A DNA stretch of 64,000 bases from contig OZ242015.1 in NCBI GenBank assembly GCA_965204785.1, positions 3,244,115 to 3,308,114 on the forward strand, in the 5' to 3' direction. Made by a program: the position numbers and the translations under genes. Below, piece after piece: positions 1-64,000 of this stretch (the stretch's first letter is position 1; each line of letters begins with the position of its first letter). This stretch comes from Alphaproteobacteria bacterium. GTDB lineage: Bacteria > Pseudomonadota > Alphaproteobacteria > SP197. The notes under the pieces are model-generated. The model made no database searches, was not told the DNA's origin, and worked only from the letters and a program-made list of their open reading frames with translations.

Positions 1-146
1 CGGCCAAAGACCTGCTGGAGCGCAATCCCGATCCCAGCGAGACGGAGGTGCGCTACTGGTTGGCAGGCAATCTGTGCCGCTGCACCGGGTACGACAAGAT
101 CATCCGCGCGGTCATGGAGACCGCCGTCGACATGCGGGGAGCCTGA
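1..146 (+). CDS. 2Fe-2S small subunit (CoxS/XdhC-like) of a Mo-hydroxylase, 3' part only
   Basis: Frame from base 3 reads AKDLLERNPDPSETEVRYWLAGNLCRCTGYDKIIRAV...; GNLCRCTGY motif; stop at 144-146, just before the large subunit. Confidence 0.9.
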   Translation, partial: AKDLLERNPDPSETEVRYWLAGNLCRCTGYDKIIRAVMETAVDMRGA

Positions 147-149
147 ACC

Positions 150-2423
150 ATGCCTCTGGATATGGACCTGACGCCCAAGACCGAGTTCGAGAAGGTAGGC
201 ACCCGCCCCGTGCGCCCCGACGGTGCCGACAAGGTGACCGGACGCGCGCTTTACGGCGCCGACATGGCCAAGGCCGGCATGCTGACCGGCAAGGTGCTGA
301 GGAGCCCGCACGCACACGCCAGGATCGTCAAGATCAATACATCCAAAGCCGAGGCGCTGGAAGGCGTGAAGGCCGTCGTGACCCGTGACGACTTCCCCAC
401 GCTGGGTGCTGATGGCACGGTCGATGTCGAGGCCGAGGAGAACGTGTGGGATGTCGCGAGGAACGTCATGGCCCGCGACAAGGCGCTCTATGAGGGCCAT
501 GCGGTCGCGGCGGTCGCGGCAACTTCTGCAGCGGTCGCCAGGAAGGCGTTGAAGCTGATCGATGTCACCTATGAGGTGCTGCCGCATGTGACCGATGTCG
601 ATGAGGCCATGAAGCCTGGCGCGCCGGTCCTGCACGAGGACATGCGCACCGAAGGCCTTGAGGAGCCGTCCGACGCACCGACCAACGTGGCCGGTTATTC
701 CAAGGCCGAGATGGGCGACGCCGCGGCGGGCCTCGCCAAGGCCGATCTGGTGGTCGAGCGCTCGTTCCGCACCGAGGCCGCCCATCAGGGTTACATCGAA
801 CCCCATGCGTGTCTTGCGAGCGTGTCGCGCGACGGCTTGGCGGAGCTGTGGTGCTGCACCCAAGGCCACTACACCGTGCGCGCCATGTGCGCGGAAATTC
901 TGGGCATGGAGCTCTCGGACCTGCGCGTGATCTCCTCGGAGATCGGCGGCGGGTTCGGCGGCAAGACGACCGTCTTCCTGGAACCCGTCGCGCTGGCGCT
1001 GGCCAAAAAGAGCCACCGGCCGGTCAAGATAACCATGGGCCGTGATGAGGTCTTCCGCGCGTCCGGCCCGACCTCCTCGGCCAGCATGGACGTCAAGATC
1101 GGCGTCACCATGGACGGCAGGATCACCGGATGCGAGGGCAGCTTCCGCTATCAGGGCGGCGCCTTTGCCGGTTCTCCCGTCTTGCTCGCGTTCTGCGGCA
1201 TGGCGCCCTATACCTGCGAGGATGTGACGCTCCGTTGTTACGATGTGGTCTGCAACCGGCCCAAACAAGCGGCCTATCGTGCGCCGGGTGCGCCGATGGC
1301 CTGCTACGCGATCGAGTCGGTGCTCGACGAGATCGCCCAGAAGCTGGACATGGACCCGATCAACCTGCGCCTGAAAAACGCGGTGCAGGAAGGCAAGCGG
1401 TCGATCTACGGCCCGACCTTTATCCGGATCGGTTTCATCGAGTGTCTGGAGGCGGCCCGCGATCACGCGAACCTGAAGGCCGAACTGGGGCCAAACCAGG
1501 CGCGCGGCATCGCCGCGGGCTTCTGGGCCAATTACGGCGGACAGACCAGCGTGTCGCTCAACGTCAATACCGACGGCACGATCCTGCTTTCCCTCGGCAC
1601 GCCGGATATCGGCGGCAGTCGTGCGAGCATGTGCCTGATGGCGGCCGAGGAACTGGGGGTGGGTTACGCAAAGGTCAAGGCGATCATCGCCGACACCCAT
1701 GCCCTGGGCCATAACGACACGACCGGCGGTAGCCGCGTGACCCATTCGGCCGGCATGGCGACCATTGAGGCCGCACGCAAGGTGATCGAGATCATGAAAC
1801 AGCGCGCAGCGCAGATCTGGGGCATCGAGGCTGCGGCCGTCGTCTGGGAGAACGGCCAAGTCCGCCCGTCCGGCCCCAATGCCGGCGACCACAAGCCGAT
1901 GAGCTTCGCCGAAATGGCGGCACTCTCCCATTCCACGGGCGGCCCGATCGCCGGTCATGCCGAGATCAACGCCGAAGGTGCGGGCAACAGCTTTGCCGTA
2001 CATGTGGCCGATGTGGAGATCGATCCCGAGACCGGCCACACTACGGTGCTGCGTTACCTCACCGTGCAGGACGCGGGCAAGGCGATCCATCCCGACTATG
2101 TCGAGGGCCAGTACCAGGGCGGCGCGGTGCAGGGCATCGGCTGGGCGCTGAACGAGGAATACATCTACAACGAGGACGGAAAGCTGCAGAACCCGGGGTT
2201 CCTGGACTACCGCGTGCCGGTCGCCAGCGACTTGCCGATGATCGATACCGTGATCGTGGAGGTGCCCAATCCGGGCCACCCCTATGGCGTGCGCGGCGTT
2301 GGCGAGACGCCCATCGTGCCGCCGCTGGCGGCTGTCGGCAACGCGGTGAGCCGCGCCATCGGCAAACGCCTCACGCAGATTCCCATGTCCCCACCCCGCA
2401 TCGTCGAAGCGATCGACGGGTGA
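150..2423 (+). CDS. Xanthine dehydrogenase family molybdopterin-binding large subunit (CoxL-like)
   Basis: 757 aa; KVTGRALY, RSPHAHA, EPHA, GGGFGGK, AYRAPG, GQYQGGAVQGIG, GVGE motifs. Confidence 0.95.
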   Translation: MPLDMDLTPKTEFEKVGTRPVRPDGADKVTGRALYGADMAKAGMLTGKVLRSPHAHARIVKINTSKAEALEGVKAVVTRDDFPTLGADGTVDVEAEENVWDVARNVMARDKALYEGHAVAAVAATSAAVARKALKLIDVTYEVLPHVTDVDEAMKPGAPVLHEDMRTEGLEEPSDAPTNVAGYSKAEMGDAAAGLAKADLVVERSFRTEAAHQGYIEPHACLASVSRDGLAELWCCTQGHYTVRAMCAEILGMELSDLRVISSEIGGGFGGKTTVFLEPVALALAKKSHRPVKITMGRDEVFRASGPTSSASMDVKIGVTMDGRITGCEGSFRYQGGAFAGSPVLLAFCGMAPYTCEDVTLRCYDVVCNRPKQAAYRAPGAPMACYAIESVLDEIAQKLDMDPINLRLKNAVQEGKRSIYGPTFIRIGFIECLEAARDHANLKAELGPNQARGIAAGFWANYGGQTSVSLNVNTDGTILLSLGTPDIGGSRASMCLMAAEELGVGYAKVKAIIADTHALGHNDTTGGSRVTHSAGMATIEAARKVIEIMKQRAAQIWGIEAAAVVWENGQVRPSGPNAGDHKPMSFAEMAALSHSTGGPIAGHAEINAEGAGNSFAVHVADVEIDPETGHTTVLRYLTVQDAGKAIHPDYVEGQYQGGAVQGIGWALNEEYIYNEDGKLQNPGFLDYRVPVASDLPMIDTVIVEVPNPGHPYGVRGVGETPIVPPLAAVGNAVSRAIGKRLTQIPMSPPRIVEAIDG

Positions 2424-2450
2424 GATGATCGCTCCGGCACGCACCTTATC

Positions 2451-2573
2451 TTTCCTTCCCCCTTGAGGGGGAAGGCCAGGATGGGGGTATGCGGCGCAAG
2501 CCGCATCGAAGTCCGGCGCCAGGGAAACGCTGCGTCCCCTATTCTAGCCCTCCCTCGCTTGGGGGAGGGAAAA
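2451..2573. repeat. Palindromic intergenic element (CCCCCTTGAGGGGG type)
   Basis: TTTCCTTCCCCCTTGAGGGGGAAGG...ATGGGGGT mirrored by CCCCTATTCTAGCCCTCCCTCGCTTGGGGGAGGGAAA; internal hairpin ATGCGGC-GCAA-GCCGCAT. Confidence 0.8.
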
Positions 2574-2588
2574 AGCCATGGGCCCGTC

Positions 2589-2833
2589 ATGATCGACGTG
2601 CGGCTTGGCGCGACATTGCGGGCAAAGGCCGGCGGTCGGGAGTCGTTTCCGGTCGAGGCGGAGAACGTCAAGCAGCTGCTGGACCGGCTGGGTGAGCCTA
2701 TCCCGAACTTGCGTCGGTGCTGGAACGCGGCGTTGCCGTGGCGATCGTCGGCCGGCTCTGCCAGAAGGCCTTGCTGCAGCCGGTCCTCGACGGTGCGGAG
2801 GTCTATCTGATGCCGCGCGTCGTGGGAGGTTGA
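2589..2833 (+). pseudogene. MoaD/ThiS-family sulfur carrier, frameshifted
   Basis: MIDVRLGATLR...VKQLLDRLGE, shift near 2697, then YPELASVLERGVAVAI...EVYLMPRVVGG* with the C-terminal GG. Confidence 0.8.
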
Positions 2834-2837
2834 GACC

Positions 2838-3291
2838 ATGGTCCAGAGCAAGGCGACAACAGTCCAAGCCTATCTGAAGGAGTTGCGGGAGGACCGGCGC
2901 AGCGCACTTCAGGCCGTGCGCCAGACGATCCTGGCCGACGGGTTCGAAGAGCTCATGGACTTCGGCATGATCGCCTATGTCGTGCCGCTTGCGCGTTATC
3001 CGAGAGACCTACAACAAGAAGCCGCTGATGTACGCCGCGCTGGCCAGCCAGAAAAACCACATGGCGGTTTATCTGATGGGAAGCTATTCCGACAGCAGGG
3101 TCGAAGGCTGGTTCACGCAAGCCTATGCCGCCATCGGCAAGAAGCTTGACATGGGCAAATCCTGCGTGCGCTTCAAGAAGCTGGGAGACCTGCCGCTCGA
3201 TGTCGTCGGCGAAGCCATCGTCCGCATGGCCCCCGCCGAGTTCATCGCAAACTACGAAAAGGCGCGGGAGATTAAGATCCTACGCACTTAG
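2838..3291 (+). pseudogene. DUF1801 (YdhG-like) protein, frameshifted
   Basis: MVQSKATTVQAYL...GMIAYVVPLARYP and ETYNKKPLMYAALASQKNHMAVYL...LDMGKSCVRFKK lie in two frames, shift near 3002. Confidence 0.85.
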
Positions 3292-3347
3292 TAGATACGG
3301 GCTTAACTGTTCGTTTGTGCGTTGCTACCTATGTTGCATAGGCAATC

Positions 3348-4241
3348 ATGAATATCACCAGCGTTTTCTGCAAGTTCCCTGATCAGGAAGCCTGCATTGT
3401 GCATCTTGAAAAGGTACGCTGGGCCAACGATCCGCATTGCGCGCACTGTGGACCGACACATGTGGCCCGCAAGGATGATCAGGATCGCATTGGGCGCTGG
3501 AACTGTCATAGGTGCAAGTCCAGTTTTAACGTGCTGTCCGGTACGATCTTCGAGAAGACCAAAATACCACTTCAAAAGTGGTTTTTGGGTATCGCGCTGA
3601 TCGTCAACGCCAAGAAAAGCCTGTCCAGTTGCCAATTGGCGCGTGATCTTGATATGAAACAGAAATCCGCATGGTATATGCAACAGCGCATCCGAACTGA
3701 AATGGCCAGCAAACAGGGCGAGGTTCTTCTGCAAGGCATTGTAGAAGCCGACGAAACCTATGTTGGCGGAAAGCCGCGCAAGCGCAATAATGGCGACAAA
3801 ACCGAAGATTTGCCCCCGCATAATCCACGTGGCCGTGGAACCCGCAAAACCCCGATCGTCGGCGCTGTAGAGCGCGGTGGCAAAGTTGTCGCCAAAGTTG
3901 CCGAAAGCCTGTCTGGCAAAGCTGGTTTGAAGTTCGTTATGAGTGCTCTCGATCCTGATGGATCAACGCTCTTTACGGACGAGTTCAAATCCTACAACGC
4001 GGTTCGCGCCACGATGGCCCATGCCACGGTCAATCACGGCAAGGGGAAATACGTTTGCGGCGACACACACGTCAACACGATGGAAGGCTTCTGGTCGCTT
4101 CTCAAACGCGCCTGGTATGGGACGCATCATCACTACAGCAAGCGTCACATGTCGCTCTACGTGGCCGAGGCGTGCTCGAAATACAACGGGCGGAAAAACA
4201 AAAGTGCTTTTGGCGCTTTCATGCGTGGATGTCTCGCATGA
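3348..4241 (+). mobile_element. IS1595-family transposase (ISXO2-like), apparently intact
   Basis: Zn ribbon CAHC/CHRC, HTH (SSCQLARDL), DDE motifs VEADETYVGG, TDEFKSY, NTMEGFWS; lower GC than flanks. Confidence 0.92.
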
Positions 4242-4375
4242 ACCGCCTCTACTACGGCGATTGCCTGACCATCATGCGGGGTATGCCGCTTGGCAGCGTG
4301 GACCTGATCTATCTCGTTCCGCCGTTCAACTCCAAACGCGACTGCAATGCAATCTACAAGGACGAAACGGAATGA
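4238..4375 (+). pseudogene. Site-specific DNA methyltransferase (N4/N6, beta-type), N-terminal stub
   Basis: MNRLYYGDCLTIMRGMPLGSVDLIYLVPPFNS matches DLIYLDPPFNS with D->V; ATG overlaps the transposase TGA; ends after 45 codons. Confidence 0.85.
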
Positions 4376-4490
4376 CCCCTTGTTGGGGTGGTTTGTAAGC
4401 GGGAGGCCCACTTTGGGCCGGCAGGTCGCGCAAACGGCGTAAGCCAAGCATGCGGAGCATGTGCCCGGCGACTGAGGGAACAGACACAAA
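4368..4490 (+). repeat. Dispersed CTGAGGGAACA-family repeat arm
   Basis: TGTTGGGGTGGTTTGTAAG...AGCCAAGCATGCGGAGCATG...CCGGCGACTGAGGGAACAGA aligns with copies at 44731-44908 (-), 46664-46816 and 52785-52908. Confidence 0.8.
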
Positions 4491-7400
4491 CTACTCCTCG
4501 CCCAGACCGCCGCCGCCGGGGAGTTCGAGGATGAGGCGGTCGCCGGCGGGTACGATCTGTTTGCCTTTGCCTTTGAGGATCTTGCCGCTGGCAAGGCGGA
4601 TCGCGCCGGGTTCGGCGTCGCCTCCGCCGTCGCGGCCGCGGGCGGGGTGGTCGATGCGGTCGAAGAGTGCGAGCACGGCAAAGGGTGCGCCCTCACCGTG
4701 TTCGAGCTCAATCACCTGGCCGTCGCCGCCGCGGTACTTGCCCTTGCCGCCCGAACCAGACGTGAGCTCTTTGCGCGTGAAGATCATGGGCGAGATGGAT
4801 TCGGTGATCTCGACCGGCGTGTTCCGCACGCCCGATGGGAAGGCCGTGGCCGAGAGGCCGTTCTTGCCCGGACGCGCGCCGGTGCCGCCGGAATGGAAGA
4901 TGGTGACGGAGAACGGTGTGGCATCGCCGTAGTCGTGCTGTTCGGTCACGCCATGGCCGCCCAGCAGGGAGGGGTTCCACAGGCTGGAACTGCCCTCGGC
5001 CGGCACGCTGCCGGGCACGGCCTGACCCAGACAGCCCAGCACGACATCGGGCAGCATCTGGCCGATGACGTGGCGCACGGTGACGGCGGCCGGACGCGGG
5101 GCGTTGAGGATACAGCCCTCCGGTGCGGTGATCCGCACCGGGCTCAGCGAGCCGGTGTTGTTGGGCACCTCGCGCCCGACCATGCCGCGGATACCGAAGC
5201 TGGCATAGGCCTGGGTATAGGTGAGCGGCACGTTGATGCCGAAGGGCGACATCTCCGAGGTGCCGGAGAAATCAACCTCGATGCAGTCGTCGCCGATGGT
5301 CATGATTGCCTTCAGCCCGACCGGCTTGTCGTAGCCATCGACGGTCATCGACTGTTCCCAGGATCCGTGCGGCATGCGGCGGATTTCCTCGATCATAGCG
5401 CTGCGCGAAGTCTCAATGATGTGATCGGCGATCTCATCGAGGCCATTCATGCCGAACTCGTCCATCAGGTCGCGCAGACGTCGGCAGCCGACATCATTGC
5501 TGGTGGTGAGAGAGTAGAGATCGCCCACGACCTGGACCGGCTCGCGCACGTTGGCGCGCACGATGTCGAACACACTGTCGTTGGCCTCGCCGCCGTCGAA
5601 GAGGCGCATGATGGGGATACAAAGACCCTCTTCATAGACCTGCCCAGCATCGGGCCCAAAGCCCGGTCCGCCGATATCGACGACATGCACCGTGGAGGCG
5701 AAGAGGCCCACTGGTGCGCCGTTGCGGAAGCAGGGCGTGACGACGGTGAAGTCGAAGAGATGGCCCGTGCCGAACCAGGGGTCATTGGTGATGTAAACGT
5801 CCCCGTCCTGCATCGATTCCGGCGGGAACTTCTTCAGGAAAAAGCCGACAGAGGCCGCCATGGCGTTGACGTGGCCGGGCGTGCCGGTCACCGCCTGGGC
5901 GAGCATGCGCGACTTCAGGTCGAAGACGCCTGCGGAAAGGTCGCCGGCTTCGCGTACGGTTGTAGAGAAGGCGGTGCGGATGATCGCCTGTGCCTGTTCC
6001 TCGACAATGGCGATTATGCGGTCCCACAAGACCTGCTGGCGCAGGCCGGCGGCGAGATCGGCGGTCATGGTCGCGGTCTCGGCCTCGCGGGCAAGCACCA
6101 TGTCGCCTTCGGGTCCCACATCGCAGCGCCAGCCCGGCGGCACGATCGTGGTGGTCTGGTTCTCGCCCACGGCCGCGGGGCCGTTGAGACTGTCGCCTGT
6201 CTTGAGGTCGGTGCGTTCGTGGAGCGCGGCCTCGTCGCTATCGGCATGTCCGGGGAAGACGATGGCACGGTGCTCCTTGCCCTCGACGGTGCGTCGGGCC
6301 TCGCCCTCAAGGGACGCCTCGGAGGCCTCGTTGACCTGGGCATAGGCGGTGACGGACCAGGTCAGCACCTCGACCTCCAAGCCCGGCACGGTGCGACCGA
6401 ACTGGGCACGGTAGGCATCCTCGAAGGCTTCGATGATGTGCTGGTTGTCGCCTTTTTTCATCGCCCGGTCGGCTAGGTCGATTTTCACCTCGTGGCCTTG
6501 GCCGATATAGCGCGCATAGGCGTGGCGGCGCTCGACAATGGGCGCATCAGCCACGCCCAGCAAAACGACCTCGCGCGCCTCGGCGAGCATGGTGTCGAAG
6601 AGCTCGTTCAGCGCGTCGGCGTCGAAGGCCGACATGCGCACGTATCGGCTGCGTACCACTTCATAGGCCACGGGTGCGAGCAGGAAACCGATGGCCGAGC
6701 CGACGCCGGCATTGGCCGGCACGATGACCTTTCCCATGCCGAGCTTTTCGGCGAGCCGCGCGGCATGCAACGGGGCCGCACCGCCGAACGCGATCATGGT
6801 GCGCTGTTGGATATCCTTGCCGCGTTCGACCGCATGGACACGCGTGGCCGAGGCCATGTTTTCATCGACGATCTCAATCACGCCCAGCGCCGCGGCGGCG
6901 GCATTGAGATCCAGCGCCTTGCCGACATGCTTGTGGAGCGCGCGTTCGGTCGCGTTGCGGTCGAGCTTCATGGACCCGCTGGCGAAGGTATCGGCGTCCA
7001 GACGGCCCAGACTCAGGTTGGCGTCGGTCACCGCGGGCTTGTCGCCACCGCGCCCGTAACAGGCCGGGCCGGGCTCGGAACCGGCACTCTGGGGGCCGAC
7101 CTGGATGCGGCCCAGGTGATCGACCGATGCGAGCGATCCACCGCCCGCGCCGATCTCGACCAACTCCACGACCGGGATCTTGAGCGGCATGCCGCTCCCC
7201 TTCATGAAGCGGTGCGCGCGGTCGACTTCGACGGTGCGGCCCAGCAGCGGCTCGCCCTCGTCGATGAGGCAGATCTTGGCCGTAGTGCCGCCCATGTCGA
7301 AGCTGACGACGCTCTTCTCGCCCAGCCGTCGCGCCAGATGGCCCGCCAGGATGGCGCCGCCCGCCGGTCCGGACTCAATGAGGCGTACGGGGAATTCGCG

Positions 7401-8150
7401 CGCCGTGGCTATGGTCACCAGGCTGCCGCCCGAGGTCATCATCAGGCACGGCGCGGTGAAGCCCGCATCTTCCAGGCGATCTTCCACGTCCGCCAGATAG
7501 GCCGCCATGATCGGTTTGACATAGGCGTTGGCGACGGTCGTAGTCTGGCGTTCGTATTCGCGGATTTCTGGACAGACATCGCAGGAAAGCGACAGCGCGG
7601 CATCAAGTAGGTGTTCGGCGATCAGCGCACCGATTCGCCGCTCGTGCTCAGGGTTGGCATAGGCGTGCAGCAGACCGACGGCAACGCTGGTCACCTCTTC
7701 GCGTTTCAGAGTGTCGAGATGCTCCAGGACGGCGGCCTCGTCGAGCTCTTCGAGAACCCGCCCCGAGGCATTCACGCGCTCGGGCACGGGCAGACGCAGG
7801 GAACGGGGCACCAGGGGCGGCGTGCGGTCGGCCATGATGTCGTACTGGTCGAAGCGGTTCTCATAAGCGATTTCGAGCGAGTCGCGATGGCCTTGCGTGA
7901 CAAAAAGCGCGGTCACCGCGCCCTTGCGTTCGATGAGCGCGTTGGTCGCCAGCGTCGTGCCGTGCAGGATGAGGTCGATCTCGCTGGGTGTCACGCCTGC
8001 GGCCGCAACCACTTCCTCGACACCCGCCATGAACCCGTCGGCCGGCGCCTGAGGCGTGGTGAGAACCTTGGCCGTAGTCTGCTCGCCGTTCCGGTCGAGC
8101 ACGATGTCGGTGAAGGTGCCGCCGATATCGACGGCCAGACGGATGCTCAT
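4491..8150 (-). CDS. Fused hydantoinase A+B / 5-oxoprolinase-family protein
   Basis: DIGGTFTD, HGTTLATNA, SGPAGG, DMGGTT, GAGGGS, then B-domain NDPWFGTGHLFD, NTPVE, PGGGGLG; ATG at 8150 overlaps the upstream stop. Confidence 0.95.
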   Translation of the reverse strand: MSIRLAVDIGGTFTDIVLDRNGEQTTAKVLTTPQAPADGFMAGVEEVVAAAGVTPSEIDLILHGTTLATNALIERKGAVTALFVTQGHRDSLEIAYENRFDQYDIMADRTPPLVPRSLRLPVPERVNASGRVLEELDEAAVLEHLDTLKREEVTSVAVGLLHAYANPEHERRIGALIAEHLLDAALSLSCDVCPEIREYERQTTTVANAYVKPIMAAYLADVEDRLEDAGFTAPCLMMTSGGSLVTIATAREFPVRLIESGPAGGAILAGHLARRLGEKSVVSFDMGGTTAKICLIDEGEPLLGRTVEVDRAHRFMKGSGMPLKIPVVELVEIGAGGGSLASVDHLGRIQVGPQSAGSEPGPACYGRGGDKPAVTDANLSLGRLDADTFASGSMKLDRNATERALHKHVGKALDLNAAAAALGVIEIVDENMASATRVHAVERGKDIQQRTMIAFGGAAPLHAARLAEKLGMGKVIVPANAGVGSAIGFLLAPVAYEVVRSRYVRMSAFDADALNELFDTMLAEAREVVLLGVADAPIVERRHAYARYIGQGHEVKIDLADRAMKKGDNQHIIEAFEDAYRAQFGRTVPGLEVEVLTWSVTAYAQVNEASEASLEGEARRTVEGKEHRAIVFPGHADSDEAALHERTDLKTGDSLNGPAAVGENQTTTIVPPGWRCDVGPEGDMVLAREAETATMTADLAAGLRQQVLWDRIIAIVEEQAQAIIRTAFSTTVREAGDLSAGVFDLKSRMLAQAVTGTPGHVNAMAASVGFFLKKFPPESMQDGDVYITNDPWFGTGHLFDFTVVTPCFRNGAPVGLFASTVHVVDIGGPGFGPDAGQVYEEGLCIPIMRLFDGGEANDSVFDIVRANVREPVQVVGDLYSLTTSNDVGCRRLRDLMDEFGMNGLDEIADHIIETSRSAMIEEIRRMPHGSWEQSMTVDGYDKPVGLKAIMTIGDDCIEVDFSGTSEMSPFGINVPLTYTQAYASFGIRGMVGREVPNNTGSLSPVRITAPEGCILNAPRPAAVTVRHVIGQMLPDVVLGCLGQAVPGSVPAEGSSSLWNPSLLGGHGVTEQHDYGDATPFSVTIFHSGGTGARPGKNGLSATAFPSGVRNTPVEITESISPMIFTRKELTSGSGGKGKYRGGDGQVIELEHGEGAPFAVLALFDRIDHPARGRDGGGDAEPGAIRLASGKILKGKGKQIVPAGDRLILELPGGGGLGEE

Positions 8151-9052
8151 GACCACTCCAGGCGGAAATCGAAGTCGCGTTCAAGCTTGGCCTTGAGCTT
8201 CTGCCCGTTCTCGTCCGAGAGTGCATCGAGCGGCGGGCGCACGGTTTTCCAGCGGGCGTCACGCGTGGCGTCGGCCAGCAGCCATTTCATCGCCGGAATC
8301 GGACCATAGGGCTGAACGGCGAGCCGGAACGCCTTCACGCGGGCCTGGCGTGCGTCGGCATCGTCGCTCTGCCAGTTCTCGAAAATACCGTGGATCGCCG
8401 CGGCGTTGATGTTGGCCGTGGCCGTGATGCAGCCCGAAGCGCCGATGCGCAGGGCTTCAAGTAGCGACACCTCCGAGCCCGGAAAGGTTTGGAGCGCGGG
8501 CAGGGCCTCCAGGATCGCCTTGGTGTTTCCCCAGTCGCCGGAGCTGTCCTTCAAACCGACGACATGATCGGGGAAATCGGCCTGCAGGCGGGCGATGAGG
8601 TCAAGGCCGAAGCCGACCACCGCGACCGGCGGAATGTGATAGAGGTAAATGCGGATCTGCGGCACCGATTCGATCAAAGCGGCGAAATAGGCGTGGATGC
8701 CCTGATTGCTCACCCCTTTGAAATAGAACGGCGGCAGCACCATCACGCCGATGCAGCCAAGGTCCATGGCATGGCGCGAAAGATCGGCCGTGTCGGGAAG
8801 GTTGGTGAGGCCCGTCCCGACCATCAAACGGTCGTCGGGAATGCCGTCGGCCAGTAACGCTTCGAGCAGATGCTTGCGTTCGGCCATGCCGATGGAAAGC
8901 GCCTCGCCCGTCGTGCCGAACGGCGTGATTGCCGTGCAGCCCTGGTTGAGCAGCCAGTGCGCATGACGCAGACAAAGGTCTTCGGCGACGCTGAGGTCGT
9001 CGTTGAACGGCGTCAGGTTGGCCGAAACGACGCCCCGCAGCTTTTCGGCCAT
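8147..9052 (-). CDS. Dihydrodipicolinate synthase family aldolase/lyase
   Basis: GTTGE, YLYHIP and Schiff-base lysine motif GLKDSSGD. Confidence 0.92.
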   Translation of the reverse strand: MAEKLRGVVSANLTPFNDDLSVAEDLCLRHAHWLLNQGCTAITPFGTTGEALSIGMAERKHLLEALLADGIPDDRLMVGTGLTNLPDTADLSRHAMDLGCIGVMVLPPFYFKGVSNQGIHAYFAALIESVPQIRIYLYHIPPVAVVGFGLDLIARLQADFPDHVVGLKDSSGDWGNTKAILEALPALQTFPGSEVSLLEALRIGASGCITATANINAAAIHGIFENWQSDDADARQARVKAFRLAVQPYGPIPAMKWLLADATRDARWKTVRPPLDALSDENGQKLKAKLERDFDFRLEWS

Positions 9053-9076
9053 GCAGTACTCACAGAATCAAAGGGA

Positions 9077-10456
9077 TCAGGCAATCCGTTTGTAGACCAT
9101 GGCCCAGGCATCGTCCAGTGCCAGGGTCAGGCGGCGTACGAATTCCTCAATTTCCTCGCGGCGGATGATCTGGGGCGGCATGCAGGAAATGCGGTCTCCG
9201 ATGGCGCGGATGTAGAGACCATGGCGGTGCGCGGCGTTCATCACCATCTCGCCGACCTTCATGGCGGAGTCATAGAGATCGCGCGTCTGCTTGTCCGCCA
9301 CCAGTTCAAGGCCGCAGAAAAGGCCGACGCCGCGCACCTCGCCCACCAGCGAATGGTCGGACAAGCCGGCCATGAGGTCCTGGAAGTGCGGTGCGACGCG
9401 GCGAATGTGACCTATGAAATCAATCTCCTCGTAGATCTTGAGGGTCTCAACCGCCACCGCTGCGCAGACCGGATGGCCGGCATAGGTATAACCGTGGCCG
9501 AACACGCCGTTTCTGTTACTCTGATCGACTATGGTGTCGTGCATGTCTTCGCCGAACAGCAACGCGGAGATTGGCAAATGCGCCGCCGAGAGCGCCTTGG
9601 CGCAAGTCAGCATGTCGGGTTTCAGCCCGAAGGTCTCGCTGGCCCAGAAGTTGCCGGTGCGCCCGAACCCGGCGATGACCTCGTCGACCAGGAACGTGAT
9701 GCCGTATTTACGGATCACCGCCTGCATGGCGTCCCAATAGCCCGCGGGCGGGACCAGCGCGCCGCCGCCGCCCATGACCGGTTCGGCGAAAAACGCGGCG
9801 ATCGTGTCGGGATCTTCCGCGAGCACGAGATCCTCGAACTCCTGGGCCATGCGCGCCGAGAACTCCTCCTCCGATTCGCCCTTAATGTGGAAGCGGTAGT
9901 AGTTGGGGTTGGAGAGATGGCGGAACATCGGCAGCGGCAGGCCGAAGCCCGCATGCATGTGGGGCTGGCCGGAAAGACTGACCGCGGCGACGGTGTTGCC
10001 GTGATAACCCCGGATGCGACCGATGATTTTCTTGCGTTCGGGTTCGCCCCTGGCTCCGCTGCGATACCACAAAAGCTTGATCGCGGTGTCGTTGGCTTCC
10101 GACCCCGAACACTGGAAGAGAACCCGGCTAAGGCCCTCGGGCGCGATGGTGGTCAGTGCTTCGGACAGTTCCACGACCTTGGGATGCGTGCGGCCATAGA
10201 AGGTTGGCGAGAACGCTAGGGCCTGCATCTGTTCGGCGGCGACCTGTGCTAGACGCTGATGCCCGGTGCCCAGCGAATTGCAGCCCAGGCCGGAAATACC
10301 GTCGATGTATTCGCGGCCTTCCTCGTCATAGATGAAGACACCCTCTCCCCGTTCGATGACCACGGGCCCGGTTTCGCGGACCGCCGCCAGATTGGTCTGG
10401 GGATGGACATGATGGACAAGGTCTCTGGCCTGCCACGAGTTGGGGTCATGGGTCAT
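9077..10456 (-). CDS. Class III PLP-dependent aminotransferase
   Basis: SGSEAND, GYHG, EPVMGGGG, DEVIAGFGRTG, AKAL, HGYTYAGHP. Confidence 0.95.
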   Translation of the reverse strand: MTHDPNSWQARDLVHHVHPQTNLAAVRETGPVVIERGEGVFIYDEEGREYIDGISGLGCNSLGTGHQRLAQVAAEQMQALAFSPTFYGRTHPKVVELSEALTTIAPEGLSRVLFQCSGSEANDTAIKLLWYRSGARGEPERKKIIGRIRGYHGNTVAAVSLSGQPHMHAGFGLPLPMFRHLSNPNYYRFHIKGESEEEFSARMAQEFEDLVLAEDPDTIAAFFAEPVMGGGGALVPPAGYWDAMQAVIRKYGITFLVDEVIAGFGRTGNFWASETFGLKPDMLTCAKALSAAHLPISALLFGEDMHDTIVDQSNRNGVFGHGYTYAGHPVCAAVAVETLKIYEEIDFIGHIRRVAPHFQDLMAGLSDHSLVGEVRGVGLFCGLELVADKQTRDLYDSAMKVGEMVMNAAHRHGLYIRAIGDRISCMPPQIIRREEIEEFVRRLTLALDDAWAMVYKRIA

Positions 10457-10547
10457 GGGTTCTCCGTTGGACCGCGCGAAGGAAGGCGCTCACGATAAGG
10501 TCCGCAATTTTTGCTTGAACACCAATCGCCTTTTTGGCCGATTCTTG

Positions 10548-10560
10548 TGAGAGACTTTCA
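10548..10560. promoter_or_regulatory. Candidate LysR (MetR-type) box
   Basis: TGAG-AGACT-TTCA fits T-N11-A and is one mismatch from TGAA-N5-TTCA; lies between the divergent LysR and aminotransferase genes. Confidence 0.45.
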
Positions 10561-10583
10561 GCCAAGACGACGGGACCCATGCG

Positions 10584-11513
10584 ATGACAGCCTATCTGGA
10601 TGTCCGGCACCTGCAGATGCTGCGGACCATCGCCAAGACCGGACGCGTGACCGATGCGGCGGAGCTGTTGGGCCTGACGCCGTCGGCGCTGAGCCACCGT
10701 ATCCGGGAGGCTGAGCGGCGCCTGGGCGTGTCGCTGTTCGTGCGCCTGCACAAACGCCTGCGTATGACGCCAGCGGCCGAATACCTGGTGCAGGTCGCCG
10801 ACCGTATCCTGACCGACCTGGAACGCGCCGAGGCCGATGTCCGGCGCATGAGTCACGGCGTGACCGATGTTGTCCGGCTGGCGGTGGAAGCCTACAGTTC
10901 CTACCACTGGCTGCCGCATTTCCTGCGTCACCTGCACGGTATGCGCGCCGACATCGACCTGCAGGTGATGGCCGACGCCAGCCAGAACACGCTGCACCAT
11001 CTCCTGAACCGCCACATCGACCTTGCGGTTCTGCCCAGCGGCGTGCCCCAGGCCGGCACGGTGACGATCCCGCTGTTCGCCGACGAGATCGTTTTCATCA
11101 TGCCGCCCAGCCACCGCCATGCTGGCAAGGCTTTCATCGAAGCCAAGGACCTGGAAGGCGAGGACCACATCACCACGCAACTCACGCCCAGTCCCGATCA
11201 GGAGTTCATGCGCGTGATGCGTCCAGCCGAATCCTATCCGCGCTGGACCACGCCCATCGAATTGCCCGAAGCCATCGTGGAGTTGGTCGCGGCCGGGCTG
11301 GGCACCAGCATGCTGGCGCGCTGGGCGGTGGAACGCACGGTCGATTGCGGGCGTCTGGCCATGGCCAGACTGACCGAGCAGGGCCTGCCGCTGGAGTGGT
11401 CCGCTGTGATCCGTCAGAAAGATGCCGAAAACACCGCAACCCGGGCCATGGCCGACCTGCTGGCCGATTGGTGCAAGAACGATATCCTGGGGTTTCGCCG
11501 CACCCAAGCATGA
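10584..11513 (+). CDS. LysR-family regulator, MetR-like
   Basis: N-terminal HTH AAELLGLTPSALSHRIREAE; RLAVEAYSSYHWL resembles MetR. Confidence 0.92.
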   Translation: MTAYLDVRHLQMLRTIAKTGRVTDAAELLGLTPSALSHRIREAERRLGVSLFVRLHKRLRMTPAAEYLVQVADRILTDLERAEADVRRMSHGVTDVVRLAVEAYSSYHWLPHFLRHLHGMRADIDLQVMADASQNTLHHLLNRHIDLAVLPSGVPQAGTVTIPLFADEIVFIMPPSHRHAGKAFIEAKDLEGEDHITTQLTPSPDQEFMRVMRPAESYPRWTTPIELPEAIVELVAAGLGTSMLARWAVERTVDCGRLAMARLTEQGLPLEWSAVIRQKDAENTATRAMADLLADWCKNDILGFRRTQA

Positions 11514-11542
11514 CATTACATCCGGTCAAAGGAGAGAGCACC

Positions 11543-12421
11543 ATGCGGATTACCTTCATCGGCCTGGGCACCATGGGGTTGTCGATGGCGACAACCCTGC
11601 TTCAGGCGGGCTATGCCGTGACCGGCTTCGACCTCTCCCCGAACGCCTGTCGGGCATTCGGGGAAGCCGGTGGCAACACCGCGGATGATACGACCGAAGC
11701 CATGACCCATGCCGAAACCATCGTCACGATGCTGCCCGAAGGCGCTCATGTCCGCGAGGTCTTCTCCATCGACACGCTGTCGGGTCTCGAACCGGACCGG
11801 CTTCTGGTCGACTGCTCGACCATCGACGTCACCAGCGCCCGCGACCTTGCCGCCCTGGCCGACAGCATGGGTCATGCCTTTGTCGACGCCCCGGTTTCCG
11901 GCGGTGCGGAAGGTGCGGCGAAAGGCACGCTGGCCTTCATGGTCGGTGGTGAGACACAGGCGTTTGCGCGCGCCCAACCTCTGTTCGACATCATGGGCGC
12001 CAAAGCGCTTCATTTCGGGCCTGCCGGTTCCGGCCAGGCCGCCAAGGCGTGCCACAACATGATCTGCGGCATCACGGCGCTGGGCGTATGCGAGGCCTTT
12101 GCGCTGGCCGACGGCCTGGACCTCGATCACACGGCGTTTTTCGAGCTCTGCCGCAATGCTGCCGGGCAAAGCTGGATTCTGGAAAACCGCTGCCCCGTGC
12201 CAGGCCCTGCCCCCGCCGCACCGGCCAGCAACGGCTACGCTCCGGGATTTGCCGCGCGCCTGATGGCCAAGGACCTGGGTCTGGCACAGGAAGCTGCGGT
12301 GGTGTGCGGCCAGGATACGCCGTTCGGCAAGGAGGCCGCGCGCCGGTTCGCCGAATTCACCCGGGCGACCGGCGGCGCACTCGACTTCTCGGCGATCTAC
12401 GAGACGATCCGCAAGGCCTGA
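11543..12421 (+). CDS. 3-hydroxyisobutyrate dehydrogenase family (mmsB-like)
   Basis: FIGLGTMG, DCSTID, DAPVSGG, KACHN; RBS AAGGAG before ATG at 11543. Confidence 0.9.
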   Translation: MRITFIGLGTMGLSMATTLLQAGYAVTGFDLSPNACRAFGEAGGNTADDTTEAMTHAETIVTMLPEGAHVREVFSIDTLSGLEPDRLLVDCSTIDVTSARDLAALADSMGHAFVDAPVSGGAEGAAKGTLAFMVGGETQAFARAQPLFDIMGAKALHFGPAGSGQAAKACHNMICGITALGVCEAFALADGLDLDHTAFFELCRNAAGQSWILENRCPVPGPAPAAPASNGYAPGFAARLMAKDLGLAQEAAVVCGQDTPFGKEAARRFAEFTRATGGALDFSAIYETIRKA

Positions 12422-12433
12422 GCGCCGATCCGA

Positions 12434-13906
12434 TCAGGGCTGGCCGGCGAGAATCTCCATGATGGCGGCGCAGCGGGGATCGTCGTCTGCAAATCTGCGC
12501 ATGGCGCGCAGAAGACCTTCGGCCAATTGCCGTTTGCGGTCGACATGGTCCCTCTCATCGGCAAGGTTGCGGCATTCGGCCGGATCGGATTGGAGGTCGT
12601 AGAGTTCGGTGAAGCCGCTCTCCTGAACCACGAGCTTCCAGCCATCCTCGTGCCACGCGCGCTGCAGGATGGGTTCGTGCAGCCCGTAATGCTGGGTCAT
12701 CTGCCCACTACGCCAGGATGCCGTGTGGCCCGATAGCAGCGACATCAGGCTTTCGCCATGGAGCGGCAATTCAGCAGTCAGCCTGCAGGCCTCAAGCAGG
12801 GTCGGTGCCACATCCATGCTGGTGACCAGTTCCTTGCGCACGCCGCCTCGCGGCACTCCGGGGCCACGCATGACGAGCGGGATGCGCTGGATTTCCTCGA
12901 CCAGCAGACCGCCCTTGTTGGCGACACCGCCGTTGGAGGCGGTGGCATCGCCATGGTCGGCGTTGAAGAGGACGAGCGTGTTGTCGGCCAAACCGAGGCG
13001 GTCGAGCGTGTCGAGAATGCCCGCGAGGGCTACCTCGACCAGGGCGGTCTGTTCGAGAGCCCGCTGCGCCATCAGACGCCAGCCGGAGGCATCGAGACCC
13101 AGAGCCGCCTTCCAGTAGTCGCGATAGTCCCTGTGATGCCCGGGACGATGTGCGAGATCGGAACCGAAGTTCCCGGGCAGCTTGATGTCGTTGTCGGGAA
13201 TCGAACCGTCGAACGGTTGCCCGGTGATATAGGGTGGGTGCGGACCCCAAGGGTCGACGCGCACGAAGAACGGTGCATCTTTGACCGACTCGATCCAGTC
13301 CCTGGCCAACCCGGCAACGAAGAAGGCTTCGTGGGTTTCCGCGGGACCCTGCAGGACCGCCGTTCCGGCCTCGTAAGCGAACCAGTCCTTTACCTCTGTA
13401 AGGTTCCAGGATGCACCGGCCGCCGCGCCGGTTTCGCCCGGCTGTTCGATAGTGACGACAGGTTCGGGCAAACCATGGCGAGCGAGGTAATCGCGATAGG
13501 CGACTTCGCCATAGGGGTAACCGTAGCCCGGCACCGACCAACCCTCGAAGCCGAAGTCCTGTGCGGGCCTTTGGTTGTTGAGATGCCACTTGCCGAACGA
13601 GGCGCAGCGGTAGCCCGCATCCAGCAGCGGTCGGTGCACCATCCAGTCCGAGGGCTCAAGGCCCGCGCAGCCGCCAAAGCGGCCGTCGTTTTCCGTGAGG
13701 CCGTGCGCGTGCGGATAAACGCCTGTCAACATGCTGGCCCGAGCCGGGCTGCAGATGGGAAGCACCGTGTAGGCGCGGTCGAACCGTGTGCCTTCACGTG
13801 CGAGGCGCGCCTGGAGGGCAAAAGAGGTGGTGATGGCACCGCGATTGGCAAGCGACTGCTGATCGGCGACCAGCCAGACGATATTGGGTGGCCGCCCTGT
13901 CGTCAT
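12434..13906 (-). CDS. Cys-type sulfatase
   Basis: PNIVWLVADQ, CSPARASMLTG, GKWHL, PHPPY, DHG, ELYDL. Confidence 0.93.
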   Translation of the reverse strand: MTTGRPPNIVWLVADQQSLANRGAITTSFALQARLAREGTRFDRAYTVLPICSPARASMLTGVYPHAHGLTENDGRFGGCAGLEPSDWMVHRPLLDAGYRCASFGKWHLNNQRPAQDFGFEGWSVPGYGYPYGEVAYRDYLARHGLPEPVVTIEQPGETGAAAGASWNLTEVKDWFAYEAGTAVLQGPAETHEAFFVAGLARDWIESVKDAPFFVRVDPWGPHPPYITGQPFDGSIPDNDIKLPGNFGSDLAHRPGHHRDYRDYWKAALGLDASGWRLMAQRALEQTALVEVALAGILDTLDRLGLADNTLVLFNADHGDATASNGGVANKGGLLVEEIQRIPLVMRGPGVPRGGVRKELVTSMDVAPTLLEACRLTAELPLHGESLMSLLSGHTASWRSGQMTQHYGLHEPILQRAWHEDGWKLVVQESGFTELYDLQSDPAECRNLADERDHVDRKRQLAEGLLRAMRRFADDDPRCAAIMEILAGQP

Positions 13907-16314
13907 GCCTTGAGCTTCAGGTTTTCGGGATCGTAGGGCGCTTCCTGAAGTCGACTGGCGGGAACAAGCCTGCCCAGCATCTTGATGGTGAGGTCATTGC
14001 GGTCCGCCGCGTGGCTCTCGACATATCCAAGTGCCAGACATCGCCCGGTACGGTAACCGGTGGCACCGGAGGTGACGAAACCGACCGGGGCACCGTCCGC
14101 GACGATCGTGTTGTTGGCATGGGGATCGTTATCGCCTGGTTCCACCTCCAGCATCACGAAGGTCCACTCGGGTTGCCTACCGCGCTGGGCAAGGACAGCA
14201 TCGCGTCCACGGAAGTCGCCTTTGTCGAAGGCGACAAACCGCTCGAGGCCGGCGTCAAAGGGCGTGTATTCGATGCCGAATTCCGATCGCCAGCCGTGAT
14301 AGCCCTTTTCGATGCGCATGGCGTTCAGCGCATAGGACCCGAAATCGGTAAGGCCCAGATCGTCGCCCTCGCGCCAGAGAGCGTCGTAGACGGTCGGGAC
14401 ATCCTCCATCGCCATATGGAGTTCCCAACCCAGTTCGCCGACATAACTGACACGCAGGGCAAGGACATCGACCCCCGCCACGGCGATCTCGGCGGCCGAC
14501 ATCCACGGTGCGGCGCCGGCGGAAAGATCGGCATCGGTCAGACGCGCCAGGAGGTCGCGTGAGCGCGGACCCATGACCATCAGCGTGGCGCGGCTGCCCG
14601 ATTCATCGCTGAGCGTCACGCAGCCGTCGTCGGGCAGCAGGCACCGGAAGGCGTCGAAATCGCGTTTCTCGGCCAGCGTGGGTCCCAACAGCAGGAAGCT
14701 CTGTTCGCCCAGACGGGTGATCGTCGCCTCGGTGAAGACCTTGCCCTTTTCCGAGAGTACATAACGCAGACCGACCCGTCCGATTTTCGGCAGGCGTCCG
14801 CAGAACAGACGATCGAGCCAGGTGGCCGCGGCGGAGCCTTCGACGCGGTAGCGGGTGAAACCGGCGTGGTCCATGACGCCGACACGGTCGCGCACGGCTT
14901 CGCATTCTCCACGCACGGCTGGCTCCCAACCCTCATGGCGGAAGCTCAGGCGCCCGGTGTCGCGGACCGTCTCGGTCTGGAACCAGATGGCGCGCTCCCA
15001 GCCGCCGATCTGGGCAAACACCGCGTCCTTCTTTCGCAGGGTGTCATAAAGCGGGCTGGTGTTGACCGGACGTCCGGATGACCAGACCCGATGGGGATAG
15101 GGCGCCGCATACTGGTGTTCATAAAGTTCGCTGATGCGCGCGGCCGCGTAGTCCTGGCTCGCCCAGTCCCCGAAGCGGCGAGGATCCCATGCCCAGGTGT
15201 CCCACTCGGTTTCGCCCTCCAGGATCATCTCGGCAATCGCCTTGCCGGCCGCCGGACCCTGGCAGAACCCGATCTGGATGGCGCAGCAGTGATAGGCGTT
15301 GGTGAGGCCGAAGGCAGGCCCCACCAGAGGCTGGGCGTCGGGCGCATAGGGAATGGGGCCGTTCACGAAGCGCGCGATTCCGGCCTCCTCCAGCATGGGA
15401 AATAGTTCTGCCGCACCGTCATAGATCGCCTCGAGTTGGGAGAGATCGTCGGCGAAAAGCTCTTGGCCGAAGTCGGACGGCACGCCGTCGAGCCAGACCA
15501 GATTGGTCTTGTGACCGTAGGACCCCAGCAGAAGACCGCCTTGCTCCTGACGGAAGTAGAACTCCCTGTCGGGATCGCGGAAGATCGGGAAACGCTCCGT
15601 GCGTTCCTGCACGGCGGCCAGGTCCTCGGTCACGACATACTGATGCGCCAGGCTGACGATGGGGAGGTTCTGGCCCATCATGGCTGCGACTTCGCGGCCC
15701 CGGAATCCGGCCGCGTTCACCACGATCTCGGCGCGGATGTCCCCATTGCGGCAGTGGAGCGTCCAGCTTCCGTCCGTCGCCTGTTCCATCGCCTCAACCG
15801 GGTTGTGCCGCAGGATACGCGCCCCGTGGCAACGCGCGCCCGTGGCGATGGCATGGACGATCTGGGCGGGATCGATTGCGCCCTCATAGGGATCGTGCAG
15901 TCCGCCGATCAGGCCATCGCCTTTCAGGAAGGGATGCAGTCGTTCCATCCCGGCAACGTCGAGGATGTTCATCTCCAGGCCTTGGCCATGGGCAATGCCC
16001 GCCACGGTGTGAAGATGGTCCATGCGCTCCGTGGTATGTGCGGGGTAGAGACAGCCATCGATGTGGAAGCTGAAGGGATAGTCCACATCACGCGCAACCT
16101 GCTCGTAAAACCGCTTGGCGTAAAATTGCGCGCGCATGTTGCCCCAGTTGGCCGAGAACGGTGTGACATGCCCGGCGGCATGCCAGGACGAACCGGCGGT
16201 CAGTTCCTCACGCTCGATCAGCAGCACGTCGGTCTCGCTGGCGAGGCAAAGCTGGTAGAGGCAGCAGACCCCGGAGATGCCGCCGCCGATGACCGCAACG
16301 CGAGCCTGATCCAC
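13903..16314 (-). CDS. GcvT-family FAD-dependent oxidoreductase (dimethylglycine/sarcosine dehydrogenase-like)
   Basis: VIGGGISG, LTAGSSWHAAG, GGWERA, SYVGELGWELH, RIEKGY; probable GTG start at 16314. Confidence 0.93.
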   Translation of the reverse strand: MDQARVAVIGGGISGVCCLYQLCLASETDVLLIEREELTAGSSWHAAGHVTPFSANWGNMRAQFYAKRFYEQVARDVDYPFSFHIDGCLYPAHTTERMDHLHTVAGIAHGQGLEMNILDVAGMERLHPFLKGDGLIGGLHDPYEGAIDPAQIVHAIATGARCHGARILRHNPVEAMEQATDGSWTLHCRNGDIRAEIVVNAAGFRGREVAAMMGQNLPIVSLAHQYVVTEDLAAVQERTERFPIFRDPDREFYFRQEQGGLLLGSYGHKTNLVWLDGVPSDFGQELFADDLSQLEAIYDGAAELFPMLEEAGIARFVNGPIPYAPDAQPLVGPAFGLTNAYHCCAIQIGFCQGPAAGKAIAEMILEGETEWDTWAWDPRRFGDWASQDYAAARISELYEHQYAAPYPHRVWSSGRPVNTSPLYDTLRKKDAVFAQIGGWERAIWFQTETVRDTGRLSFRHEGWEPAVRGECEAVRDRVGVMDHAGFTRYRVEGSAAATWLDRLFCGRLPKIGRVGLRYVLSEKGKVFTEATITRLGEQSFLLLGPTLAEKRDFDAFRCLLPDDGCVTLSDESGSRATLMVMGPRSRDLLARLTDADLSAGAAPWMSAAEIAVAGVDVLALRVSYVGELGWELHMAMEDVPTVYDALWREGDDLGLTDFGSYALNAMRIEKGYHGWRSEFGIEYTPFDAGLERFVAFDKGDFRGRDAVLAQRGRQPEWTFVMLEVEPGDNDPHANNTIVADGAPVGFVTSGATGYRTGRCLALGYVESHAADRNDLTIKMLGRLVPASRLQEAPYDPENLKLKA

Positions 16315-16316
16315 GC

Positions 16317-17021
16317 CTAGTGATCCCGCAGCAGCGTGCCGAACCCCGGCACCGCGTCGTCGATGCCGAGCGTGCGCAGCGTGTGCCAATAGAGCGCGGC
16401 GTTGCAGGCGACCACGGGCTTGTTGTGCGCGGCTTCGAGTTCGTCGATGAGGCCGACCACGGGGAGCGCCGTGCCGACCTGGAGGATGGCGTCGATCCCG
16501 TCCGAGGCTACCGCGGCAAAGACGCGGCGGATATCGTCGAGCGATGTCTCGACAATGGCGGGAAGCGAAAGCGCTTGCGTCCCATTGATCGCGACCGCCT
16601 CGAAACCGGCCTTTTCGGTGTTGGCCTTCACGTTGGCATCGACCTCCGCGTTGAACGGGGTGACGACGGCGATGCGTTTGGCGCCCAGCATGCGCAGCGC
16701 GTGGTAGTCGGCGGCCGAGGCGTTGAGAACCGGCACACCGAGCTGTTCCTGCAACGCCGCGCAGCGCGCGGCCAGCTTGTCTGGGCCGCCGGGTCCGGCA
16801 TCGGTGGTGAGACCGATAGCGAGTGCGGCCGGTCCGGCGTCCATCAGCTTTCCGGCTTCGTCGGACAAATCATCTGAGATCTGCTCGCCGCCCAGCCGGA
16901 AACGCTGCATCTGGTTCGTCACACCATGGGGCCGCAGGGCGTTGAGTTCAGGCTCCAAAACCGTGTTCATGGCCGGTGTCATCACACCGATGACGGCCCG
17001 GTGGCCGAGCGTATCTGTCAT
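16317..17021 (-). CDS. Maleate isomerase/arylmalonate decarboxylase (Asp/Glu racemase superfamily) protein
   Basis: IGVMTPAMNTVLEPE, RIAVVTPF, KPVVACNAALYWHTLR, GFGTL. Confidence 0.85.
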   Translation of the reverse strand: MTDTLGHRAVIGVMTPAMNTVLEPELNALRPHGVTNQMQRFRLGGEQISDDLSDEAGKLMDAGPAALAIGLTTDAGPGGPDKLAARCAALQEQLGVPVLNASAADYHALRMLGAKRIAVVTPFNAEVDANVKANTEKAGFEAVAINGTQALSLPAIVETSLDDIRRVFAAVASDGIDAILQVGTALPVVGLIDELEAAHNKPVVACNAALYWHTLRTLGIDDAVPGFGTLLRDH

Positions 17022-17062
17022 GTCGTTGTCCTTGTGTGTGTGTGTTCGGCTGGGCTCACCTG

Positions 17063-17135
17063 CACCGGCCCTCTCCCCCACCCAGACACCCACGGCAGTG
17101 TCCTGAATGGATAGCCGGGTGGGGGAGGGCCGGTG
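17063..17135. repeat. Palindromic intergenic element inside the operon
   Basis: CACCGGCCCTCTCCCCCACCC ... GGGTGGGGGAGGGCCGGTG inverted repeat. Confidence 0.8.
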
Positions 17136-17150
17136 GCGTGCATCAGAGCA

Positions 17151-17582
17151 TCATCCGAAATATCCCTGCATCCCTTTGAAGCCGTTCTCGAAAATGCCGA
17201 TGCCGACGACCTCGACCATGGCTTTTGCATCGCTGTCGGCCACGTCGAACGTCACTTCCCAACTGGCGAAGGTCCGCTCCCCCATCGTCACGGGCACGAA
17301 ACGCTGGGTCGCGGCGTAATTCCAGACCGGCAGCGGCGATTCCACGACGTCATAGGTAAAGCTGTGGCCCCGATCGTCGAGCGCCAGGAGCGTTTCGCGG
17401 ATGACACCGCCATCGAGCAGAACCAGACGACGGATACATCCGACCCGGTCACTGGGACCACCGTCCTCGATCTCTGCGGAGGCGACACCGGGGTTCCATG
17501 CCACCACGCCATCGAAGCGGCGCAGCACGGGCCAGATGGCGGTGATGGGCGCGTCGATGACGGCGCTTTTGAAGAGAAACAT
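17151..17582 (-). CDS. SRPBCC / polyketide cyclase family protein
   Basis: SAVIDAPITAIWPVLRRFD, WNP, VGCIRRL, ETLLALDD pattern. Confidence 0.88.
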   Translation of the reverse strand: MFLFKSAVIDAPITAIWPVLRRFDGVVAWNPGVASAEIEDGGPSDRVGCIRRLVLLDGGVIRETLLALDDRGHSFTYDVVESPLPVWNYAATQRFVPVTMGERTFASWEVTFDVADSDAKAMVEVVGIGIFENGFKGMQGYFG

Positions 17583-19114
17583 CAGGCGATCCTTTCGGGC
17601 AGTAGAATGGGGAACCGTTCGCGGATCGCCCGGTCGACCTCAGCGGGGATGTGCGACCGCGGCGGTGCGGCAAGAATGGCGTCGACACGCTCGCGGGCGC
17701 GGCTCCACAGACTGGGCGAACCGTCCTTCTGCCAGTCGGTGATGCTGCGCCGGTCGCCCAGTTCGGGATAGAGATAGTCGCGTTTCATCAGCCGCATGGT
17801 CTGGTCCGTGCCCAGATAATGGCCTTCGCCGTTGACCACTTCCTCGATGACATCGAGCGAAAGTGTTTCGGGCGAGACCTCTATGCCCCGCACGGTGCGC
17901 AGGATGGCCCCGTGCATGTCGTTGTCGATGACGAACGCCTCGGCCGAGGCCGCCATGATGCTACCCAGCATGCCCGCCGAGAGGTTCACCATGTTCGACC
18001 CCGCATGGGCCGTCAGCGCGACGGTGAGACCCTTTTCGTAGCCGGCCTGGTTATCGGCCTGCTTGGCGTCGGTCATGCCGGCACAAGCGGTCGAGGGGAG
18101 ACCTAGGCGATGAAGCAGTTGCGAGGCTGCGGCACTGGCGATGGCGCATTCGCCCGAACCGCCGGTCATCGCGCCGGTGCGCAGATCGGAAATGAACGGC
18201 ATGAAGGCAGAGACCACCGGATGGCCGGGCTTGATCGCGTTGACATAGACGACGCCGGCAAGACACTCGGCCAGCCCCTGTGCTAGCGCGCTGGCCAGCG
18301 CTGTCGGGCTGGTGGCACCCGCCTGTCCCGCCGAGCAGGTCTGGATAGGAATGCCGCGCGCGATGGCGCGCTCCATCACCAGGCAGCCTTCACTGGCAAA
18401 GCGCAGGGGCGGCACGACATGGACCGCCGCGACAAAACACGCAGGCCGTTCCGTGAAGGGCACACCCGTCGCCATGGCGACCATGTCGGCGACCGCATCG
18501 ACTGTCCCGGGTCCGGTGAAGGAAACCCCGATGGGTTTGGTCGTGCCCGACAGACAGGCATAGGCGGTGTTGAGGTCGAGCGTGCGGTCATCGGGCATGT
18601 CGCGCGCGACCACCGGCCGAAGGAAATAGTGGATGTTGTCGCAGGCATCGACCACACGGGCGAGGTTGTGGAGGTCCAACGCCGTCGAATCGCGGAACGC
18701 ACCGGTTGCCCCGTCAAGGACCTGCACGGCGGCCCCGCCCACGCCCAGATGCACGCGCTGCCCGCCCACGGAAAGGTCACGTTCCGGGACAAATCCGTAG
18801 ACGGTGGTTTCGTGCGCGGCCTGCCCAACCATCGCCTCGACCATGGCCCGGGGCATCCTGATACGGCCCTCTCCTGAGACCTGCGCACCAGCCGCCGTCA
18901 TGGCGTCGATGCCGCTCTGGGGCGCGTCGGCGAGCCCGACACGCTCTAGCAACTCGAAGGCGGCCGCGACCACCGCGTCGGCACTATGATCGCTGAGCGG
19001 TCGCAACGCACCGCCGGAAAGACCGGGCACGACCACGGGCGCGTTTTCCGCGCTGGAAGCCCGGCGCGCGCGCCGGCGCATCGGTCGTTCGCCTATGCTG
19101 GCGGGATCATCCAT
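17582..19114 (-). CDS. mttB: Non-pyrrolysine trimethylamine methyltransferase family protein
   Basis: AGATSP, SDLRTGAMTGGSGE, GMTDAKQADNQAGYEK, AGMLGS; no in-frame amber codon. Confidence 0.92.
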   Translation of the reverse strand: MDDPASIGERPMRRRARRASSAENAPVVVPGLSGGALRPLSDHSADAVVAAAFELLERVGLADAPQSGIDAMTAAGAQVSGEGRIRMPRAMVEAMVGQAAHETTVYGFVPERDLSVGGQRVHLGVGGAAVQVLDGATGAFRDSTALDLHNLARVVDACDNIHYFLRPVVARDMPDDRTLDLNTAYACLSGTTKPIGVSFTGPGTVDAVADMVAMATGVPFTERPACFVAAVHVVPPLRFASEGCLVMERAIARGIPIQTCSAGQAGATSPTALASALAQGLAECLAGVVYVNAIKPGHPVVSAFMPFISDLRTGAMTGGSGECAIASAAASQLLHRLGLPSTACAGMTDAKQADNQAGYEKGLTVALTAHAGSNMVNLSAGMLGSIMAASAEAFVIDNDMHGAILRTVRGIEVSPETLSLDVIEEVVNGEGHYLGTDQTMRLMKRDYLYPELGDRRSITDWQKDGSPSLWSRARERVDAILAAPPRSHIPAEVDRAIRERFPILLPERIA

Positions 19115-19197
19115 GCTGGGCGTCTTTCACCTGTCTCCATGAGACAGGCTAGGGACGAGCCTTGCATTAGCGCAATTGCATAAAACCGATGATTTCG

Positions 19198-19210
19198 TGA
19201 AATCTGTTCG
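19198..19210. promoter_or_regulatory. Candidate MetR-type LysR box upstream of the mttB operon
   Basis: TGAA-ATCTG-TTCG, about 85 bp upstream of the mttB start. Confidence 0.35.
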
Positions 19211-19223
19211 CACCAGAGTGCGG

Positions 19224-20500
19224 TCAGTCCGTCACCAGATTAGGTGTCGTATTCCAGGCGGTTGGCGATGGCATCGAATTCGGGCCTTTCGGAGCGTTCT
19301 ATCGCGGCGAAAGCGGCATGTACCTCTTTGCCCAGAAGCTCAGGCACAAGCGTCGAGGCCTCGAAGCGTTCGAGGGCGCTGGGCCAGTGGCGCGACATGG
19401 CGGGACCACAGGCATGTTCCTCACCGGGTTCGGAGGCCGGACCGGGACCGAGCTAGCGTTCGATGTTATGGACCATGCCGGAAAGGATCGCGCCCAGCAC
19501 GAGGAAGATGTTGGAGTCGACCCCGGCGATGCGGTGTTCGATGCGTCGCGATTCCGGGCCGCCGCAGGGAATGCGCCAGGCGACGTTGCGGTTGTCGTGA
19601 CCCCAGGTCGGCGCCATCGGCGTGTGTTGGCTGCTGGAGAACCGCCGGTAGGAATTGCGGTGATGCGCGAACAGCAGAAACGTGTCCGCCGCTGAGACGC
19701 CCAGAGCCGCCACCGCGTGACGCACAGGGCATCGTCGGCGGGGACGCGTTCCTGCCATCGTCGTCCACTAGGCTGGCATGGACATGAAGCCCGCTGCCGG
19801 CGAGATCGCGCGAGGGTTTGACCATGAACGAGGAGATGAAGCCGTGTTTGGCCGCGACGCCCTTGATCACACGCTTCAGCATTTGGGCATCGTCGGCGTC
19901 CTGGAGCACGTCGTCGTTGTGGTGCAGGTTGATTTCGTACTGCGCGAGCGAGAGTTCCTTCACCAAGCTTTCGAACGGCAGGCCCATGGCAGGACAGGTC
20001 TGCTGCATTTCGGCCAGAATGGGATCCTGTTCGTGCATGAGGTCGGCGCTGAAGAGTTGCCCGCCGATCTGGGTTTCGCCGTTGAGCCGCGCTGCGGGAA
20101 GTTTGGGCGCACCGTCCTCTGCCCGTTCCTCGCGGAAAAGGTAAAATTCCAGTTCCGGCGCGACCACGGCGTGGAGGCCATGTCCGGCCAGCCGGTCGAT
20201 GGCGTTCTCCAGCACCGTGCGCGGATCGAGCGGCCATGCCTCGCCCTCTTCATCATAACATGTGGACGATGAGCGCGGCGGTGGGGCACGGCAGCCAGGC
20301 CAGGCGCTTGAGAGAAGCCATTGACGAGGTGGCACACGCCGTCGCCCTCGCGCGTGCCGTCAATGACGGCGGGCACGTCGCGACCCCAGATGTCTCAGGT
20401 GGCAAGGTCGATGGTCATACCGGTCTTGCCGCCGGTGACCTCGACCAGCTTGGCGGCGGGAAGCCATTTGCCCGCACGACGCCGTTGAGGTTGGTCATGC
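19224..20500 (-). pseudogene. Glutamine synthetase family (PuuA-like gamma-glutamyl ligase), multiply frameshifted
   Basis: Fragments APELEFYLF, QYEINL, FMVKP..AGSGLHVHASL, NSYRRF, WGHDNR..RIP, RIEHRIAG spread over several frames. Confidence 0.9.
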
Positions 20501-20571
20501 TGGAACTCGCTGGTTTGTCACGGAGGCTTGCCCGGAATCGCGCAGGTGCTCAATCTTCGTGACAAGACCTG

Positions 20572-20629
20572 ATACCAACGGCGGATGAGTGGGACGCATC
20601 CCGCCCGGCGCTTGAGGGCCGTTGGAATA
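20572..20629. repeat. CCAACGGCNGATGAG palindromic repeat, copy carrying an insertion
   Basis: TACCAACGGCGGATGAG...GCCGTTGGAA; related to 34051-34097 and 57550-57600. Confidence 0.65.
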
Positions 20630-20671
20630 GGCCCTGACCGCAGGCGGCCCGAGCACGGAGGACCCGACGGC

Positions 20672-21190
20672 ATGAGCACGACCCTGAAAGGCAGAACCGC
20701 GCTCGTCACCGGTGCCAGCAGCGGTATCGGCATGGCCACCGCCCGCGCGCTTCTGGATGCCGGATGCCGATTCGGATTTCGGCGGACGGGCGCATTTTCT
20801 GGAGGGACCGATGGAGGACGATCGCAACACCATGGCGGTCAACATCAACGGCGTGGTCGGCGTGACCCACGCCCTGCTGCCCGCCTGCTGGAGCGCGGCA
20901 GGGGCGACCTCGTCGTGACGGGCTCGGTCGCAGCACTCTCGACCTATGCCGGGGACAGCATCTATGCTGCGAGCAAACACGCCATCCACGTCTTCTGCGA
21001 TGGGGACCTAGCGCACGGCCCAGTACGCTTGACCGAGATCATGCCAGGCGTCGTGGAAACCGACTTCGCGGCTGCGCGCCGCCATGGCGACGAACAGGAA
21101 GGCAAGGCATTCTACGATTCCTTCCCCGCGGTGCTGAGCCCGCAAGACATCGCGCAGACGACGCTCTGCCGCAGCACATCCAGCGCCATG
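20672..21190 (+). pseudogene. Short-chain dehydrogenase (SDR), internally deleted
   Basis: ALVTGASSGIG, YAASKHA, PGVVETDF; segments missing and out of frame. Confidence 0.85.
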
Positions 21191-21620
21191 TGCTGACCAG
21201 TATCGACGGGGATCCCGATCAGTACAGCTTCGTCGGCTTTTGGTGCGCCTTCTTGGTGGAGACCCCGCTGACGCTGCTCAACTACCTCAATCCGGTCGCG
21301 CTGTGGCGCGATTGCCACCGGTTCAGGATGGCGCGTGGCGAGATCGTGGTCACGGTGACGTTGTTTGCCGTTTATGCCGCCGTCATCCCCGGGACGCGCG
21401 CCATGGGTTACTGGCTGGAGTTCGTCGTGCTGTGGCTTCTCCCCTGGTTCTTCGGCAATCTCGTCATGCTCACCATGTTCTGCTGGATGCTCCACAAGGT
21501 CGACGGGCGGTGGGGTGTTATGCCGATACGCGCATCGCGCTCTTTCCCGGTAGCGATATCCTGTCTCTGTGGCAGAACTTGCATCTGGTGCATCACATGC
21601 TGCCGATGGTGCCGTCTTGA
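21190..21620 (+). pseudogene. Fatty-acid-desaturase-family 3' fragment
   Basis: DGDPD, hydrophobic WLLPWF segment and QNLHLVHHMLPMVP His box in a shifted frame. Confidence 0.65.
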
Positions 21621-21626
21621 TCCTCT

Positions 21627-23020
21627 CTACCGGAACGCCGGTTCGTCGAGGCTGCGCAGCTTGCGTAAGTGGAGTGCATCGACGACCGTCTTCGCGCAGG
21701 CGCTCGGCGGTTTTTAGCGCGATGGTGAGATGCTGGCTGATGCGTTCGCGGTAGAAGGCGTTGGCCATGCCGCGCAGCTTGATCTCGCCGTGGAGCGGCT
21801 TGTCCGAGACGCAGAGCAGCGTGCCGTAGGGCACGCGGAAGCGGAATCCACTGGCCGTGACCGCAGCCGATTCCATGGCGATGGCGATGGTGTGTGACCG
21901 GTTGAACGCGGCCCGGATCTCGGCGAGTCGTAATTCCCAGTCCCGGTCGTCGGTCGTGAAGGAAGACCGTATGCGCAGCCTCGCCTTGCGCTTTTGGCCC
22001 GACAGACCGGTGACGTTGCTGACCGCGGTGTGGAGCGCCTGCTGTATCTCCGCAATGGGCGGCACGGGAACCTAGGCCGACAGGGCGGCCTCCAGCACTT
22101 GGTCGGCGCGAAAATAGGCATGCGCCAGGACATAGTCGCCCAGCCGCTGGGTCGAGCGCAGGCCGCCGTAATGGCTTATCATCAGTCAGCAATGGGGACG
22201 CAGCACGGCGAGATGATCGGTGATTGTCTTGGCGTTTGACGGGGCGACGCCGATGTTGATCAGCGTCACGCCGTGGCCTTCGCCGCGCTTGAGATGGTAG
22301 GCCGGCATTTGCGGCAAGTTCTGCAGCGGTCGGCCGGTCGAGCTGCTGTCGGGCGGCAGTGTGACGTCGCCGGGCTCAACAAAGGCCGTCCAGTCACCCG
22401 CATTGTCGTGCACGGCATCGCGTCCGAAGACGACGAACTCGTCGACATAACGCTGGTAGTTTGGTGAACAGCACGAAATGCTGGAAGTGTTCGGGCGCGG
22501 TCGCGGTGTAATGCGAGAGTGGACGGTTCGCGCCGGGCAGCAGGACATGGCGGCCGTTGGCGATGGTATCGTCGATGCGCCCGATGGGGCAGGGAAAAGA
22601 TACGCTGCAGGGTCGCGACATCGTCATGTGTAACGTTGGCACCGGCATCTTCCACGTCGAAGGGGAGCAGGATTGAACAGTCGCTCACACCCACCTCCAG
22701 CGGCCCGCCGTAGTGGCGCAGCAGCAGGTCGAACTGTTCGCGCAAATAGCCGCTGAAGAACTCCGGGCGGGTCAGCGTGGTGGCGTAACTACCCGCCGAG
22801 GTCACCATGCCATAAGAAATGTGCGGGCCCGAATGGAGAGCGGCGCCATCGGTCTCCAGCACGACATAAGGATAGCAGGCCTGCGGCGCGGGCTTTCGTG
22901 ACCCCCACCGGCAAACGCCTCGAACTTGGCCGACAGTCGGCTCGTCGCCTCGTCGTGAAGTTCGCGGACCCGTGCAAGGGCTGCGTCCGCATCGTCGAAC
23001 GTCTGTATCTCCTGATCCAT
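21627..23020 (-). pseudogene. amn: AMP nucleosidase
   Basis: YATTLTRP, SHYTAT.PEHFQ, NYQRYVDEF, PQMPAYHL, NIGVAPSNAKTITDH, RFRVPYGTLLCVSDKPLHGEIKL spread over several frames. Confidence 0.93.
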
Positions 23021-23203
23021 GGCGACTCTTACATCACGGCGCCAGTGGGCCGTCGAGTCCTTAACCCTGCTAACACCCCAGCGCTGCGCCTCGGTTCGCG
23101 TAGCGATAATCACCGTTCATCCGTTCTTAGCTGAAGAAGTTAAGAGTATAGAGTTCTTTAATTTTACTTCCTGAAACACTTTAGCGATTTTTCTGACTTT
23201 CGG

Positions 23204-24715
23204 TTAGCGTTCCATCGCGCTGCGCCGGTAGCCCAGCGCCTCGGCGATGTGGACGCGGCCCACGCCGTCACTGCCGGCAAGATCGGCGATGGTGCGTGCG
23301 ACCTTCTGCACGCGGTGCCAGCCCCGCGCCGAGAGTTTCAGGCGTTCGGCGGCCTGGGTCAGCAGCGCCTGGCCCGCTTCGTCGGGACGCGCGACCGTTT
23401 CGAGCAGCTCACCCTCGGCGCGTGCGTTGACATAGACGCCGGGGTGATCGGCATACCGCGCGGTCTGGACGGCGCGGGCCGCGGCGATGCGCTGGGCGAC
23501 CTCGGCGGAACCTTCCGCGGGCGGCGGGAGTGCCAAATCGGCGGCGACGACCTCGGGGACTTCCACATGAAGGTCGATGCGGTCGAACATGGGCCCTGAC
23601 ACGCGGGCCTGATAGTCCGCAGCGCAGCGCGGCGCGCGGGTGCAGGCGCGTGCCGGATCGGACAGCCAGCCGCACTTGCACGGGTTCATCGCCGCGATGA
23701 GTTGGAAGCGCGCGGGATAGGTGACGTGGTGGTTGGCGCGCGCCACCAGGGTCTCGCCACTTTCGGCCGGCTGGCGCAGGGCATCCAGCACGGAGCGCTG
23801 GAACTCCGGAAGCTCGTCGAGAAACAGCACGCCGTTATGCGCGAGCGATACCTCGCCCGGACGCGCGCGCACCCCGCCGCCTGTCAGTGCTGCCATGCTG
23901 GCGCTGTGATGGGGATCGCGGAACGGACGGCGGCGGCTCAACCGGCCACCTTTGAGTTCGCCCGCGACCGAGGCGACTAGGCTGACCTCCAGCGCCTCCT
24001 CGGGCGTGAGCGGCGGCAGGATGCCCGGCAGGCGTTTGGCGAGCATGGACTTGCCCGAACCGGGCGGTCCGATCATGAGCAGGTTGTGACCGCCCGCCGC
24101 GGCGATCTCCAGCGTGCGTTTGGCCGCTTCCTGGCCTTTGATGTCAGCGAGGTCGGGCAGCGGACCATCGTCCTCAGCGATCTCCGCCCTGGGCTGGGAG
24201 AGCACTTGCGTGCCCTTCCAGTGGTTGATGAGGCCGAGCAGGTGATCGGGTGCGAGCACGGGCGCCTGTCCGGCCCAGGCGGCCTCGGACCCGTTAGCGG
24301 CGGGACAGACCACGCCGCGCCCCAGACGGCCCGCCGCGATGGCGGCGGGCAGCACGCCCGCGACCTGGCTGATCCGCCCGTCGAGCGCAAGTTCGCCAAG
24401 GATCAGGTTGTCCTCGCCAATATCGGCGGGTACGGCGCCCAGCACCAACAGCAGGGCGATCGCGATGGGAAGATCGAAATGGCTGCCTTCCTTTAGTAGA
24501 TCGGCCGGGGCCAGATTGACCGTGATGCGCCGCCCGGGCAGGGCAAGGCCGATCGCCGTCAGCGCGGAACGCACGCGCTCCCGGCTCTCACCCACAGCCT
24601 TGTCGGGCAGACCGACGATGGTGAAGTTCGGCTGGCCCGGCACCAAGGAGACCTGCACCTCGACCGGCAGCGCCTCGACCCCCGACAATGCGACTGTGAT
24701 AACCGGTGCAACCAT
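23204..24715 (-). CDS. comM: YifB/ComM Mg-chelatase-like AAA+ ATPase
   Basis: VGLPDKAVGESRERV, NLAPAD, GPPGSGKS, PHHSAS, LFLDELPEF, AMNPCKCG. Confidence 0.95.
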   Translation of the reverse strand: MVAPVITVALSGVEALPVEVQVSLVPGQPNFTIVGLPDKAVGESRERVRSALTAIGLALPGRRITVNLAPADLLKEGSHFDLPIAIALLLVLGAVPADIGEDNLILGELALDGRISQVAGVLPAAIAAGRLGRGVVCPAANGSEAAWAGQAPVLAPDHLLGLINHWKGTQVLSQPRAEIAEDDGPLPDLADIKGQEAAKRTLEIAAAGGHNLLMIGPPGSGKSMLAKRLPGILPPLTPEEALEVSLVASVAGELKGGRLSRRRPFRDPHHSASMAALTGGGVRARPGEVSLAHNGVLFLDELPEFQRSVLDALRQPAESGETLVARANHHVTYPARFQLIAAMNPCKCGWLSDPARACTRAPRCAADYQARVSGPMFDRIDLHVEVPEVVAADLALPPPAEGSAEVAQRIAAARAVQTARYADHPGVYVNARAEGELLETVARPDEAGQALLTQAAERLKLSARGWHRVQKVARTIADLAGSDGVGRVHIAEALGYRRSAMER

Positions 24716-24816
24716 GCGCTGAGGCTAGAGCGGATCAGGTCCGCACGGAACCGTCTTGTAACTTCATGAGAGTTAGGCTTTCCAATCGCGGCTGGAAGTG
24801 AAGATTCGCAGAGTCG

Positions 24817-25067
24817 TTACGGTGTCGCTGTCGCCATGACTAAAGTGACCACGGCACTTTTTGCGAATCCTATGACCCTAAGTCCGGGCCGAATTTCGTC
24901 GCGCACTTGACCACGCATTGAGACGAAGGCAAAGCCCGGCAGTAGGATTCCAATCGCTCCAAGCAAGCCATTGCACGGTTCGGCCCGCCCTGGCCGGCAA
25001 TCCAATCATAGATTTCGTTGAATTCGTCTCGAGCCTCGGGCGCGATGATGACGCGCCGTTCTTTCAC
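24817..25067 (-). pseudogene. ParE/RelE-family toxin, frameshifted
   Basis: RVIIAPEARDEFNEIYDWIA, then RGQVRDEIRPGLRVIGF in another frame; truncated. Confidence 0.85.
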
Positions 25068-25343
25068 GCCTTCTCTTTCAGCCCGTCAGCGTGGCGTGCG
25101 CGAATTGCATCGAAGACATCATCGACGGCAAGCTCGCGGTCAGGGGCGGCCTGCATCGCATCATAGGCAGGAGCGACGTCTTCACTCAGCCAGCGCTCGA
25201 AGGCTTCATCACGCTCCCGCAGGGCGCAGACCGGCGCGCACGACCTCGCTGACCAATGCATAGTGGCCTGAAGCGACCTGCTCGTCCACATAGACGGCAT
25301 GTTCCACGGGCAGACTGATGGTGCGGTGTGCCGACGATGCCAT
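25064..25343 (-). pseudogene. ParD-like ribbon-helix-helix antitoxin, frameshifted
   Basis: RTISLP..., VASGHYA, SEVVRAGLR, LRERDEAFERWL.. in shifting frames; overlaps the toxin start. Confidence 0.82.
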
Positions 25344-25505
25344 GGCGTTCTCCTATCCGAGCCACTCTAGCAATATGCATGAATTACTTTCATACCAGTA
25401 ATTCCTATGTCCCGTGAACAGTATTAGGCTGGATGGCTGCTATGGGCGCCCCGCAGCCATTTCCAGGCGGACTCCCGAAAGGTGAAGTGAGGACCTTGAT
25501 GGACT

Positions 25506-25577
25506 GCTCCGACCTGATCCCCAGCTTTCGCTGGGGATCAGGTCGGAGCGGCGCGGGTCCCGGCGGCGCGGGTCCCG
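25506..25577. repeat. Perfect 20-bp hairpin plus a 2x15-bp tandem repeat
   Basis: GCTCCGACCTGATCCCCAGC-TTTC-GCTGGGGATCAGGTCGGAGC; GCGGCGCGGGTCCCG at 25548 and 25563. Confidence 0.85.
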
Positions 25578-25598
25578 CCGGGGGTGGTCTTGTTTGCC

Positions 25599-26036
25599 TC
25601 AGCCTGGGCGTGGCCAGACGAAGTCGGGGCGCAGGCCTTCGTAGACCGGGCGGCCGTCGTCGGGTTTGGGGACGCCGGTCGCGGGATCGTAAAACGCGTG
25701 ATAGGTCGCGAGCATGGCGTTGGCGTCGAAACCCATGAGGTTGGGCACCACGGCGCGGATACGGTTCTGCTTGTCGTCGAGCATGATGGGCGTACTGCAT
25801 TCCTTGCAGGTGCACAGTTCCAGCGGACCGTCCGGGTTGTTGGCGTTGAACGGCTGCCGGTTGAGCTTGTCGGCCGCATCGACGGAAAGGTCGCCATGTT
25901 CGAAGAAAACGACATGGGTGGTGGGCTGGCCCGTCACCCCCTTGCACACCGAACAATGGCAGGTGTGGTTGTCGATCGGTTCGGCATTGGCGTGGGAATG
26001 GATGTGTTCGCAGCCGCCAGAATATTTACTTGGCAT
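25599..26036 (-). CDS. GFA/Mss4-like Zn-binding protein
   Basis: MPSKYSGGC, CHCSVCKGVTG, CKECSTP. Confidence 0.8.
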   Translation of the reverse strand: MPSKYSGGCEHIHSHANAEPIDNHTCHCSVCKGVTGQPTTHVVFFEHGDLSVDAADKLNRQPFNANNPDGPLELCTCKECSTPIMLDDKQNRIRAVVPNLMGFDANAMLATYHAFYDPATGVPKPDDGRPVYEGLRPDFVWPRPG

Positions 26037-26324
26037 CACTCTCTCCACTTTCTGGTTACGTGAACGATACCGGCCGCCCCTTCGGGGGCCGATCGGGATA
26101 ACAACGCGCCGTCTGCAGATGCTGCAGACGGTCATGATAGGCCAATGCGCACAACCTGGATATGCGCTTGCGACACAAGGTCGCAAAAGCGCTGTCGGCC
26201 GCCCCATGCGCAGGGGAACGAACCGCCGCCGGTATCCTGTCAACCCAATTGCCAAGCCGGACGTTTGGGGTTAAGGGCAGAGGTGAGGCTGCATGCCGCG
26301 GCCCGATGGAGGTGGACAGAGCGC

Positions 26325-27392
26325 ATGAGACGCGTCAGGCGCATCCTTCTTCGCGTGGTCCTGATGGTCGTGATCCCCGTGATCGCGCTGTGGATCGCGG
26401 TTGAGGCGTATCTTTCCGGCGGCCGTTACGTGACCGCCGACAACGCCTATGTGAAGGCTGACATTGTCAACATCGGATCGGAGGTCGACGGCCGCGTCGT
26501 ACGCGTCTTCGTGAACGATTATGAACATGTCGAATCCAGCCAGCCGCTGTTCGAGATCGATCCCGAACCGTTCGGCATGGCGATCGCCGCCTCCGAGGCG
26601 GAGATGGCCGCCGTGGTGCAGGAGATCGAGGCGCTGCGCGCGCTCTACCGCCAGGGCGAGGCCGAAATCCGCGCGGCCGAAGAGGACGTGCGTTACCTGA
26701 CCGGCGAATACCAGCGCCAGCAGGAACTGGTCGCCCAGGGTGCGGGAACCCAGAGCAAGCTGGATGCCGCCGAACACGCACTTTCCGCCGCCAAGCGCGA
26801 TCTGGCCGTACTGCGCGAACAGAATGCCGTTGTGCTGGCCAATCTGGGCGGGTCCCTGGAAGCGCCGGTGGAGGATCAGCCCAAGTATCGCTCCGTCCTG
26901 GCGATGCGCGAGGAAGCGGCCCTGAAGCTGACGCGCACGCTGGTGACCGCGCCGATGAACGGCACGCTTTCCCAGGTCCTGCTGGAAACCGGCGAATACA
27001 TCGAGGCGGGCGATCCCGTCTTTGCCTTGGTCGTCACGGGCGAACCCTGGATCGAGGTCAACCTGAAGGAAGTTGACCTCACCCATGTCACGGTGGGGCA
27101 AAGGGCGACGGTCGTGGTGGACGCCTATCCCGATGTCGTGTGGTCAGCCTTGGTCGATTCGATCAGCCCGGCCACCGGAGCGGAATTCGCCCTGCTGCCG
27201 CCGCAGAATTCCACCGGCAACTGGGTCAAGGTCGTCCAGCGCGTGCCGGTGCGCCTGAAGCTGGACGAGGATCACGACACCAGGCTGCTGCGCTCGGGCA
27301 TGACCGTTTCGGTCTCGATCGACACGGGCCTGGAGCGCACCTTCGACGGCGTCGTGGACAGCGTGCTGGCAGACGTCCTGCCCGGTCAATGA
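26325..27392 (+). CDS. EmrA/HlyD-family membrane fusion protein
   Basis: TADNAYV, GAEFALLPPQNSTGNWVKVVQRVPVR. Confidence 0.93.
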   Translation: MRRVRRILLRVVLMVVIPVIALWIAVEAYLSGGRYVTADNAYVKADIVNIGSEVDGRVVRVFVNDYEHVESSQPLFEIDPEPFGMAIAASEAEMAAVVQEIEALRALYRQGEAEIRAAEEDVRYLTGEYQRQQELVAQGAGTQSKLDAAEHALSAAKRDLAVLREQNAVVLANLGGSLEAPVEDQPKYRSVLAMREEAALKLTRTLVTAPMNGTLSQVLLETGEYIEAGDPVFALVVTGEPWIEVNLKEVDLTHVTVGQRATVVVDAYPDVVWSALVDSISPATGAEFALLPPQNSTGNWVKVVQRVPVRLKLDEDHDTRLLRSGMTVSVSIDTGLERTFDGVVDSVLADVLPGQ

Positions 27393-28951
27393 GCGAAGCG
27401 GCCGTTCTCACCGATCCGCCCAGGCCCACAGGCTTCCGATTTGTCATGCTGGTGTTCTTCGCGACGATCGCGACGACGGCCTACGACTTTACCTGGACTG
27501 TGGTCTCAGTCGCCTTGCCACACATGCAAGGCACGTTCTCGACCACGCCCGACCAGATCGCCTGGGTGCTGATCGGTTTCATGCTGGGCAGCGCAACGGC
27601 GACCGCGAGTGCGGGCTGGTTTTCCAACCGCTTCGGGCGCAAAAACCTCTTTCTCTTCGCAACGGCCGGCTACACGATCACGCTTGTGGGCTGCGCCATG
27701 TCCACCACTTTGATCGACGCCACGGTCTGGCGTTTCCTGCAGGGCTTGGTCGGCGCGCCGCTCATCCCGCTTGGCCAGACCATCGTGGTCGACACCTTTC
27801 CCAGGCACCTGCACGGCAAGGCGACCTCGATCTGGGGCATCGGCGTGATGCTGGGTTCGGTCGCGGGACCCATCGGCGGCGGCTTCATCCTTGAAGACTA
27901 CAGCTGGCCCTGGGTCTTCTACGTCACCGTTCCGGTCGGTGTGATCGCCTTCATCGGCACGTGGATCTTCGTTCCGTCGTCGCAGCCCGACAAGAGTCAG
28001 CCCTTCGACTGGTTCGGCTTCCTGACCCTGGTGATGGGGGCGGGCATGTTCCAGCTTGCGCTGGCGCGGGGCGAACGCGAGGAGTGGTTCGATTCCATGG
28101 AAGTCGTGCTGGAGTTCATAGCGGCGTTCATCCTGCTCTACCTCTTTGCCATGCACACGATCTTCGCCAGGCAGCCATTCGTGTCGCGCGAGCTCTTCAC
28201 GGACCGCAACTTCATGATCGGGATGTTGTTCGTTGCGATCATCGGTTCGATCATCGTGCTGCCCAATTTCCTTCTGCCCCTGCTCTTGCAGCAGGTCGCA
28301 GGTTATCCGCCGTCGGAAACCGGCTGGGTCATGATGTACCGCGGGGCGGGCGTGCTGATCGGGCTGATTTTCGTGGGCCAGATTGCGGCGCGCTTTCCGC
28401 CCCGCGCGCTTATCATCTTCGGCCTCGTGCTGATGGCCTTTCCCACGATCTTCATGGCGCAATGGACGGTTGACCTGCCCGCCTTCGAGGTCGCCTGGAC
28501 CAACTTCGTCCAGGGCCTGGGCGGTGGCTTCATCTGGGTTCCGATCAGCACGCTCGCCCTCTCTCATCTCGGCCGCAAGGTGCAGGATCAGGGTTACTCG
28601 CTGTTCTACCTCTTCTTCGAACTCGGCAGTTCCATCGGCGTGGCGGCGATCGTGGGCAAACATGTGCGCGATACGCAGATCAACCACGCCGCGCTCACCG
28701 AACACATCACGCCGTTCAACGAACTCTTCCGTTATGAGGTGATCGCGCGGAACTGGTCTCACGCCGATGCCGTCGGGCTGGCCGCATTGGAAGCCGAAAT
28801 CGGCCTGCAATCGACCATGATCGCTTACAATAACGCGTTTTTCGTGACCTTCCTCATGGCGCTAGCGCTCATTCCCGCGCTCTATCTCTTCCGGACGGCC
28901 AAAAAGAGGAAACAGGACGCACCGGTCATCCAGCTCGCGGCGGCGGAATAA
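27389..28951 (+). CDS. EmrB/QacA (DHA2) MFS transporter
   Basis: VALPHMQG, WRFLQG, GPIGGG, WPWVFYVTVPVG, FDWFGF; many TM segments. Confidence 0.93.
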   Translation: MSEAAVLTDPPRPTGFRFVMLVFFATIATTAYDFTWTVVSVALPHMQGTFSTTPDQIAWVLIGFMLGSATATASAGWFSNRFGRKNLFLFATAGYTITLVGCAMSTTLIDATVWRFLQGLVGAPLIPLGQTIVVDTFPRHLHGKATSIWGIGVMLGSVAGPIGGGFILEDYSWPWVFYVTVPVGVIAFIGTWIFVPSSQPDKSQPFDWFGFLTLVMGAGMFQLALARGEREEWFDSMEVVLEFIAAFILLYLFAMHTIFARQPFVSRELFTDRNFMIGMLFVAIIGSIIVLPNFLLPLLLQQVAGYPPSETGWVMMYRGAGVLIGLIFVGQIAARFPPRALIIFGLVLMAFPTIFMAQWTVDLPAFEVAWTNFVQGLGGGFIWVPISTLALSHLGRKVQDQGYSLFYLFFELGSSIGVAAIVGKHVRDTQINHAALTEHITPFNELFRYEVIARNWSHADAVGLAALEAEIGLQSTMIAYNNAFFVTFLMALALIPALYLFRTAKKRKQDAPVIQLAAAE

Positions 28952-28996
28952 CGGAAATTCAAACCCGTCCGACCTGCGTAGCCAGAGAGATCAGTC

Positions 28997-29900
28997 ATGA
29001 AATCAGGTCCATACACCGGCGAGGCACTGTTTTTCGCCGCCGTCATGATCCATAACGCCGCGGCGCAGGAGTCCGAAGGCACGATGCCGTCGCCTTGGGT
29101 GGGCTTCGGCGAGTTGCAACTCGACCACGAGTTCGAAACCGATGTCGACAGCGGCGGCACGCTCGAGGTTATCCGGGCGCAGGCAGAGACCGGTTTTCTT
29201 TACATGAAAAGCCCGCGCGACAGCATCGGTCTCGTCGTGCGTTACGGCAACCACGGCTACGACTTTGGCGGGCTCAATCCCTGGGACGACATCCGCGAGG
29301 TCGCGCTCTCCATGTCCTATAGCCTGGGCATCGGCGCGCACTGGGATCTGCTCGCCATCGCCAGCGTCCAAGGCATGGCCGAAAGCGACGTTTCCTGGGA
29401 CGAAGGCATCACGGGCAACGGTATTCTGGCGATGAGTTACAAGGTCTCCGAGCGCTTGACCATCGGGCCGGACATCGGCATCGCGAGCCAGATCGGGGAC
29501 GATCTCACTGTTTGTCCTTATCCTCATCCTGGACTGGCGCGTCACCGACACGCTCACGCTCGCCACACAGGGTGCCGGACGCGCGGTGGACGGTCCGCAG
29601 GCCGGGCTGTGCTGGCAGGCCGACCCCCATGTGGTTCCTGGGCCTAGGTGCGGGTCATGAGACCGTACCTTCCGCCTAAACGACAGCAGGATAGCCTCTG
29701 GCGGCGTGGGCGAGGAGGAGGCCTATCCAGTTTTTGCCTTGGTGACCTATGGCCAGGGGCAGGGTTTTCAGGCCTTTCTCTTCGGCGGCTACAAGCTTGC
29801 CGGTGAACTCACTCTGGAAGACAGCAACGGCACGTTCCTCGCCGGATCGGACTACGAAGACACGCCCTTCATCGGCGGCGGCGTGCGCTTTGCCTGGTAA
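28997..29900 (+). pseudogene. Outer-membrane beta-barrel protein, frameshifted
   Basis: Signal-like N-terminus, alternating beta-strand pattern, C-terminal GGGVRFAW; frame breaks at about 29510-29680. Confidence 0.6.
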
Positions 29901-30007
29901 CAACAGGGCGAACGCGTCTTGAACTGACGGATGGCGGCCCCTAATGAGGAGAGCCGCCGCGTTCCCGGAGCACGTTTCACAGTTCCAATCCGTCAGGAGT
30001 TTCCGCC

Positions 30008-31219
30008 ATGCCAGGCCCCCTTCACGGCGTTCGCGTCATCGATCTCACCAGTATGGTCTCAGGTCCCGCCACGACGATGGTATTGGCTGACCAGGGTGCC
30101 GATGTCATCAAGGTGGAGAATCCCGCCTCGGGCGGCGATCACACGCGTGTCGTCTCCAAGAGCGAAGGCAAGCTGGCCGCATCGTTCCTCAACAACAACC
30201 GCAACAAGCGGTCGGTCACGATCGATCTGAAGAAGCCCGAGGGCCTGCCCGCCCTGCTGAAGCTGATCGAGGGCGCGGACGTGCTGGTGCAGAACTTCCG
30301 GCCCGGCGTCGCAGAACGCATCGGCGTGGGCGAAGCGGCGGTGCGCGAGCGGGTGCCACAGATCATCTACACCTCCATCACCGGCTTCGGCTTCACCGAA
30401 CCTTACGCCACAAAGCCAGTTTATGATCCCCTGATCCAGGCGCTTTCGGGTCTCACCACCATTCAGGCCGGATCGGACGAGGAGCGCCCGCGCCTGGTGA
30501 GGACGATCCTGCCCGACAAGCTGACCGGCGTCGTCGCGTCCCAAGCCATCACCGCAGCCCTCTATGCGCGCGAGAAGACCGGCGAGGGCCAGGCGATCCA
30601 TCTTTCCATGCTCGACAGCGTGGTGGCGTTCCTGTGGGGATCGGACATGGAAAGCCAGACCATGATGGACAAGGACATTCCCCAGCAGCGGGCGCAGAGC
30701 TACATCGATCTCATCTACGAAACCGCGGACGGCTATATATCGGTCGCCGTGCAGCAGGACAAGGAATGGCTGGCGCTGACCCGGGCGTTGGGCAAGCCCG
30801 AATGGCTGGAGGACGAACGCTTCAAGACCGCCACCGGACGCCATCAGAACATCAACGCCAGGCTGGAGCTCACCCAGGAGGCCCTGCACGGCAAGACGGC
30901 CGCCGAATGGCTGGAAATCATGGAGGCCGAAGGCGTTCCCTGCGCCCCGGTGCTCACCCGCAGCGCGATGATCGAACATCCCCAGATCGTCGCCAACGGC
31001 ATCGTCTTCGAACACGCGCACGCGGTTGCCGGCAACCTGCGTCAGGCCCGCCCGCCCGCCCGGTTTTCCAAGACCGACTTTGAGCTGCGTCAGTCCGGCG
31101 CGTTGCTGGGCGAACATACCGAGGAAGTGCTGGGCGAGGCAGGCTTCACCCCCGACGAGATCGCGGCGTTGCGCAACGCCGGCGTCTTCGGCGAACCGCA
31201 GCAACAGGCGGCCGAGTGA
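30008..31219 (+). CDS. CaiB/BaiF class III CoA-transferase
   Basis: LADQGADVIKVE, NRNKRS, QNFRPG, YDPLIQA, LGEHTEEVL. Confidence 0.95.
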   Translation: MPGPLHGVRVIDLTSMVSGPATTMVLADQGADVIKVENPASGGDHTRVVSKSEGKLAASFLNNNRNKRSVTIDLKKPEGLPALLKLIEGADVLVQNFRPGVAERIGVGEAAVRERVPQIIYTSITGFGFTEPYATKPVYDPLIQALSGLTTIQAGSDEERPRLVRTILPDKLTGVVASQAITAALYAREKTGEGQAIHLSMLDSVVAFLWGSDMESQTMMDKDIPQQRAQSYIDLIYETADGYISVAVQQDKEWLALTRALGKPEWLEDERFKTATGRHQNINARLELTQEALHGKTAAEWLEIMEAEGVPCAPVLTRSAMIEHPQIVANGIVFEHAHAVAGNLRQARPPARFSKTDFELRQSGALLGEHTEEVLGEAGFTPDEIAALRNAGVFGEPQQQAAE

Positions 31220-31239
31220 AACCTGTCCATTTGCATCGT

Positions 31240-31353
31240 GTCATCCCGGTCAAGGCGCACGGTGCCGCAGAGCCGGGATCTCGTCATGACGGTTTTCCAA
31301 ATATCGGTGCGGATCAAGATCCCGGCTCTCCGCTCCGCTACGGCCGGGATGAC
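31240..31353. repeat. GTCATCCCGG...CCGGGATGAC palindromic element (REP/CIR-like)
   Basis: Terminal inverted repeat plus internal GGGATCTCGTCATGACG, shared with 44909-45013 and 46560-46663. Confidence 0.88.
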
Positions 31354-31389
31354 ACCAAGGAGCTGGATGACACGGCTTGAGGAGATTCG

Positions 31390-32097
31390 ATGATCGATTT
31401 CTATTACTGGCCCACGCCGAACGGCTGGAAGGTCGCCATTCTGCTCGAGGAGCTGGGCGAGCCCTATAACCTGATCCCGGTCAACATCTCCAAGGGCGAT
31501 CAGTTCAAACCGGAGTTTCTGAAGATCAGTCCGAACCATCGCATGCCCGCCATCGTCGATCCTGATGTCGACGGCGAGCCGGTGACGGTCTTCGAGTCCG
31601 GCGCGATCCTGTTCTATCTGGCGCGCAAGACCGGGTGGTTCATGGTAAGCGACCCGGTGCTGGAAAAGGAAACCCTGGAGTGGCTGTTCTGGCAGACCGG
31701 CAACCAGGGACCCATGGCGGGTCAGCTCTCACACTTCGTCAATTATGCGCCGGGCGACAACCCCTATGTGCTGGAGCGGTACCGCAACGAATACGACCGC
31801 TGCCTGGGCGTGCTGGAGCGCCGCCTGGAAGGGCGCGACTGGATCGTGGGCGAGGACTATTCCGTCGCCGACATGATGTGCTGGCCTTGGGTCCTGATCG
31901 CCAAACCACTGACCGCAAGCCTGACCGACTTCCCCAACGTCACGCGCTGGCGCAAGGCGGTGAAGGAACGCCCGGCCGTGCGGCGCGGCGTCGACCTGGG
32001 CAAGGAATTCCGCCGCGAGGAAGCGCCCAGCGAGGAGGAACGCAAGATCCTCTTCCAGCAGAACGCGCGCACGGCCAGCGAACGGTCGGGCAACTGA
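31390..32097 (+). CDS. Glutathione S-transferase, YfcG/YghU-like
   Basis: TPNGWK, ISPNHRMPAIVD, FESGAIL, SVADM. Confidence 0.93.
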   Translation: MIDFYYWPTPNGWKVAILLEELGEPYNLIPVNISKGDQFKPEFLKISPNHRMPAIVDPDVDGEPVTVFESGAILFYLARKTGWFMVSDPVLEKETLEWLFWQTGNQGPMAGQLSHFVNYAPGDNPYVLERYRNEYDRCLGVLERRLEGRDWIVGEDYSVADMMCWPWVLIAKPLTASLTDFPNVTRWRKAVKERPAVRRGVDLGKEFRREEAPSEEERKILFQQNARTASERSGN

Positions 32098-32109
32098 CCG
32101 GGTCGGCGA

Positions 32110-33138
32110 TCAGCCGGCGTTTGCTTTGGGCGCGCCTGCCTTCAGTCGAAAGGTCTGCTTCATGATGCGCGTGGTCGCTTCGGCCGTGCCGTCATGGAAA
32201 CTGCCAAAACACTTGTCGAGCGGCACAACGGACTGCCCATAGTTGCAGTTGTAATAGCGGTGATGGAGCTGGTGGAACAGATTGCCAATCTCCATGACAT
32301 TGCGACCCTTCACGTCCACGTTGTGATAGCCCGTATGCCCCGTGCTGGCCCCGGCGGTCAGAAAGAAGCTGTGGTAGAGCATGTGGAGCGGATGGGTCGC
32401 GATCACTAGGTGCAGCAGCATCGAACTGAGGTAAATCACGTGTTCGGCCGGGTGCATGGCAAGCCCTGACCAGGGCCCGACATTGACGTTGTTGTGGTGG
32501 AGATCGTGGAACCGGTAGAACGGTTTCCAGTGCAGCAGGCGGTGCACGAAATAGAAGTGCGCCGACTCGAACAGCAGTACCACGAAAAAGAGCGCGATGA
32601 ACCAGACCGAGCCATCCGCCCAACTGAACCAGCCGATATAACCGTTCGCCCAGCACCACCAGACCGCCACTTCATAGGCGGTCACAATCGGAATGCCGCT
32701 GATGAGACTCCAGAAAACGTTATCGCCGAGCTGGTGGTGGAACAGGAACTTCGGACTGCGGGGTTCCAGCGGTTTGGGATCGAACTTGTGGGTATCGCCC
32801 TGGGCGCGGAAGGTGTGGAACCACAGATGCAGCGCGGCGGTGAACACGCCGAACAGCACCAGGTTGCGCACCAGGATTTCCAGGATCCAGCCAGCCTCGA
32901 AGGTCGTCATGCGCTCCAGCGAAGGGGTCCATATCCACGCGATTGCGGCCAGGGCAACGAACAGTATGTGCTGTGAGAGCAGGATGCCCCGGCCGAAAAG
33001 CCACGTGAAAAACGCCAAAGGCTGTGGCGGCCAGACGAGCACCGGCGGCGTCTGGAGCGGCAACTGGGGATGCCAATGCCAAGGCTTGCGCGGATCGCCG
33101 GGTGTGAACACGGTATCGTTCGAGGCAACATCACCCAT
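32110..33138 (-). CDS. Sterol desaturase / fatty acid hydroxylase superfamily protein
   Basis: His boxes HFYFVHRLLH, HDLHH, HQLHH..YG; TM segments; start uncertain. Confidence 0.88.
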   Translation of the reverse strand: MGDVASNDTVFTPGDPRKPWHWHPQLPLQTPPVLVWPPQPLAFFTWLFGRGILLSQHILFVALAAIAWIWTPSLERMTTFEAGWILEILVRNLVLFGVFTAALHLWFHTFRAQGDTHKFDPKPLEPRSPKFLFHHQLGDNVFWSLISGIPIVTAYEVAVWWCWANGYIGWFSWADGSVWFIALFFVVLLFESAHFYFVHRLLHWKPFYRFHDLHHNNVNVGPWSGLAMHPAEHVIYLSSMLLHLVIATHPLHMLYHSFFLTAGASTGHTGYHNVDVKGRNVMEIGNLFHQLHHRYYNCNYGQSVVPLDKCFGSFHDGTAEATTRIMKQTFRLKAGAPKANAG

Positions 33139-33329
33139 CGGGGCTCTCCGGACCGCAGCAGAATCGGAAGTTTGATCCGAGGGGGGTACTTCGACAAGAA
33201 AATTCGAAACCGGAAAACGAACGATTAGGATGACGCTCAAGTCCGTCAGGGGACGGATCCTGCCACTGGGAAGACGCCAAGCCATGACATTGGGTTACGT
33301 GAAGGTCTTTCGGCGTTCACTATGCTGGT

Positions 33330-34050
33330 CTCGGGCGCGGAGATGTCGCTGGAGAAGCAGGACGGTCTCATCACGCCCGATACCCATCACGTCACGCCGT
33401 CGGCGTCGATACCAGCGAGGAAGAACCCGAAGGCAGTTGCATCCCGCTTCCCGTCGCCAAGGCCATGCACCCCGATACGCTGATCGCGCTTGAGGTTAAC
33501 GGCGAACCGCTGCCGCGCGATCACGGATTTTCCGCACGCCTGGTGACGCCGGGCTGGGTCGGTACCTATTCGATCAAGTGGCTGAAGCGCATCAAGGTGA
33601 CGCACGGGCACTGCTGGGTCAACTGCAATACCATCCGCTATGTCATGATGGGCGAGACCTGGTCGGATGGCGATTGGGGACTGGCGCGCGGACTCCAGAT
33701 CACCGAACATCCGGTGCGCAGCTCGCTGACATTACCGTGGCCCCGGGAACAGCTTTCACCGGGACGCCATCGCCTGCATAGCTTCGCGCGCGGCGGGGAA
33801 GCGGCCATCGTCCACCTCGCCGGGAGCAGCGACAACGGCGCCACCCTGGCGGAACGTCTAACTGCTCTCGCCCTCGCAAAACTACGCTTGGGTCCGCTTC
33901 GGTTTCGATTGGGACGCCGCGCCCGGCGAACACGCCCTGATGACCCGTGCCACCGATGCGGCGGTAAGCCCCCCGCTCATGACCCAGCCATTCAACGAAG
34001 GCGGTTATCTCTTCCACATGATCCATCTCCAAGCCATCTCCATCGGCTAG
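33330..34050 (+). pseudogene. Sulfite-oxidase-like molybdopterin oxidoreductase, fragment
   Basis: ALEVNGEPLPRDHGFSARLVTPGWVG..SIKWLKRI, then WDAAPGEHALMTRATD in another frame; N-terminus missing. Confidence 0.85.
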
Positions 34051-34097
34051 CTTGTACCAGCGGCTGGTGAGTATGACACATCGGCTGTTGGTACAAG
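34051..34097. repeat. CCAACGGCNGATGAG palindromic repeat, degenerate copy
   Basis: CTTGTACCAGCGGCTGGTGAG-TATGA-CACATCGGCTGTTGGTACAAG between convergent pseudogenes. Confidence 0.75.
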
Positions 34098-34112
34098 AGA
34101 CCGGTTCAGGTT

Positions 34113-34847
34113 CTATCCCGCGATCGCTTGCTGCTGGCTGACGCAATGCACCGCGCCGCCCTCTTTGGTGAGCGCGAAGCAGGGAATGCGCGCGACCTCG
34201 CGGTCGGGAAACTGCTTGGCGGTGATCGTGCAAGCCCGGTCGTCGAAGAAATGCCCGAAGACCGGCACCAGCACCGTGCCGTTGGTGACGAGATTAGTTG
34301 GCAATAGGCGGCATCGGTGATGCGGGTTGCGTTGGCGCCGCCGGCATGGGTCCGCGCACTGATCTTGGCGCCATGGGGTGCGGGCAGGGCGACGAGGTCG
34401 AGCGGCTTGCAGCTGTTCCTAGTGGGTGCACCAGATAGGGGTAATGCGGATCGTTGGTATCGTCGGTCCAGTTGTAGAACACTGTCGTTTCCCCGGTGAA
34501 CCGCGCGGAGATGTCTATATGCCAGTCGATATCGTCGCCCATGGCCTCGCATTGTTCGGGCGGCGCGCCGTCGAGCCAGATGAAGCGTTGGACGCCCAGA
34601 TGTCTGGATTAGGTCTTCCTCGATCCGTTCGAGCGTCCAGTTTGGATTACGGTTCTGGTTGACGATCGGCAACCATGCGCACCAGCATCTTGCTTGCCAT
34701 GGCTGCGGCCATGGCAAGCAAGGTTGATTCCAGTTTGATGGCGTAAGCGGCATCGTGCGTGTTTGCCGTGGACCAGCGCAGCCAGACGGCCTCATGCGGC
34801 TCCCATTCGGCGGGCATCCGGGCGGTATCGGCATCGAACACGGACAT
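34113..34847 (-). pseudogene. Agmatine/peptidylarginine deiminase
   Basis: RMPAEWEPHEAVW, DIDWHID (normally DTDGHID), VTNGTVLVPVF, GGAVHCVSQQQ in different frames; internal deletion. Confidence 0.88.
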
Positions 34848-34858
34848 CGGCGGCCTCC

Positions 34859-35620
34859 TCAGCGTCCCTTGAAGACGGGCGGGCGTTTCTCGCGGGCCGC
34901 GGCCAGGCCTTCGGCAGCGTCTTCAGTGGCAAAACAGGCGATGGTTTCCCGCTTGAGCCAGACCGAGTCGAGATCGCTGCGGGCAATGCCGTTGATCGCC
35001 TTCTTGGTGATCCCCAGCGAGAGCGGAGAAAGCGAGGTGAGATGCTTGGCGAATTCCCTCACGGTCTTATCGAACGCGTTGCGCGAAACCAGGCGGTCGA
35101 GATAGCCGATTTCCCGAAGCATTGCGTCGTCCATCGGTTCGGCGGCCAGGAACAGACGCCGCGCCACCTGCGGTCCCAGCCGTTCGACATACCGACGCAG
35201 GCCCGACTCATGGAACACTAGGCCCAGTCTGGCCGGCGGCATGACCAGACGTATGCCTTCGATGCCGATGCGGAAATCGCAGGCGAGCGCCAGATCCGTC
35301 GCACCCCCGTAAACGCTGCCGTTGAGCGCGCATACCGTGACCGCGTTCAGCGCCTCGATACGGTCGGCCAGCCGTTCGAGCGGGTTGTCGTTCCAGTCGC
35401 GGGTCAGCACGTCGCCCAGGTCGACCCCGGCGGAAAAGCTCTTCGTCCCCGAACCGGTGAGTACCATGACGCGCACGGTCCTGTCGCCATCAAGCGTGTC
35501 GAGATCGGCGATCAGGTCGTCGACCTCGGCCATGCGCAGCAGGTTGTGTTTCTCCGGCCGGTCGAGCCGGAGCGTGACGATAGCACCCTCACGGCCGATC
35601 CGGTACGCTTGGTCGCTCAT
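34859..35620 (-). CDS. Enoyl-CoA hydratase/isomerase family protein
   Basis: LDRPEKHN, FSAGVDL, GGATDLALACDFR, EKRPPVFKGR. Confidence 0.92.
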   Translation of the reverse strand: MSDQAYRIGREGAIVTLRLDRPEKHNLLRMAEVDDLIADLDTLDGDRTVRVMVLTGSGTKSFSAGVDLGDVLTRDWNDNPLERLADRIEALNAVTVCALNGSVYGGATDLALACDFRIGIEGIRLVMPPARLGLVFHESGLRRYVERLGPQVARRLFLAAEPMDDAMLREIGYLDRLVSRNAFDKTVREFAKHLTSLSPLSLGITKKAINGIARSDLDSVWLKRETIACFATEDAAEGLAAAREKRPPVFKGR

Positions 35621-36426
35621 GCGGGCAGATGGAAGGTGACCGTGACCGGACAGTGGTCGCTGGGTTTTTCCCAGCCGCGCACATGCTTGTGGATCGCCGC
35701 CGATTTCAGGGAGGACTTGAGGGCCGGCGTCACCCAGACGTGGTCGAGCCGGCGGCCCTTGTCGGCGACTTCCCAGTCCCGGGCGCGATAGCTCCACCAG
35801 GAATAGACCTTCTCGGCCTCGGGAATGAAGTAACGCAGCGCGTCGACCCAGTCGTGGGATTGCTGCAGCACGGCCATGGCGTCGATCTCAATGGGCGTAT
35901 GGCTCACTACTTTGAGAAGCTGCTTGTGCGACCACACGTCGGTTTCCAGCGGCGCGACATTGAGATCACCGACCATGATGCGCCTGGCGCGCGGGCGTTT
36001 GTTCTCGTTGAACCAGGAGGCCATGTCGGCCAGGAAGCGCAGCTTGTGCTCGAACTTCGGATTGATCGAGGGATCGGGCTCGTCGCCGCCGGCGGGAACG
36101 TAGAAGTTATGGAGTTCGACCTTGCCCGGCAGTTCGACCCAGACATGGCGTCCATCTTCCCGGCCGCACCAGTGCTTCACACCGGTCCTAGCGAAGGGTA
36201 CGCGACTGATCGTCGCAACTCCATTATAGCCCTTGAATCCGGCCACCGCGATGTGCGGCCAACCGGCCTCGCGGAGCGCATCGAAGGGAAACACATCCTC
36301 GGTTGCCTTGATCTCCTGAAGACAGAGCACGTCGGGATAGTGTTCGCGCAGATAGTTCAGCACCGTCTCGACGCGCATGCGCACGGAGTTGATGTTCCAG
36401 GTCGCCAGGGTGAGATCGTTCGTGAT
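35617..36426 (-). CDS. xth: Exodeoxyribonuclease III; no canonical start codon in frame
   Basis: TWNINSVR, LQEIK, YNGVA, GDLNVAP, YSWWSYR, RRLDH, PSDHCPV; ATC at 36426 follows AGGAAG. Confidence 0.88.
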   Translation of the reverse strand: MTNDLTLATWNINSVRMRVETVLNYLREHYPDVLCLQEIKATEDVFPFDALREAGWPHIAVAGFKGYNGVATISRVPFARTGVKHWCGREDGRHVWVELPGKVELHNFYVPAGGDEPDPSINPKFEHKLRFLADMASWFNENKRPRARRIMVGDLNVAPLETDVWSHKQLLKVVSHTPIEIDAMAVLQQSHDWVDALRYFIPEAEKVYSWWSYRARDWEVADKGRRLDHVWVTPALKSSLKSAAIHKHVRGWEKPSDHCPVTVTFHLPA

Positions 36427-36430
36427 GGTG

Positions 36431-36727
36431 TCACTTCCTGCCCGGGGCCTGATAGTCGACGGCAAAGCGCAGGTCGCGCATCGGTTTGACCAGCCTGATC
36501 GTCTCTTCGTAGACCGGATGCGCCTTGAACGCGTCGAGCGCCGCCTCGTCCTCGAACTCGCCATAGACAACAACGTCGATCTCGTCCGACCAAGCGTCCT
36601 TGCGCGCGTTGAATTCCACCTCCAGCAGCGTCGCCGAGGGAATTGCGTGGAGATAGCGCAGGCCGTCGCGCACCGCCCGGGCGTCTTTGGGATCGCGTGC
36701 GCGAAAAAGTACAATATGGCGAATCAT
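36431..36727 (-). CDS. Dabb (stress-responsive A/B barrel) protein
   Basis: MIRHIVLF, EFEDEAALDAFKAHP. Confidence 0.88.
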   Translation of the reverse strand: MIRHIVLFRARDPKDARAVRDGLRYLHAIPSATLLEVEFNARKDAWSDEIDVVVYGEFEDEAALDAFKAHPVYEETIRLVKPMRDLRFAVDYQAPGRK

Positions 36728-36864
36728 GGATTTATCGGTAGTGGGCGAGTCAGCCTCAATATAGCCGATTGTATGGGGAATGGACAGATTGGGTTCGGCG
36801 GCCAAGGTCGTCTATCATCCAGATAGTCTTGCCCGGCGAAGAAACCGTCCTTGGAGTTTGGCCC

Positions 36865-37760
36865 ATGAATTTTCGCATTGCAGTGCCGATGCTTTGGCGG
36901 CAGCAGTGTTCCGGCACCCCGCGGCCGCACAGGAATTAAGCTTCGACCTGCACCATTTCCTTCGCTCCGATTCCCCGCTCCAGACCGAGATTCTCGAGCC
37001 TTGGGCCGAAAAGGCTGCCGCGGACTCCGGTGGCCGGATCGAGATCGTGATCCACGCCGACATGGTCTGGACGGTCCCCAGATTTTCAGGAGACCGCTTT
37101 GTTTCCATTCGGGCATTCGAGTTGCCGTTCAACGCCGGTTCTGCGTGCATCAAGAACAGGGCCATGATGGAATTCTATGACATGGGGCTCACCAGCGATT
37201 TCTCCGACATCCGCCCGCTGCTATTCCACTCGCAGAGCCCCGCCGCCATCCACACCAGAGACCGTTTCGTCACCGGTGCGCACGGAATTCCAGGGCCTGC
37301 GGACCGCCATACCCACCAACCAGGCGGGCCGCACCCTTCAGGCCCTAGGTGCGGTTCCCGTCCGCATTCCCCTCGATGGAATGGCGATCGCCATCGCCTC
37401 GGACACGATTGACGACGCCCTGGCGGGATACAGCGTTGCGCGTGAACTCGGCCTTGATGACGTCGCGCACTATCACACTGAAGCAGATCTCTACTCGGCC
37501 GCGTTCCTGCTCGCGATGAACAAGGAAGTCTATCGATCCCTGCCGCCGGAGTTGCAGGCGGCGGTCGACGCCAACGCGAATACCCGGACGGAGCTGTGGG
37601 TCGGATCCATCTTCGACGAACACAACGCGGCCGCACGCGCTGAAGTCATTGCAGACGGTGGCGCGTTTTCACACCCGGCTCAGCCAGCTTGACCAGTGGT
37701 ACAAGGCAACACGCAGTGTGATCAGCGGGTGGGGATCGACCAGGCTAACCTTGCGGACAT
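36865..37760 (+). pseudogene. TRAP transporter substrate-binding protein (DctP)
   Basis: EPWAEK..DSGGRIEI, FELPF, FQGLR, ALGAVPV, AMNKEVYRSLPPELQAAVD; frameshifts and a deletion. Confidence 0.85.
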
Positions 37761-37866
37761 GCGCGGACGCTTTCTCTATGACCGGGCCATGCTGTTGCTC
37801 AGCATCTACAGCAACGCGTAGAGCAGTTTCAAACGCCCAATGCGGCTTCAATGCGTTGGAGCAACC

Positions 37867-38240
37867 TCACTCCGCGGACGGTGCCATTGTCCACAGGAAA
37901 CGCGCGACCGTGCCGCCGTTGTTTTCAACGCGGTAACGCCATCCCAGCGCTAAATAGCAAGTTATTGCCCAGCTCAGCTTCGGCCTTTTCTTCGACGCCG
38001 TCACGGTCCTGCCAAAAGAACGTGAAACGGCCGTCGAGCACGAAATTAAGCCTCGTGGGCTTCCGAGCCGAACCGCATGGCGACGCGCCCGTCCATGCTA
38101 AGATCCGATCCCTGCTTGCCGCGCTACAGGGTCCGTTTGACGCGGGAGGTTCCCTCCAGCGCGGGATAAGGTTCCCAGGTGAGGTCGTCGTCACGGATCA
38201 GGACGGTTTCGGGCGTGGGTCTCTCCGGTTCGGGTGTCGG
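37867..38240 (-). pseudogene. Cupin-domain protein remnant
   Basis: DDDLTWEPYP, FVLDGRFTF, YRVENNGGTVARFLWTMAP in broken frames. Confidence 0.55.
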
Positions 38241-38250
38241 CGATGGTGAG

Positions 38251-38800
38251 TCAGGGCCAGCCTCTCTGGTAGCTGGCGCATTTGCTGCGAAGCGGTCGGG
38301 CGTCGGATTGTCGGGGTTTTGCCGCGCCACGCCCGCAAACAGTTCATTGAGGCCCTTGGGCGCGAGAGTTCGAACCCGCCCGCCCCGTCGGGCCGCAGGC
38401 CGACACAGGTGCAGGCCACGATGAAGTCGCCGATGTTTTCCGCACAGCACAAGGTCGTCGGATAGACGCTACCGATACGTTCCTCGAACCACACCGGCAC
38501 ACGCGCCTGGTTGCGCACATCGTGGCGTATATCGAGATCGGCAAAAAGCGCATCGGAATGGGCGATCACGCGGTCCTCCGCCGACCAGGAGGTATCGGCG
38601 TCCCAATAGAAAATGTCGTAGTCGTTGATATGCGCCTGGGGCGGCTGGCCCGAGAGCGCGTTCCAAACCGGACCGACGAGGCAGCCCGCGACCAGCCAGG
38701 CATCCGCGATGCCAAGGTTAGGCAGGCGCGCGAGAATGGTGCGGTTGACCGGATCGGCGAGGACCAGGTCGATGAAACGGCCGGCGAGTGCGTCCTGCAT
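38251..38800 (-). pseudogene. Nucleotidyltransferase family (DUF925-like), frameshifted near the 3' end
   Basis: WLVAGCL..VWN, INDYDIFYWD, VRNQARV; APKGLNELF..NP in a shifted frame. Confidence 0.82.
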
Positions 38801-38874
38801 GACGCAAGTCTGACATGGGGTCCGGCATGCTGTATCGTCCAACCGGTCAAACTATGGGGACAAGCCCCGCGCGA

Positions 38875-41800
38875 TCAGGAAAGCTGAGGTTCCGTACGCT
38901 CGCGGTGGAGTCTGGATAACCAGCGGCGGCGCGGGCGGTCGGCATCCTCACCACCCTTACGGCCGCGCCGCCAGCGTCCAACGTTCTCGCGCACCATCAG
39001 CGCACTGGGCGTGACGATCAGCGTGAGCATGGTTGCGAACGCAAGCCCGAAGACGATGGCGCTGGCAAGCTGCACCCACCACTGCGTCGAGGGCCCGCCG
39101 ACTTGGATATGACGGCTGAAGAAGTCGATGTTGACCGCCAGCACCATGGGCATCAGACCCAGGATGGTCGTGATCGTGGTCAGCAGCACCGGGCGCAGAC
39201 GCTGCGCGCCGGTGCGCAGGATGGCTTCCATGGGATCGCTCACGGACTCGCGCAGGCGATCGTAGGTGTCGATCAGCACGATGTTGTTGTTCACCACGAT
39301 GCCGGCCAGCGCGATAACGCCGATGCCCGACATGACGATGCCGAACGGCTTGCCCGTGACCAGCAGGCCGATCATCACCCCGATGGTCGACATGATGACC
39401 GCCGAGAGGATCAGGAACGCGGAATAGAAACTGTTGAACTGGGTCACCAGGATGATCGCCATCAGGACGAGTGCGATGCCGAAGGCCTTCATGAGGAACT
39501 GCGCGGCTTCGGCCTGGTCCTCGTTCTCGCCGCGGAACTCGATCTCGACGCGGGGGTCGAACCCCGCCGCCGCGACCCATTGGGTCAGTTCCTGGACCAC
39601 GGCATCGGCCAGCACGCCTTCGGCCAAGTCGGCCTTGACCGTCATCACCCGTTTGCCGTCCACGCGGTCGATGGTACCGACCTTGGGTGCTGCCTTCCGG
39701 GTCACGAAGTTCGAGACGGGAACTAGGCCCAGGGCAGTCTCCACGCGCAGCCGGTCAAGCTGGTCGAGCGTGCGGTCGCTGAGCGGGAAACGCGCGCGCA
39801 CGTCAATCTCGTCTTTGGAGTTGTCCGGGCGCATGGTCGAAAGCTGCAGGCCGTTGGTGACGAGCCGGACGACGCCGCCGATAGCGGAGATGTCCGTGCC
39901 GAACTTGGCGGCCTGCACGCGGTCGACATCGATTTCCCATTCGATGCCTGGCAGGGGGCGGCTGTCCTCGATGTCGATCAATTTGTCGGACATGGAATCC
40001 ATCTTCTCGCGGACTGTCGCGATGACCGGTTCGATGAGTTCGAGATCAATCGCTGAAACCTGGATCTGGATCGGCTTGCCCTCCGTGGGGCCTCCCTGCT
40101 GGCCGCGCGGTTCGATCGTGATGCCGGCAAGGTCGGCGGTACGTCTGCGGACCTCCTCGAAAATCTCGACGGCCGGTTCGCGCAGTTCCCAGTCGATGAA
40201 CTCCACTCTGATCACGCCGATGACGTCTTCGGCTTCTTCTCCACCGCCACCGCTACCACCACCACTGTCGCCACCGACACGGGTGTAGATCGTCTCGAAG
40301 ACTTCCATATCCAGGATGCGCGATTCGACCTCGCGTATCAGGATGTCCTGCTCCCAGATCGAGAGATTACCGCGGGCATGGACCTGGAACACCGCCTGTT
40401 CGGGTTCGATGCTGGGGAAAAACTCCACACCCTTGCCCAGGACGCCATAGGCCATCTGCACGCCGACCAGCATCGCCACGGCAACCGCCAGGATCTTGGC
40501 TGGATGGCGCAGAGCTGCCTGCAAAACCTTCAGGTATTTTCCGGTGAAACCCCCGATCTCCCGCAGATCGGCATCGGAATAGCCGGCAAGGGCCTTCGCC
40601 TTTTCGGTGTCGATCGAGGTCGTCTTGCCGACGAGCGAGCCCAGCGTGGGCACGAAGACAAGCGCCATGGCGAGCGAAGCCGCAAGGGTCGCAATCAGCG
40701 TGATGGGAAGGAACTTCATGAACTCGCCCACGATGCCCGGCCAGAACATGAGCGGCAGAAAGGCGACCAGCGTGGTCATGGTCGAGGTCGTGATGGGCCA
40801 GGCTATGCGGGTCGCGGCCGAAAGATAGGCGTCGCGCCGATGCGCGCCTTCGGCCATCTCCCGATCGGCGTATTCGGTCACAACGATGGCGCCGTCGACC
40901 AACATGCCCACCGCCAGGATCAGGCTGAACAGCACGACCACGTTCATGGTGAGCCCCGCCGAGGAGAGCACCAGGATGCCCGCCAGGAACGATCCGGGGA
41001 TGGCGACACCGACCAGCGCGGCCGTGCGCCAGCCCAGAGCCCAGACGATGACGATCATGACAAGCAGGATGGCTGAGAGCACGTTGTTCTGCAGGTCGTT
41101 CAGCATCTGGCGGATGTTGCTGGACTGATCCTGGGAAAAGGCGACCTCGATATCGGTCGGCCAGTCCGCGCTCGCTTTGAGTACAACCTCGCGCACCTTC
41201 TCGATTGTCTCGATGATGTTCTCGCCCGTGCGCTTGGAAACCACAATGGCCAGCGCGCGGTCGCCATGGACGCGCGCGAAACTTTCAGGATCCTTGAACG
41301 TGCGGTTCACATCGGCGATGTCACGCACCAGGGTGACGGAATCGCCCTCGATCTTGACCGGAAGGTTGAGCAGATCGCTGGCGCCTTCCAACATCCCCGG
41401 CACCTTCACGCCGAAGCGGCCGGCCCCGGTATCGAGCGAACCCGCAGCGACCAGGACGTTGGAACGGTTCACGAAATCGATCAGTTCGCGCGCGTCCAAC
41501 GTGTAGCTTTCGATCAGCATGGGGTCGATGACGATCTCGACCAGTTCCTCGCGCTCGCCCTGGATCGGCGCTTCGAGCACCTCGGCAAGGCCTTCGATCT
41601 CATCCTGGAGATCGCGCGCTAGGCGCAGCAGCGTGCGCTCGGGCACGGGCCCTGAGAGCGTGACGACCAGCACGGGAAAGAGCGAGAGGTTGACCTCGTT
41701 CACTGTCGGCTCGTCGGTCTCCTCGGGCAGTTTGGGCTTGGCGAGATCGACCTTGGCGCGCACGTCGTCGATCGCGACGTCTGGATCGAAGCCCGCGTCG

Positions 41801-42087
41801 AATTCCAGCACGACATTGGCCCCGCCCTCATAGGCGCTGGCGGTCACCTCCTTCACGCCCTCGATGCCGCGCAGCTCCTGTTCCATGGGACGGATCAGCA
41901 GGCGCTCGGCGTCGCCGGGCGAAATACCCTCGTGGCTCATCGAGACATAGATGATCGGAATGTTGATGTCGGGATCGGATTCCTTGGAAATGTTGATATA
42001 GGCGACCGTGCCGCTGACCAGAATCAGGGCAAGCAAAAGCAGGACCGTGCGCGGCCTGGAGAGTGCTGCCTGAATGATCGCAATCAC
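38875..42087 (-). CDS. RND efflux permease (AcrB family)
   Basis: 1070 aa; GMLVDGAIVVTE, GIVGEFMK, GIVVNNNIVLID, RLRPVLLTT. Confidence 0.96.
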   Translation of the reverse strand: MIAIIQAALSRPRTVLLLLALILVSGTVAYINISKESDPDINIPIIYVSMSHEGISPGDAERLLIRPMEQELRGIEGVKEVTASAYEGGANVVLEFDAGFDPDVAIDDVRAKVDLAKPKLPEETDEPTVNEVNLSLFPVLVVTLSGPVPERTLLRLARDLQDEIEGLAEVLEAPIQGEREELVEIVIDPMLIESYTLDARELIDFVNRSNVLVAAGSLDTGAGRFGVKVPGMLEGASDLLNLPVKIEGDSVTLVRDIADVNRTFKDPESFARVHGDRALAIVVSKRTGENIIETIEKVREVVLKASADWPTDIEVAFSQDQSSNIRQMLNDLQNNVLSAILLVMIVIVWALGWRTAALVGVAIPGSFLAGILVLSSAGLTMNVVVLFSLILAVGMLVDGAIVVTEYADREMAEGAHRRDAYLSAATRIAWPITTSTMTTLVAFLPLMFWPGIVGEFMKFLPITLIATLAASLAMALVFVPTLGSLVGKTTSIDTEKAKALAGYSDADLREIGGFTGKYLKVLQAALRHPAKILAVAVAMLVGVQMAYGVLGKGVEFFPSIEPEQAVFQVHARGNLSIWEQDILIREVESRILDMEVFETIYTRVGGDSGGGSGGGGEEAEDVIGVIRVEFIDWELREPAVEIFEEVRRRTADLAGITIEPRGQQGGPTEGKPIQIQVSAIDLELIEPVIATVREKMDSMSDKLIDIEDSRPLPGIEWEIDVDRVQAAKFGTDISAIGGVVRLVTNGLQLSTMRPDNSKDEIDVRARFPLSDRTLDQLDRLRVETALGLVPVSNFVTRKAAPKVGTIDRVDGKRVMTVKADLAEGVLADAVVQELTQWVAAAGFDPRVEIEFRGENEDQAEAAQFLMKAFGIALVLMAIILVTQFNSFYSAFLILSAVIMSTIGVMIGLLVTGKPFGIVMSGIGVIALAGIVVNNNIVLIDTYDRLRESVSDPMEAILRTGAQRLRPVLLTTITTILGLMPMVLAVNIDFFSRHIQVGGPSTQWWVQLASAIVFGLAFATMLTLIVTPSALMVRENVGRWRRGRKGGEDADRPRRRWLSRLHRERTEPQLS

Positions 42088-43196
42088 GGTACCTGGGAGA
42101 AGGTAGAGCCTTCAACCTCCACCGGTTTCACGGTCTCGCCATGGGTGACGTAATCGTGGCCCACGGTGATCAGCGTAACGGTCCTGGGCAGGCCGGCGAC
42201 CCAGAAGCCACCCACCTCGTCGGCCACCACCTTGACTGGAACGAATTCGACGACGTTATGCTCGCCAACCAGCTTGACGCCCAGCGTGCCGTCGTCACCT
42301 AGGGAAAGCGCGGACGGCGAGATGAAGTGGCTGACAATGGTCTCGAGCGGAATAATGACGTCGGCCGTCAGGCCCGCGGAAATGCTGTGGTCCTGGTTCG
42401 GGACCTCCAGCTCGATCGGGAAGGTGCGCGTTTCGGGCTCGGCGAGTTGCCCGACGAACCGCACCACGCCGTGGGCGGTCTGCCCTGTGACGAGTTCCGC
42501 GCGACCGACATCGCCGGTCTGGATACGACCGATCTCGCGCTCGCTGACCGAGGCAACGACAATGACGGGATTGAGGTCGATGATATGGCCGACCTGATCG
42601 GATTCTCCGAATCCTTCGGTAACAACATCGCCGACTTCGATGTCGAGGTAATTGAGCACGCCGGCAAACGGCGCCTTGAGTTCCGTGCGCGCGATATCGA
42701 GGCGGATGGCCGCGAGTTCCGCGTGCGCATTCTCCAGCTCGGCGCGCGCTTCGGCATTCGCGGTCTGGGCGCGCCAGCCGCTTTCGGCGAGTTCCGAGGA
42801 TGCGTCGAAGGCGACCTGGTACTGCTCGACTAGGGCTTGGGCGCGCGCCAGCCGCTCGGGACGGTCGTCCAGCGCGATACGCGCGATGAACTGGCCCTCC
42901 TCGACAATCTGGCCTTCTTCGACCAGGATTTCACCGATGCGCCCGGACGTCTGCACACGCAGGGAGATCGACCGGTTGGCTTCCGTCCGGCCGGTGACGG
43001 TCAGTTCGAGGGCATAGGCTTCGCTAGTGCTGGTCCTCACGCGGACCTGAGTGGGTTCGCGCTCGACCTGGCCGGATTCGGCCGCTGCCTCATCAATACT
43101 GGCGGTGGCGGGGGTCTCGTCGCCCAGTTGGCCTGACAAAACCCAGACCGTGGCTCCAATCGCCAAGGCAATCGCCAGGATGTGGGACGATTTCAT
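42084..43196 (-). CDS. RND periplasmic adaptor subunit
   Basis: N-terminal TM, VEEGQ biotinyl-like motif, LKAPFAG, TRTFPIE. Confidence 0.92.
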   Translation of the reverse strand: MKSSHILAIALAIGATVWVLSGQLGDETPATASIDEAAAESGQVEREPTQVRVRTSTSEAYALELTVTGRTEANRSISLRVQTSGRIGEILVEEGQIVEEGQFIARIALDDRPERLARAQALVEQYQVAFDASSELAESGWRAQTANAEARAELENAHAELAAIRLDIARTELKAPFAGVLNYLDIEVGDVVTEGFGESDQVGHIIDLNPVIVVASVSEREIGRIQTGDVGRAELVTGQTAHGVVRFVGQLAEPETRTFPIELEVPNQDHSISAGLTADVIIPLETIVSHFISPSALSLGDDGTLGVKLVGEHNVVEFVPVKVVADEVGGFWVAGLPRTVTLITVGHDYVTHGETVKPVEVEGSTFSQVP

Positions 43197-43414
43197 CGAT
43201 CTTCCACCTGTTCCTTGATCGGGGGCCGTCGGCGACAGCACCGCGTTCCATTACCACGCGCCGGATATGGGACCCGGCGCGGGAACGCCCCTGATACGAC
43301 TTTAGATGGTCCGTCGGATCAGCCGATCAAGCCTGAGATACGGTCTGAAACCGCATTCGGTGGGTGCGCATGAGCCGGGCCGCTTGTACCGGCCGGGCCG
43401 CATCACGCATCAGA

Positions 43415-43582
43415 TCAGACGCCGTTCCAGACGCGCTGACGATAGATCGGGCTGTCGACGACCGTGACACGCTCGAGATTGAGGTCGCGCAGCTGACGGG
43501 CCGACAACATGTCGAGTTCGTGACGGGCGACCGCACGATTGCGCATGGACTTGATGCTGTTGAGGAACTTGGACATGGTCAT
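43415..43582 (-). CDS. DUF1127 (YjiS-like) small protein, 55 aa, absent from the ORF track
   Basis: MTMSKFLNSIKSMRNRAVARHELDMLSARQLRDLNLER...; fits R.EL..LS.R.L.D.(G)L.R; GAAGG RBS. Confidence 0.8.
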   Translation of the reverse strand: MTMSKFLNSIKSMRNRAVARHELDMLSARQLRDLNLERVTVVDSPIYRQRVWNGV

Positions 43583-43699
43583 TCACCTTCGCCAATGTAA
43601 GGCGTCGGCGGTCCATTGCGGAGCCGTCGGCGCGTTGTTGATGGAGGAGAAATGCGCCCGGCTCCGCGATTCAACAACGGGATACGACACAGCTCAGGC

Positions 43700-43714
43700 A
43701 TGCAGAAAATGCAT
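43700..43714. promoter_or_regulatory. LysR-type palindrome upstream of the DUF1127 gene
   Basis: ATGC-AGAAAAT-GCAT (ATGC-N7-GCAT). Confidence 0.55.
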
Positions 43715-43774
43715 GGCTAAAAACCATGGATTACCTATGTTTTTTGATGATCAGCCCAGAATCAGCCGTGCGAT

Positions 43775-44653
43775 TCATAAGGTCTTTCCGGTCAGACGCT
43801 CATAGGCCTCGACGTAGCGCCCGCGAGTCTTGATGATGATGTCGTCGGGGAGCTCGGGTCCTGGCGCGGTTTTTTTCCAGTCGGTGAAGGATTCGAGCCA
43901 GTCGCGCACGAACTGCTTATCGAAGCTGGGCGGCGAGATTCCGGGCCGGTACCGGTCGGTCGGCCAGTAGCGCGAGCTGTCGCTGGTGAGGCATTCGTCG
44001 ACCAGGATGAGTTCCCCATCAACTAGCCCCATCTCGAACTTCGTGTCGGCCAGGATGATGCCGCGCTCAGCCGCGTAGTCGGAACCGGCCTGATAAAGGG
44101 CCAGGGTGAGGTCGCGTGCCTTTTTTGCCAGATCCTCGCCCACGGTCGCCGCCATTTCCTCGAATCCGATCGTGACGTCGTGAGTGCCTAGATCGGCCTT
44201 GGTCGAGGGCGTGAAGATCGGCTCGGGAAGTTTCTCGGCCTGCCGCAGGCCTTCCGATAGCTTGATGCCCGAAATCGAGCCTGTGGCCAGATAGTCCTTC
44301 CAGCCGCTGCCCACGACATAACCGCGCGCGATGCATTCGACCGGGAGAACCTCGGCCTTGCGTACGATGACGGCGCGCCCTTTCAGCCAGGAGCGTTCCA
44401 TGGCCTCAAGCTCCAGTCCGGAAAGATCGGTCGTGATCACATGATTGGGCATGATCCCGGCCAGCCGTTCGAACCAGAACAGCGAAAGCCCGTTCAGCAG
44501 CCGCCCCTTGTCGGGGATCGGCGTGGGCATGACGACATCGAAGGCGCTGATGCGGTCGCTGGCGACCATCAGCAGACGTTCGCCAAGGTCATAGACGTCA
44601 CGAACCTTGCCGCGCACGGCAAGGGGCAGGTGCTGAAGTGTATGGTCGGCCAT
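43775..44653 (-). CDS. purC: SAICAR synthase
   Basis: RGKVRDVY, SDRISAFD, ECIARGY, FTPSTKA, ADTKFE, DSSRYW, SFDKQFVRDWL. Confidence 0.96.
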   Translation of the reverse strand: MADHTLQHLPLAVRGKVRDVYDLGERLLMVASDRISAFDVVMPTPIPDKGRLLNGLSLFWFERLAGIMPNHVITTDLSGLELEAMERSWLKGRAVIVRKAEVLPVECIARGYVVGSGWKDYLATGSISGIKLSEGLRQAEKLPEPIFTPSTKADLGTHDVTIGFEEMAATVGEDLAKKARDLTLALYQAGSDYAAERGIILADTKFEMGLVDGELILVDECLTSDSSRYWPTDRYRPGISPPSFDKQFVRDWLESFTDWKKTAPGPELPDDIIIKTRGRYVEAYERLTGKTL

Positions 44654-44730
44654 GGAACTCCCGAACCCGACGGATAGGAAGCCGCGGAACATATCAGGCA
44701 TCGCAGAAGGACGCATGTGTGAGTTTGTCT

Positions 44731-45116
44731 TGTAGCCTCAGGCGCTAGCGCTGCGCTGTTTTTGTCGCTGCGCTCTGTTTTTGTCTGTTCCCTCAAGCGC
44801 CGGGTGCGTACTCCGTGTGCTTGGCTTATGCGTCATGCGGCGCGGGGCCGCAGTCGCATCCCTTTGGCCCATAAAGGACCCTCCGCTTACTCGCCCTCCC
44901 AACAGAGTGTGATGCCGGACAAGGGAGCCTTGCGACCGAGATCCGGGATCTCGTCATGACGCGTCACAAAAACAACGTGCGGACCGAGATCCTGGCTCTT
45001 CGGCCGGGATGACAAACTTGAGGTGGTTGTGACAGGCGCTCCGCACCCCTGTTCATGATGACGTTCGGCGGCGAGAGCGGAGCGAACGCCCAGCGACTGA
45101 GGGAACAAACAAAAAA
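44731..45116. repeat. Mosaic repeat (arm - GTCATCCCGG-type palindrome - arm), copy 1
   Basis: Reverse complement aligns with 46480-46816; TGAGGGAACA points outward in both arms. Confidence 0.88.
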
Positions 45117-45141
45117 GGCGGACCTGTCAGGGTCCGCCTTT
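45114..45141. terminator. Terminator-like hairpin
   Basis: AAAGGCGGACC-TGTCAG-GGTCCGCCTTT with an A-run on the left (U-tail on the minus strand). Confidence 0.6.
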
Positions 45142-45608
45142 CAGCACACTTTCTTCTCGCCGTCCGATATCACGAGCGGCGGAAGAGCTCGTTGTAGATG
45201 GGGCCGCCGTCCAGCCGGACGTCATCGGTTTCGGGCAGGCCTATATCGGCACGCAGGCGAGCATCCAGACGCAAGACTTCGCGACGGGTCACCGACTTGC
45301 GCCGCCAAGTGCGGTAGTCGTTCAGCATATCACGCAGCATGGGGAGGCTCCTTCTTCGCTACGTCGTCAAGTAGGGTGTCGGAGGTGCCGCGGCATTGGG
45401 CGTTGAAGCGCGAAGCTCTCAGCGGGGACATCCAGCGCCGTCTTCGGGGAGGAGACGATGGCGCCTCCGACCAGACCTATATGGAACCCCGACCGGGATT
45501 CGACAATTGAGATCGGCACGCAGGTGGCCTGCACCGAACGCATGGCTTGCACGGGCCAGAACTTCGCGGCACTGTCAGGATCACCAACCTGCCCTGTGGA
45601 GCCGTGCG

Positions 45609-46328
45609 ATGACCCGCATTCTGACCCTAGAATTCTGGCCGACCTGTCATCTGGGCGAAATCGCCAAGACCTTCGAGGTACGCGGTGCCGAGGTGCACTA
45701 TCGCCGCATCGAGGAAGGTGACGCCATGCCCGGCAGTCACGAAAGCTGGGACGGATTGGTCATGCTGGGCGGTCCGCAATACGCCGAGGACGATGCCGGT
45801 TACCCCTATCTCGCCGGCGCCGCCGCGCTGGCGCGCAACTTTCACGATGCCGGCAAGCCGGTGCTGGGCGTGTGCCTGGGGAGCCAGATTCTGGCCCGCG
45901 CGTTAGATGCGCGCGTGCGCAAGCAGGGCTGGACGGAACTTGGCTTCACCGAGCTCTCGCCTACGCCCGCGGCCAAGGACGACCCCCTGCTCGCGGGCAT
46001 CGCGCCGACCCGGCTGGTGCAGTTCCACGAGGACACCTTCGACATTCCAGACGGCGCCGCGCACCTTATGACCAGCGAGGGCTGCGCCAACCAAGCCTAC
46101 CGTCTGGGAGCGAGCTACGGTTTCCAGTGCCATTTCGAATGCACCACCGATCTCTGGAAAGAGTGGCTCACCAACATGAGCGACCACCTGCTGGAACTCG
46201 ATCCCGACTACCACGCCAACTGGCCCAAGGACTTCGCCCGGCACGAAGACGATTCCCGCGCTTTCTGCGCCACCTTCTCCTCACGCTGGCTGGACCTCGT
46301 CGAATCGAAACTCGCCCAGGCGGCGTAG
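45609..46328 (+). CDS. Type 1 glutamine amidotransferase (GMP synthase-like)
   Basis: LVMLGGP, LGVCLGSQ (catalytic Cys), QFHEDTF, FQCHFE. Confidence 0.92.
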   Translation: MTRILTLEFWPTCHLGEIAKTFEVRGAEVHYRRIEEGDAMPGSHESWDGLVMLGGPQYAEDDAGYPYLAGAAALARNFHDAGKPVLGVCLGSQILARALDARVRKQGWTELGFTELSPTPAAKDDPLLAGIAPTRLVQFHEDTFDIPDGAAHLMTSEGCANQAYRLGASYGFQCHFECTTDLWKEWLTNMSDHLLELDPDYHANWPKDFARHEDDSRAFCATFSSRWLDLVESKLAQAA

Positions 46329-46331
46329 TTA

Positions 46332-46380
46332 TTTGGCCTCAGTCGCCGGCACTCGCTGAATTTAGCCCCGACCTGATCGG
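46332..46380 (-). repeat. CTGAGG-family repeat variant
   Basis: GCCTCAGTCGCCGGCACTCGCTGAATTTAGCCCCGACCTGATCGG is nearly identical to 52368-52412. Confidence 0.75.
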
Positions 46381-46479
46381 AGCCTCGTTTGGCTTCCGCG
46401 CCGCTGTTCAAATCGCACGCCCTTGGACGGGCGTGAATCTGAACAGCACTTTATAGGTTGGGTCGGTGCGGTTGCACCG

Positions 46480-46816
46480 GTCTGCGTCCGCTGCGCTCTC
46501 GCCGCCGAGCGGCATCATGAACAGGAGCGCAGGGCACCTGTTACAACCACCTCATGTGTGTCATCCCGGCCTTAAGCCGGGATCTCGTTCCGCACGTTTT
46601 TTCAGAAACGCGTCATGACGAGATTCCAGATCGCGGTCGCTCCGCTCCCTTGTCCGGGATGACACCCTGTTGGGATGGCTCGTAGGGGGAAGCCCTTGAT
46701 GGGCCAACAGGGACGTGACTGCGTCCCCGCCGCGATGCGGCGTGAGCCAAGCGTGCGGAGCACGCTCCGACGTCTGAGGGAACAAATATAAACGGCAGAG
46801 CGCGCCTGAGGCTATA
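46480..46816. repeat. Mosaic repeat copy 2, inverted relative to copy 1
   Basis: GTCATCCCGG at 46560, CCGGGATGAC at 46654, arm ending CTGAGGGAACAAA...GCGCCTGAGGCTA. Confidence 0.88.
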
Positions 46817-46824
46817 AAAACCAA

Positions 46825-47454
46825 CTAGTCGGGCCGGATCATGTCCACGTGGTCGACGTTGAAGAGCTCGTTGTCGAGATCGACGTCGAAGGCGACATCG
46901 ACCAGTGTGATGCGGGTGACGTAGCCTTGGGCGTCGCGCACGAACCACTGGCGTAGGCGCATGGGGTCTTCCTCGAAAGCCAGGGTGAGCAGGCCGGTGC
47001 CGGGCTGCTCCGAGGGTTCCAGGGTGACCATCAGCATGCCCTTGCTGCGGCTGACGTCGAGGATGTTGGTCGCCTCGTCGAGATCGATGTTCTTGTGCAG
47101 CAGCACGCTGGCGGGCGTCGCGGACACCGGGCCCTCGTAGAACTGGCCCATCTCGGCGTCCCAGAACATGTACTTCTGGCCGCGCGCGACCAGCAGCGTA
47201 GGCGGGTCGTCATAGGCGAAACGCGCGAGACTGGGCCGTTTGAGTTGAAACTCGCCCGTCATCACCGTGCCGTCCTGGTTGAGCTGCACGAATCGCGAAT
47301 CGAACGTGGTGATGCCATTGAGATAGGCCTCCACGTCGGCCAGCACCTGGTCCTGGTCGTCGACGTAGGCGCGCGCCGCGTGGGGCATGAGCGCGAGCGA
47401 GGCCGCGGATACGGCAGAGGCGGCAAAGGCACGGCGGGAGAGTTTCATGTTCAT
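46825..47454 (-). CDS. lolA: Outer-membrane lipoprotein carrier LolA family
   Basis: SRRAF leader, YLNGITT..RFVQ, KRP..RFAYD, TPASVLL, LRQWFVRDAQG. Confidence 0.85.
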   Translation of the reverse strand: MNMKLSRRAFAASAVSAASLALMPHAARAYVDDQDQVLADVEAYLNGITTFDSRFVQLNQDGTVMTGEFQLKRPSLARFAYDDPPTLLVARGQKYMFWDAEMGQFYEGPVSATPASVLLHKNIDLDEATNILDVSRSKGMLMVTLEPSEQPGTGLLTLAFEEDPMRLRQWFVRDAQGYVTRITLVDVAFDVDLDNELFNVDHVDMIRPD

Positions 47455-47608
47455 GAACCTTGCAACAACGATCCTATCATATGGTTCCTGCGTGTGGCGA
47501 AACAGGGGCAGGGCAAAGCGGCGCTCGGAATTTCGGGCCAACGTGACAAGCGGCATCCATCGCGTATCATCCTCCCCGTCGTTTCAGAGCAGCAGAGTTG
47601 AGCCCGCC

Positions 47609-48658
47609 ATGACCCAGTCCATCTTCGGCCTTTTCGCCCTCATGCAGCAGCGCCATGCAGAATGCGGCAACCTTTCGGTGTTTCGCGATTTCGACGACCA
47701 GGTCGCACTCTATGAGGATCTGGGCTTCGAGACGGCGTGGTTCGGCGAACATCGTTTTTCCGGCTACAGCCTATGTGCTTCGCCGCTGATGGCCGCAACC
47801 TATTTCGCCGGGCACACGCAGCACATCAAGCTGGGCACCGGGGTCATCGTGCCGCCGCTTTACGATCCCATCCGCGTGATGGAGGAGATCTCCATGGTCG
47901 ATCTGATGTCGAACGGCCACCTGCTGGCGGGCTTCGGCGGCGGCTATCAGCCTTTCGAGTTCGAGCGCTTCCGTCTCGACCTCGACGATTCCGCGGCGAT
48001 GTTCATGGAGGGACTCGACAGCATCAAGGCGCGCCTCATCAAGGATAGAGTCAGTCTACGACGGCAGCCACTACAAAATTCCCGCCATGCGCGTCGCCGC
48101 CAAGCCGACGCAGAAGCCGTTGCCGCCGTTTTACGTCGCGGGTATCCGTCAAGCGCCGCGTGACGAAGCAGGGCTGGACGTCGTTCCTCACCAACTCGAT
48201 CAACGTTTATGACAGCTTTGCCCAAGTGCGCGCCGATTACGACGCACTTTACCTCAAGCACGGCGAGGACCCTGTCGGCAAGTCGCCGGCACTCATGACC
48301 TGTTTCCACTGCACGGAAGACCGCGATCTGGCGCTTGATGCCGCCGAACGCGCGCGTTACTCCAGCCGCGCCTCGCTCTCGCTCCGCCTCGACTACGGCG
48401 AATTCAGCGAAGGCCCCTACATGAAGGGCCTTGCCCATGCCCAAGGACCGCACAATTGAGGAAGTCGCGGCCAACACCCTGATCGGCCACCCCGACGAGA
48501 TCGCCGAAAAGATCGCGCATGCCGTCGAGGTCCTGCGCCCGACCCACATCGCCTTCCACAACCAGCCCGGCGACCTGCCCCAGAACCGCGTAATGGCCTC
48601 GCTCGAACTCTTCGGCAAGAAGGTCATGCCCCAACTGGAGCAGGCGCTGGCGGCGTGA
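47609..48658 (+). pseudogene. LLM-class (luciferase-like) flavin monooxygenase
   Basis: LGFETAWFGEHRF, IKLGTGV, GGGYQPFEF, IGHPDEIAEKI, SLELFGKKVMP over several frames. Confidence 0.9.
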
Positions 48659-49193
48659 CGAAGCCTTTTACGTCCGTCCCCGTGATTGACATCGCGCCGT
48701 TCTTCTTTGAGGACGCGGCGGCAAAACGTGCGGTGGCCGACGGGGTCTCGCGGGCCCGCGAGACCATCGGCTTTCTTTACATCGACGGCCACGGCTTCGA
48801 TCCCGCGCTCATCATTGGCACGCACAGCGACTACGAATGTTTCGCAATTCTCTGGCAGGACGGATCGGGCGGTCTGCAGATCCAGAATCAGGCCGGCGAT
48901 TGGATCGACGCGCCGCCGGTTCCGTGCACGTTTGTCATCAACATCGGTGGCATGCTGGCCCACTGGTCGAATGACCGCTTTGCCAGCACCGAACACCGCG
49001 TCGTCTATGGCGCAATGACAACCGCCTCTCCATAGCATTCTTCACCAATTGCGACTATTCAACGCCAGTCGCCCGCCTGCCGACCTGCACCGGGCTCGGC
49101 AATCCGCCGAAATACGCTCCAACCACGGTCGACGAACACCTGATCGCCTCGGTCAAACGCTCCTACAGCGATGTCGATGCCTACAAGAACTGA
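48655..49193 (+). pseudogene. Isopenicillin-N-synthase-family 2OG-Fe(II) oxygenase, central deletion
   Basis: VPVIDIAP..IGFLYIDGHG joined directly to HSDYE..ILWQD..GGLQ, WSNDRFASTEHRV. Confidence 0.88.
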
Positions 49194-49281
49194 ACGGTGA
49201 TGAGCCGGGCTGGTCAGGTCATGGTTTCCCCGGCATGCGATCCGCACTACGCTCGCGCCCGACAAAACACGGGGATGGTTG

Positions 49282-51300
49282 ATGCGGGTTGGAGTCGAGG
49301 TTGGCGGGACGTTTACCGATCTGGTGGCGATCGATGACAAGGGCGCGATCGCGATCGCCAAGGTACCGTCCGTGCCCAGCGCGCCCGACGAGGGTGCGTT
49401 CAATGCGCTCGGCGCTTCGGGCGTTTCCATCGCCGAGATCAAGGATCTGGCCCACGGTTCGACCATCGCGACCAACGCGGTGCTCGAGAGGAAGGGTGCC
49501 AAGGTCGCTTTCGTCACGACCAAGGGCTTCCGCGACATTCTGGCGATGCAGCGCCACAGCCGCGGCCGCGTCTATGACCTGACCTACCAGAAACCAGAAC
49601 CGGTGATCGCCCGGCGCGACAGCTTCGAGGTCGGCGAACGCCTGCTGGCCGACGGCAGCGTGCTCGATGCGCTGGACGCCGCGGCGGTGGAACGCGACCT
49701 GATCCCGCTACTGAAGGAAGGCGACTACGAAGCGGTTGCCATCTGCCTGCTCAACGCCTACGCCAACCCCGCCCACGAAGAGGAGCTGGCCGGCATCATC
49801 GCGCGCCACTGCCAGGGCATGCAGGTCGCCTGTTCCTCCACCGTCACGCGCGAGTTCCGCGAATACGAACGCGCCTCGACGACGACGGTCTCGGCCTATG
49901 TCCAGCCCGTCATCAACCGCTATCTCGAGAAGTTCGAGGACCGTCTGACCGGGAGCGGCTTCACCGGACGTTTCTCGGTCATGCAGTCGAACGGCGGACG
50001 CCTGCCGGCCGAAGGCATGCGGCGCAACGCCATTACCGCGCTTCTGTCGGGTCCCGCCGCGGGCGTCATGGGCGCGGTGCGCCAGGCTGTGCGCTCGGGC
50101 CACCACAACCTCGTCGCCTTCGACATGGGCGGCACGTCGACCGACGTGTGCCTAGTGACCGACGGCAAGCCGGAACTCACGTCCGAATTTGCGCTCGACG
50201 GCCTGCCCATCCGCACGCCTATCATCGACATCAACACGGTGGGTGCTGGCGGCGGCTCGATCATCTGGATCGACGACGGCGGCATGCTGCGCGTCGGTCC
50301 CCAGAGTGCCGGCGCGGATCCAGGCCCGGCCTGCTACGGGCGCGGCGGCAGCGAACCAACTGTGACCGATGCGCATGTCATCCGCCGCACCCTGCGGCCG
50401 GACGCCTTCCTGGGCGGGCGTATGGAGATCGACGTGGAAGCCTCCAAATCCGCCTTCGCGCCTCTGGCCGATCGGCTTGCCATGAGCCTGGAGGAGATCG
50501 CGGATGCCGCGGTCTGCGTGGCCGACGCCAACATCGTGCGCGCCATGCAGATCATCTCGACCGAACGCGGCAAGGACCCGCGCGACTACGCCATGGTCGC
50601 CTTCGGCGGTGCCGGCCCGCTGCACGCCGCGCGCGTCGCCGAGGACCTGCGCATCGGCACCATCATCGTGCCGCCCAACGCCGGCGTGCTCTCGGCCTAC
50701 GGCCTGCTGGCCGCCGACTACCAGCAGTTCGATTCGACGACGCGCAAGATGCGCCTCGACGACGACACACCCGGCACCGTGCGCGAGGTCTTCGAGGAAA
50801 TGAAGAAGCGTGCCGTCGAGCGCTTCGTCCTGATGGGCTTGGGCAACGATCCCAAGCTCACCTTCCTGGCCGACATGCGGTTTGTCGGCCAAGCGTTCGA
50901 GGTCGCCGTGGAACTCGACGCCGAAGGACTGGAAAAGCTCACGTCCGAAGGCCTACGCCGCCTCTTCGCCGAGGAGCACCACCGTGTCTTCATGCACGGC
51001 GGGGACGCCGCCAACCCCATTGAGACCGTCGCCTTCCGTCTGGGCGTTGCCGCACCGCTGGAACACATCCCGGCGCTCAAAAAAGACAGCGGCGAGGAAG
51101 CCGGACCCGTCATCCCCTGGACCATGTACGAACACGGCGAGCAGCACGACGGCACTAGCGGCCACCGCGCCTCACTCAAACAGGGCGAGACCCTCTCAGG
51201 TCCCGTCCTCTTGGAAGACTCGACCTCCACCATCGCCATCCCCACAGGCTGGGCCGCCACTACCGACGAACACCACAACCTCATCCTGCGGCGGGGTTAA
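49282..51300 (+). CDS. Hydantoinase A / oxoprolinase ATP-binding subunit
   Basis: EVGGTFTD, HGSTIATNA, SGPAAG, DMGGTSTD, GAGGGS, FGGAGPLH. Confidence 0.95.
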   Translation: MRVGVEVGGTFTDLVAIDDKGAIAIAKVPSVPSAPDEGAFNALGASGVSIAEIKDLAHGSTIATNAVLERKGAKVAFVTTKGFRDILAMQRHSRGRVYDLTYQKPEPVIARRDSFEVGERLLADGSVLDALDAAAVERDLIPLLKEGDYEAVAICLLNAYANPAHEEELAGIIARHCQGMQVACSSTVTREFREYERASTTTVSAYVQPVINRYLEKFEDRLTGSGFTGRFSVMQSNGGRLPAEGMRRNAITALLSGPAAGVMGAVRQAVRSGHHNLVAFDMGGTSTDVCLVTDGKPELTSEFALDGLPIRTPIIDINTVGAGGGSIIWIDDGGMLRVGPQSAGADPGPACYGRGGSEPTVTDAHVIRRTLRPDAFLGGRMEIDVEASKSAFAPLADRLAMSLEEIADAAVCVADANIVRAMQIISTERGKDPRDYAMVAFGGAGPLHAARVAEDLRIGTIIVPPNAGVLSAYGLLAADYQQFDSTTRKMRLDDDTPGTVREVFEEMKKRAVERFVLMGLGNDPKLTFLADMRFVGQAFEVAVELDAEGLEKLTSEGLRRLFAEEHHRVFMHGGDAANPIETVAFRLGVAAPLEHIPALKKDSGEEAGPVIPWTMYEHGEQHDGTSGHRASLKQGETLSGPVLLEDSTSTIAIPTGWAATTDEHHNLILRRG

Positions 51301-51312
51301 GCAACCGACAAG

Positions 51313-51722
51313 ATGGCAATAAAGTTTCACCCGTGGCCAGGAACCATCGTCCTCTGCGATTATTCAACGAGTTTTCGACCACCATAAATGGTTAAGGAAC
51401 GTCCAGTCGTGATCTTGTCACCAAGATTTCGGAACCGACAGGCTCTGTGCACCGTTGTACCGCTCAGTTCAAAGGAACCATTACGTCATTGAGCCATGTC
51501 ATCACGTTGTCCGCCTGGAAAAGCGCCTGCCTCGTCCTTGGTGCCCACCTTATCTATTGGCTCAAGGAAAATATTGTGGCGATTGTTTCCTTTGAACGAT
51601 TACATCTGATCGGTGCTGGAAGAGACCCCGATACCAAACGGCGACGCTATATTAAAGAGAAGGTTTCAGACGAGGATTTTGCTCAGATTCAGGCCTGTGT
51701 TCGCCAGGCGCTTGGCCTGTAA
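51313..51722 (+). pseudogene. YifN-like PemK/MazF-family endoribonuclease toxin
   Basis: MAIKFHPWPGTIVLCDY..FRPP*MVKERPVVILSPR..LCTVVPLS; TAA at 51385 replaces the Glu of PPEM; frameshifts; C-terminus VSFERL...ALGL*; AT-rich. Confidence 0.82.
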
Positions 51723-51725
51723 GAA

Positions 51726-51753
51726 TTGACATTTTTGGCGCATTGCCTAAACT
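51726..51753 (+). promoter_or_regulatory. Sigma70-like promoter directly after the toxin stop
   Basis: TTGACA (51726) - 16 bp - TAAACT (51748). Confidence 0.6.
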
Positions 51754-51759
51754 ATGTAG

Positions 51760-51858
51760 TGTTCCCGCTCTACCTTTAGTGCATCGGGTATCAAGACCGC
51801 TTCATTCAGTAGAGTAGCCGGTCCTAGAAAGCGAAGCTAGGCTACTAGGGCCGTTGTT
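51760..51858 (+). ncRNA. Candidate structured small RNA downstream of the PemK-like gene
   Basis: Follows the promoter with no ORF; CCCG/CGGG stem, loop CTCTAC complementary to GTAGAG, terminal hairpin CGGTCCTAG/CTAGGGCCG followed by TTGTT. Confidence 0.45.
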
Positions 51859-51889
51859 CTCGGGGCACTGTGAAAGCAGTGCCCCTTTG

Positions 51890-52240
51890 GCTTTCTTGTG
51901 AATGGGCCGCGATGAAGCGGTATACGTGCCCGGCGACTTCCGCGCCGGCTTCCTTCAGGATCGAATGTTTGAGGTCTTTCAGGATAAACCGGTTGAGGCG
52001 CGGGTTGCAGCCGCTGTCGAACTCACCGGTCAGCACCAGGCATGGGTGCCGTGATCTGGTGGAGCCAGGGGCCCTCGGTGCAGACGTAAACGCGGAAGAC
52101 GACCAGGAAGGCGTTGGTGAACCAGCGGTCGATCAGCGTGTCGAGGATGTTGGGAATGCTCTTTTCCTCCATCGCTGTGATCACGCCCCTCACCTTGGCG
52201 GCGTCCTCGTGCGCGATTGCGGTGTAGTCGACGTCTATGG
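51890..52240 (-). pseudogene. Alpha/beta hydrolase (enol-lactonase-like) fragments
   Basis: TLIDRWFT, PWLHQITAP, LTGEFDSGCNPRLNR, LKHSIL. Confidence 0.7.
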
Positions 52241-52356
52241 CGGCCATGCAAAGAGCTCCGGAATTCATAGTGTCGCGGGAATGTTCGCCTGACAGGACGA
52301 CAGAGACAAGTCAGGTTGAGGGTTTGCCCAGCCTCAATCGCCGGGCGGATGCTCCG

Positions 52357-52412
52357 TTTTTTGTTTCGCCTCAGGCGCCGGCGTTCGCGGAGTTTAGCCC
52401 CGACTTGGTCGG
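52357..52412 (-). repeat. CTGAGG-family repeat variant
   Basis: Reverse complement ends GCCGGCGCCTGAGGCGAAACAAAAA; matches 46332-46380. Confidence 0.75.
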
Positions 52413-52426
52413 CCTGCGCCGAGCGC

Positions 52427-52770
52427 CATCCGGTCGAGACGTTGGCCGAGGGCGATTTCCACCTCTCCAACGATTCCTACAACGGCGGCTAGTACATCCC
52501 CGACGTCTTCATCTTCCAGCCGGCGAGCCTCTCGGTGCCCTATGGCCCCCTGCTCAATCCCCGGCCGCCAGCCCCGACCCATGCACGTATGCTGGCCTGC
52601 TATCGCGTCCTCAACGCGGTTATGAAGGCGCTCAGTCAGGCTGTGCCGGAGAAGGTCATCGCCACTGTGGAGTGCGCGCGGAGGAAATCATCGACGTCCT
52701 GCCCAAAAATGAACTGGCCCTGGAGGGCGGTGACATCGTCACCATCATGACCGGCGGTACAGGGCGCCTG
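52427..52770 (+). pseudogene. Deleted skeleton of a hydantoinase B paralog
   Basis: Three spliced segments: HPVETLAEGDF..ND.YNGG*YIPDVFIF, PYGPLLNPRPPAP...NAVMKALSQAVPEKVIA, GDIVTIMTGG. Confidence 0.88.
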
Positions 52771-52784
52771 TCAAAGCCAGCCTA

Positions 52785-52908
52785 GGTGGTTTGTAAGCGG
52801 GGGGCTCCTTGGGGCCGACAGGCATGCTCGCGCCGCATGGCGCATGAGCCAAGCGTCTGGCGTTTGAGGGAACAAACAAAAGCAGGCGCGCGCTGCGCGC
52901 CTGAGGCT
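52785..52908 (+). repeat. CTGAGGGAACA-family repeat arm
   Basis: GGTGGTTTGTAAGCGG...GAGCCAAGCG...TTGAGGGAACAAACAAAA...GCGCCTGAGGCT. Confidence 0.8.
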
Positions 52909-53004
52909 GGATCAAAGAATCATGGCGGCTTTGCGCGCTCCCCATTACTCTTGTCCACCGACATCACAAGCATCAGACACCCGCCGTATCCAGGGAGCCA
53001 CGCC

Positions 53005-54672
53005 ATGTCACTTGATCCCGTCGATTATGCCGTCATCAGTCAGGGGCTGATCGCGGGTGCACGCGAGATGGGGGCGAAGCTCATCCGCAGCGCCTATTCG
53101 ACCATCGTGCGCGAGGCACAGGACGCGTCGGCCGCGTTGCTCGACCGCGACGGCAACGTAATCGCCCAGGCCGAACTGATCCCCATGCAACTGGGGCCGA
53201 TGAAGATGACCTTCGTGCCCTGCGCGGAGACCCATCCGGTCGACAAGCTGGTGCCCGGCGATTTCTACATCACTAACGATCCCTTCAACGGCGGCCAGCA
53301 TCTGCCCGACGTCTTCATCTTCTCGCCCATTTTCTTCGAGGGCGAGGTCATCGGCTTCGGCGCTTCGGTCGCCCATCACCTGGACCTGGGCGGCGGCGCG
53401 CCCGGCCTCAACGCGGACGCGGCGGACATCTACCAGGAAGGACTGCGCATTCCGCCGTCGTGCTACAACTTGGAGCGCGACTGGAACGGCGGCACCTTCG
53501 AGCGGCTGGTCGCGACCAACATCCGCGTGCCGGCACTCACCATCGGCGATTTCAACGCCCAGTTCGCGGCCAACGCGATCGGCGGTCTGCGTGTCAGGGA
53601 ACTCACCGCCAAGTTCGGCAAGGACAACGTGCTCGTCGCCATGGATGAGCTGATGGATTATTCCGAACGGCGTACCCGCGCGGCCATCGCGGAGGTCCCC
53701 GACGGCATCTATGAGGGCGAGGACGCAGTGGACGACGACGGGCTGACCGACGATCCGCTGCCGACGAAGGCGCAGGTCAGGATCAAGGGTGATCAGGTCG
53801 CGATCAGCTTCGACGGTACCGCACCTCAGGTCTCGCGCAATCTCAACAACCCGTTCTCCAGCACCGTTTCGGCGGCGCTCTCCTGCGTCAAATCCGTGCT
53901 GACCAGTGCCGACATTCCGTTCAACGAGGGCGTCAAACGGCCCTTCACGATCACCGCGCCCTATGGTTCCCTGCTCAATCCTAGGCCACCGGCCCCTGTG
54001 CGCGCGCGCATGCTGCCCTCCTACCGCGTGTTCAACGCCGTGATGAAGGCGCTCTCCCAGGCCGTGCCGGAGAAGGTCATCGCCTGTGGTTTCGATACGA
54101 CCACTGTGTTCGCCATCTCGCATCTCTCTGACGAGGGCTACCGCGTCTATGTTGAGGTCTTCGGTGGCGGCTACGGCGCTTCGGCGCACCAGGACGGCAG
54201 CGACGCGCTCGACAGCCCGCTGTCGAACTGCTCGAACACGCCGGTCGAGGCGCTGGACATGGAGTACGACTATTTCCGCGTCGTCGACTACGGCCTGCGC
54301 CCGGATTCAGGCGGTGCAGGTAAGCATCGCGGCGGCATGGGCTTCACGCGCGCCTATGAGATCACGCGCGACAACGTCACCTTCGCGACCTATTCGGACC
54401 GTTTCACGATTGCGCCCGGCGGTATCTTCGGCGGCGCGGACGGCAAGACCGGCCGCTGCGAGGTCAAACGCGGTTCCGAGACCATCCCGCTCCATTCCAA
54501 GTCCAGCATGGATCTGAAGAAGGGCGACATCCTCACCATCCACGTCGGCGGCGGCGGCGGCTACGGTGACCCCACCGAACGCACCCGTGCGGCCATCGAA
54601 CAAGACCTCGACGACGGCCTGATCTCGTCGCAAGCCGCCCACCGCGATTATCCCGCGATTGTCGCGGAATAG
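53005..54672 (+). CDS. Hydantoinase B / oxoprolinase family subunit
   Basis: RSAYSTIVRE, NDPFNGGQHLPD, HHLDLGG, YQEGLRIPP, NTPVE, GGGGGYGDP. Confidence 0.95.
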   Translation: MSLDPVDYAVISQGLIAGAREMGAKLIRSAYSTIVREAQDASAALLDRDGNVIAQAELIPMQLGPMKMTFVPCAETHPVDKLVPGDFYITNDPFNGGQHLPDVFIFSPIFFEGEVIGFGASVAHHLDLGGGAPGLNADAADIYQEGLRIPPSCYNLERDWNGGTFERLVATNIRVPALTIGDFNAQFAANAIGGLRVRELTAKFGKDNVLVAMDELMDYSERRTRAAIAEVPDGIYEGEDAVDDDGLTDDPLPTKAQVRIKGDQVAISFDGTAPQVSRNLNNPFSSTVSAALSCVKSVLTSADIPFNEGVKRPFTITAPYGSLLNPRPPAPVRARMLPSYRVFNAVMKALSQAVPEKVIACGFDTTTVFAISHLSDEGYRVYVEVFGGGYGASAHQDGSDALDSPLSNCSNTPVEALDMEYDYFRVVDYGLRPDSGGAGKHRGGMGFTRAYEITRDNVTFATYSDRFTIAPGGIFGGADGKTGRCEVKRGSETIPLHSKSSMDLKKGDILTIHVGGGGGYGDPTERTRAAIEQDLDDGLISSQAAHRDYPAIVAE

Positions 54673-54769
54673 TCTATATCCACCTCGGTCCATTCATTCG
54701 TTCGATTAGATATGAAAAGTGCGGCATCAAATTTTCACGAAATATAGCTCTCTGTTTCTATCGACTCTT

Positions 54770-55363
54770 GGAAATTATACACTTGACAAAACCAATCGTC
54801 GAACGTAGAAGGAACTATATCCACTAATAAAAACCTGACCCTTCTGGAAATTATGTGCCGCTACTCGACGGACGACGCGGCGCAGTAGTGTTTCGAGCAC
54901 ACCCGCTAGCCGAACGGCCCGGTCTGTCCCCACTGCGGCAATTCCGACAAAATCTATGCCCGATCGTCGAATGCCAAGACTGGCACTCGCAAGGGCCTCT
55001 ACAAGTGCGGTGAGTGCAAGGACACCTTCACGGTTACCGCGGGCACCGTTATGGAAGCCTCCAAGGTGCCACTCCATAAGTGGCTGCTCGGTTTCTACAT
55101 TATGTGCGCCAGCAAGACGCAGGTTTCGGCGCTGCAACTACAGCGCCAGCTTGAGTTCGGCTCGTATCGCACTGCCCATAACAGCAAGCGTAGCCTTGAC
55201 GGGACGCATCACAATGTAAGCCGGCAGCACCTCCATCTCTAATACCGCAGAACTCGATTTCAAATACAACACGTGCAAGGAAACCGATGGCGAGCGGACA
55301 AGGATCGGCGTCGGCCGCATCGAGGGAAAGCGCCTCATGTATCGCCTCAAGGCTTCCGACTGA
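54770..55363 (+). mobile_element. IS1595-family remnant with the DDE core deleted
   Basis: Possible end GGAAATTATACACTTGAC; PNGPVCPHCG, LYKCGECK..FTVT.GTVME.SKVPLHKW, SALQLQRQL..SYRTA joined to GTHHNVSRQHLH, FKYN, GKRLMY; stops. Confidence 0.88.
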
Positions 55364-56107
55364 TGCCCGTCTCGCGGGTCTCCGAGGTCAGGACCGAACT
55401 GCTTACTTCCCAAGGCTGGGATACTCGCCGTCCTCGAGCGGGGAGATGTTGCGCTAGCACGAATACAAAGATCATGGTCATCTGCGTGACGTGTTCCTGT
55501 GGCGCAGCAAGGTCACGCAGATCGGGCATGGCTTGCCCGAGGCGGTGGTCGTTGACCGGCACTCGCTCCAGCCTTTGCTTGTCATAGAGGCGAAGGCCTC
55601 GATTGACGATCTCAATAAGGCGGTCTCTGAGGCGACATTGGTCTACGGCAATGCCTGTGTTGACGCCGGTTATTCTCCGCTCGCTATCGCACTCGCTGGC
55701 ACGAGTGAAGATGACTTCGCGGTGCGCGTATTCAAATGGAATGGCCATGATTGGAAAACGGTCATTTATGAGGACAACCCGATAGGGTGGATACCTAACC
55801 GCAAAGACACCGATTTTCTCCGCACACCGTTCTCTACACCCGACCTGCGCCCCTCGATTCCCAGCCCCGAAGTGCTGGCGGGTTTTGCAGACGAGATAAA
55901 CAGATTGCTTCGGGAATCGAGCGTCAACGACCCAGCGCGCCCTCTGTAGTCGGCGCTTGTATGCTGGCGCTGTGGCAGTCGCGAGGTGGCCTGCGCAAAG
56001 ATCCCAGCAACATTCTCGCGGACATCAATCGTGCCTGTGAACAGGCGTTTTGGAACTCCAGGAAACTCGACCTTGCCAAGAGCCTGCACGTTGATGAAGC
56101 CAATGAG
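55363..56107 (+). pseudogene. Restriction-modification enzyme N-terminus (PD-(D/E)xK nuclease of a type IIG/N6-MTase-like protein), truncated
   Basis: PE...LVIEAKA motif; ADEINRLLRES and LADIN helical segments typical before an N6-MTase domain; ATG overlaps the transposase TGA; MTase domain not present. Confidence 0.6.
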
Positions 56108-56777
56108 CGCCTTGCGGCCCGTCACCGGATGGGTGCGGGCGATGAGGTGAAGCGCCTCGTTGAACTGCTCGGGCGAATAGACTACGGGCGTGGCGGTGTT
56201 CCGCTGCACCTCGGCATCCTGCGAGCCGGTACCGTAGCCCAGCCCCGCCGAGTTGCCCGTGTGCACGCCGTCCAGTTCCGCCTTGAGGGCTTCGTCCAGC
56301 GTCTCCCACGCGAGGTACTGGTTGGCGAATCCGGTGTAGCCGTCCACCGGCGGGCAGTCGACGCAGTATGAGTATGGTGTATTTGGGCGGTTGCTCGAAG
56401 TTGCAGGAATTGGAATGCCAGGTGCCGCCGAGGGCATACTTGTCGCGCGGCTCCTGGATCAGTTCGATGATCTCGGGACAGTCGTCCATCTGCCTGGCGT
56501 ATGGCCAGGGGAAGGCCTGCTCAGACGTCGGGCAAGGGCGATCTGCTGGGCGGGTCGAGGTTCTGATTGCGGGTCATCAGCGCTAGGTGGTTGATCAGCG
56601 CCTATTCGAGTTCCGCAATGGCCTCGTCGGAGGCATGTGCGAGATCAATTCCCTCGACATCTGCCCGATCGCGCCCGTCACCGGGCTGACGCTGAAATGA
56701 TTGTAGGTGCGCGGTGAAAATTGCGGCGCGCAGCAGATGGCGGCCTGATAGGCGAAGGTGGTGACGTAATCGGGCAT
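56105..56777 (-). pseudogene. TauD/TfdA-family dioxygenase
   Basis: VSPVTGAIG, DVEGIDL, WHSN (normally WHxD), PPVDGYTGFANQYLAWETL, RTHPVTGRKAL; 3' end lost. Confidence 0.88.
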
Positions 56778-56850
56778 GGCTGGACCCTCGGTCGTTCAGT
56801 CCACGACTTTATGTCTGCCGCCGTCCAACGAACTCAATGGGCTCGCGGGA

Positions 56851-57481
56851 TTACGCGTTCTCCCGTGCGCCGCGCAGCAGGGAGAGGCGCAGCACGTCGG
56901 GCATGGCGATCATGCGGTCGTCGACCACCCCGTGCAGGGCTTCGAGCGCCTCGGGCCCGTCCTTGATGACCGCAAGCACCCAGCGGTCGACGTCGAGCAG
57001 ATTCTCTGGATCGGCGGTGGGCACACCCCGCACCTCGTGGCTTTTGCCTAGGGGGGTTATAGATGGCCACGACCTCGATCTCGGTCGAGAGCGCGACTAG
57101 GATGCCGAACTCCCGCATCTCGTCGTCGCCGCACAAAACGATGCGTTTGATCCCGGCATCGGCAAGATCGCCATAGAGCCGGTCGAAGCTGGAGAGCCCC
57201 CGGCGCAGGGCGCCGAAGGAATCGCGCAGATATTGGCCGGTCAGACGGCTCTTTTCCGCGAAACCCTGGGGCGTGAGGTAATACTTGTAACGTCGCGACG
57301 GGGCCTGCTGGATCTTGATGAGGCCGGTGCGCGCACAGCGTTTGATATAGGCGTTGACCATGCCTAACGCGACGCCGAACTCGTCAGCCAGATCGCGCTG
57401 GCTGACCTCCTCGTCGATCTCGATTCGGTCCAGAATCTGACGGATTGCTTGCTCTTCCGTGGCTTCGCGCCGTGTCGACAT
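56851..57481 (-). pseudogene. EPS-locus-associated MarR-like winged-helix regulator, frameshifted near 57050
   Basis: VSQRDLADEFGVALGMVNAYIKR, YKYYLTPQGFAEKSRLT; C-terminus in another frame. Confidence 0.82.
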
Positions 57482-57549
57482 GACTCTTTTTTATTATTCA
57501 CTTTTCGAACACAAATGCCAAGTCGAAGCGAATCAAACCTGTCTCGCGT

Positions 57550-57600
57550 GCGGTCTTCCAACGGCCGATGAGCATGACTCATCGGCCGTTGGAAGACCGC
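57550..57600. repeat. Perfect 23-bp-stem palindrome (CCAACGGCCGATGAG family)
   Basis: GCGGTCTTCCAACGGCCGATGAG-CATGA-CTCATCGGCCGTTGGAAGACCGC. Confidence 0.88.
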
Positions 57601-57688
57601 GTGTGTAGCGTGAGTCAAGGGGTGCCCCGATCGGGTCGAGGGTAAACTCCCGCATCCCGCCTGGCGCGTGAGGGCCTTTGGTATAAGG

Positions 57689-59466
57689 TCAGCGCGCGGG
57701 GAACTCCGGCACGACCGCGTGGATCATGCGGGGCGTTTCTCCGGCATCGCCAGCGCGGGCATGGTCGACCAAAGCGATGAGTTTGCCGCGCAGGTCGTCG
57801 AGCGTGGCGGTGCGCCCGGCCGCATGCTGGTGAAGACGACCTCGATTTCCTCGTCGGGCACGAATCCGGCCAGGCGGATCATCTGGCGCGCCAGATCCTG
57901 GATGCGCACGGGATCGCCCATCTCCAGCACGAAGAGATCGCCCGATTCCCCGTCCAGCGCGCTGGCCTGCAGGACAAGCTCCACGGCCTCGCGCACGGTC
58001 ATCATGAAGCGGGTCATGTCGGGGTGGGTGACGGTCAGCGGACCGCCTTCGGCAAGCTGCTTCTGGAATAGCGGCACGACCGAACCCGCCGAGCCCAGCA
58101 CGTTGCCGAAGCGCACCGTGGCGAACCGCGTGCCGTTGCCCGTGCGGTCCAGCGCCTGGATGTAAAGCTCCGCGATGCGTTTGGTCGCGCCCATGACGCT
58201 GGAGGGATTGACCGCCTTGTCGGTCGAGATCAGCACCATGGTGCCCACGCCCGCGGCATGGCAGGCATCGACCACGTTCATGGTGCCGCCCACGTTGGTC
58301 AGCACGCATTCGTTGGGATTGGCCTCGGCCAGCGGCACGTGTTTCAGTGCGGCGGCGTGGAATACGATATCGGGGCGTTCCTGTTCCAAGGTGCGGTCCA
58401 GGCGCGCGCGGTCGCGGATGTCGCGCAGCATGGCGCGCCGCGAGACCTCGGGGTGACGGCGCGCCATTTCCATGTCGATCTCGTAGAGCGCGCCCTCGGA
58501 AAGCTCCACCAGGGTCAGGTGCTCAGGCCCCAGCGCGGCGGTCTGGCGTACCAACTCCCCGCCGATGGTGCCGCCCGCACCGGTCACCAGAATGCGCCGC
58601 CCGGCGATCAGACGCGAGATGGACTCATGGTTGACGGCGGTCTGCGCGCGGCCCAGCAGGTCCTCCACCGCGACGGGGCGGATCTGCACGCTGCTTGCGC
58701 CTCCATCGGAGAAATCCGTCAGGCGCCCAACACGTGACAGGCTCATGCCATGGCGTTCGGCCGCTTTCAACGCCTCGCGCATCCGCTCGGGACTGTTGTT
58801 GGCGCTGGTCAGGACCAGCCGCTGGGGCTGGGGACCGCGTTTGCTGATCGCTTCGAGCGCGGCATCGATTCCCTGACTGCCGTCGTGCACCTCCAGGCCG
58901 TGGATCTGCTGACTGGTGCGGCGTCCGCTGGGATCGATCATGCCGACGACCGCATAGGGTGCCGTCTTGTCGCGCGTCATGGCGCGGGTGAATTGCTCGG
59001 CCTCGTCGTCCGCGCCCAGGATGGCGATGGGGATAGCGTCGGGATTGGCGCGCTCGAAGACATGGGCAAGGCCGCCGTCCTTGATGATGCGGTAAAGCAG
59101 CCGCGGTCCGCCGGTCAGCGCCACCAGCGTGAACCAGTTGATGACGAGCGCAGAGCGCGGATAGTCCTGGGCACGCGTGACTAGGAATATCACGGGCAGG
59201 AAGATGAGCATGGTCAGCGTGGCCGCGCGCGCCAGGACATAGAGATCCGGCAGTGAGGCATAGCGCCAGACGCCGCGGTAGACGCCGGTTCCGAGGAAGA
59301 CCATGCCGGCGATGGCGGCAAACAGGGCCACGCCGCCGAGGAAGTAACCTTCCGCCAGCTGCCACGTCGCCGAACCCAGGCGCAGATAGAGGGCGAGCAC
59401 GAAGGAGATGGCCGCCATGACGATGTCGTGGAGCACTGTGATGTGGGATCTGGAAAACCGCTGCAT
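57689..59466 (-). pseudogene. WbpM/PglF/CapD-type UDP-sugar 4,6-dehydratase with a 3' deletion and frameshift
   Basis: EDLLGR, TGAGGTIG, HAAALKHVP, STDKAV, RFGNVLGS; the expected RPGEKLxEEL breaks after RPG and the C-terminus continues in another frame. Confidence 0.85.
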
Positions 59467-59470
59467 GACC

Positions 59471-60496
59471 TCAGTCGCCGCCCTGCTTGCCGAAGCGAAC
59501 ACGTAGATACCACAACGCCGCGGCTGTCAGCAGGGTGCCTAGAAGAAGCGCGGTCCAGCCGGGCAGCACGGCGGCAACACCCACTATAGTCAGGACGACC
59601 AGAGCGGCATTCAGCAGGCCGAGAAAACCGGCTACGCGGGCATGGCTGGCGCCGTTCTGCACGGCGGCCTGATAAGCGTGTTCGCGATGGGCCTGCCAGA
59701 CCTTCTCTCCGCGCAGGCCGCGGCGCACAAGGGTGATCGTTGCATCGGCCCAGTAATAGAGCGGCAGCAGCAGGGCAAGCCACCACAGGCCGGCCACGCA
59801 CGCGGCCCAGACCAGAAGCCAGCCCAGCATATAACCCAGTGGCACGCTGCCGACATCGCCCAGGAAGATCTTCGCGGGGTGCCAGTTGACGACCAGGAAC
59901 CCGGCCGCCGCCCCGGCCAGCACCCCGGCCAGCGGTGCGCGCGACCCGTCGCCGCCCTGCTCGTGCACGATCATGAGAATTGCAAGGGCGAGGCCGGCCC
60001 CCACCGCGATCGTTTCCATGCCCGTGATGCCGTCGATGCCATCCATGAAGTTGAAGAGGTTGATGAACCAGACCCAGGCCAGACCCATGATCGCGCGGTC
60101 GGCCCAGAACGGAAGGAAGCCGTCGAACAGCAGCGCATCGGCGGGCAGGAAGGCAAGGCCCAGGATCACCGCGGCCAGATGACCGGCGAAACGGGAAAGC
60201 TGGTGCAGCCCGCGCACGTCGTCGACAAGGGAGAGCAACGCCAAGACCAGCGCGGCGGCGAGCACCGGCCAGACCTCCGCGAAAATGCCCGTCATAGCTG
60301 AAAGAAAAAGCCAGCTTGGCAGCACCAGGCCGATCACCGCGATACCGCCGCCCCTGGGCACGGGTCGGTCGTGGCTCGAGCGCGCGTTGGGCCGGTCCAT
60401 GACTCCGCGCGCGGCAAGCAGTTCCAGCACCATGCGCGCGGCGGCCCAGGTTGCAAAGCCTGTCAGCGGTGCCGCGATCAGGGTGACCAGAATCAT
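59471..60496 (-). CDS. Glycosyltransferase family 4 (WbpL/WecA/MraY-like)
   Basis: RSSH..PVPRGGG, NFMDGIDG, IFLGDVGS, AHREHAYQ. Confidence 0.93.
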   Translation of the reverse strand: MILVTLIAAPLTGFATWAAARMVLELLAARGVMDRPNARSSHDRPVPRGGGIAVIGLVLPSWLFLSAMTGIFAEVWPVLAAALVLALLSLVDDVRGLHQLSRFAGHLAAVILGLAFLPADALLFDGFLPFWADRAIMGLAWVWFINLFNFMDGIDGITGMETIAVGAGLALAILMIVHEQGGDGSRAPLAGVLAGAAAGFLVVNWHPAKIFLGDVGSVPLGYMLGWLLVWAACVAGLWWLALLLPLYYWADATITLVRRGLRGEKVWQAHREHAYQAAVQNGASHARVAGFLGLLNAALVVLTIVGVAAVLPGWTALLLGTLLTAAALWYLRVRFGKQGGD

Positions 60497-60600
60497 GAGC
60501 CGCTTATAGAACAGAAGTCTTGCGCATGGAATCGGCGGGCGGACGGTTCCACGACTCCGGAAAATGCCTTATAGAGGGCAGGCGCAAGGTGGAACTTCCG

Positions 60601-61884
60601 ATGATCGCAGAGAAGACCCAGCATCGCCCGGCTGCCGGGAAAGGGCGTGCATTCGCAGAGGCCCTGGGCACGGCGGCCTTCGGCGCGGCAGTTCCCCTGC
60701 TGCTCGTGGGACGCGCCGCGCTTGCGGTAGCCGCCATCATCGCGCTTGCGGGCATGCTGACCAGCATTACCGGCCGCACGCTCGCCCGCGATGTGGCCGA
60801 AGCCCTGCGCACCCCACTGGGCACGGTGGTCGCCTTCACCTTTGCCCTGTGGCTGGTCTCCGTGGCCGTTTCGCCCGACAGCGCGCGATCCGCCCTGATC
60901 TGGCTGCGCATGGCCTTCATCCTGATCGCCGCCACCGCCTTTGCCGTCACGCTGCGTCGGCGCGAAAACCTGCGCGAACGCACCTTGCGCGCGCTGCTGG
61001 CGGCCTCGATGACCGGCGTGGTCTTGGGGCTCATCGTAATCGCATTGATTCCCGAGACTTTCGCTTGGATGCGCGGCCATGCCGATGACGCCATCGCGAC
61101 CGAAATCCTCAAATCCTACGGCACGGCGGTGGCGTGTCTGATGCCCGTCGTGCTTTGGGCGGGATGGCGGGCCGGCGGTTTCTGGCGTCCCTTCGGCCTG
61201 GTGTTCCAGATCCTGGCCATCGCCCTACTCTTTTCCCTGAAAAGCCGGTCGGGGCTGGTTGCCGCCGGGTTCGGCCTGGGCGTGGTCGGGTCATGGCTGG
61301 CCCTGCGCCATCTGGGCCGTTGGGGCGTGGTCGCGGTTGTTGCCGTCGCGGCCGCCCTGCTCATCGCCGTCTTCCTCAACAACGAACGCAACAACACGAT
61401 TGAGCCCTCCCTGGGCTTGCCCATCTGGCTCCTGAATGCCCATCGTCAGGTGATCTGGGCCTTCGCCCTTTCGAAGTTCGACCTTGCGCCCTGGTTCGGT
61501 GCAGGCTTCGACATGATCAGCCGCCTGCCGGGCGCGACGGAAATCGTCAAGGGTTCGGTCGCGCTCGAGGTCATGCCGTCGCACCCGCACAACTTCGCCA
61601 TCGAAGTCCTGGTTGAAACTGGCGCGGTCGGATTTACCACGTTCGCCGCCGCGCTGCTGTTGCTGCTCGCCGGGGGATGGCGTGCCATGCGCGCCTGCGG
61701 CGGTGCCGGCGCGGCTCTGCTGGGGCTTTCGGCGGCGTTCTGGGTCGCCTCCTTGGTCAGCTACTCGTTCTGGTCATTTTGGTGGCAGGGGACTTATGTT
61801 CTCCTCATGGCGCTCGTCGTCGCCGCACTGAAGCCAGGCCATGTCTCGGACGGGCTGGGTATGAAGAGGACAGGGACACCATGA
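60601..61884 (+). CDS. O-antigen ligase/polymerase family protein
   Basis: Many TM segments, SRSG, HRQVIW, PWFGAG, HPHN..IEVLVETG; start may be GTG 60589. Confidence 0.88.
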   Translation: MIAEKTQHRPAAGKGRAFAEALGTAAFGAAVPLLLVGRAALAVAAIIALAGMLTSITGRTLARDVAEALRTPLGTVVAFTFALWLVSVAVSPDSARSALIWLRMAFILIAATAFAVTLRRRENLRERTLRALLAASMTGVVLGLIVIALIPETFAWMRGHADDAIATEILKSYGTAVACLMPVVLWAGWRAGGFWRPFGLVFQILAIALLFSLKSRSGLVAAGFGLGVVGSWLALRHLGRWGVVAVVAVAAALLIAVFLNNERNNTIEPSLGLPIWLLNAHRQVIWAFALSKFDLAPWFGAGFDMISRLPGATEIVKGSVALEVMPSHPHNFAIEVLVETGAVGFTTFAAALLLLLAGGWRAMRACGGAGAALLGLSAAFWVASLVSYSFWSFWWQGTYVLLMALVVAALKPGHVSDGLGMKRTGTP

Positions 61885-62912
61885 GCCAGAAGCGCAAGGA
61901 GCCGCTCATCGCCGGCCGTGAGGTTCTGACCGAAGGCGCGGCATGCCTTGAACGCGCGGCCGGGAGCCTGGGCGAGGATTTCCTGGCCGCCGCCCGGCAC
62001 CTCGCCGATCCCGAAAGCCGCACCGTCGTGCTGGGCGTCGGCAAGTCCGGCCATATCGGCAACAAGGTCGTGGCCAGCCTAGTTTCGACCGGTCACCGCG
62101 CCGTCTTCATCCACCCCCAAGAAGCGCTCCACGGCGATCTCGCCCAGGCGCGCGACGCCACGCTCGCCATCCTGCTCTCGCATTCGGGCAGCACGGACGA
62201 GTTGCGCGTGCTGGCACCCAGCCTGCGCGATCTCGGCGCGAAGATCGTCACCATCACCGCTTGGCTCGACTGCCCGCTGGTTGACGTGAGCGACTGGATC
62301 GTCGAAACCCGCGTCGAGGCCGAGGCGGGGCTGCATCGCCTGGCGCCCACGTCCTCCTCCACGACCACGTTGTCGCTGTGTGATGCCCTGATGATCGCGA
62401 GTCTCAATATCCGTGGCTTCACGCCGGAAGAATTCCGCCAGTTCCATCCAGGCGGGCTGCTGGGGCGCAAACTCAAGAAGGTGGCCGAGGTCATGACTCC
62501 GGCCGAGCGGCTGCCCTGGCTCAGGCCCGAGGACAGCATCTGGCAGGTGCTGGAAACCATCACCGCCGGCGCGCGCGGTTTTGCCTTGGTCAGCAGAAGC
62601 GCACCCCGGGGCGGGGCGGGGCTCGACGGCGTCGGCGTCATCTCCGAAGGCGACATCCGCCGTGCCCTCGCCGATCGGGAAACTTTCGCCGAGAAGACCG
62701 CGGGCGAGATGATGACCGCGTGTCCCACCACCATCGCCGCCGGGGCACTCATGCTCAATGCCCTGCGGCTGATGGAGACCAACCGCTTCACCTTCCTTTT
62801 GTGCACCGACGGCAACGGCAACCTAGCCGGCGGCGTCCACATGCACGAGATTCTGGCGAGCGACCTCGACATCGCCGTGCGCTCCGACCGGCTACCCAAG
62901 GGCCCGCGATGA
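61881..62912 (+). CDS. KpsF/GutQ arabinose-5-phosphate isomerase (SIS + CBS)
   Basis: GVGKSGHIG, EALHGDL, SHSG, APTSS, FHPGG.LG, CBS pair. Confidence 0.93.
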   Translation: MSQKRKEPLIAGREVLTEGAACLERAAGSLGEDFLAAARHLADPESRTVVLGVGKSGHIGNKVVASLVSTGHRAVFIHPQEALHGDLAQARDATLAILLSHSGSTDELRVLAPSLRDLGAKIVTITAWLDCPLVDVSDWIVETRVEAEAGLHRLAPTSSSTTTLSLCDALMIASLNIRGFTPEEFRQFHPGGLLGRKLKKVAEVMTPAERLPWLRPEDSIWQVLETITAGARGFALVSRSAPRGGAGLDGVGVISEGDIRRALADRETFAEKTAGEMMTACPTTIAAGALMLNALRLMETNRFTFLLCTDGNGNLAGGVHMHEILASDLDIAVRSDRLPKGPR

Positions 62913-63400
62913 AACGCTGGTATGTCGTGCAGACCTGACCCCATGCGGAAACCCGGGCGGTCCAGCATCTGGAAAACCAGAGTTTTGAGATCTGGCTGCC
63001 GGAATTCCTCAAGCGGCGGCGTCATGCGCGGCGCACTGGAACCGTCAAACGCCGGCTCTTTCCCCGCTATCTCTTCGTGCACCTCGATCTCGATGCTGAA
63101 CAATGGCACAGTGTTCTGGGCACGGCGGGTGTCATTGCCATGGTGGGCGGCGACCCGCCAAGCCCCGTGGCCGACGCCGTCGTCAAAGCGCTGCGGCGAG
63201 GACGGTCTGATCATGATCGATCCGGCACTTGGCCTCAAGGGAGGCCAGGCGGTGCGCATCACCGAAGGTCCGCTTACCGATCTGGAGGGCGTCTTCCTCG
63301 ATATCGACGATCAGGCGCGCGTCGCCATCCTGCTCTCGCTGATGGGCCGCACGGTCCGTATCCAGGCCGACGCGGGCAGCGTCGAGGCGCTGTGGATGCG
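62909..63400 (+). pseudogene. RfaH/NusG-paralog antiterminator
   Basis: MKRWYVVQT*PHAE, LFPRYLFV, frameshift near 63195, KOW VRITEGPL..LEGVF, ILLSLMGR. Confidence 0.88.
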
Positions 63401-63589
63401 GCGGGCTGCGGAAAAGGGCAGGTCAACACAGAGCAGGCCTACGCTGCCTGCCGGATCGCATTCACCGACTCAGAGCCTGCACCAACACGATCTCCGGTTT
63501 TCGAGTTTGTGAAGGGATCGCGATTCGTTTGATTTGTGCTGCAAGGCAGTGAGACCAGTCGTTGCTCTCAGGGCGCCCGGTCGTTTGAT

Positions 63590-64000
63590 CTTGTTTCAGG
63601 TGTTTTGCGCAGCGGCCCTGATGCGTTGCCAGGATGTCGTTGGCCGGGGTGCGTGCCACAGGGACGATGACGTGTGCCTTGAGCCTTCCACGCACGTCGA
63701 TGCGCTCGAGGGCCCGGTTCCTGCAGTGGGCGTGGATGAGTTCGGCGCATGTGCGTCTTCGGGCGATGTCCCGGGCCTTCCGGGTTTCCATTCCGGCGCG
63801 CCGGCTTTCGATCGCTTCGGGTTCTTTCCTGCGTCTGTAACGCAGGCTGGCGCGCGATGCCGGGGAGAGATCGTTCTCGCCGGCCTCATCGGGCGTGGGC
63901 ATGTAGACCGTGACCGGCCCGGCTTGCGTTCTGGCCGGGGCGACGATGGCGTCACGGCTGTCACAACCCTGATCGACACACCCTCGCGCGCACCGATCGA
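63590..64000 (-). mobile_element. Degenerate transposase C-terminus, IS1182-like
   Basis: EPEAI..RRAGMET..ARDIARRR..ELIHAH.RNR.L....VRGRLKA resembles the IS1182/IS4 C-terminal signature; runs off the window. Confidence 0.55.

Follow-up and report, generated by a model that had tools for sequence, protein, structure and literature searches.

A low-GC insert behind hyuA

The window, i.e. the whole stretch of 64,000 nucleotides analysed here, contains a 600-bp insert (51301-51902) whose features are collected in Table 1. Its GC content is 0.49-0.51, compared with 0.62-0.72 in the flanks. None of the 60 relatives that we searched has a match to the insert; they match the flanking sequences only, up to 51299-51301 and then again from 51903. 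In the relatives L004 and L007, the hyuA stop codon is separated from the stop codon of the convergent gene by 16-19 bp. A previous reading of the sequence alone had already recognized an AT-rich insert at this site, but had estimated it at about 550 bp; the flank spacing in these two relatives gives the larger value. The same reading had placed the start of a PemK-like gene 12 nt behind hyuA, and this is indeed the distance between the hyuA stop codon (51298-51300) and the ATG at 51313. We found no further copies of the module in the source genome, either by DNA search or with the RNA model described below, and ARAGORN detected no tRNA or tmRNA within the insert.

Table 1. Features of the insert (window coordinates)
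Feature	Position	Strand	Remarks
Low-GC insert, whole module	51301-51902	+	flanked by the hyuA stop codon and the end of a convergent gene that is likewise degraded
YifN/PemK-like (MazF-fold) toxin pseudogene, predicted endoribonuclease	51313-51722	+	three-frame translation, Pfam, family HMM
Sigma-70-type promoter of the RNA	51726-51753	+	TTGACA 51726-51731, 16-nt spacer, TAAACT 51748-51753
Structured RNA core, low-scoring copy, ~105 nt	51760-51864	+	covariance model R2
P1	51764-51767 with 51785-51788	+	encloses P1b
Linker		+	sequence AUCAAGACC
P2		+	enlarged, irregular
P3/P3b	~51819-51853	+	loop GAAGCUAG
Intrinsic terminator of the RNA	51862-51895	+	hairpin 51862-51885, GGGGCACTG-TGAAAG-CAGTGCCCC, then TTTGGCTTTC

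The PemK-like protein family

The PemK-like gene is interrupted by an in-frame stop codon (TAA, 51385-51387) and by two frameshifts (around 51470-51490 and 51535-51555), which confirms its earlier description as a pseudogene. Its N-terminal part matches PF02452 (PemK_toxin) with an E-value of 4.8e-8 and 33.6 bits, the cut-off being 23.1, and the family HMM covers positions 1-61 and 81-138 in two frames, with stops. Intact homologs measure 133-145 aa, and PF02452 is their sole Pfam match (37-53 bits, above the cut-off). No NCBIfam model reaches its cut-off on the toxin.

With the window copy broken, the fold was taken from the homolog L057, for which AlphaFold2 returned a model with a pLDDT of 89.3. 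A Foldseek query with this model retrieved MazF structures at a probability of 1.00 and target-normalised TM values of 0.68-0.81. The best matches were MazF of S. aureus, B. subtilis and E. coli (E = 1e-6 to 1e-4), and all matches listed were of the MazF type. E. coli MazF was also recovered in a profile search with the toxin family (E = 0.008). Compared with MazF, the toxin has about 30 additional residues and a sequence identity of about 19%. In the alignment, the E. coli MazF motifs 'HRPAVVLSP' and 'VPCTT' lie opposite 'RRPVVVISP' and 'VPLST' of the toxin; we take these motifs to include the catalytic residues Arg29 and Thr52 of MazF. Because of this motif alignment and the match of the model to the MazF fold (target-normalised TM 0.79), the intact toxin is probably active.

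Sequence and model together point to an endoribonuclease of about 140 aa that would form a distinct 'YifN-like' clade within the MazF/PemK superfamily. With an E-value limit of 1e-30, the clade comprises 184 protein clusters, and with one of 1e-10 it comprises 794; relatives of the toxin occur in 274 species genomes, 125 viral contigs and 83 plasmids. RefSeq labels the plasmid homologs as 'type II toxin-antitoxin system PemK/MazF family toxin'. None of the PADLOC defence-system models matched, and the PHROGs matches were confined to phrog_15698, whose function is given there as unknown, and a MazF-like family.

A structured RNA between a promoter and a terminator

The promoter that the sequence-only reading had placed just after the toxin stop codon was borne out: TTGACA-16-TAAACT is the sole promoter-like site between 50800 and 52600, with 0.5 expected from shuffled sequences. 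The segment behind it matches the family covariance model R2 over its full length (positions 1-96) with 28.1 bits (E of about 5e-4 to 2e-3), the second-lowest score of 78. In the window RNA, P1, P3 and P3b are paired and P2 is irregular; its fold has a z-score of -3.46. The stem CCCG/CGGG seen before at 51764 and 51785 corresponds to P1. A hairpin at 51819-51853 had been described as terminal; the hairpin exists, but it is helix P3/P3b of the conserved RNA and not a terminator. The true 3' end of the RNA unit, absent from the earlier description, is the intrinsic terminator formed by the hairpin at 51862-51885 and TTTGGCTTTC. With a dead toxin gene and a low-scoring RNA, the window copy is a relic.

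In the family as a whole, the RNA consists of five helices (P1, P1b, P2, P3, P3b) with 23 base pairs, and its conserved unpaired motifs are CUCU, AUC, UAAG(A/U)CC and GAUnnCAA, the last of these in the P3b loop. RNAalifold, applied to a MAFFT alignment of 28 sequences, gave 23 pairs, 19 of them with compensatory changes. In this alignment, 96.6% of the cells are paired, compared with 32-46% when the partners are slid, and both sides have changed in 109 cells, compared with 7-18. The corresponding values in a model-fitted alignment of 70 sequences are 95.4% against 36-45% and 420 against 38-77, and none of 500 shuffles reached the observed values. All of the top 15 mutual-information pairs are modelled pairs. 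G-U pairs outnumber A-C combinations by 118 to 29, and therefore it is the + strand that folds. The RNA family is real. Folding of single sequences fails to give the consensus structure for the window RNA or for L057, so it was excluded from defining the structure.

Rfam 15 (4227 families) returned no match to the window RNA at E-values up to 10, nor to the RNA in eight loci at up to 1. Judged by these sequence searches, the RNA, represented by our models R1 and R2, is a family new to Rfam 15. A small ORF inside the RNA was considered and ruled out: no ORF is conserved, the longest ones measure 0-49 aa, and no more than 5 of 78 members agree in the most frequent start position. We also rejected, as a family feature, a pseudoknot that had been suggested between CTCTAC (51768) and GTAGAG (51809). 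The complementarity is present in the window, where it competes with P1 in the minimum-energy fold, but it is peculiar to this copy; a 6-mer complementarity of this type occurs in only 2 of 78 members, and mutual information revealed no tertiary pair in the family.

Promoter and terminator are family features as well. An exact TTGACA stands at a fixed distance from the RNA in 53 of 78 members (69 of 78 with at most one mismatch), the spacer is 17 nt in 63, and the -10 element ends 9-11 nt before P1 in 62. The -35 element lies inside the toxin ORF in 47 loci, overlaps the stop codon in 6, and follows it in 4 and in the window; its distance from the RNA is constant in all three situations. Behind the RNA, 63 of 78 members have a hairpin and T-run of the same kind.

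Contigs from four metatranscriptome runs cover 51208-51809 and 51855-52000 at a depth of 3-5, and none of them spans 51810-51854; DNA carry-over could account for such contigs, and the starts and ends of the RNA are not readable from them. One contig is continuous from the pseudogene into the RNA (51390-51809), which would fit read-through as well.

The RNA is linked to the toxin gene across genomes and mobile elements

The loci were the best 80 of the 274 relatives in genomes and the best 80 of the 125 viral contigs, both ranked by toxin similarity, so that weaker relatives are under-sampled in the following counts. With the covariance model, 79 of 80 genome loci proved to have one RNA copy adjoining the toxin gene; in the remaining one, the contig ends at the toxin stop codon. 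The RNA adjoins the toxin in 75 of 80 viral loci. A search for a conserved -35/-10 and a covarying structure downstream of intact homologs, which the sequence-only reading had proposed as a check, thus turned out positive. In all of 78 sources, there was exactly one RNA match per source, always adjoining the toxin gene. The same arrangement occurs in 7 of 10 annotated plasmid and phage records; on plasmids, the best RNA match immediately follows the toxin on its 3' side in Polaromonas pH8NP1 and in 6 of 8 other records. Among 150 sampled genomes of the class, the model produced four RNA matches, and all four adjoin a toxin gene.

More distant relatives, at 30-35% identity (Klebsiella and Mesorhizobium plasmids, E. 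coli p5217 and K-12 yifN), gave nothing convincing with model R2, and a DNA similarity search of E. coli genomes with a gammaproteobacterial module returned no match. In the enterobacterial plasmid clade, inspection by eye pointed to an RNA-like element in convergent orientation. The modules sit on plasmids, at prophage ends and at IS-linked sites. Several of them lie at island ends, directly next to tRNA or tmRNA fragments (L028, L038, L156).

The window RNA and those of 79 of 80 genome loci are located 3' of the toxin. Three viral loci (L183-L185) have the order promoter-RNA-terminator-toxin, with the RNA 5' of the toxin. Gene order thus varies while the linkage of RNA and toxin stays. The single downstream RNA proposed from the sequence alone therefore holds as to the single copy and, in almost all loci, as to the 3' position, but not for these three.

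These arrangements bear on the possibility that the element acts in cis, either as an mRNA-stabilising 3' structure and terminator of the toxin transcript or, at the DNA level, as a recombination or attachment site. Its position in the 3' region of the toxin gene and the terminator at its end would suit the former role, as would the metatranscriptome contig that bridges pseudogene and RNA, and the modules next to tRNA or tmRNA fragments (the three loci named above) would suit the latter. Against both roles speaks the near-consensus promoter, which keeps its distance from the RNA both within coding sequence and behind the stop codon, and in L183-L185 the element stands upstream of the toxin with a promoter and terminator of its own. 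For a DNA site, the excess of G-U over A-C and the compensatory changes point the other way, to a single-stranded RNA. We therefore consider a function in cis very unlikely.

Intact toxins without the RNA were not encountered (0 of 72 examined). Conversely, five broken toxins and the window copy have kept it, and once it occurs alone (L156). Retention of the RNA without an intact toxin, and never the reverse, is the asymmetry expected of an antitoxin. The RNAs beside broken toxins score 52-83 bits, which may reflect recent breakage, assembly errors or a toxin-independent function of the RNA.

No conserved protein partner

The sequence-only reading had seen no room for a protein antitoxin upstream of the toxin gene, and this was upheld both by the 12-nt gap behind hyuA and by the lack of a conserved partner across the loci. 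Among the upstream ORFs, 32 of 47 are singletons, and the only recurrent cluster is IS1 transposase (fragments). Of 59 loci, 24 lack a same-strand ORF of at least 45 aa whose end is no more than 60 nt away from the toxin start. Small HTH ORFs that adjoin the toxin start are confined to three lineages, L019/L061 (HTH_3, 1.2e-5), L109 and L065, where they could be local protein antitoxins. An unannotated small ORF is also found just upstream of the toxin in E. coli p5217 and in a Fluviibacter plasmid.

Conceivably, a protein antitoxin encoded upstream or elsewhere neutralises the toxin, and the RNA has no part in this. The HTH ORFs and the small upstream ORFs of the two plasmids are what such an explanation can build on. 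It is at odds with the singleton nature of most upstream ORFs, with the many loci that have no close ORF at all, and with the window itself, in which the toxin follows hyuA so closely. We regard it as highly improbable.

A candidate RNA-controlled toxin

We explain the insert as a decayed copy of a compact two-gene module, composed of a toxin gene and an RNA gene, and suggest from the comparative sequence evidence that this module is a type III-like toxin-antitoxin system with a single structured RNA as antitoxin. Our estimate for this explanation as a whole is a probability of about 0.55. At roughly 600 bp, the module is small. Its second gene would be a non-coding RNA with a folded core of about 105 nt and a terminator, transcribed from a near-consensus promoter of its own that mostly overlaps the last toxin codons. 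By analogy with type III antitoxins, the RNA would bind the toxin and hold it inactive. Any toxin mRNA reading through to the shared terminator would end in one copy of the RNA, and further RNA, in excess, would come from the internal promoter. Once loss of the element or shut-off by a phage ended RNA synthesis or let the RNA decay, the RNase would be freed and the cell would be arrested. In this way, the module could make the host addicted to the mobile element, cause abortive infection, or do both.

The RNA might instead act without binding the protein, as a trans-acting or 3'-UTR-derived regulatory sRNA or as a type I-like antitoxin that blocks toxin translation by base pairing. Many small RNAs likewise have their own promoter and terminator, the conserved unpaired CUCU could in principle pair with a Shine-Dalgarno sequence, and the RNAs beside broken toxins stay high-scoring. 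However, antisense pairing with the toxin mRNA was rejected, since the predicted cognate RNA-toxin duplexes in 58 loci were no stronger than non-cognate ones (p = 0.22 for the translation start region and 0.15 for the coding sequence). The 5' regions of the toxin genes are not conserved either, and no RNA of the core family runs antisense to its toxin gene. If the sRNA were directed at the host, strict linkage across phyla and despite changed gene order would be unexpected. A regulatory or base-pairing role of this kind seems unlikely to us.

Another possibility is that RNA and PemK-like protein form a working ribonucleoprotein, with the RNA as substrate, cofactor or specificity subunit, or with the protein as a factor for RNA maturation or protection. 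The co-occurrence of the two would be the same as for an antitoxin, the conserved unpaired UAAGACC and the GAUnnCAA of the P3b loop could be recognition sites, and the RNA is kept beside broken toxins and once on its own (L156). To our knowledge, however, proteins of the MazF fold are RNases that work on their own and have to be kept in check by an inhibitor; the loci share no other conserved inhibitor, and placement on plasmids, at prophage ends and next to IS elements is typical of toxin-antitoxin modules. We find such a particle quite improbable. The same grade, decidedly on the doubtful side, applies to a bolder idea in which the RNA would be an obligate subunit of a MazF-fold ribonucleoprotein that senses infection or element loss, or that sets the target choice of the nuclease. 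This would amount to a new class of RNA-controlled RNases at the ends of prophages, plasmids and IS1-type elements, and to an evolutionary bridge between type II MazF and type III ToxN.

Comparison with known systems

The pemK RNA motif of Rfam is a leader RNA upstream of PemK-type genes in Firmicutes. It resembles the RNA described here in being a structured RNA associated with PemK-type RNase genes. However, it does not match the window (E up to 10) or eight of the loci (E up to 1), and our RNA, which usually follows the gene on its 3' side, comes with a separate promoter and terminator and occurs in Proteobacteria and their mobile elements.

The yifN pseudogene of E. coli K-12 (b3777) belongs to the same wider protein family and shares the PPEM-K-R and VVPLSTT motifs. 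By eye only, its surroundings are also similar, with TTGACA-17-GATAAT at the stop codon, followed by a hairpin, CUAAGU, another hairpin and a terminator; yet model R2 reaches at best 4.7 bits, on the other strand, and P3 is absent. The K-12 locus has no RNA gene in the RefSeq annotation and no Rfam match at threshold. The phage records likewise list no RNA gene at the corresponding position, and the plasmid tables carry no RNA genes. The freely accessible articles on yifN/COG3692, PemK/MazF and type III systems yielded no description of the RNA.

With respect to the MazF/PemK superfamily, the Pfam score is above the cut-off and the L057 model has a MazF-type fold; the gene in the window is not intact. 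Toxin fold and probable catalytic motif are those of type II MazEF and PemIK (Kid-Kis). These systems have an adjacent co-oriented protein antitoxin (MazE/PemI/AbrB- or RHH-type), whereas no upstream MazE/PemI-type gene is conserved here and the conserved neighbour is the RNA.

To type III systems (ToxIN, CptIN, TenpIN), the module is similar in the combination of a predicted endoribonuclease toxin with a non-coding RNA and no protein antitoxin, in a constitutive-looking promoter before the RNA and a terminator after it, and in being carried on plasmids and phage-like elements; the order in L183-L185 is even that of ToxIN. In Blower et al. (2012, PMC3401426), type III systems are characterized by a tandem-repeat antitoxin, by repeats and a terminator upstream of the toxin in one transcription unit, by a ToxN/AbiQ, CptN or TenpN toxin, and by an RNA that binds this protein directly and inhibits it. 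Our module departs from the first three. In place of a tandem array of 34-36-nt repeats, there is a single three-domain RNA of about 105 nt: TRF reported no repeats between 50900 and 52300, and six weak calls across 76 loci (period 9-18, 1.9-2.9 copies) were not toxI-like. Except in L183-L185, where RNA and terminator precede the toxin, the RNA mostly lies downstream of the toxin and has its own promoter. The toxin matches PF02452 (PemK_toxin) and the MazF fold, not ToxN, and its direct binding and inhibition by the RNA are putative. Unlike in ToxI, no conserved pseudoknot was found in the RNA.

According to PMC13682666 and PMC3401426, type III systems continue to be divided into three families, each of which combines ToxN-like toxins with repeat-array antitoxins, and the latter source describes ToxN as structurally related to Kid/MazF. 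If our reading is correct, a MazF/PemK-fold clade that is labelled 'type II toxin' and has no known antitoxin would be under the control of one structured RNA that has a promoter to itself. This would constitute a fourth, architecturally different family of RNA antitoxins and a new RNA gene for annotators to call. It would also account for a class of 'orphan' toxins and connect the toxins of type II directly with those of type III.

A structured RNA linked to the toxin gene

In every homolog inspected, the 130 nt 3' of the toxin stop codon held the same element. When 28 alphaproteobacterial copies were aligned with MAFFT, independently of any model, RNAalifold predicted five helices with a total of 23 pairs, and 19 of the pairs show compensatory changes. 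In this alignment 96.6% of the cells are paired, as against 32–46% with slid partners, and both sides have changed in 109 cells (7–18 in the slid controls); none of 500 shuffles matched the observed values. A first covariance model, R1, was built from this alignment and a second, R2, from 70 hits. For the wider set, with a model-fitted alignment that favours the modelled structure, the figures are 95.4% vs 36–45% and 420 vs 38–77. All 15 top mutual-information pairs are modelled pairs, and the same analysis found no outstanding tertiary pair. G-U pairs exceed A-C pairs (118 vs 29), which identifies the plus strand as the folding strand.

In the consensus, the 4-bp helix P1 encloses a variable hairpin, P1b, as well as a CUCU/U internal loop; the linker reads nUAAG(A/U)CC, P2 has a 4-nt closing loop in most copies, and P3 (7–8 bp) and P3b (4 bp) carry the cap GAUnnCAA. 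We found no conserved ORF within the RNA, no matching family in Rfam 15 and no description in Creative Commons PubMed Central or bioRxiv papers.

The RNA has its own predicted promoter and terminator, and its linkage to the MazF-fold gene is obligate. With R2 at E <= 0.01 (E-values from these home-built models are rough), each of 78 sources gave exactly one match, always beside the toxin gene and on the same strand. The loci were chosen through toxin similarity, as the best 80 of 274 relatives for genomes and the best 80 of 125 for viral contigs; in the many loci taken from metagenome bins, an in-frame stop may be an assembly error. The RNA is present in 79 of these 80 genome loci, the contig of the 80th stopping two bases past the stop codon, and in 75 of these 80 viral contigs at E <= 0.1. 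Two of the other five are too short, and three near-identical ones have a weak match; in L188, the one of the three that was searched, it scores 17 bits and overlaps the toxin gene's 3' end. Among 150 sampled genomes of the class there were four RNA matches, all adjoining a toxin gene, and three of these genes had been missed by the first protein query. Intact toxins lacking the RNA numbered 0 of 72 examined, and broken toxins retain it.

Seven of ten annotated plasmid and phage records also contain the RNA at E <= 0.1. Polaromonas pH8NP1 (52 bits) and six of eight other plasmids (scores from 53 to 14 bits) have their best match immediately 3' of the toxin. A Vibrio tectivirus-like element has a 26-bit match about 116 nt past the toxin stop. 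Two plasmids with 30–35% identical toxins gave no convincing match. In three viral loci the RNA is upstream and, with its promoter and terminator, precedes the toxin, the terminator lying between RNA and toxin; one locus (L156) has an additional, toxin-less copy beside a tRNA fragment.

Promoter and terminator

The predicted -35 hexamer is exactly TTGACA in 53 of 78 copies and within one mismatch in 69. The spacer is 17 nt in 63; the -10 box has A at position 2 in 72 and ends 9–11 nt upstream of P1 in 62. In 47 loci the hexamer falls in the last codons of the toxin ORF, where it encodes Leu-Thr within an LTKHL tail at the C-terminus, while it overlaps the stop in six and lies past it in four and in the window. 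Since its location varies relative to the ORF and is fixed relative to P1, the hexamer tracks the RNA and not the point where the ORF ends. Of the 78 copies, 63 have a hairpin with a T-run downstream of the RNA. Metatranscriptome contigs on the window are compatible both with and without a separate transcript; one rival to an RNA antitoxin is that the element acts as a cis element.

The toxin clade and the search for a partner

The window's PemK/MazF-type frame is broken by an in-frame stop and two frame changes; intact homologs have 133–145 aa. One of these, modelled with AlphaFold2 (pLDDT 89.3), matched solved MazF structures with a Foldseek probability of 1.00 and a TM score, normalised to the target, of up to 0.81. 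A profile search of PDB sequences found E. coli MazF weakly (E = 0.008), aligning its HRPAVVLSP and VPCTT with RRPVVVISP and VPLST of the toxin, positions that presumably include the MazF catalytic residues. Judged by sequence, the clade stands well apart from mainstream MazF. No NCBIfam model matched it at its cut-off, and the toxin is not covered by any PADLOC model. Searched against 1.84 billion representatives, a 54-member profile gave 1243 clusters at E <= 0.001, 794 at E <= 1e-10 and 184 at E <= 1e-30.

This MazF-fold gene has no conserved protein partner. No conservation was found in the regions upstream of it. Among 47 ORFs that end close to the toxin start on the same strand, 32 are singletons, the sole recurrent cluster is an IS1-family transposase (six distinct loci), and only three lineages have an HTH ORF abutting the toxin. 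A rival explanation, a hidden protein antitoxin, has the lack of a recurrent upstream ORF against it.

The window copy

The insert has a GC content of 0.49–0.51, as against 0.62–0.72 in both flanks. A DNA search with 51201-52000 aligned 60 relatives along the flanks only (query 1-101 and 703-785), never in the middle, and in blastn with the matching loci the alignments break off at 51299-51301 and 51903. Two relatives (L004, L007) have 16–19 bp between the hyuA stop and that of the convergent gene; unrelated repeats fill this gap in three others. The flank-only matches and the short gap thus place the RNA/toxin locus within a 600-bp insertion. Its own genome contains this insertion once.

The adjoining convergent gene is itself degraded in comparison with relatives, having lost about 35 bp within 51903-52110 and about 325 bp near 52211, and its stop codon is replaced. 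A partial duplicate of Hydantoinase_B lies upstream of the intact hyuB. Together with the split monooxygenase and the truncated oxygenase, this fragment makes the neighbourhood pseudogene-rich.

Features of the window and of selected loci
Sequence	Feature	Coordinates	Strand	Remark
Window	tRNA-Thr(GGU)	11771-11869	minus	99 nt, unusually long (ARAGORN)
Window	Luciferase-like monooxygenase	47387-48658		split
Window	2OG-Fe(II) oxygenase	48655-49035		truncated
Window	hyuA (Hydantoinase_A)	49279-51300		stop ends at 51300
Window	Insert	51301-51902
Window	PemK/MazF-type frame	from ATG 51313		PF02452 at 4.8e-8
Window	In-frame TAA	51385-51387
Window	RNA	51760-51864	plus
Window	Hairpin and T-run	51862-51885
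Window	Convergent gene	51903-52270	minus	no Pfam match
Window	Hydantoinase_B fragment	52535-52747	plus	71 aa; PF02538, profile positions 310-353
Window	hyuB	about 53005-54672		intact
L059	IS1-family transposase upstream of toxin	1603-2457		likewise in L024, L029/L030, L032, L036, L040
L156	tRNA-/tmRNA-like 3' end	about 2700-2790
L193 (Sphingomonas parapaucimobilis plasmid)	Toxin and RNA	1201-1746		RNA 53 bits
L111 (E. coli K-12)	ppiC/yifN-pseudogene gap	4815-5012	minus
L103 (E. coli plasmid p5217)	RNA-like element downstream of toxin homolog	880-1060	minus	homolog 169 aa, 35% identical

The window RNA spans the whole model at 28.1 bits, the second-lowest score of 78. P1, P3 and P3b are paired, whereas P2 is irregular and enlarged. 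The P3b loop has the sequence GAAGCUAG. The sequence-only reading had given the RNA a pseudoknot between CTCTAC and GTAGAG. This complementarity is present; the pairing involves the enlarged P2 loop and supplants P1 in the minimum-energy fold. As a family feature the pseudoknot did not hold, a like complement occurring in only 2 of 78 members. A low-scoring RNA beside a dead toxin would fit relaxed selection on the RNA; the fit is suggestive at most, because this is a single case and the RNAs adjoining five other broken toxins still score 52–83 bits.

Mobile settings and diverged relatives

In the six loci with an IS1-family transposase, its gene (PF03400) or a C-terminal fragment of it extends up to or into the toxin start codon, and the toxin-RNA pair may be a passenger of an IS1-type element in some genomes. 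Ends resembling the 3' part of tRNA or tmRNA (GGTTCGAATCC...CTCCACCA) lie directly 3' of the RNA in L028, L038 and L156, and one interrupts it inside P1b in L088; this placement suggests that modules are located at the extreme edge of integrated islands. The Sphingomonas plasmid carries the pair between dnaN and recF, an unusual site for a mobile module.

In E. coli K-12, TTGACA-17-GATAAT stands right at the yifN stop, followed by about 70 nt with a hairpin, CUAAGU, a second hairpin and a terminator. This element looks like a shortened 5' domain of the RNA; it is unscored by R2 and has no annotated RNA gene. Downstream of the toxin homolog of p5217, on the opposite strand, TTGATA-N17-TATAAT precedes GUUCCC-UUA-GGGG-CUUGUAAGUCC-hairpin, which continues into a shared bidirectional terminator. 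The element may represent a diverged RNA in convergent orientation; its R2 match (11 bits, E = 0.18) is not convincing.

Proposed working and comparison with known systems

We infer that the RNA binds and neutralises the RNase in the manner of type III systems. Toxin mRNA reading through would carry the RNA in cis, the internal promoter would provide an excess of it, and loss of the RNA supply would free the toxin. A base-pairing small RNA is not supported, as comparison of RNA/toxin-mRNA duplexes lent it nothing; a working ribonucleoprotein of RNA and toxin is a rival to neutralisation. The carriers (plasmids, prophage ends, IS1-linked sites, and island edges beside tRNA/tmRNA fragments) would fit a role in addiction or abortive infection.

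Although the module would thus operate like a type III system, it departs from ToxIN, CptIN and TenpIN in the locus criteria taken from PMC3401426, namely tandem repeats, upstream position and a ToxN-type toxin. From type II systems it differs in being without their protein antitoxin, whereas its toxin belongs, like theirs, to the MazF/PemK superfamily.
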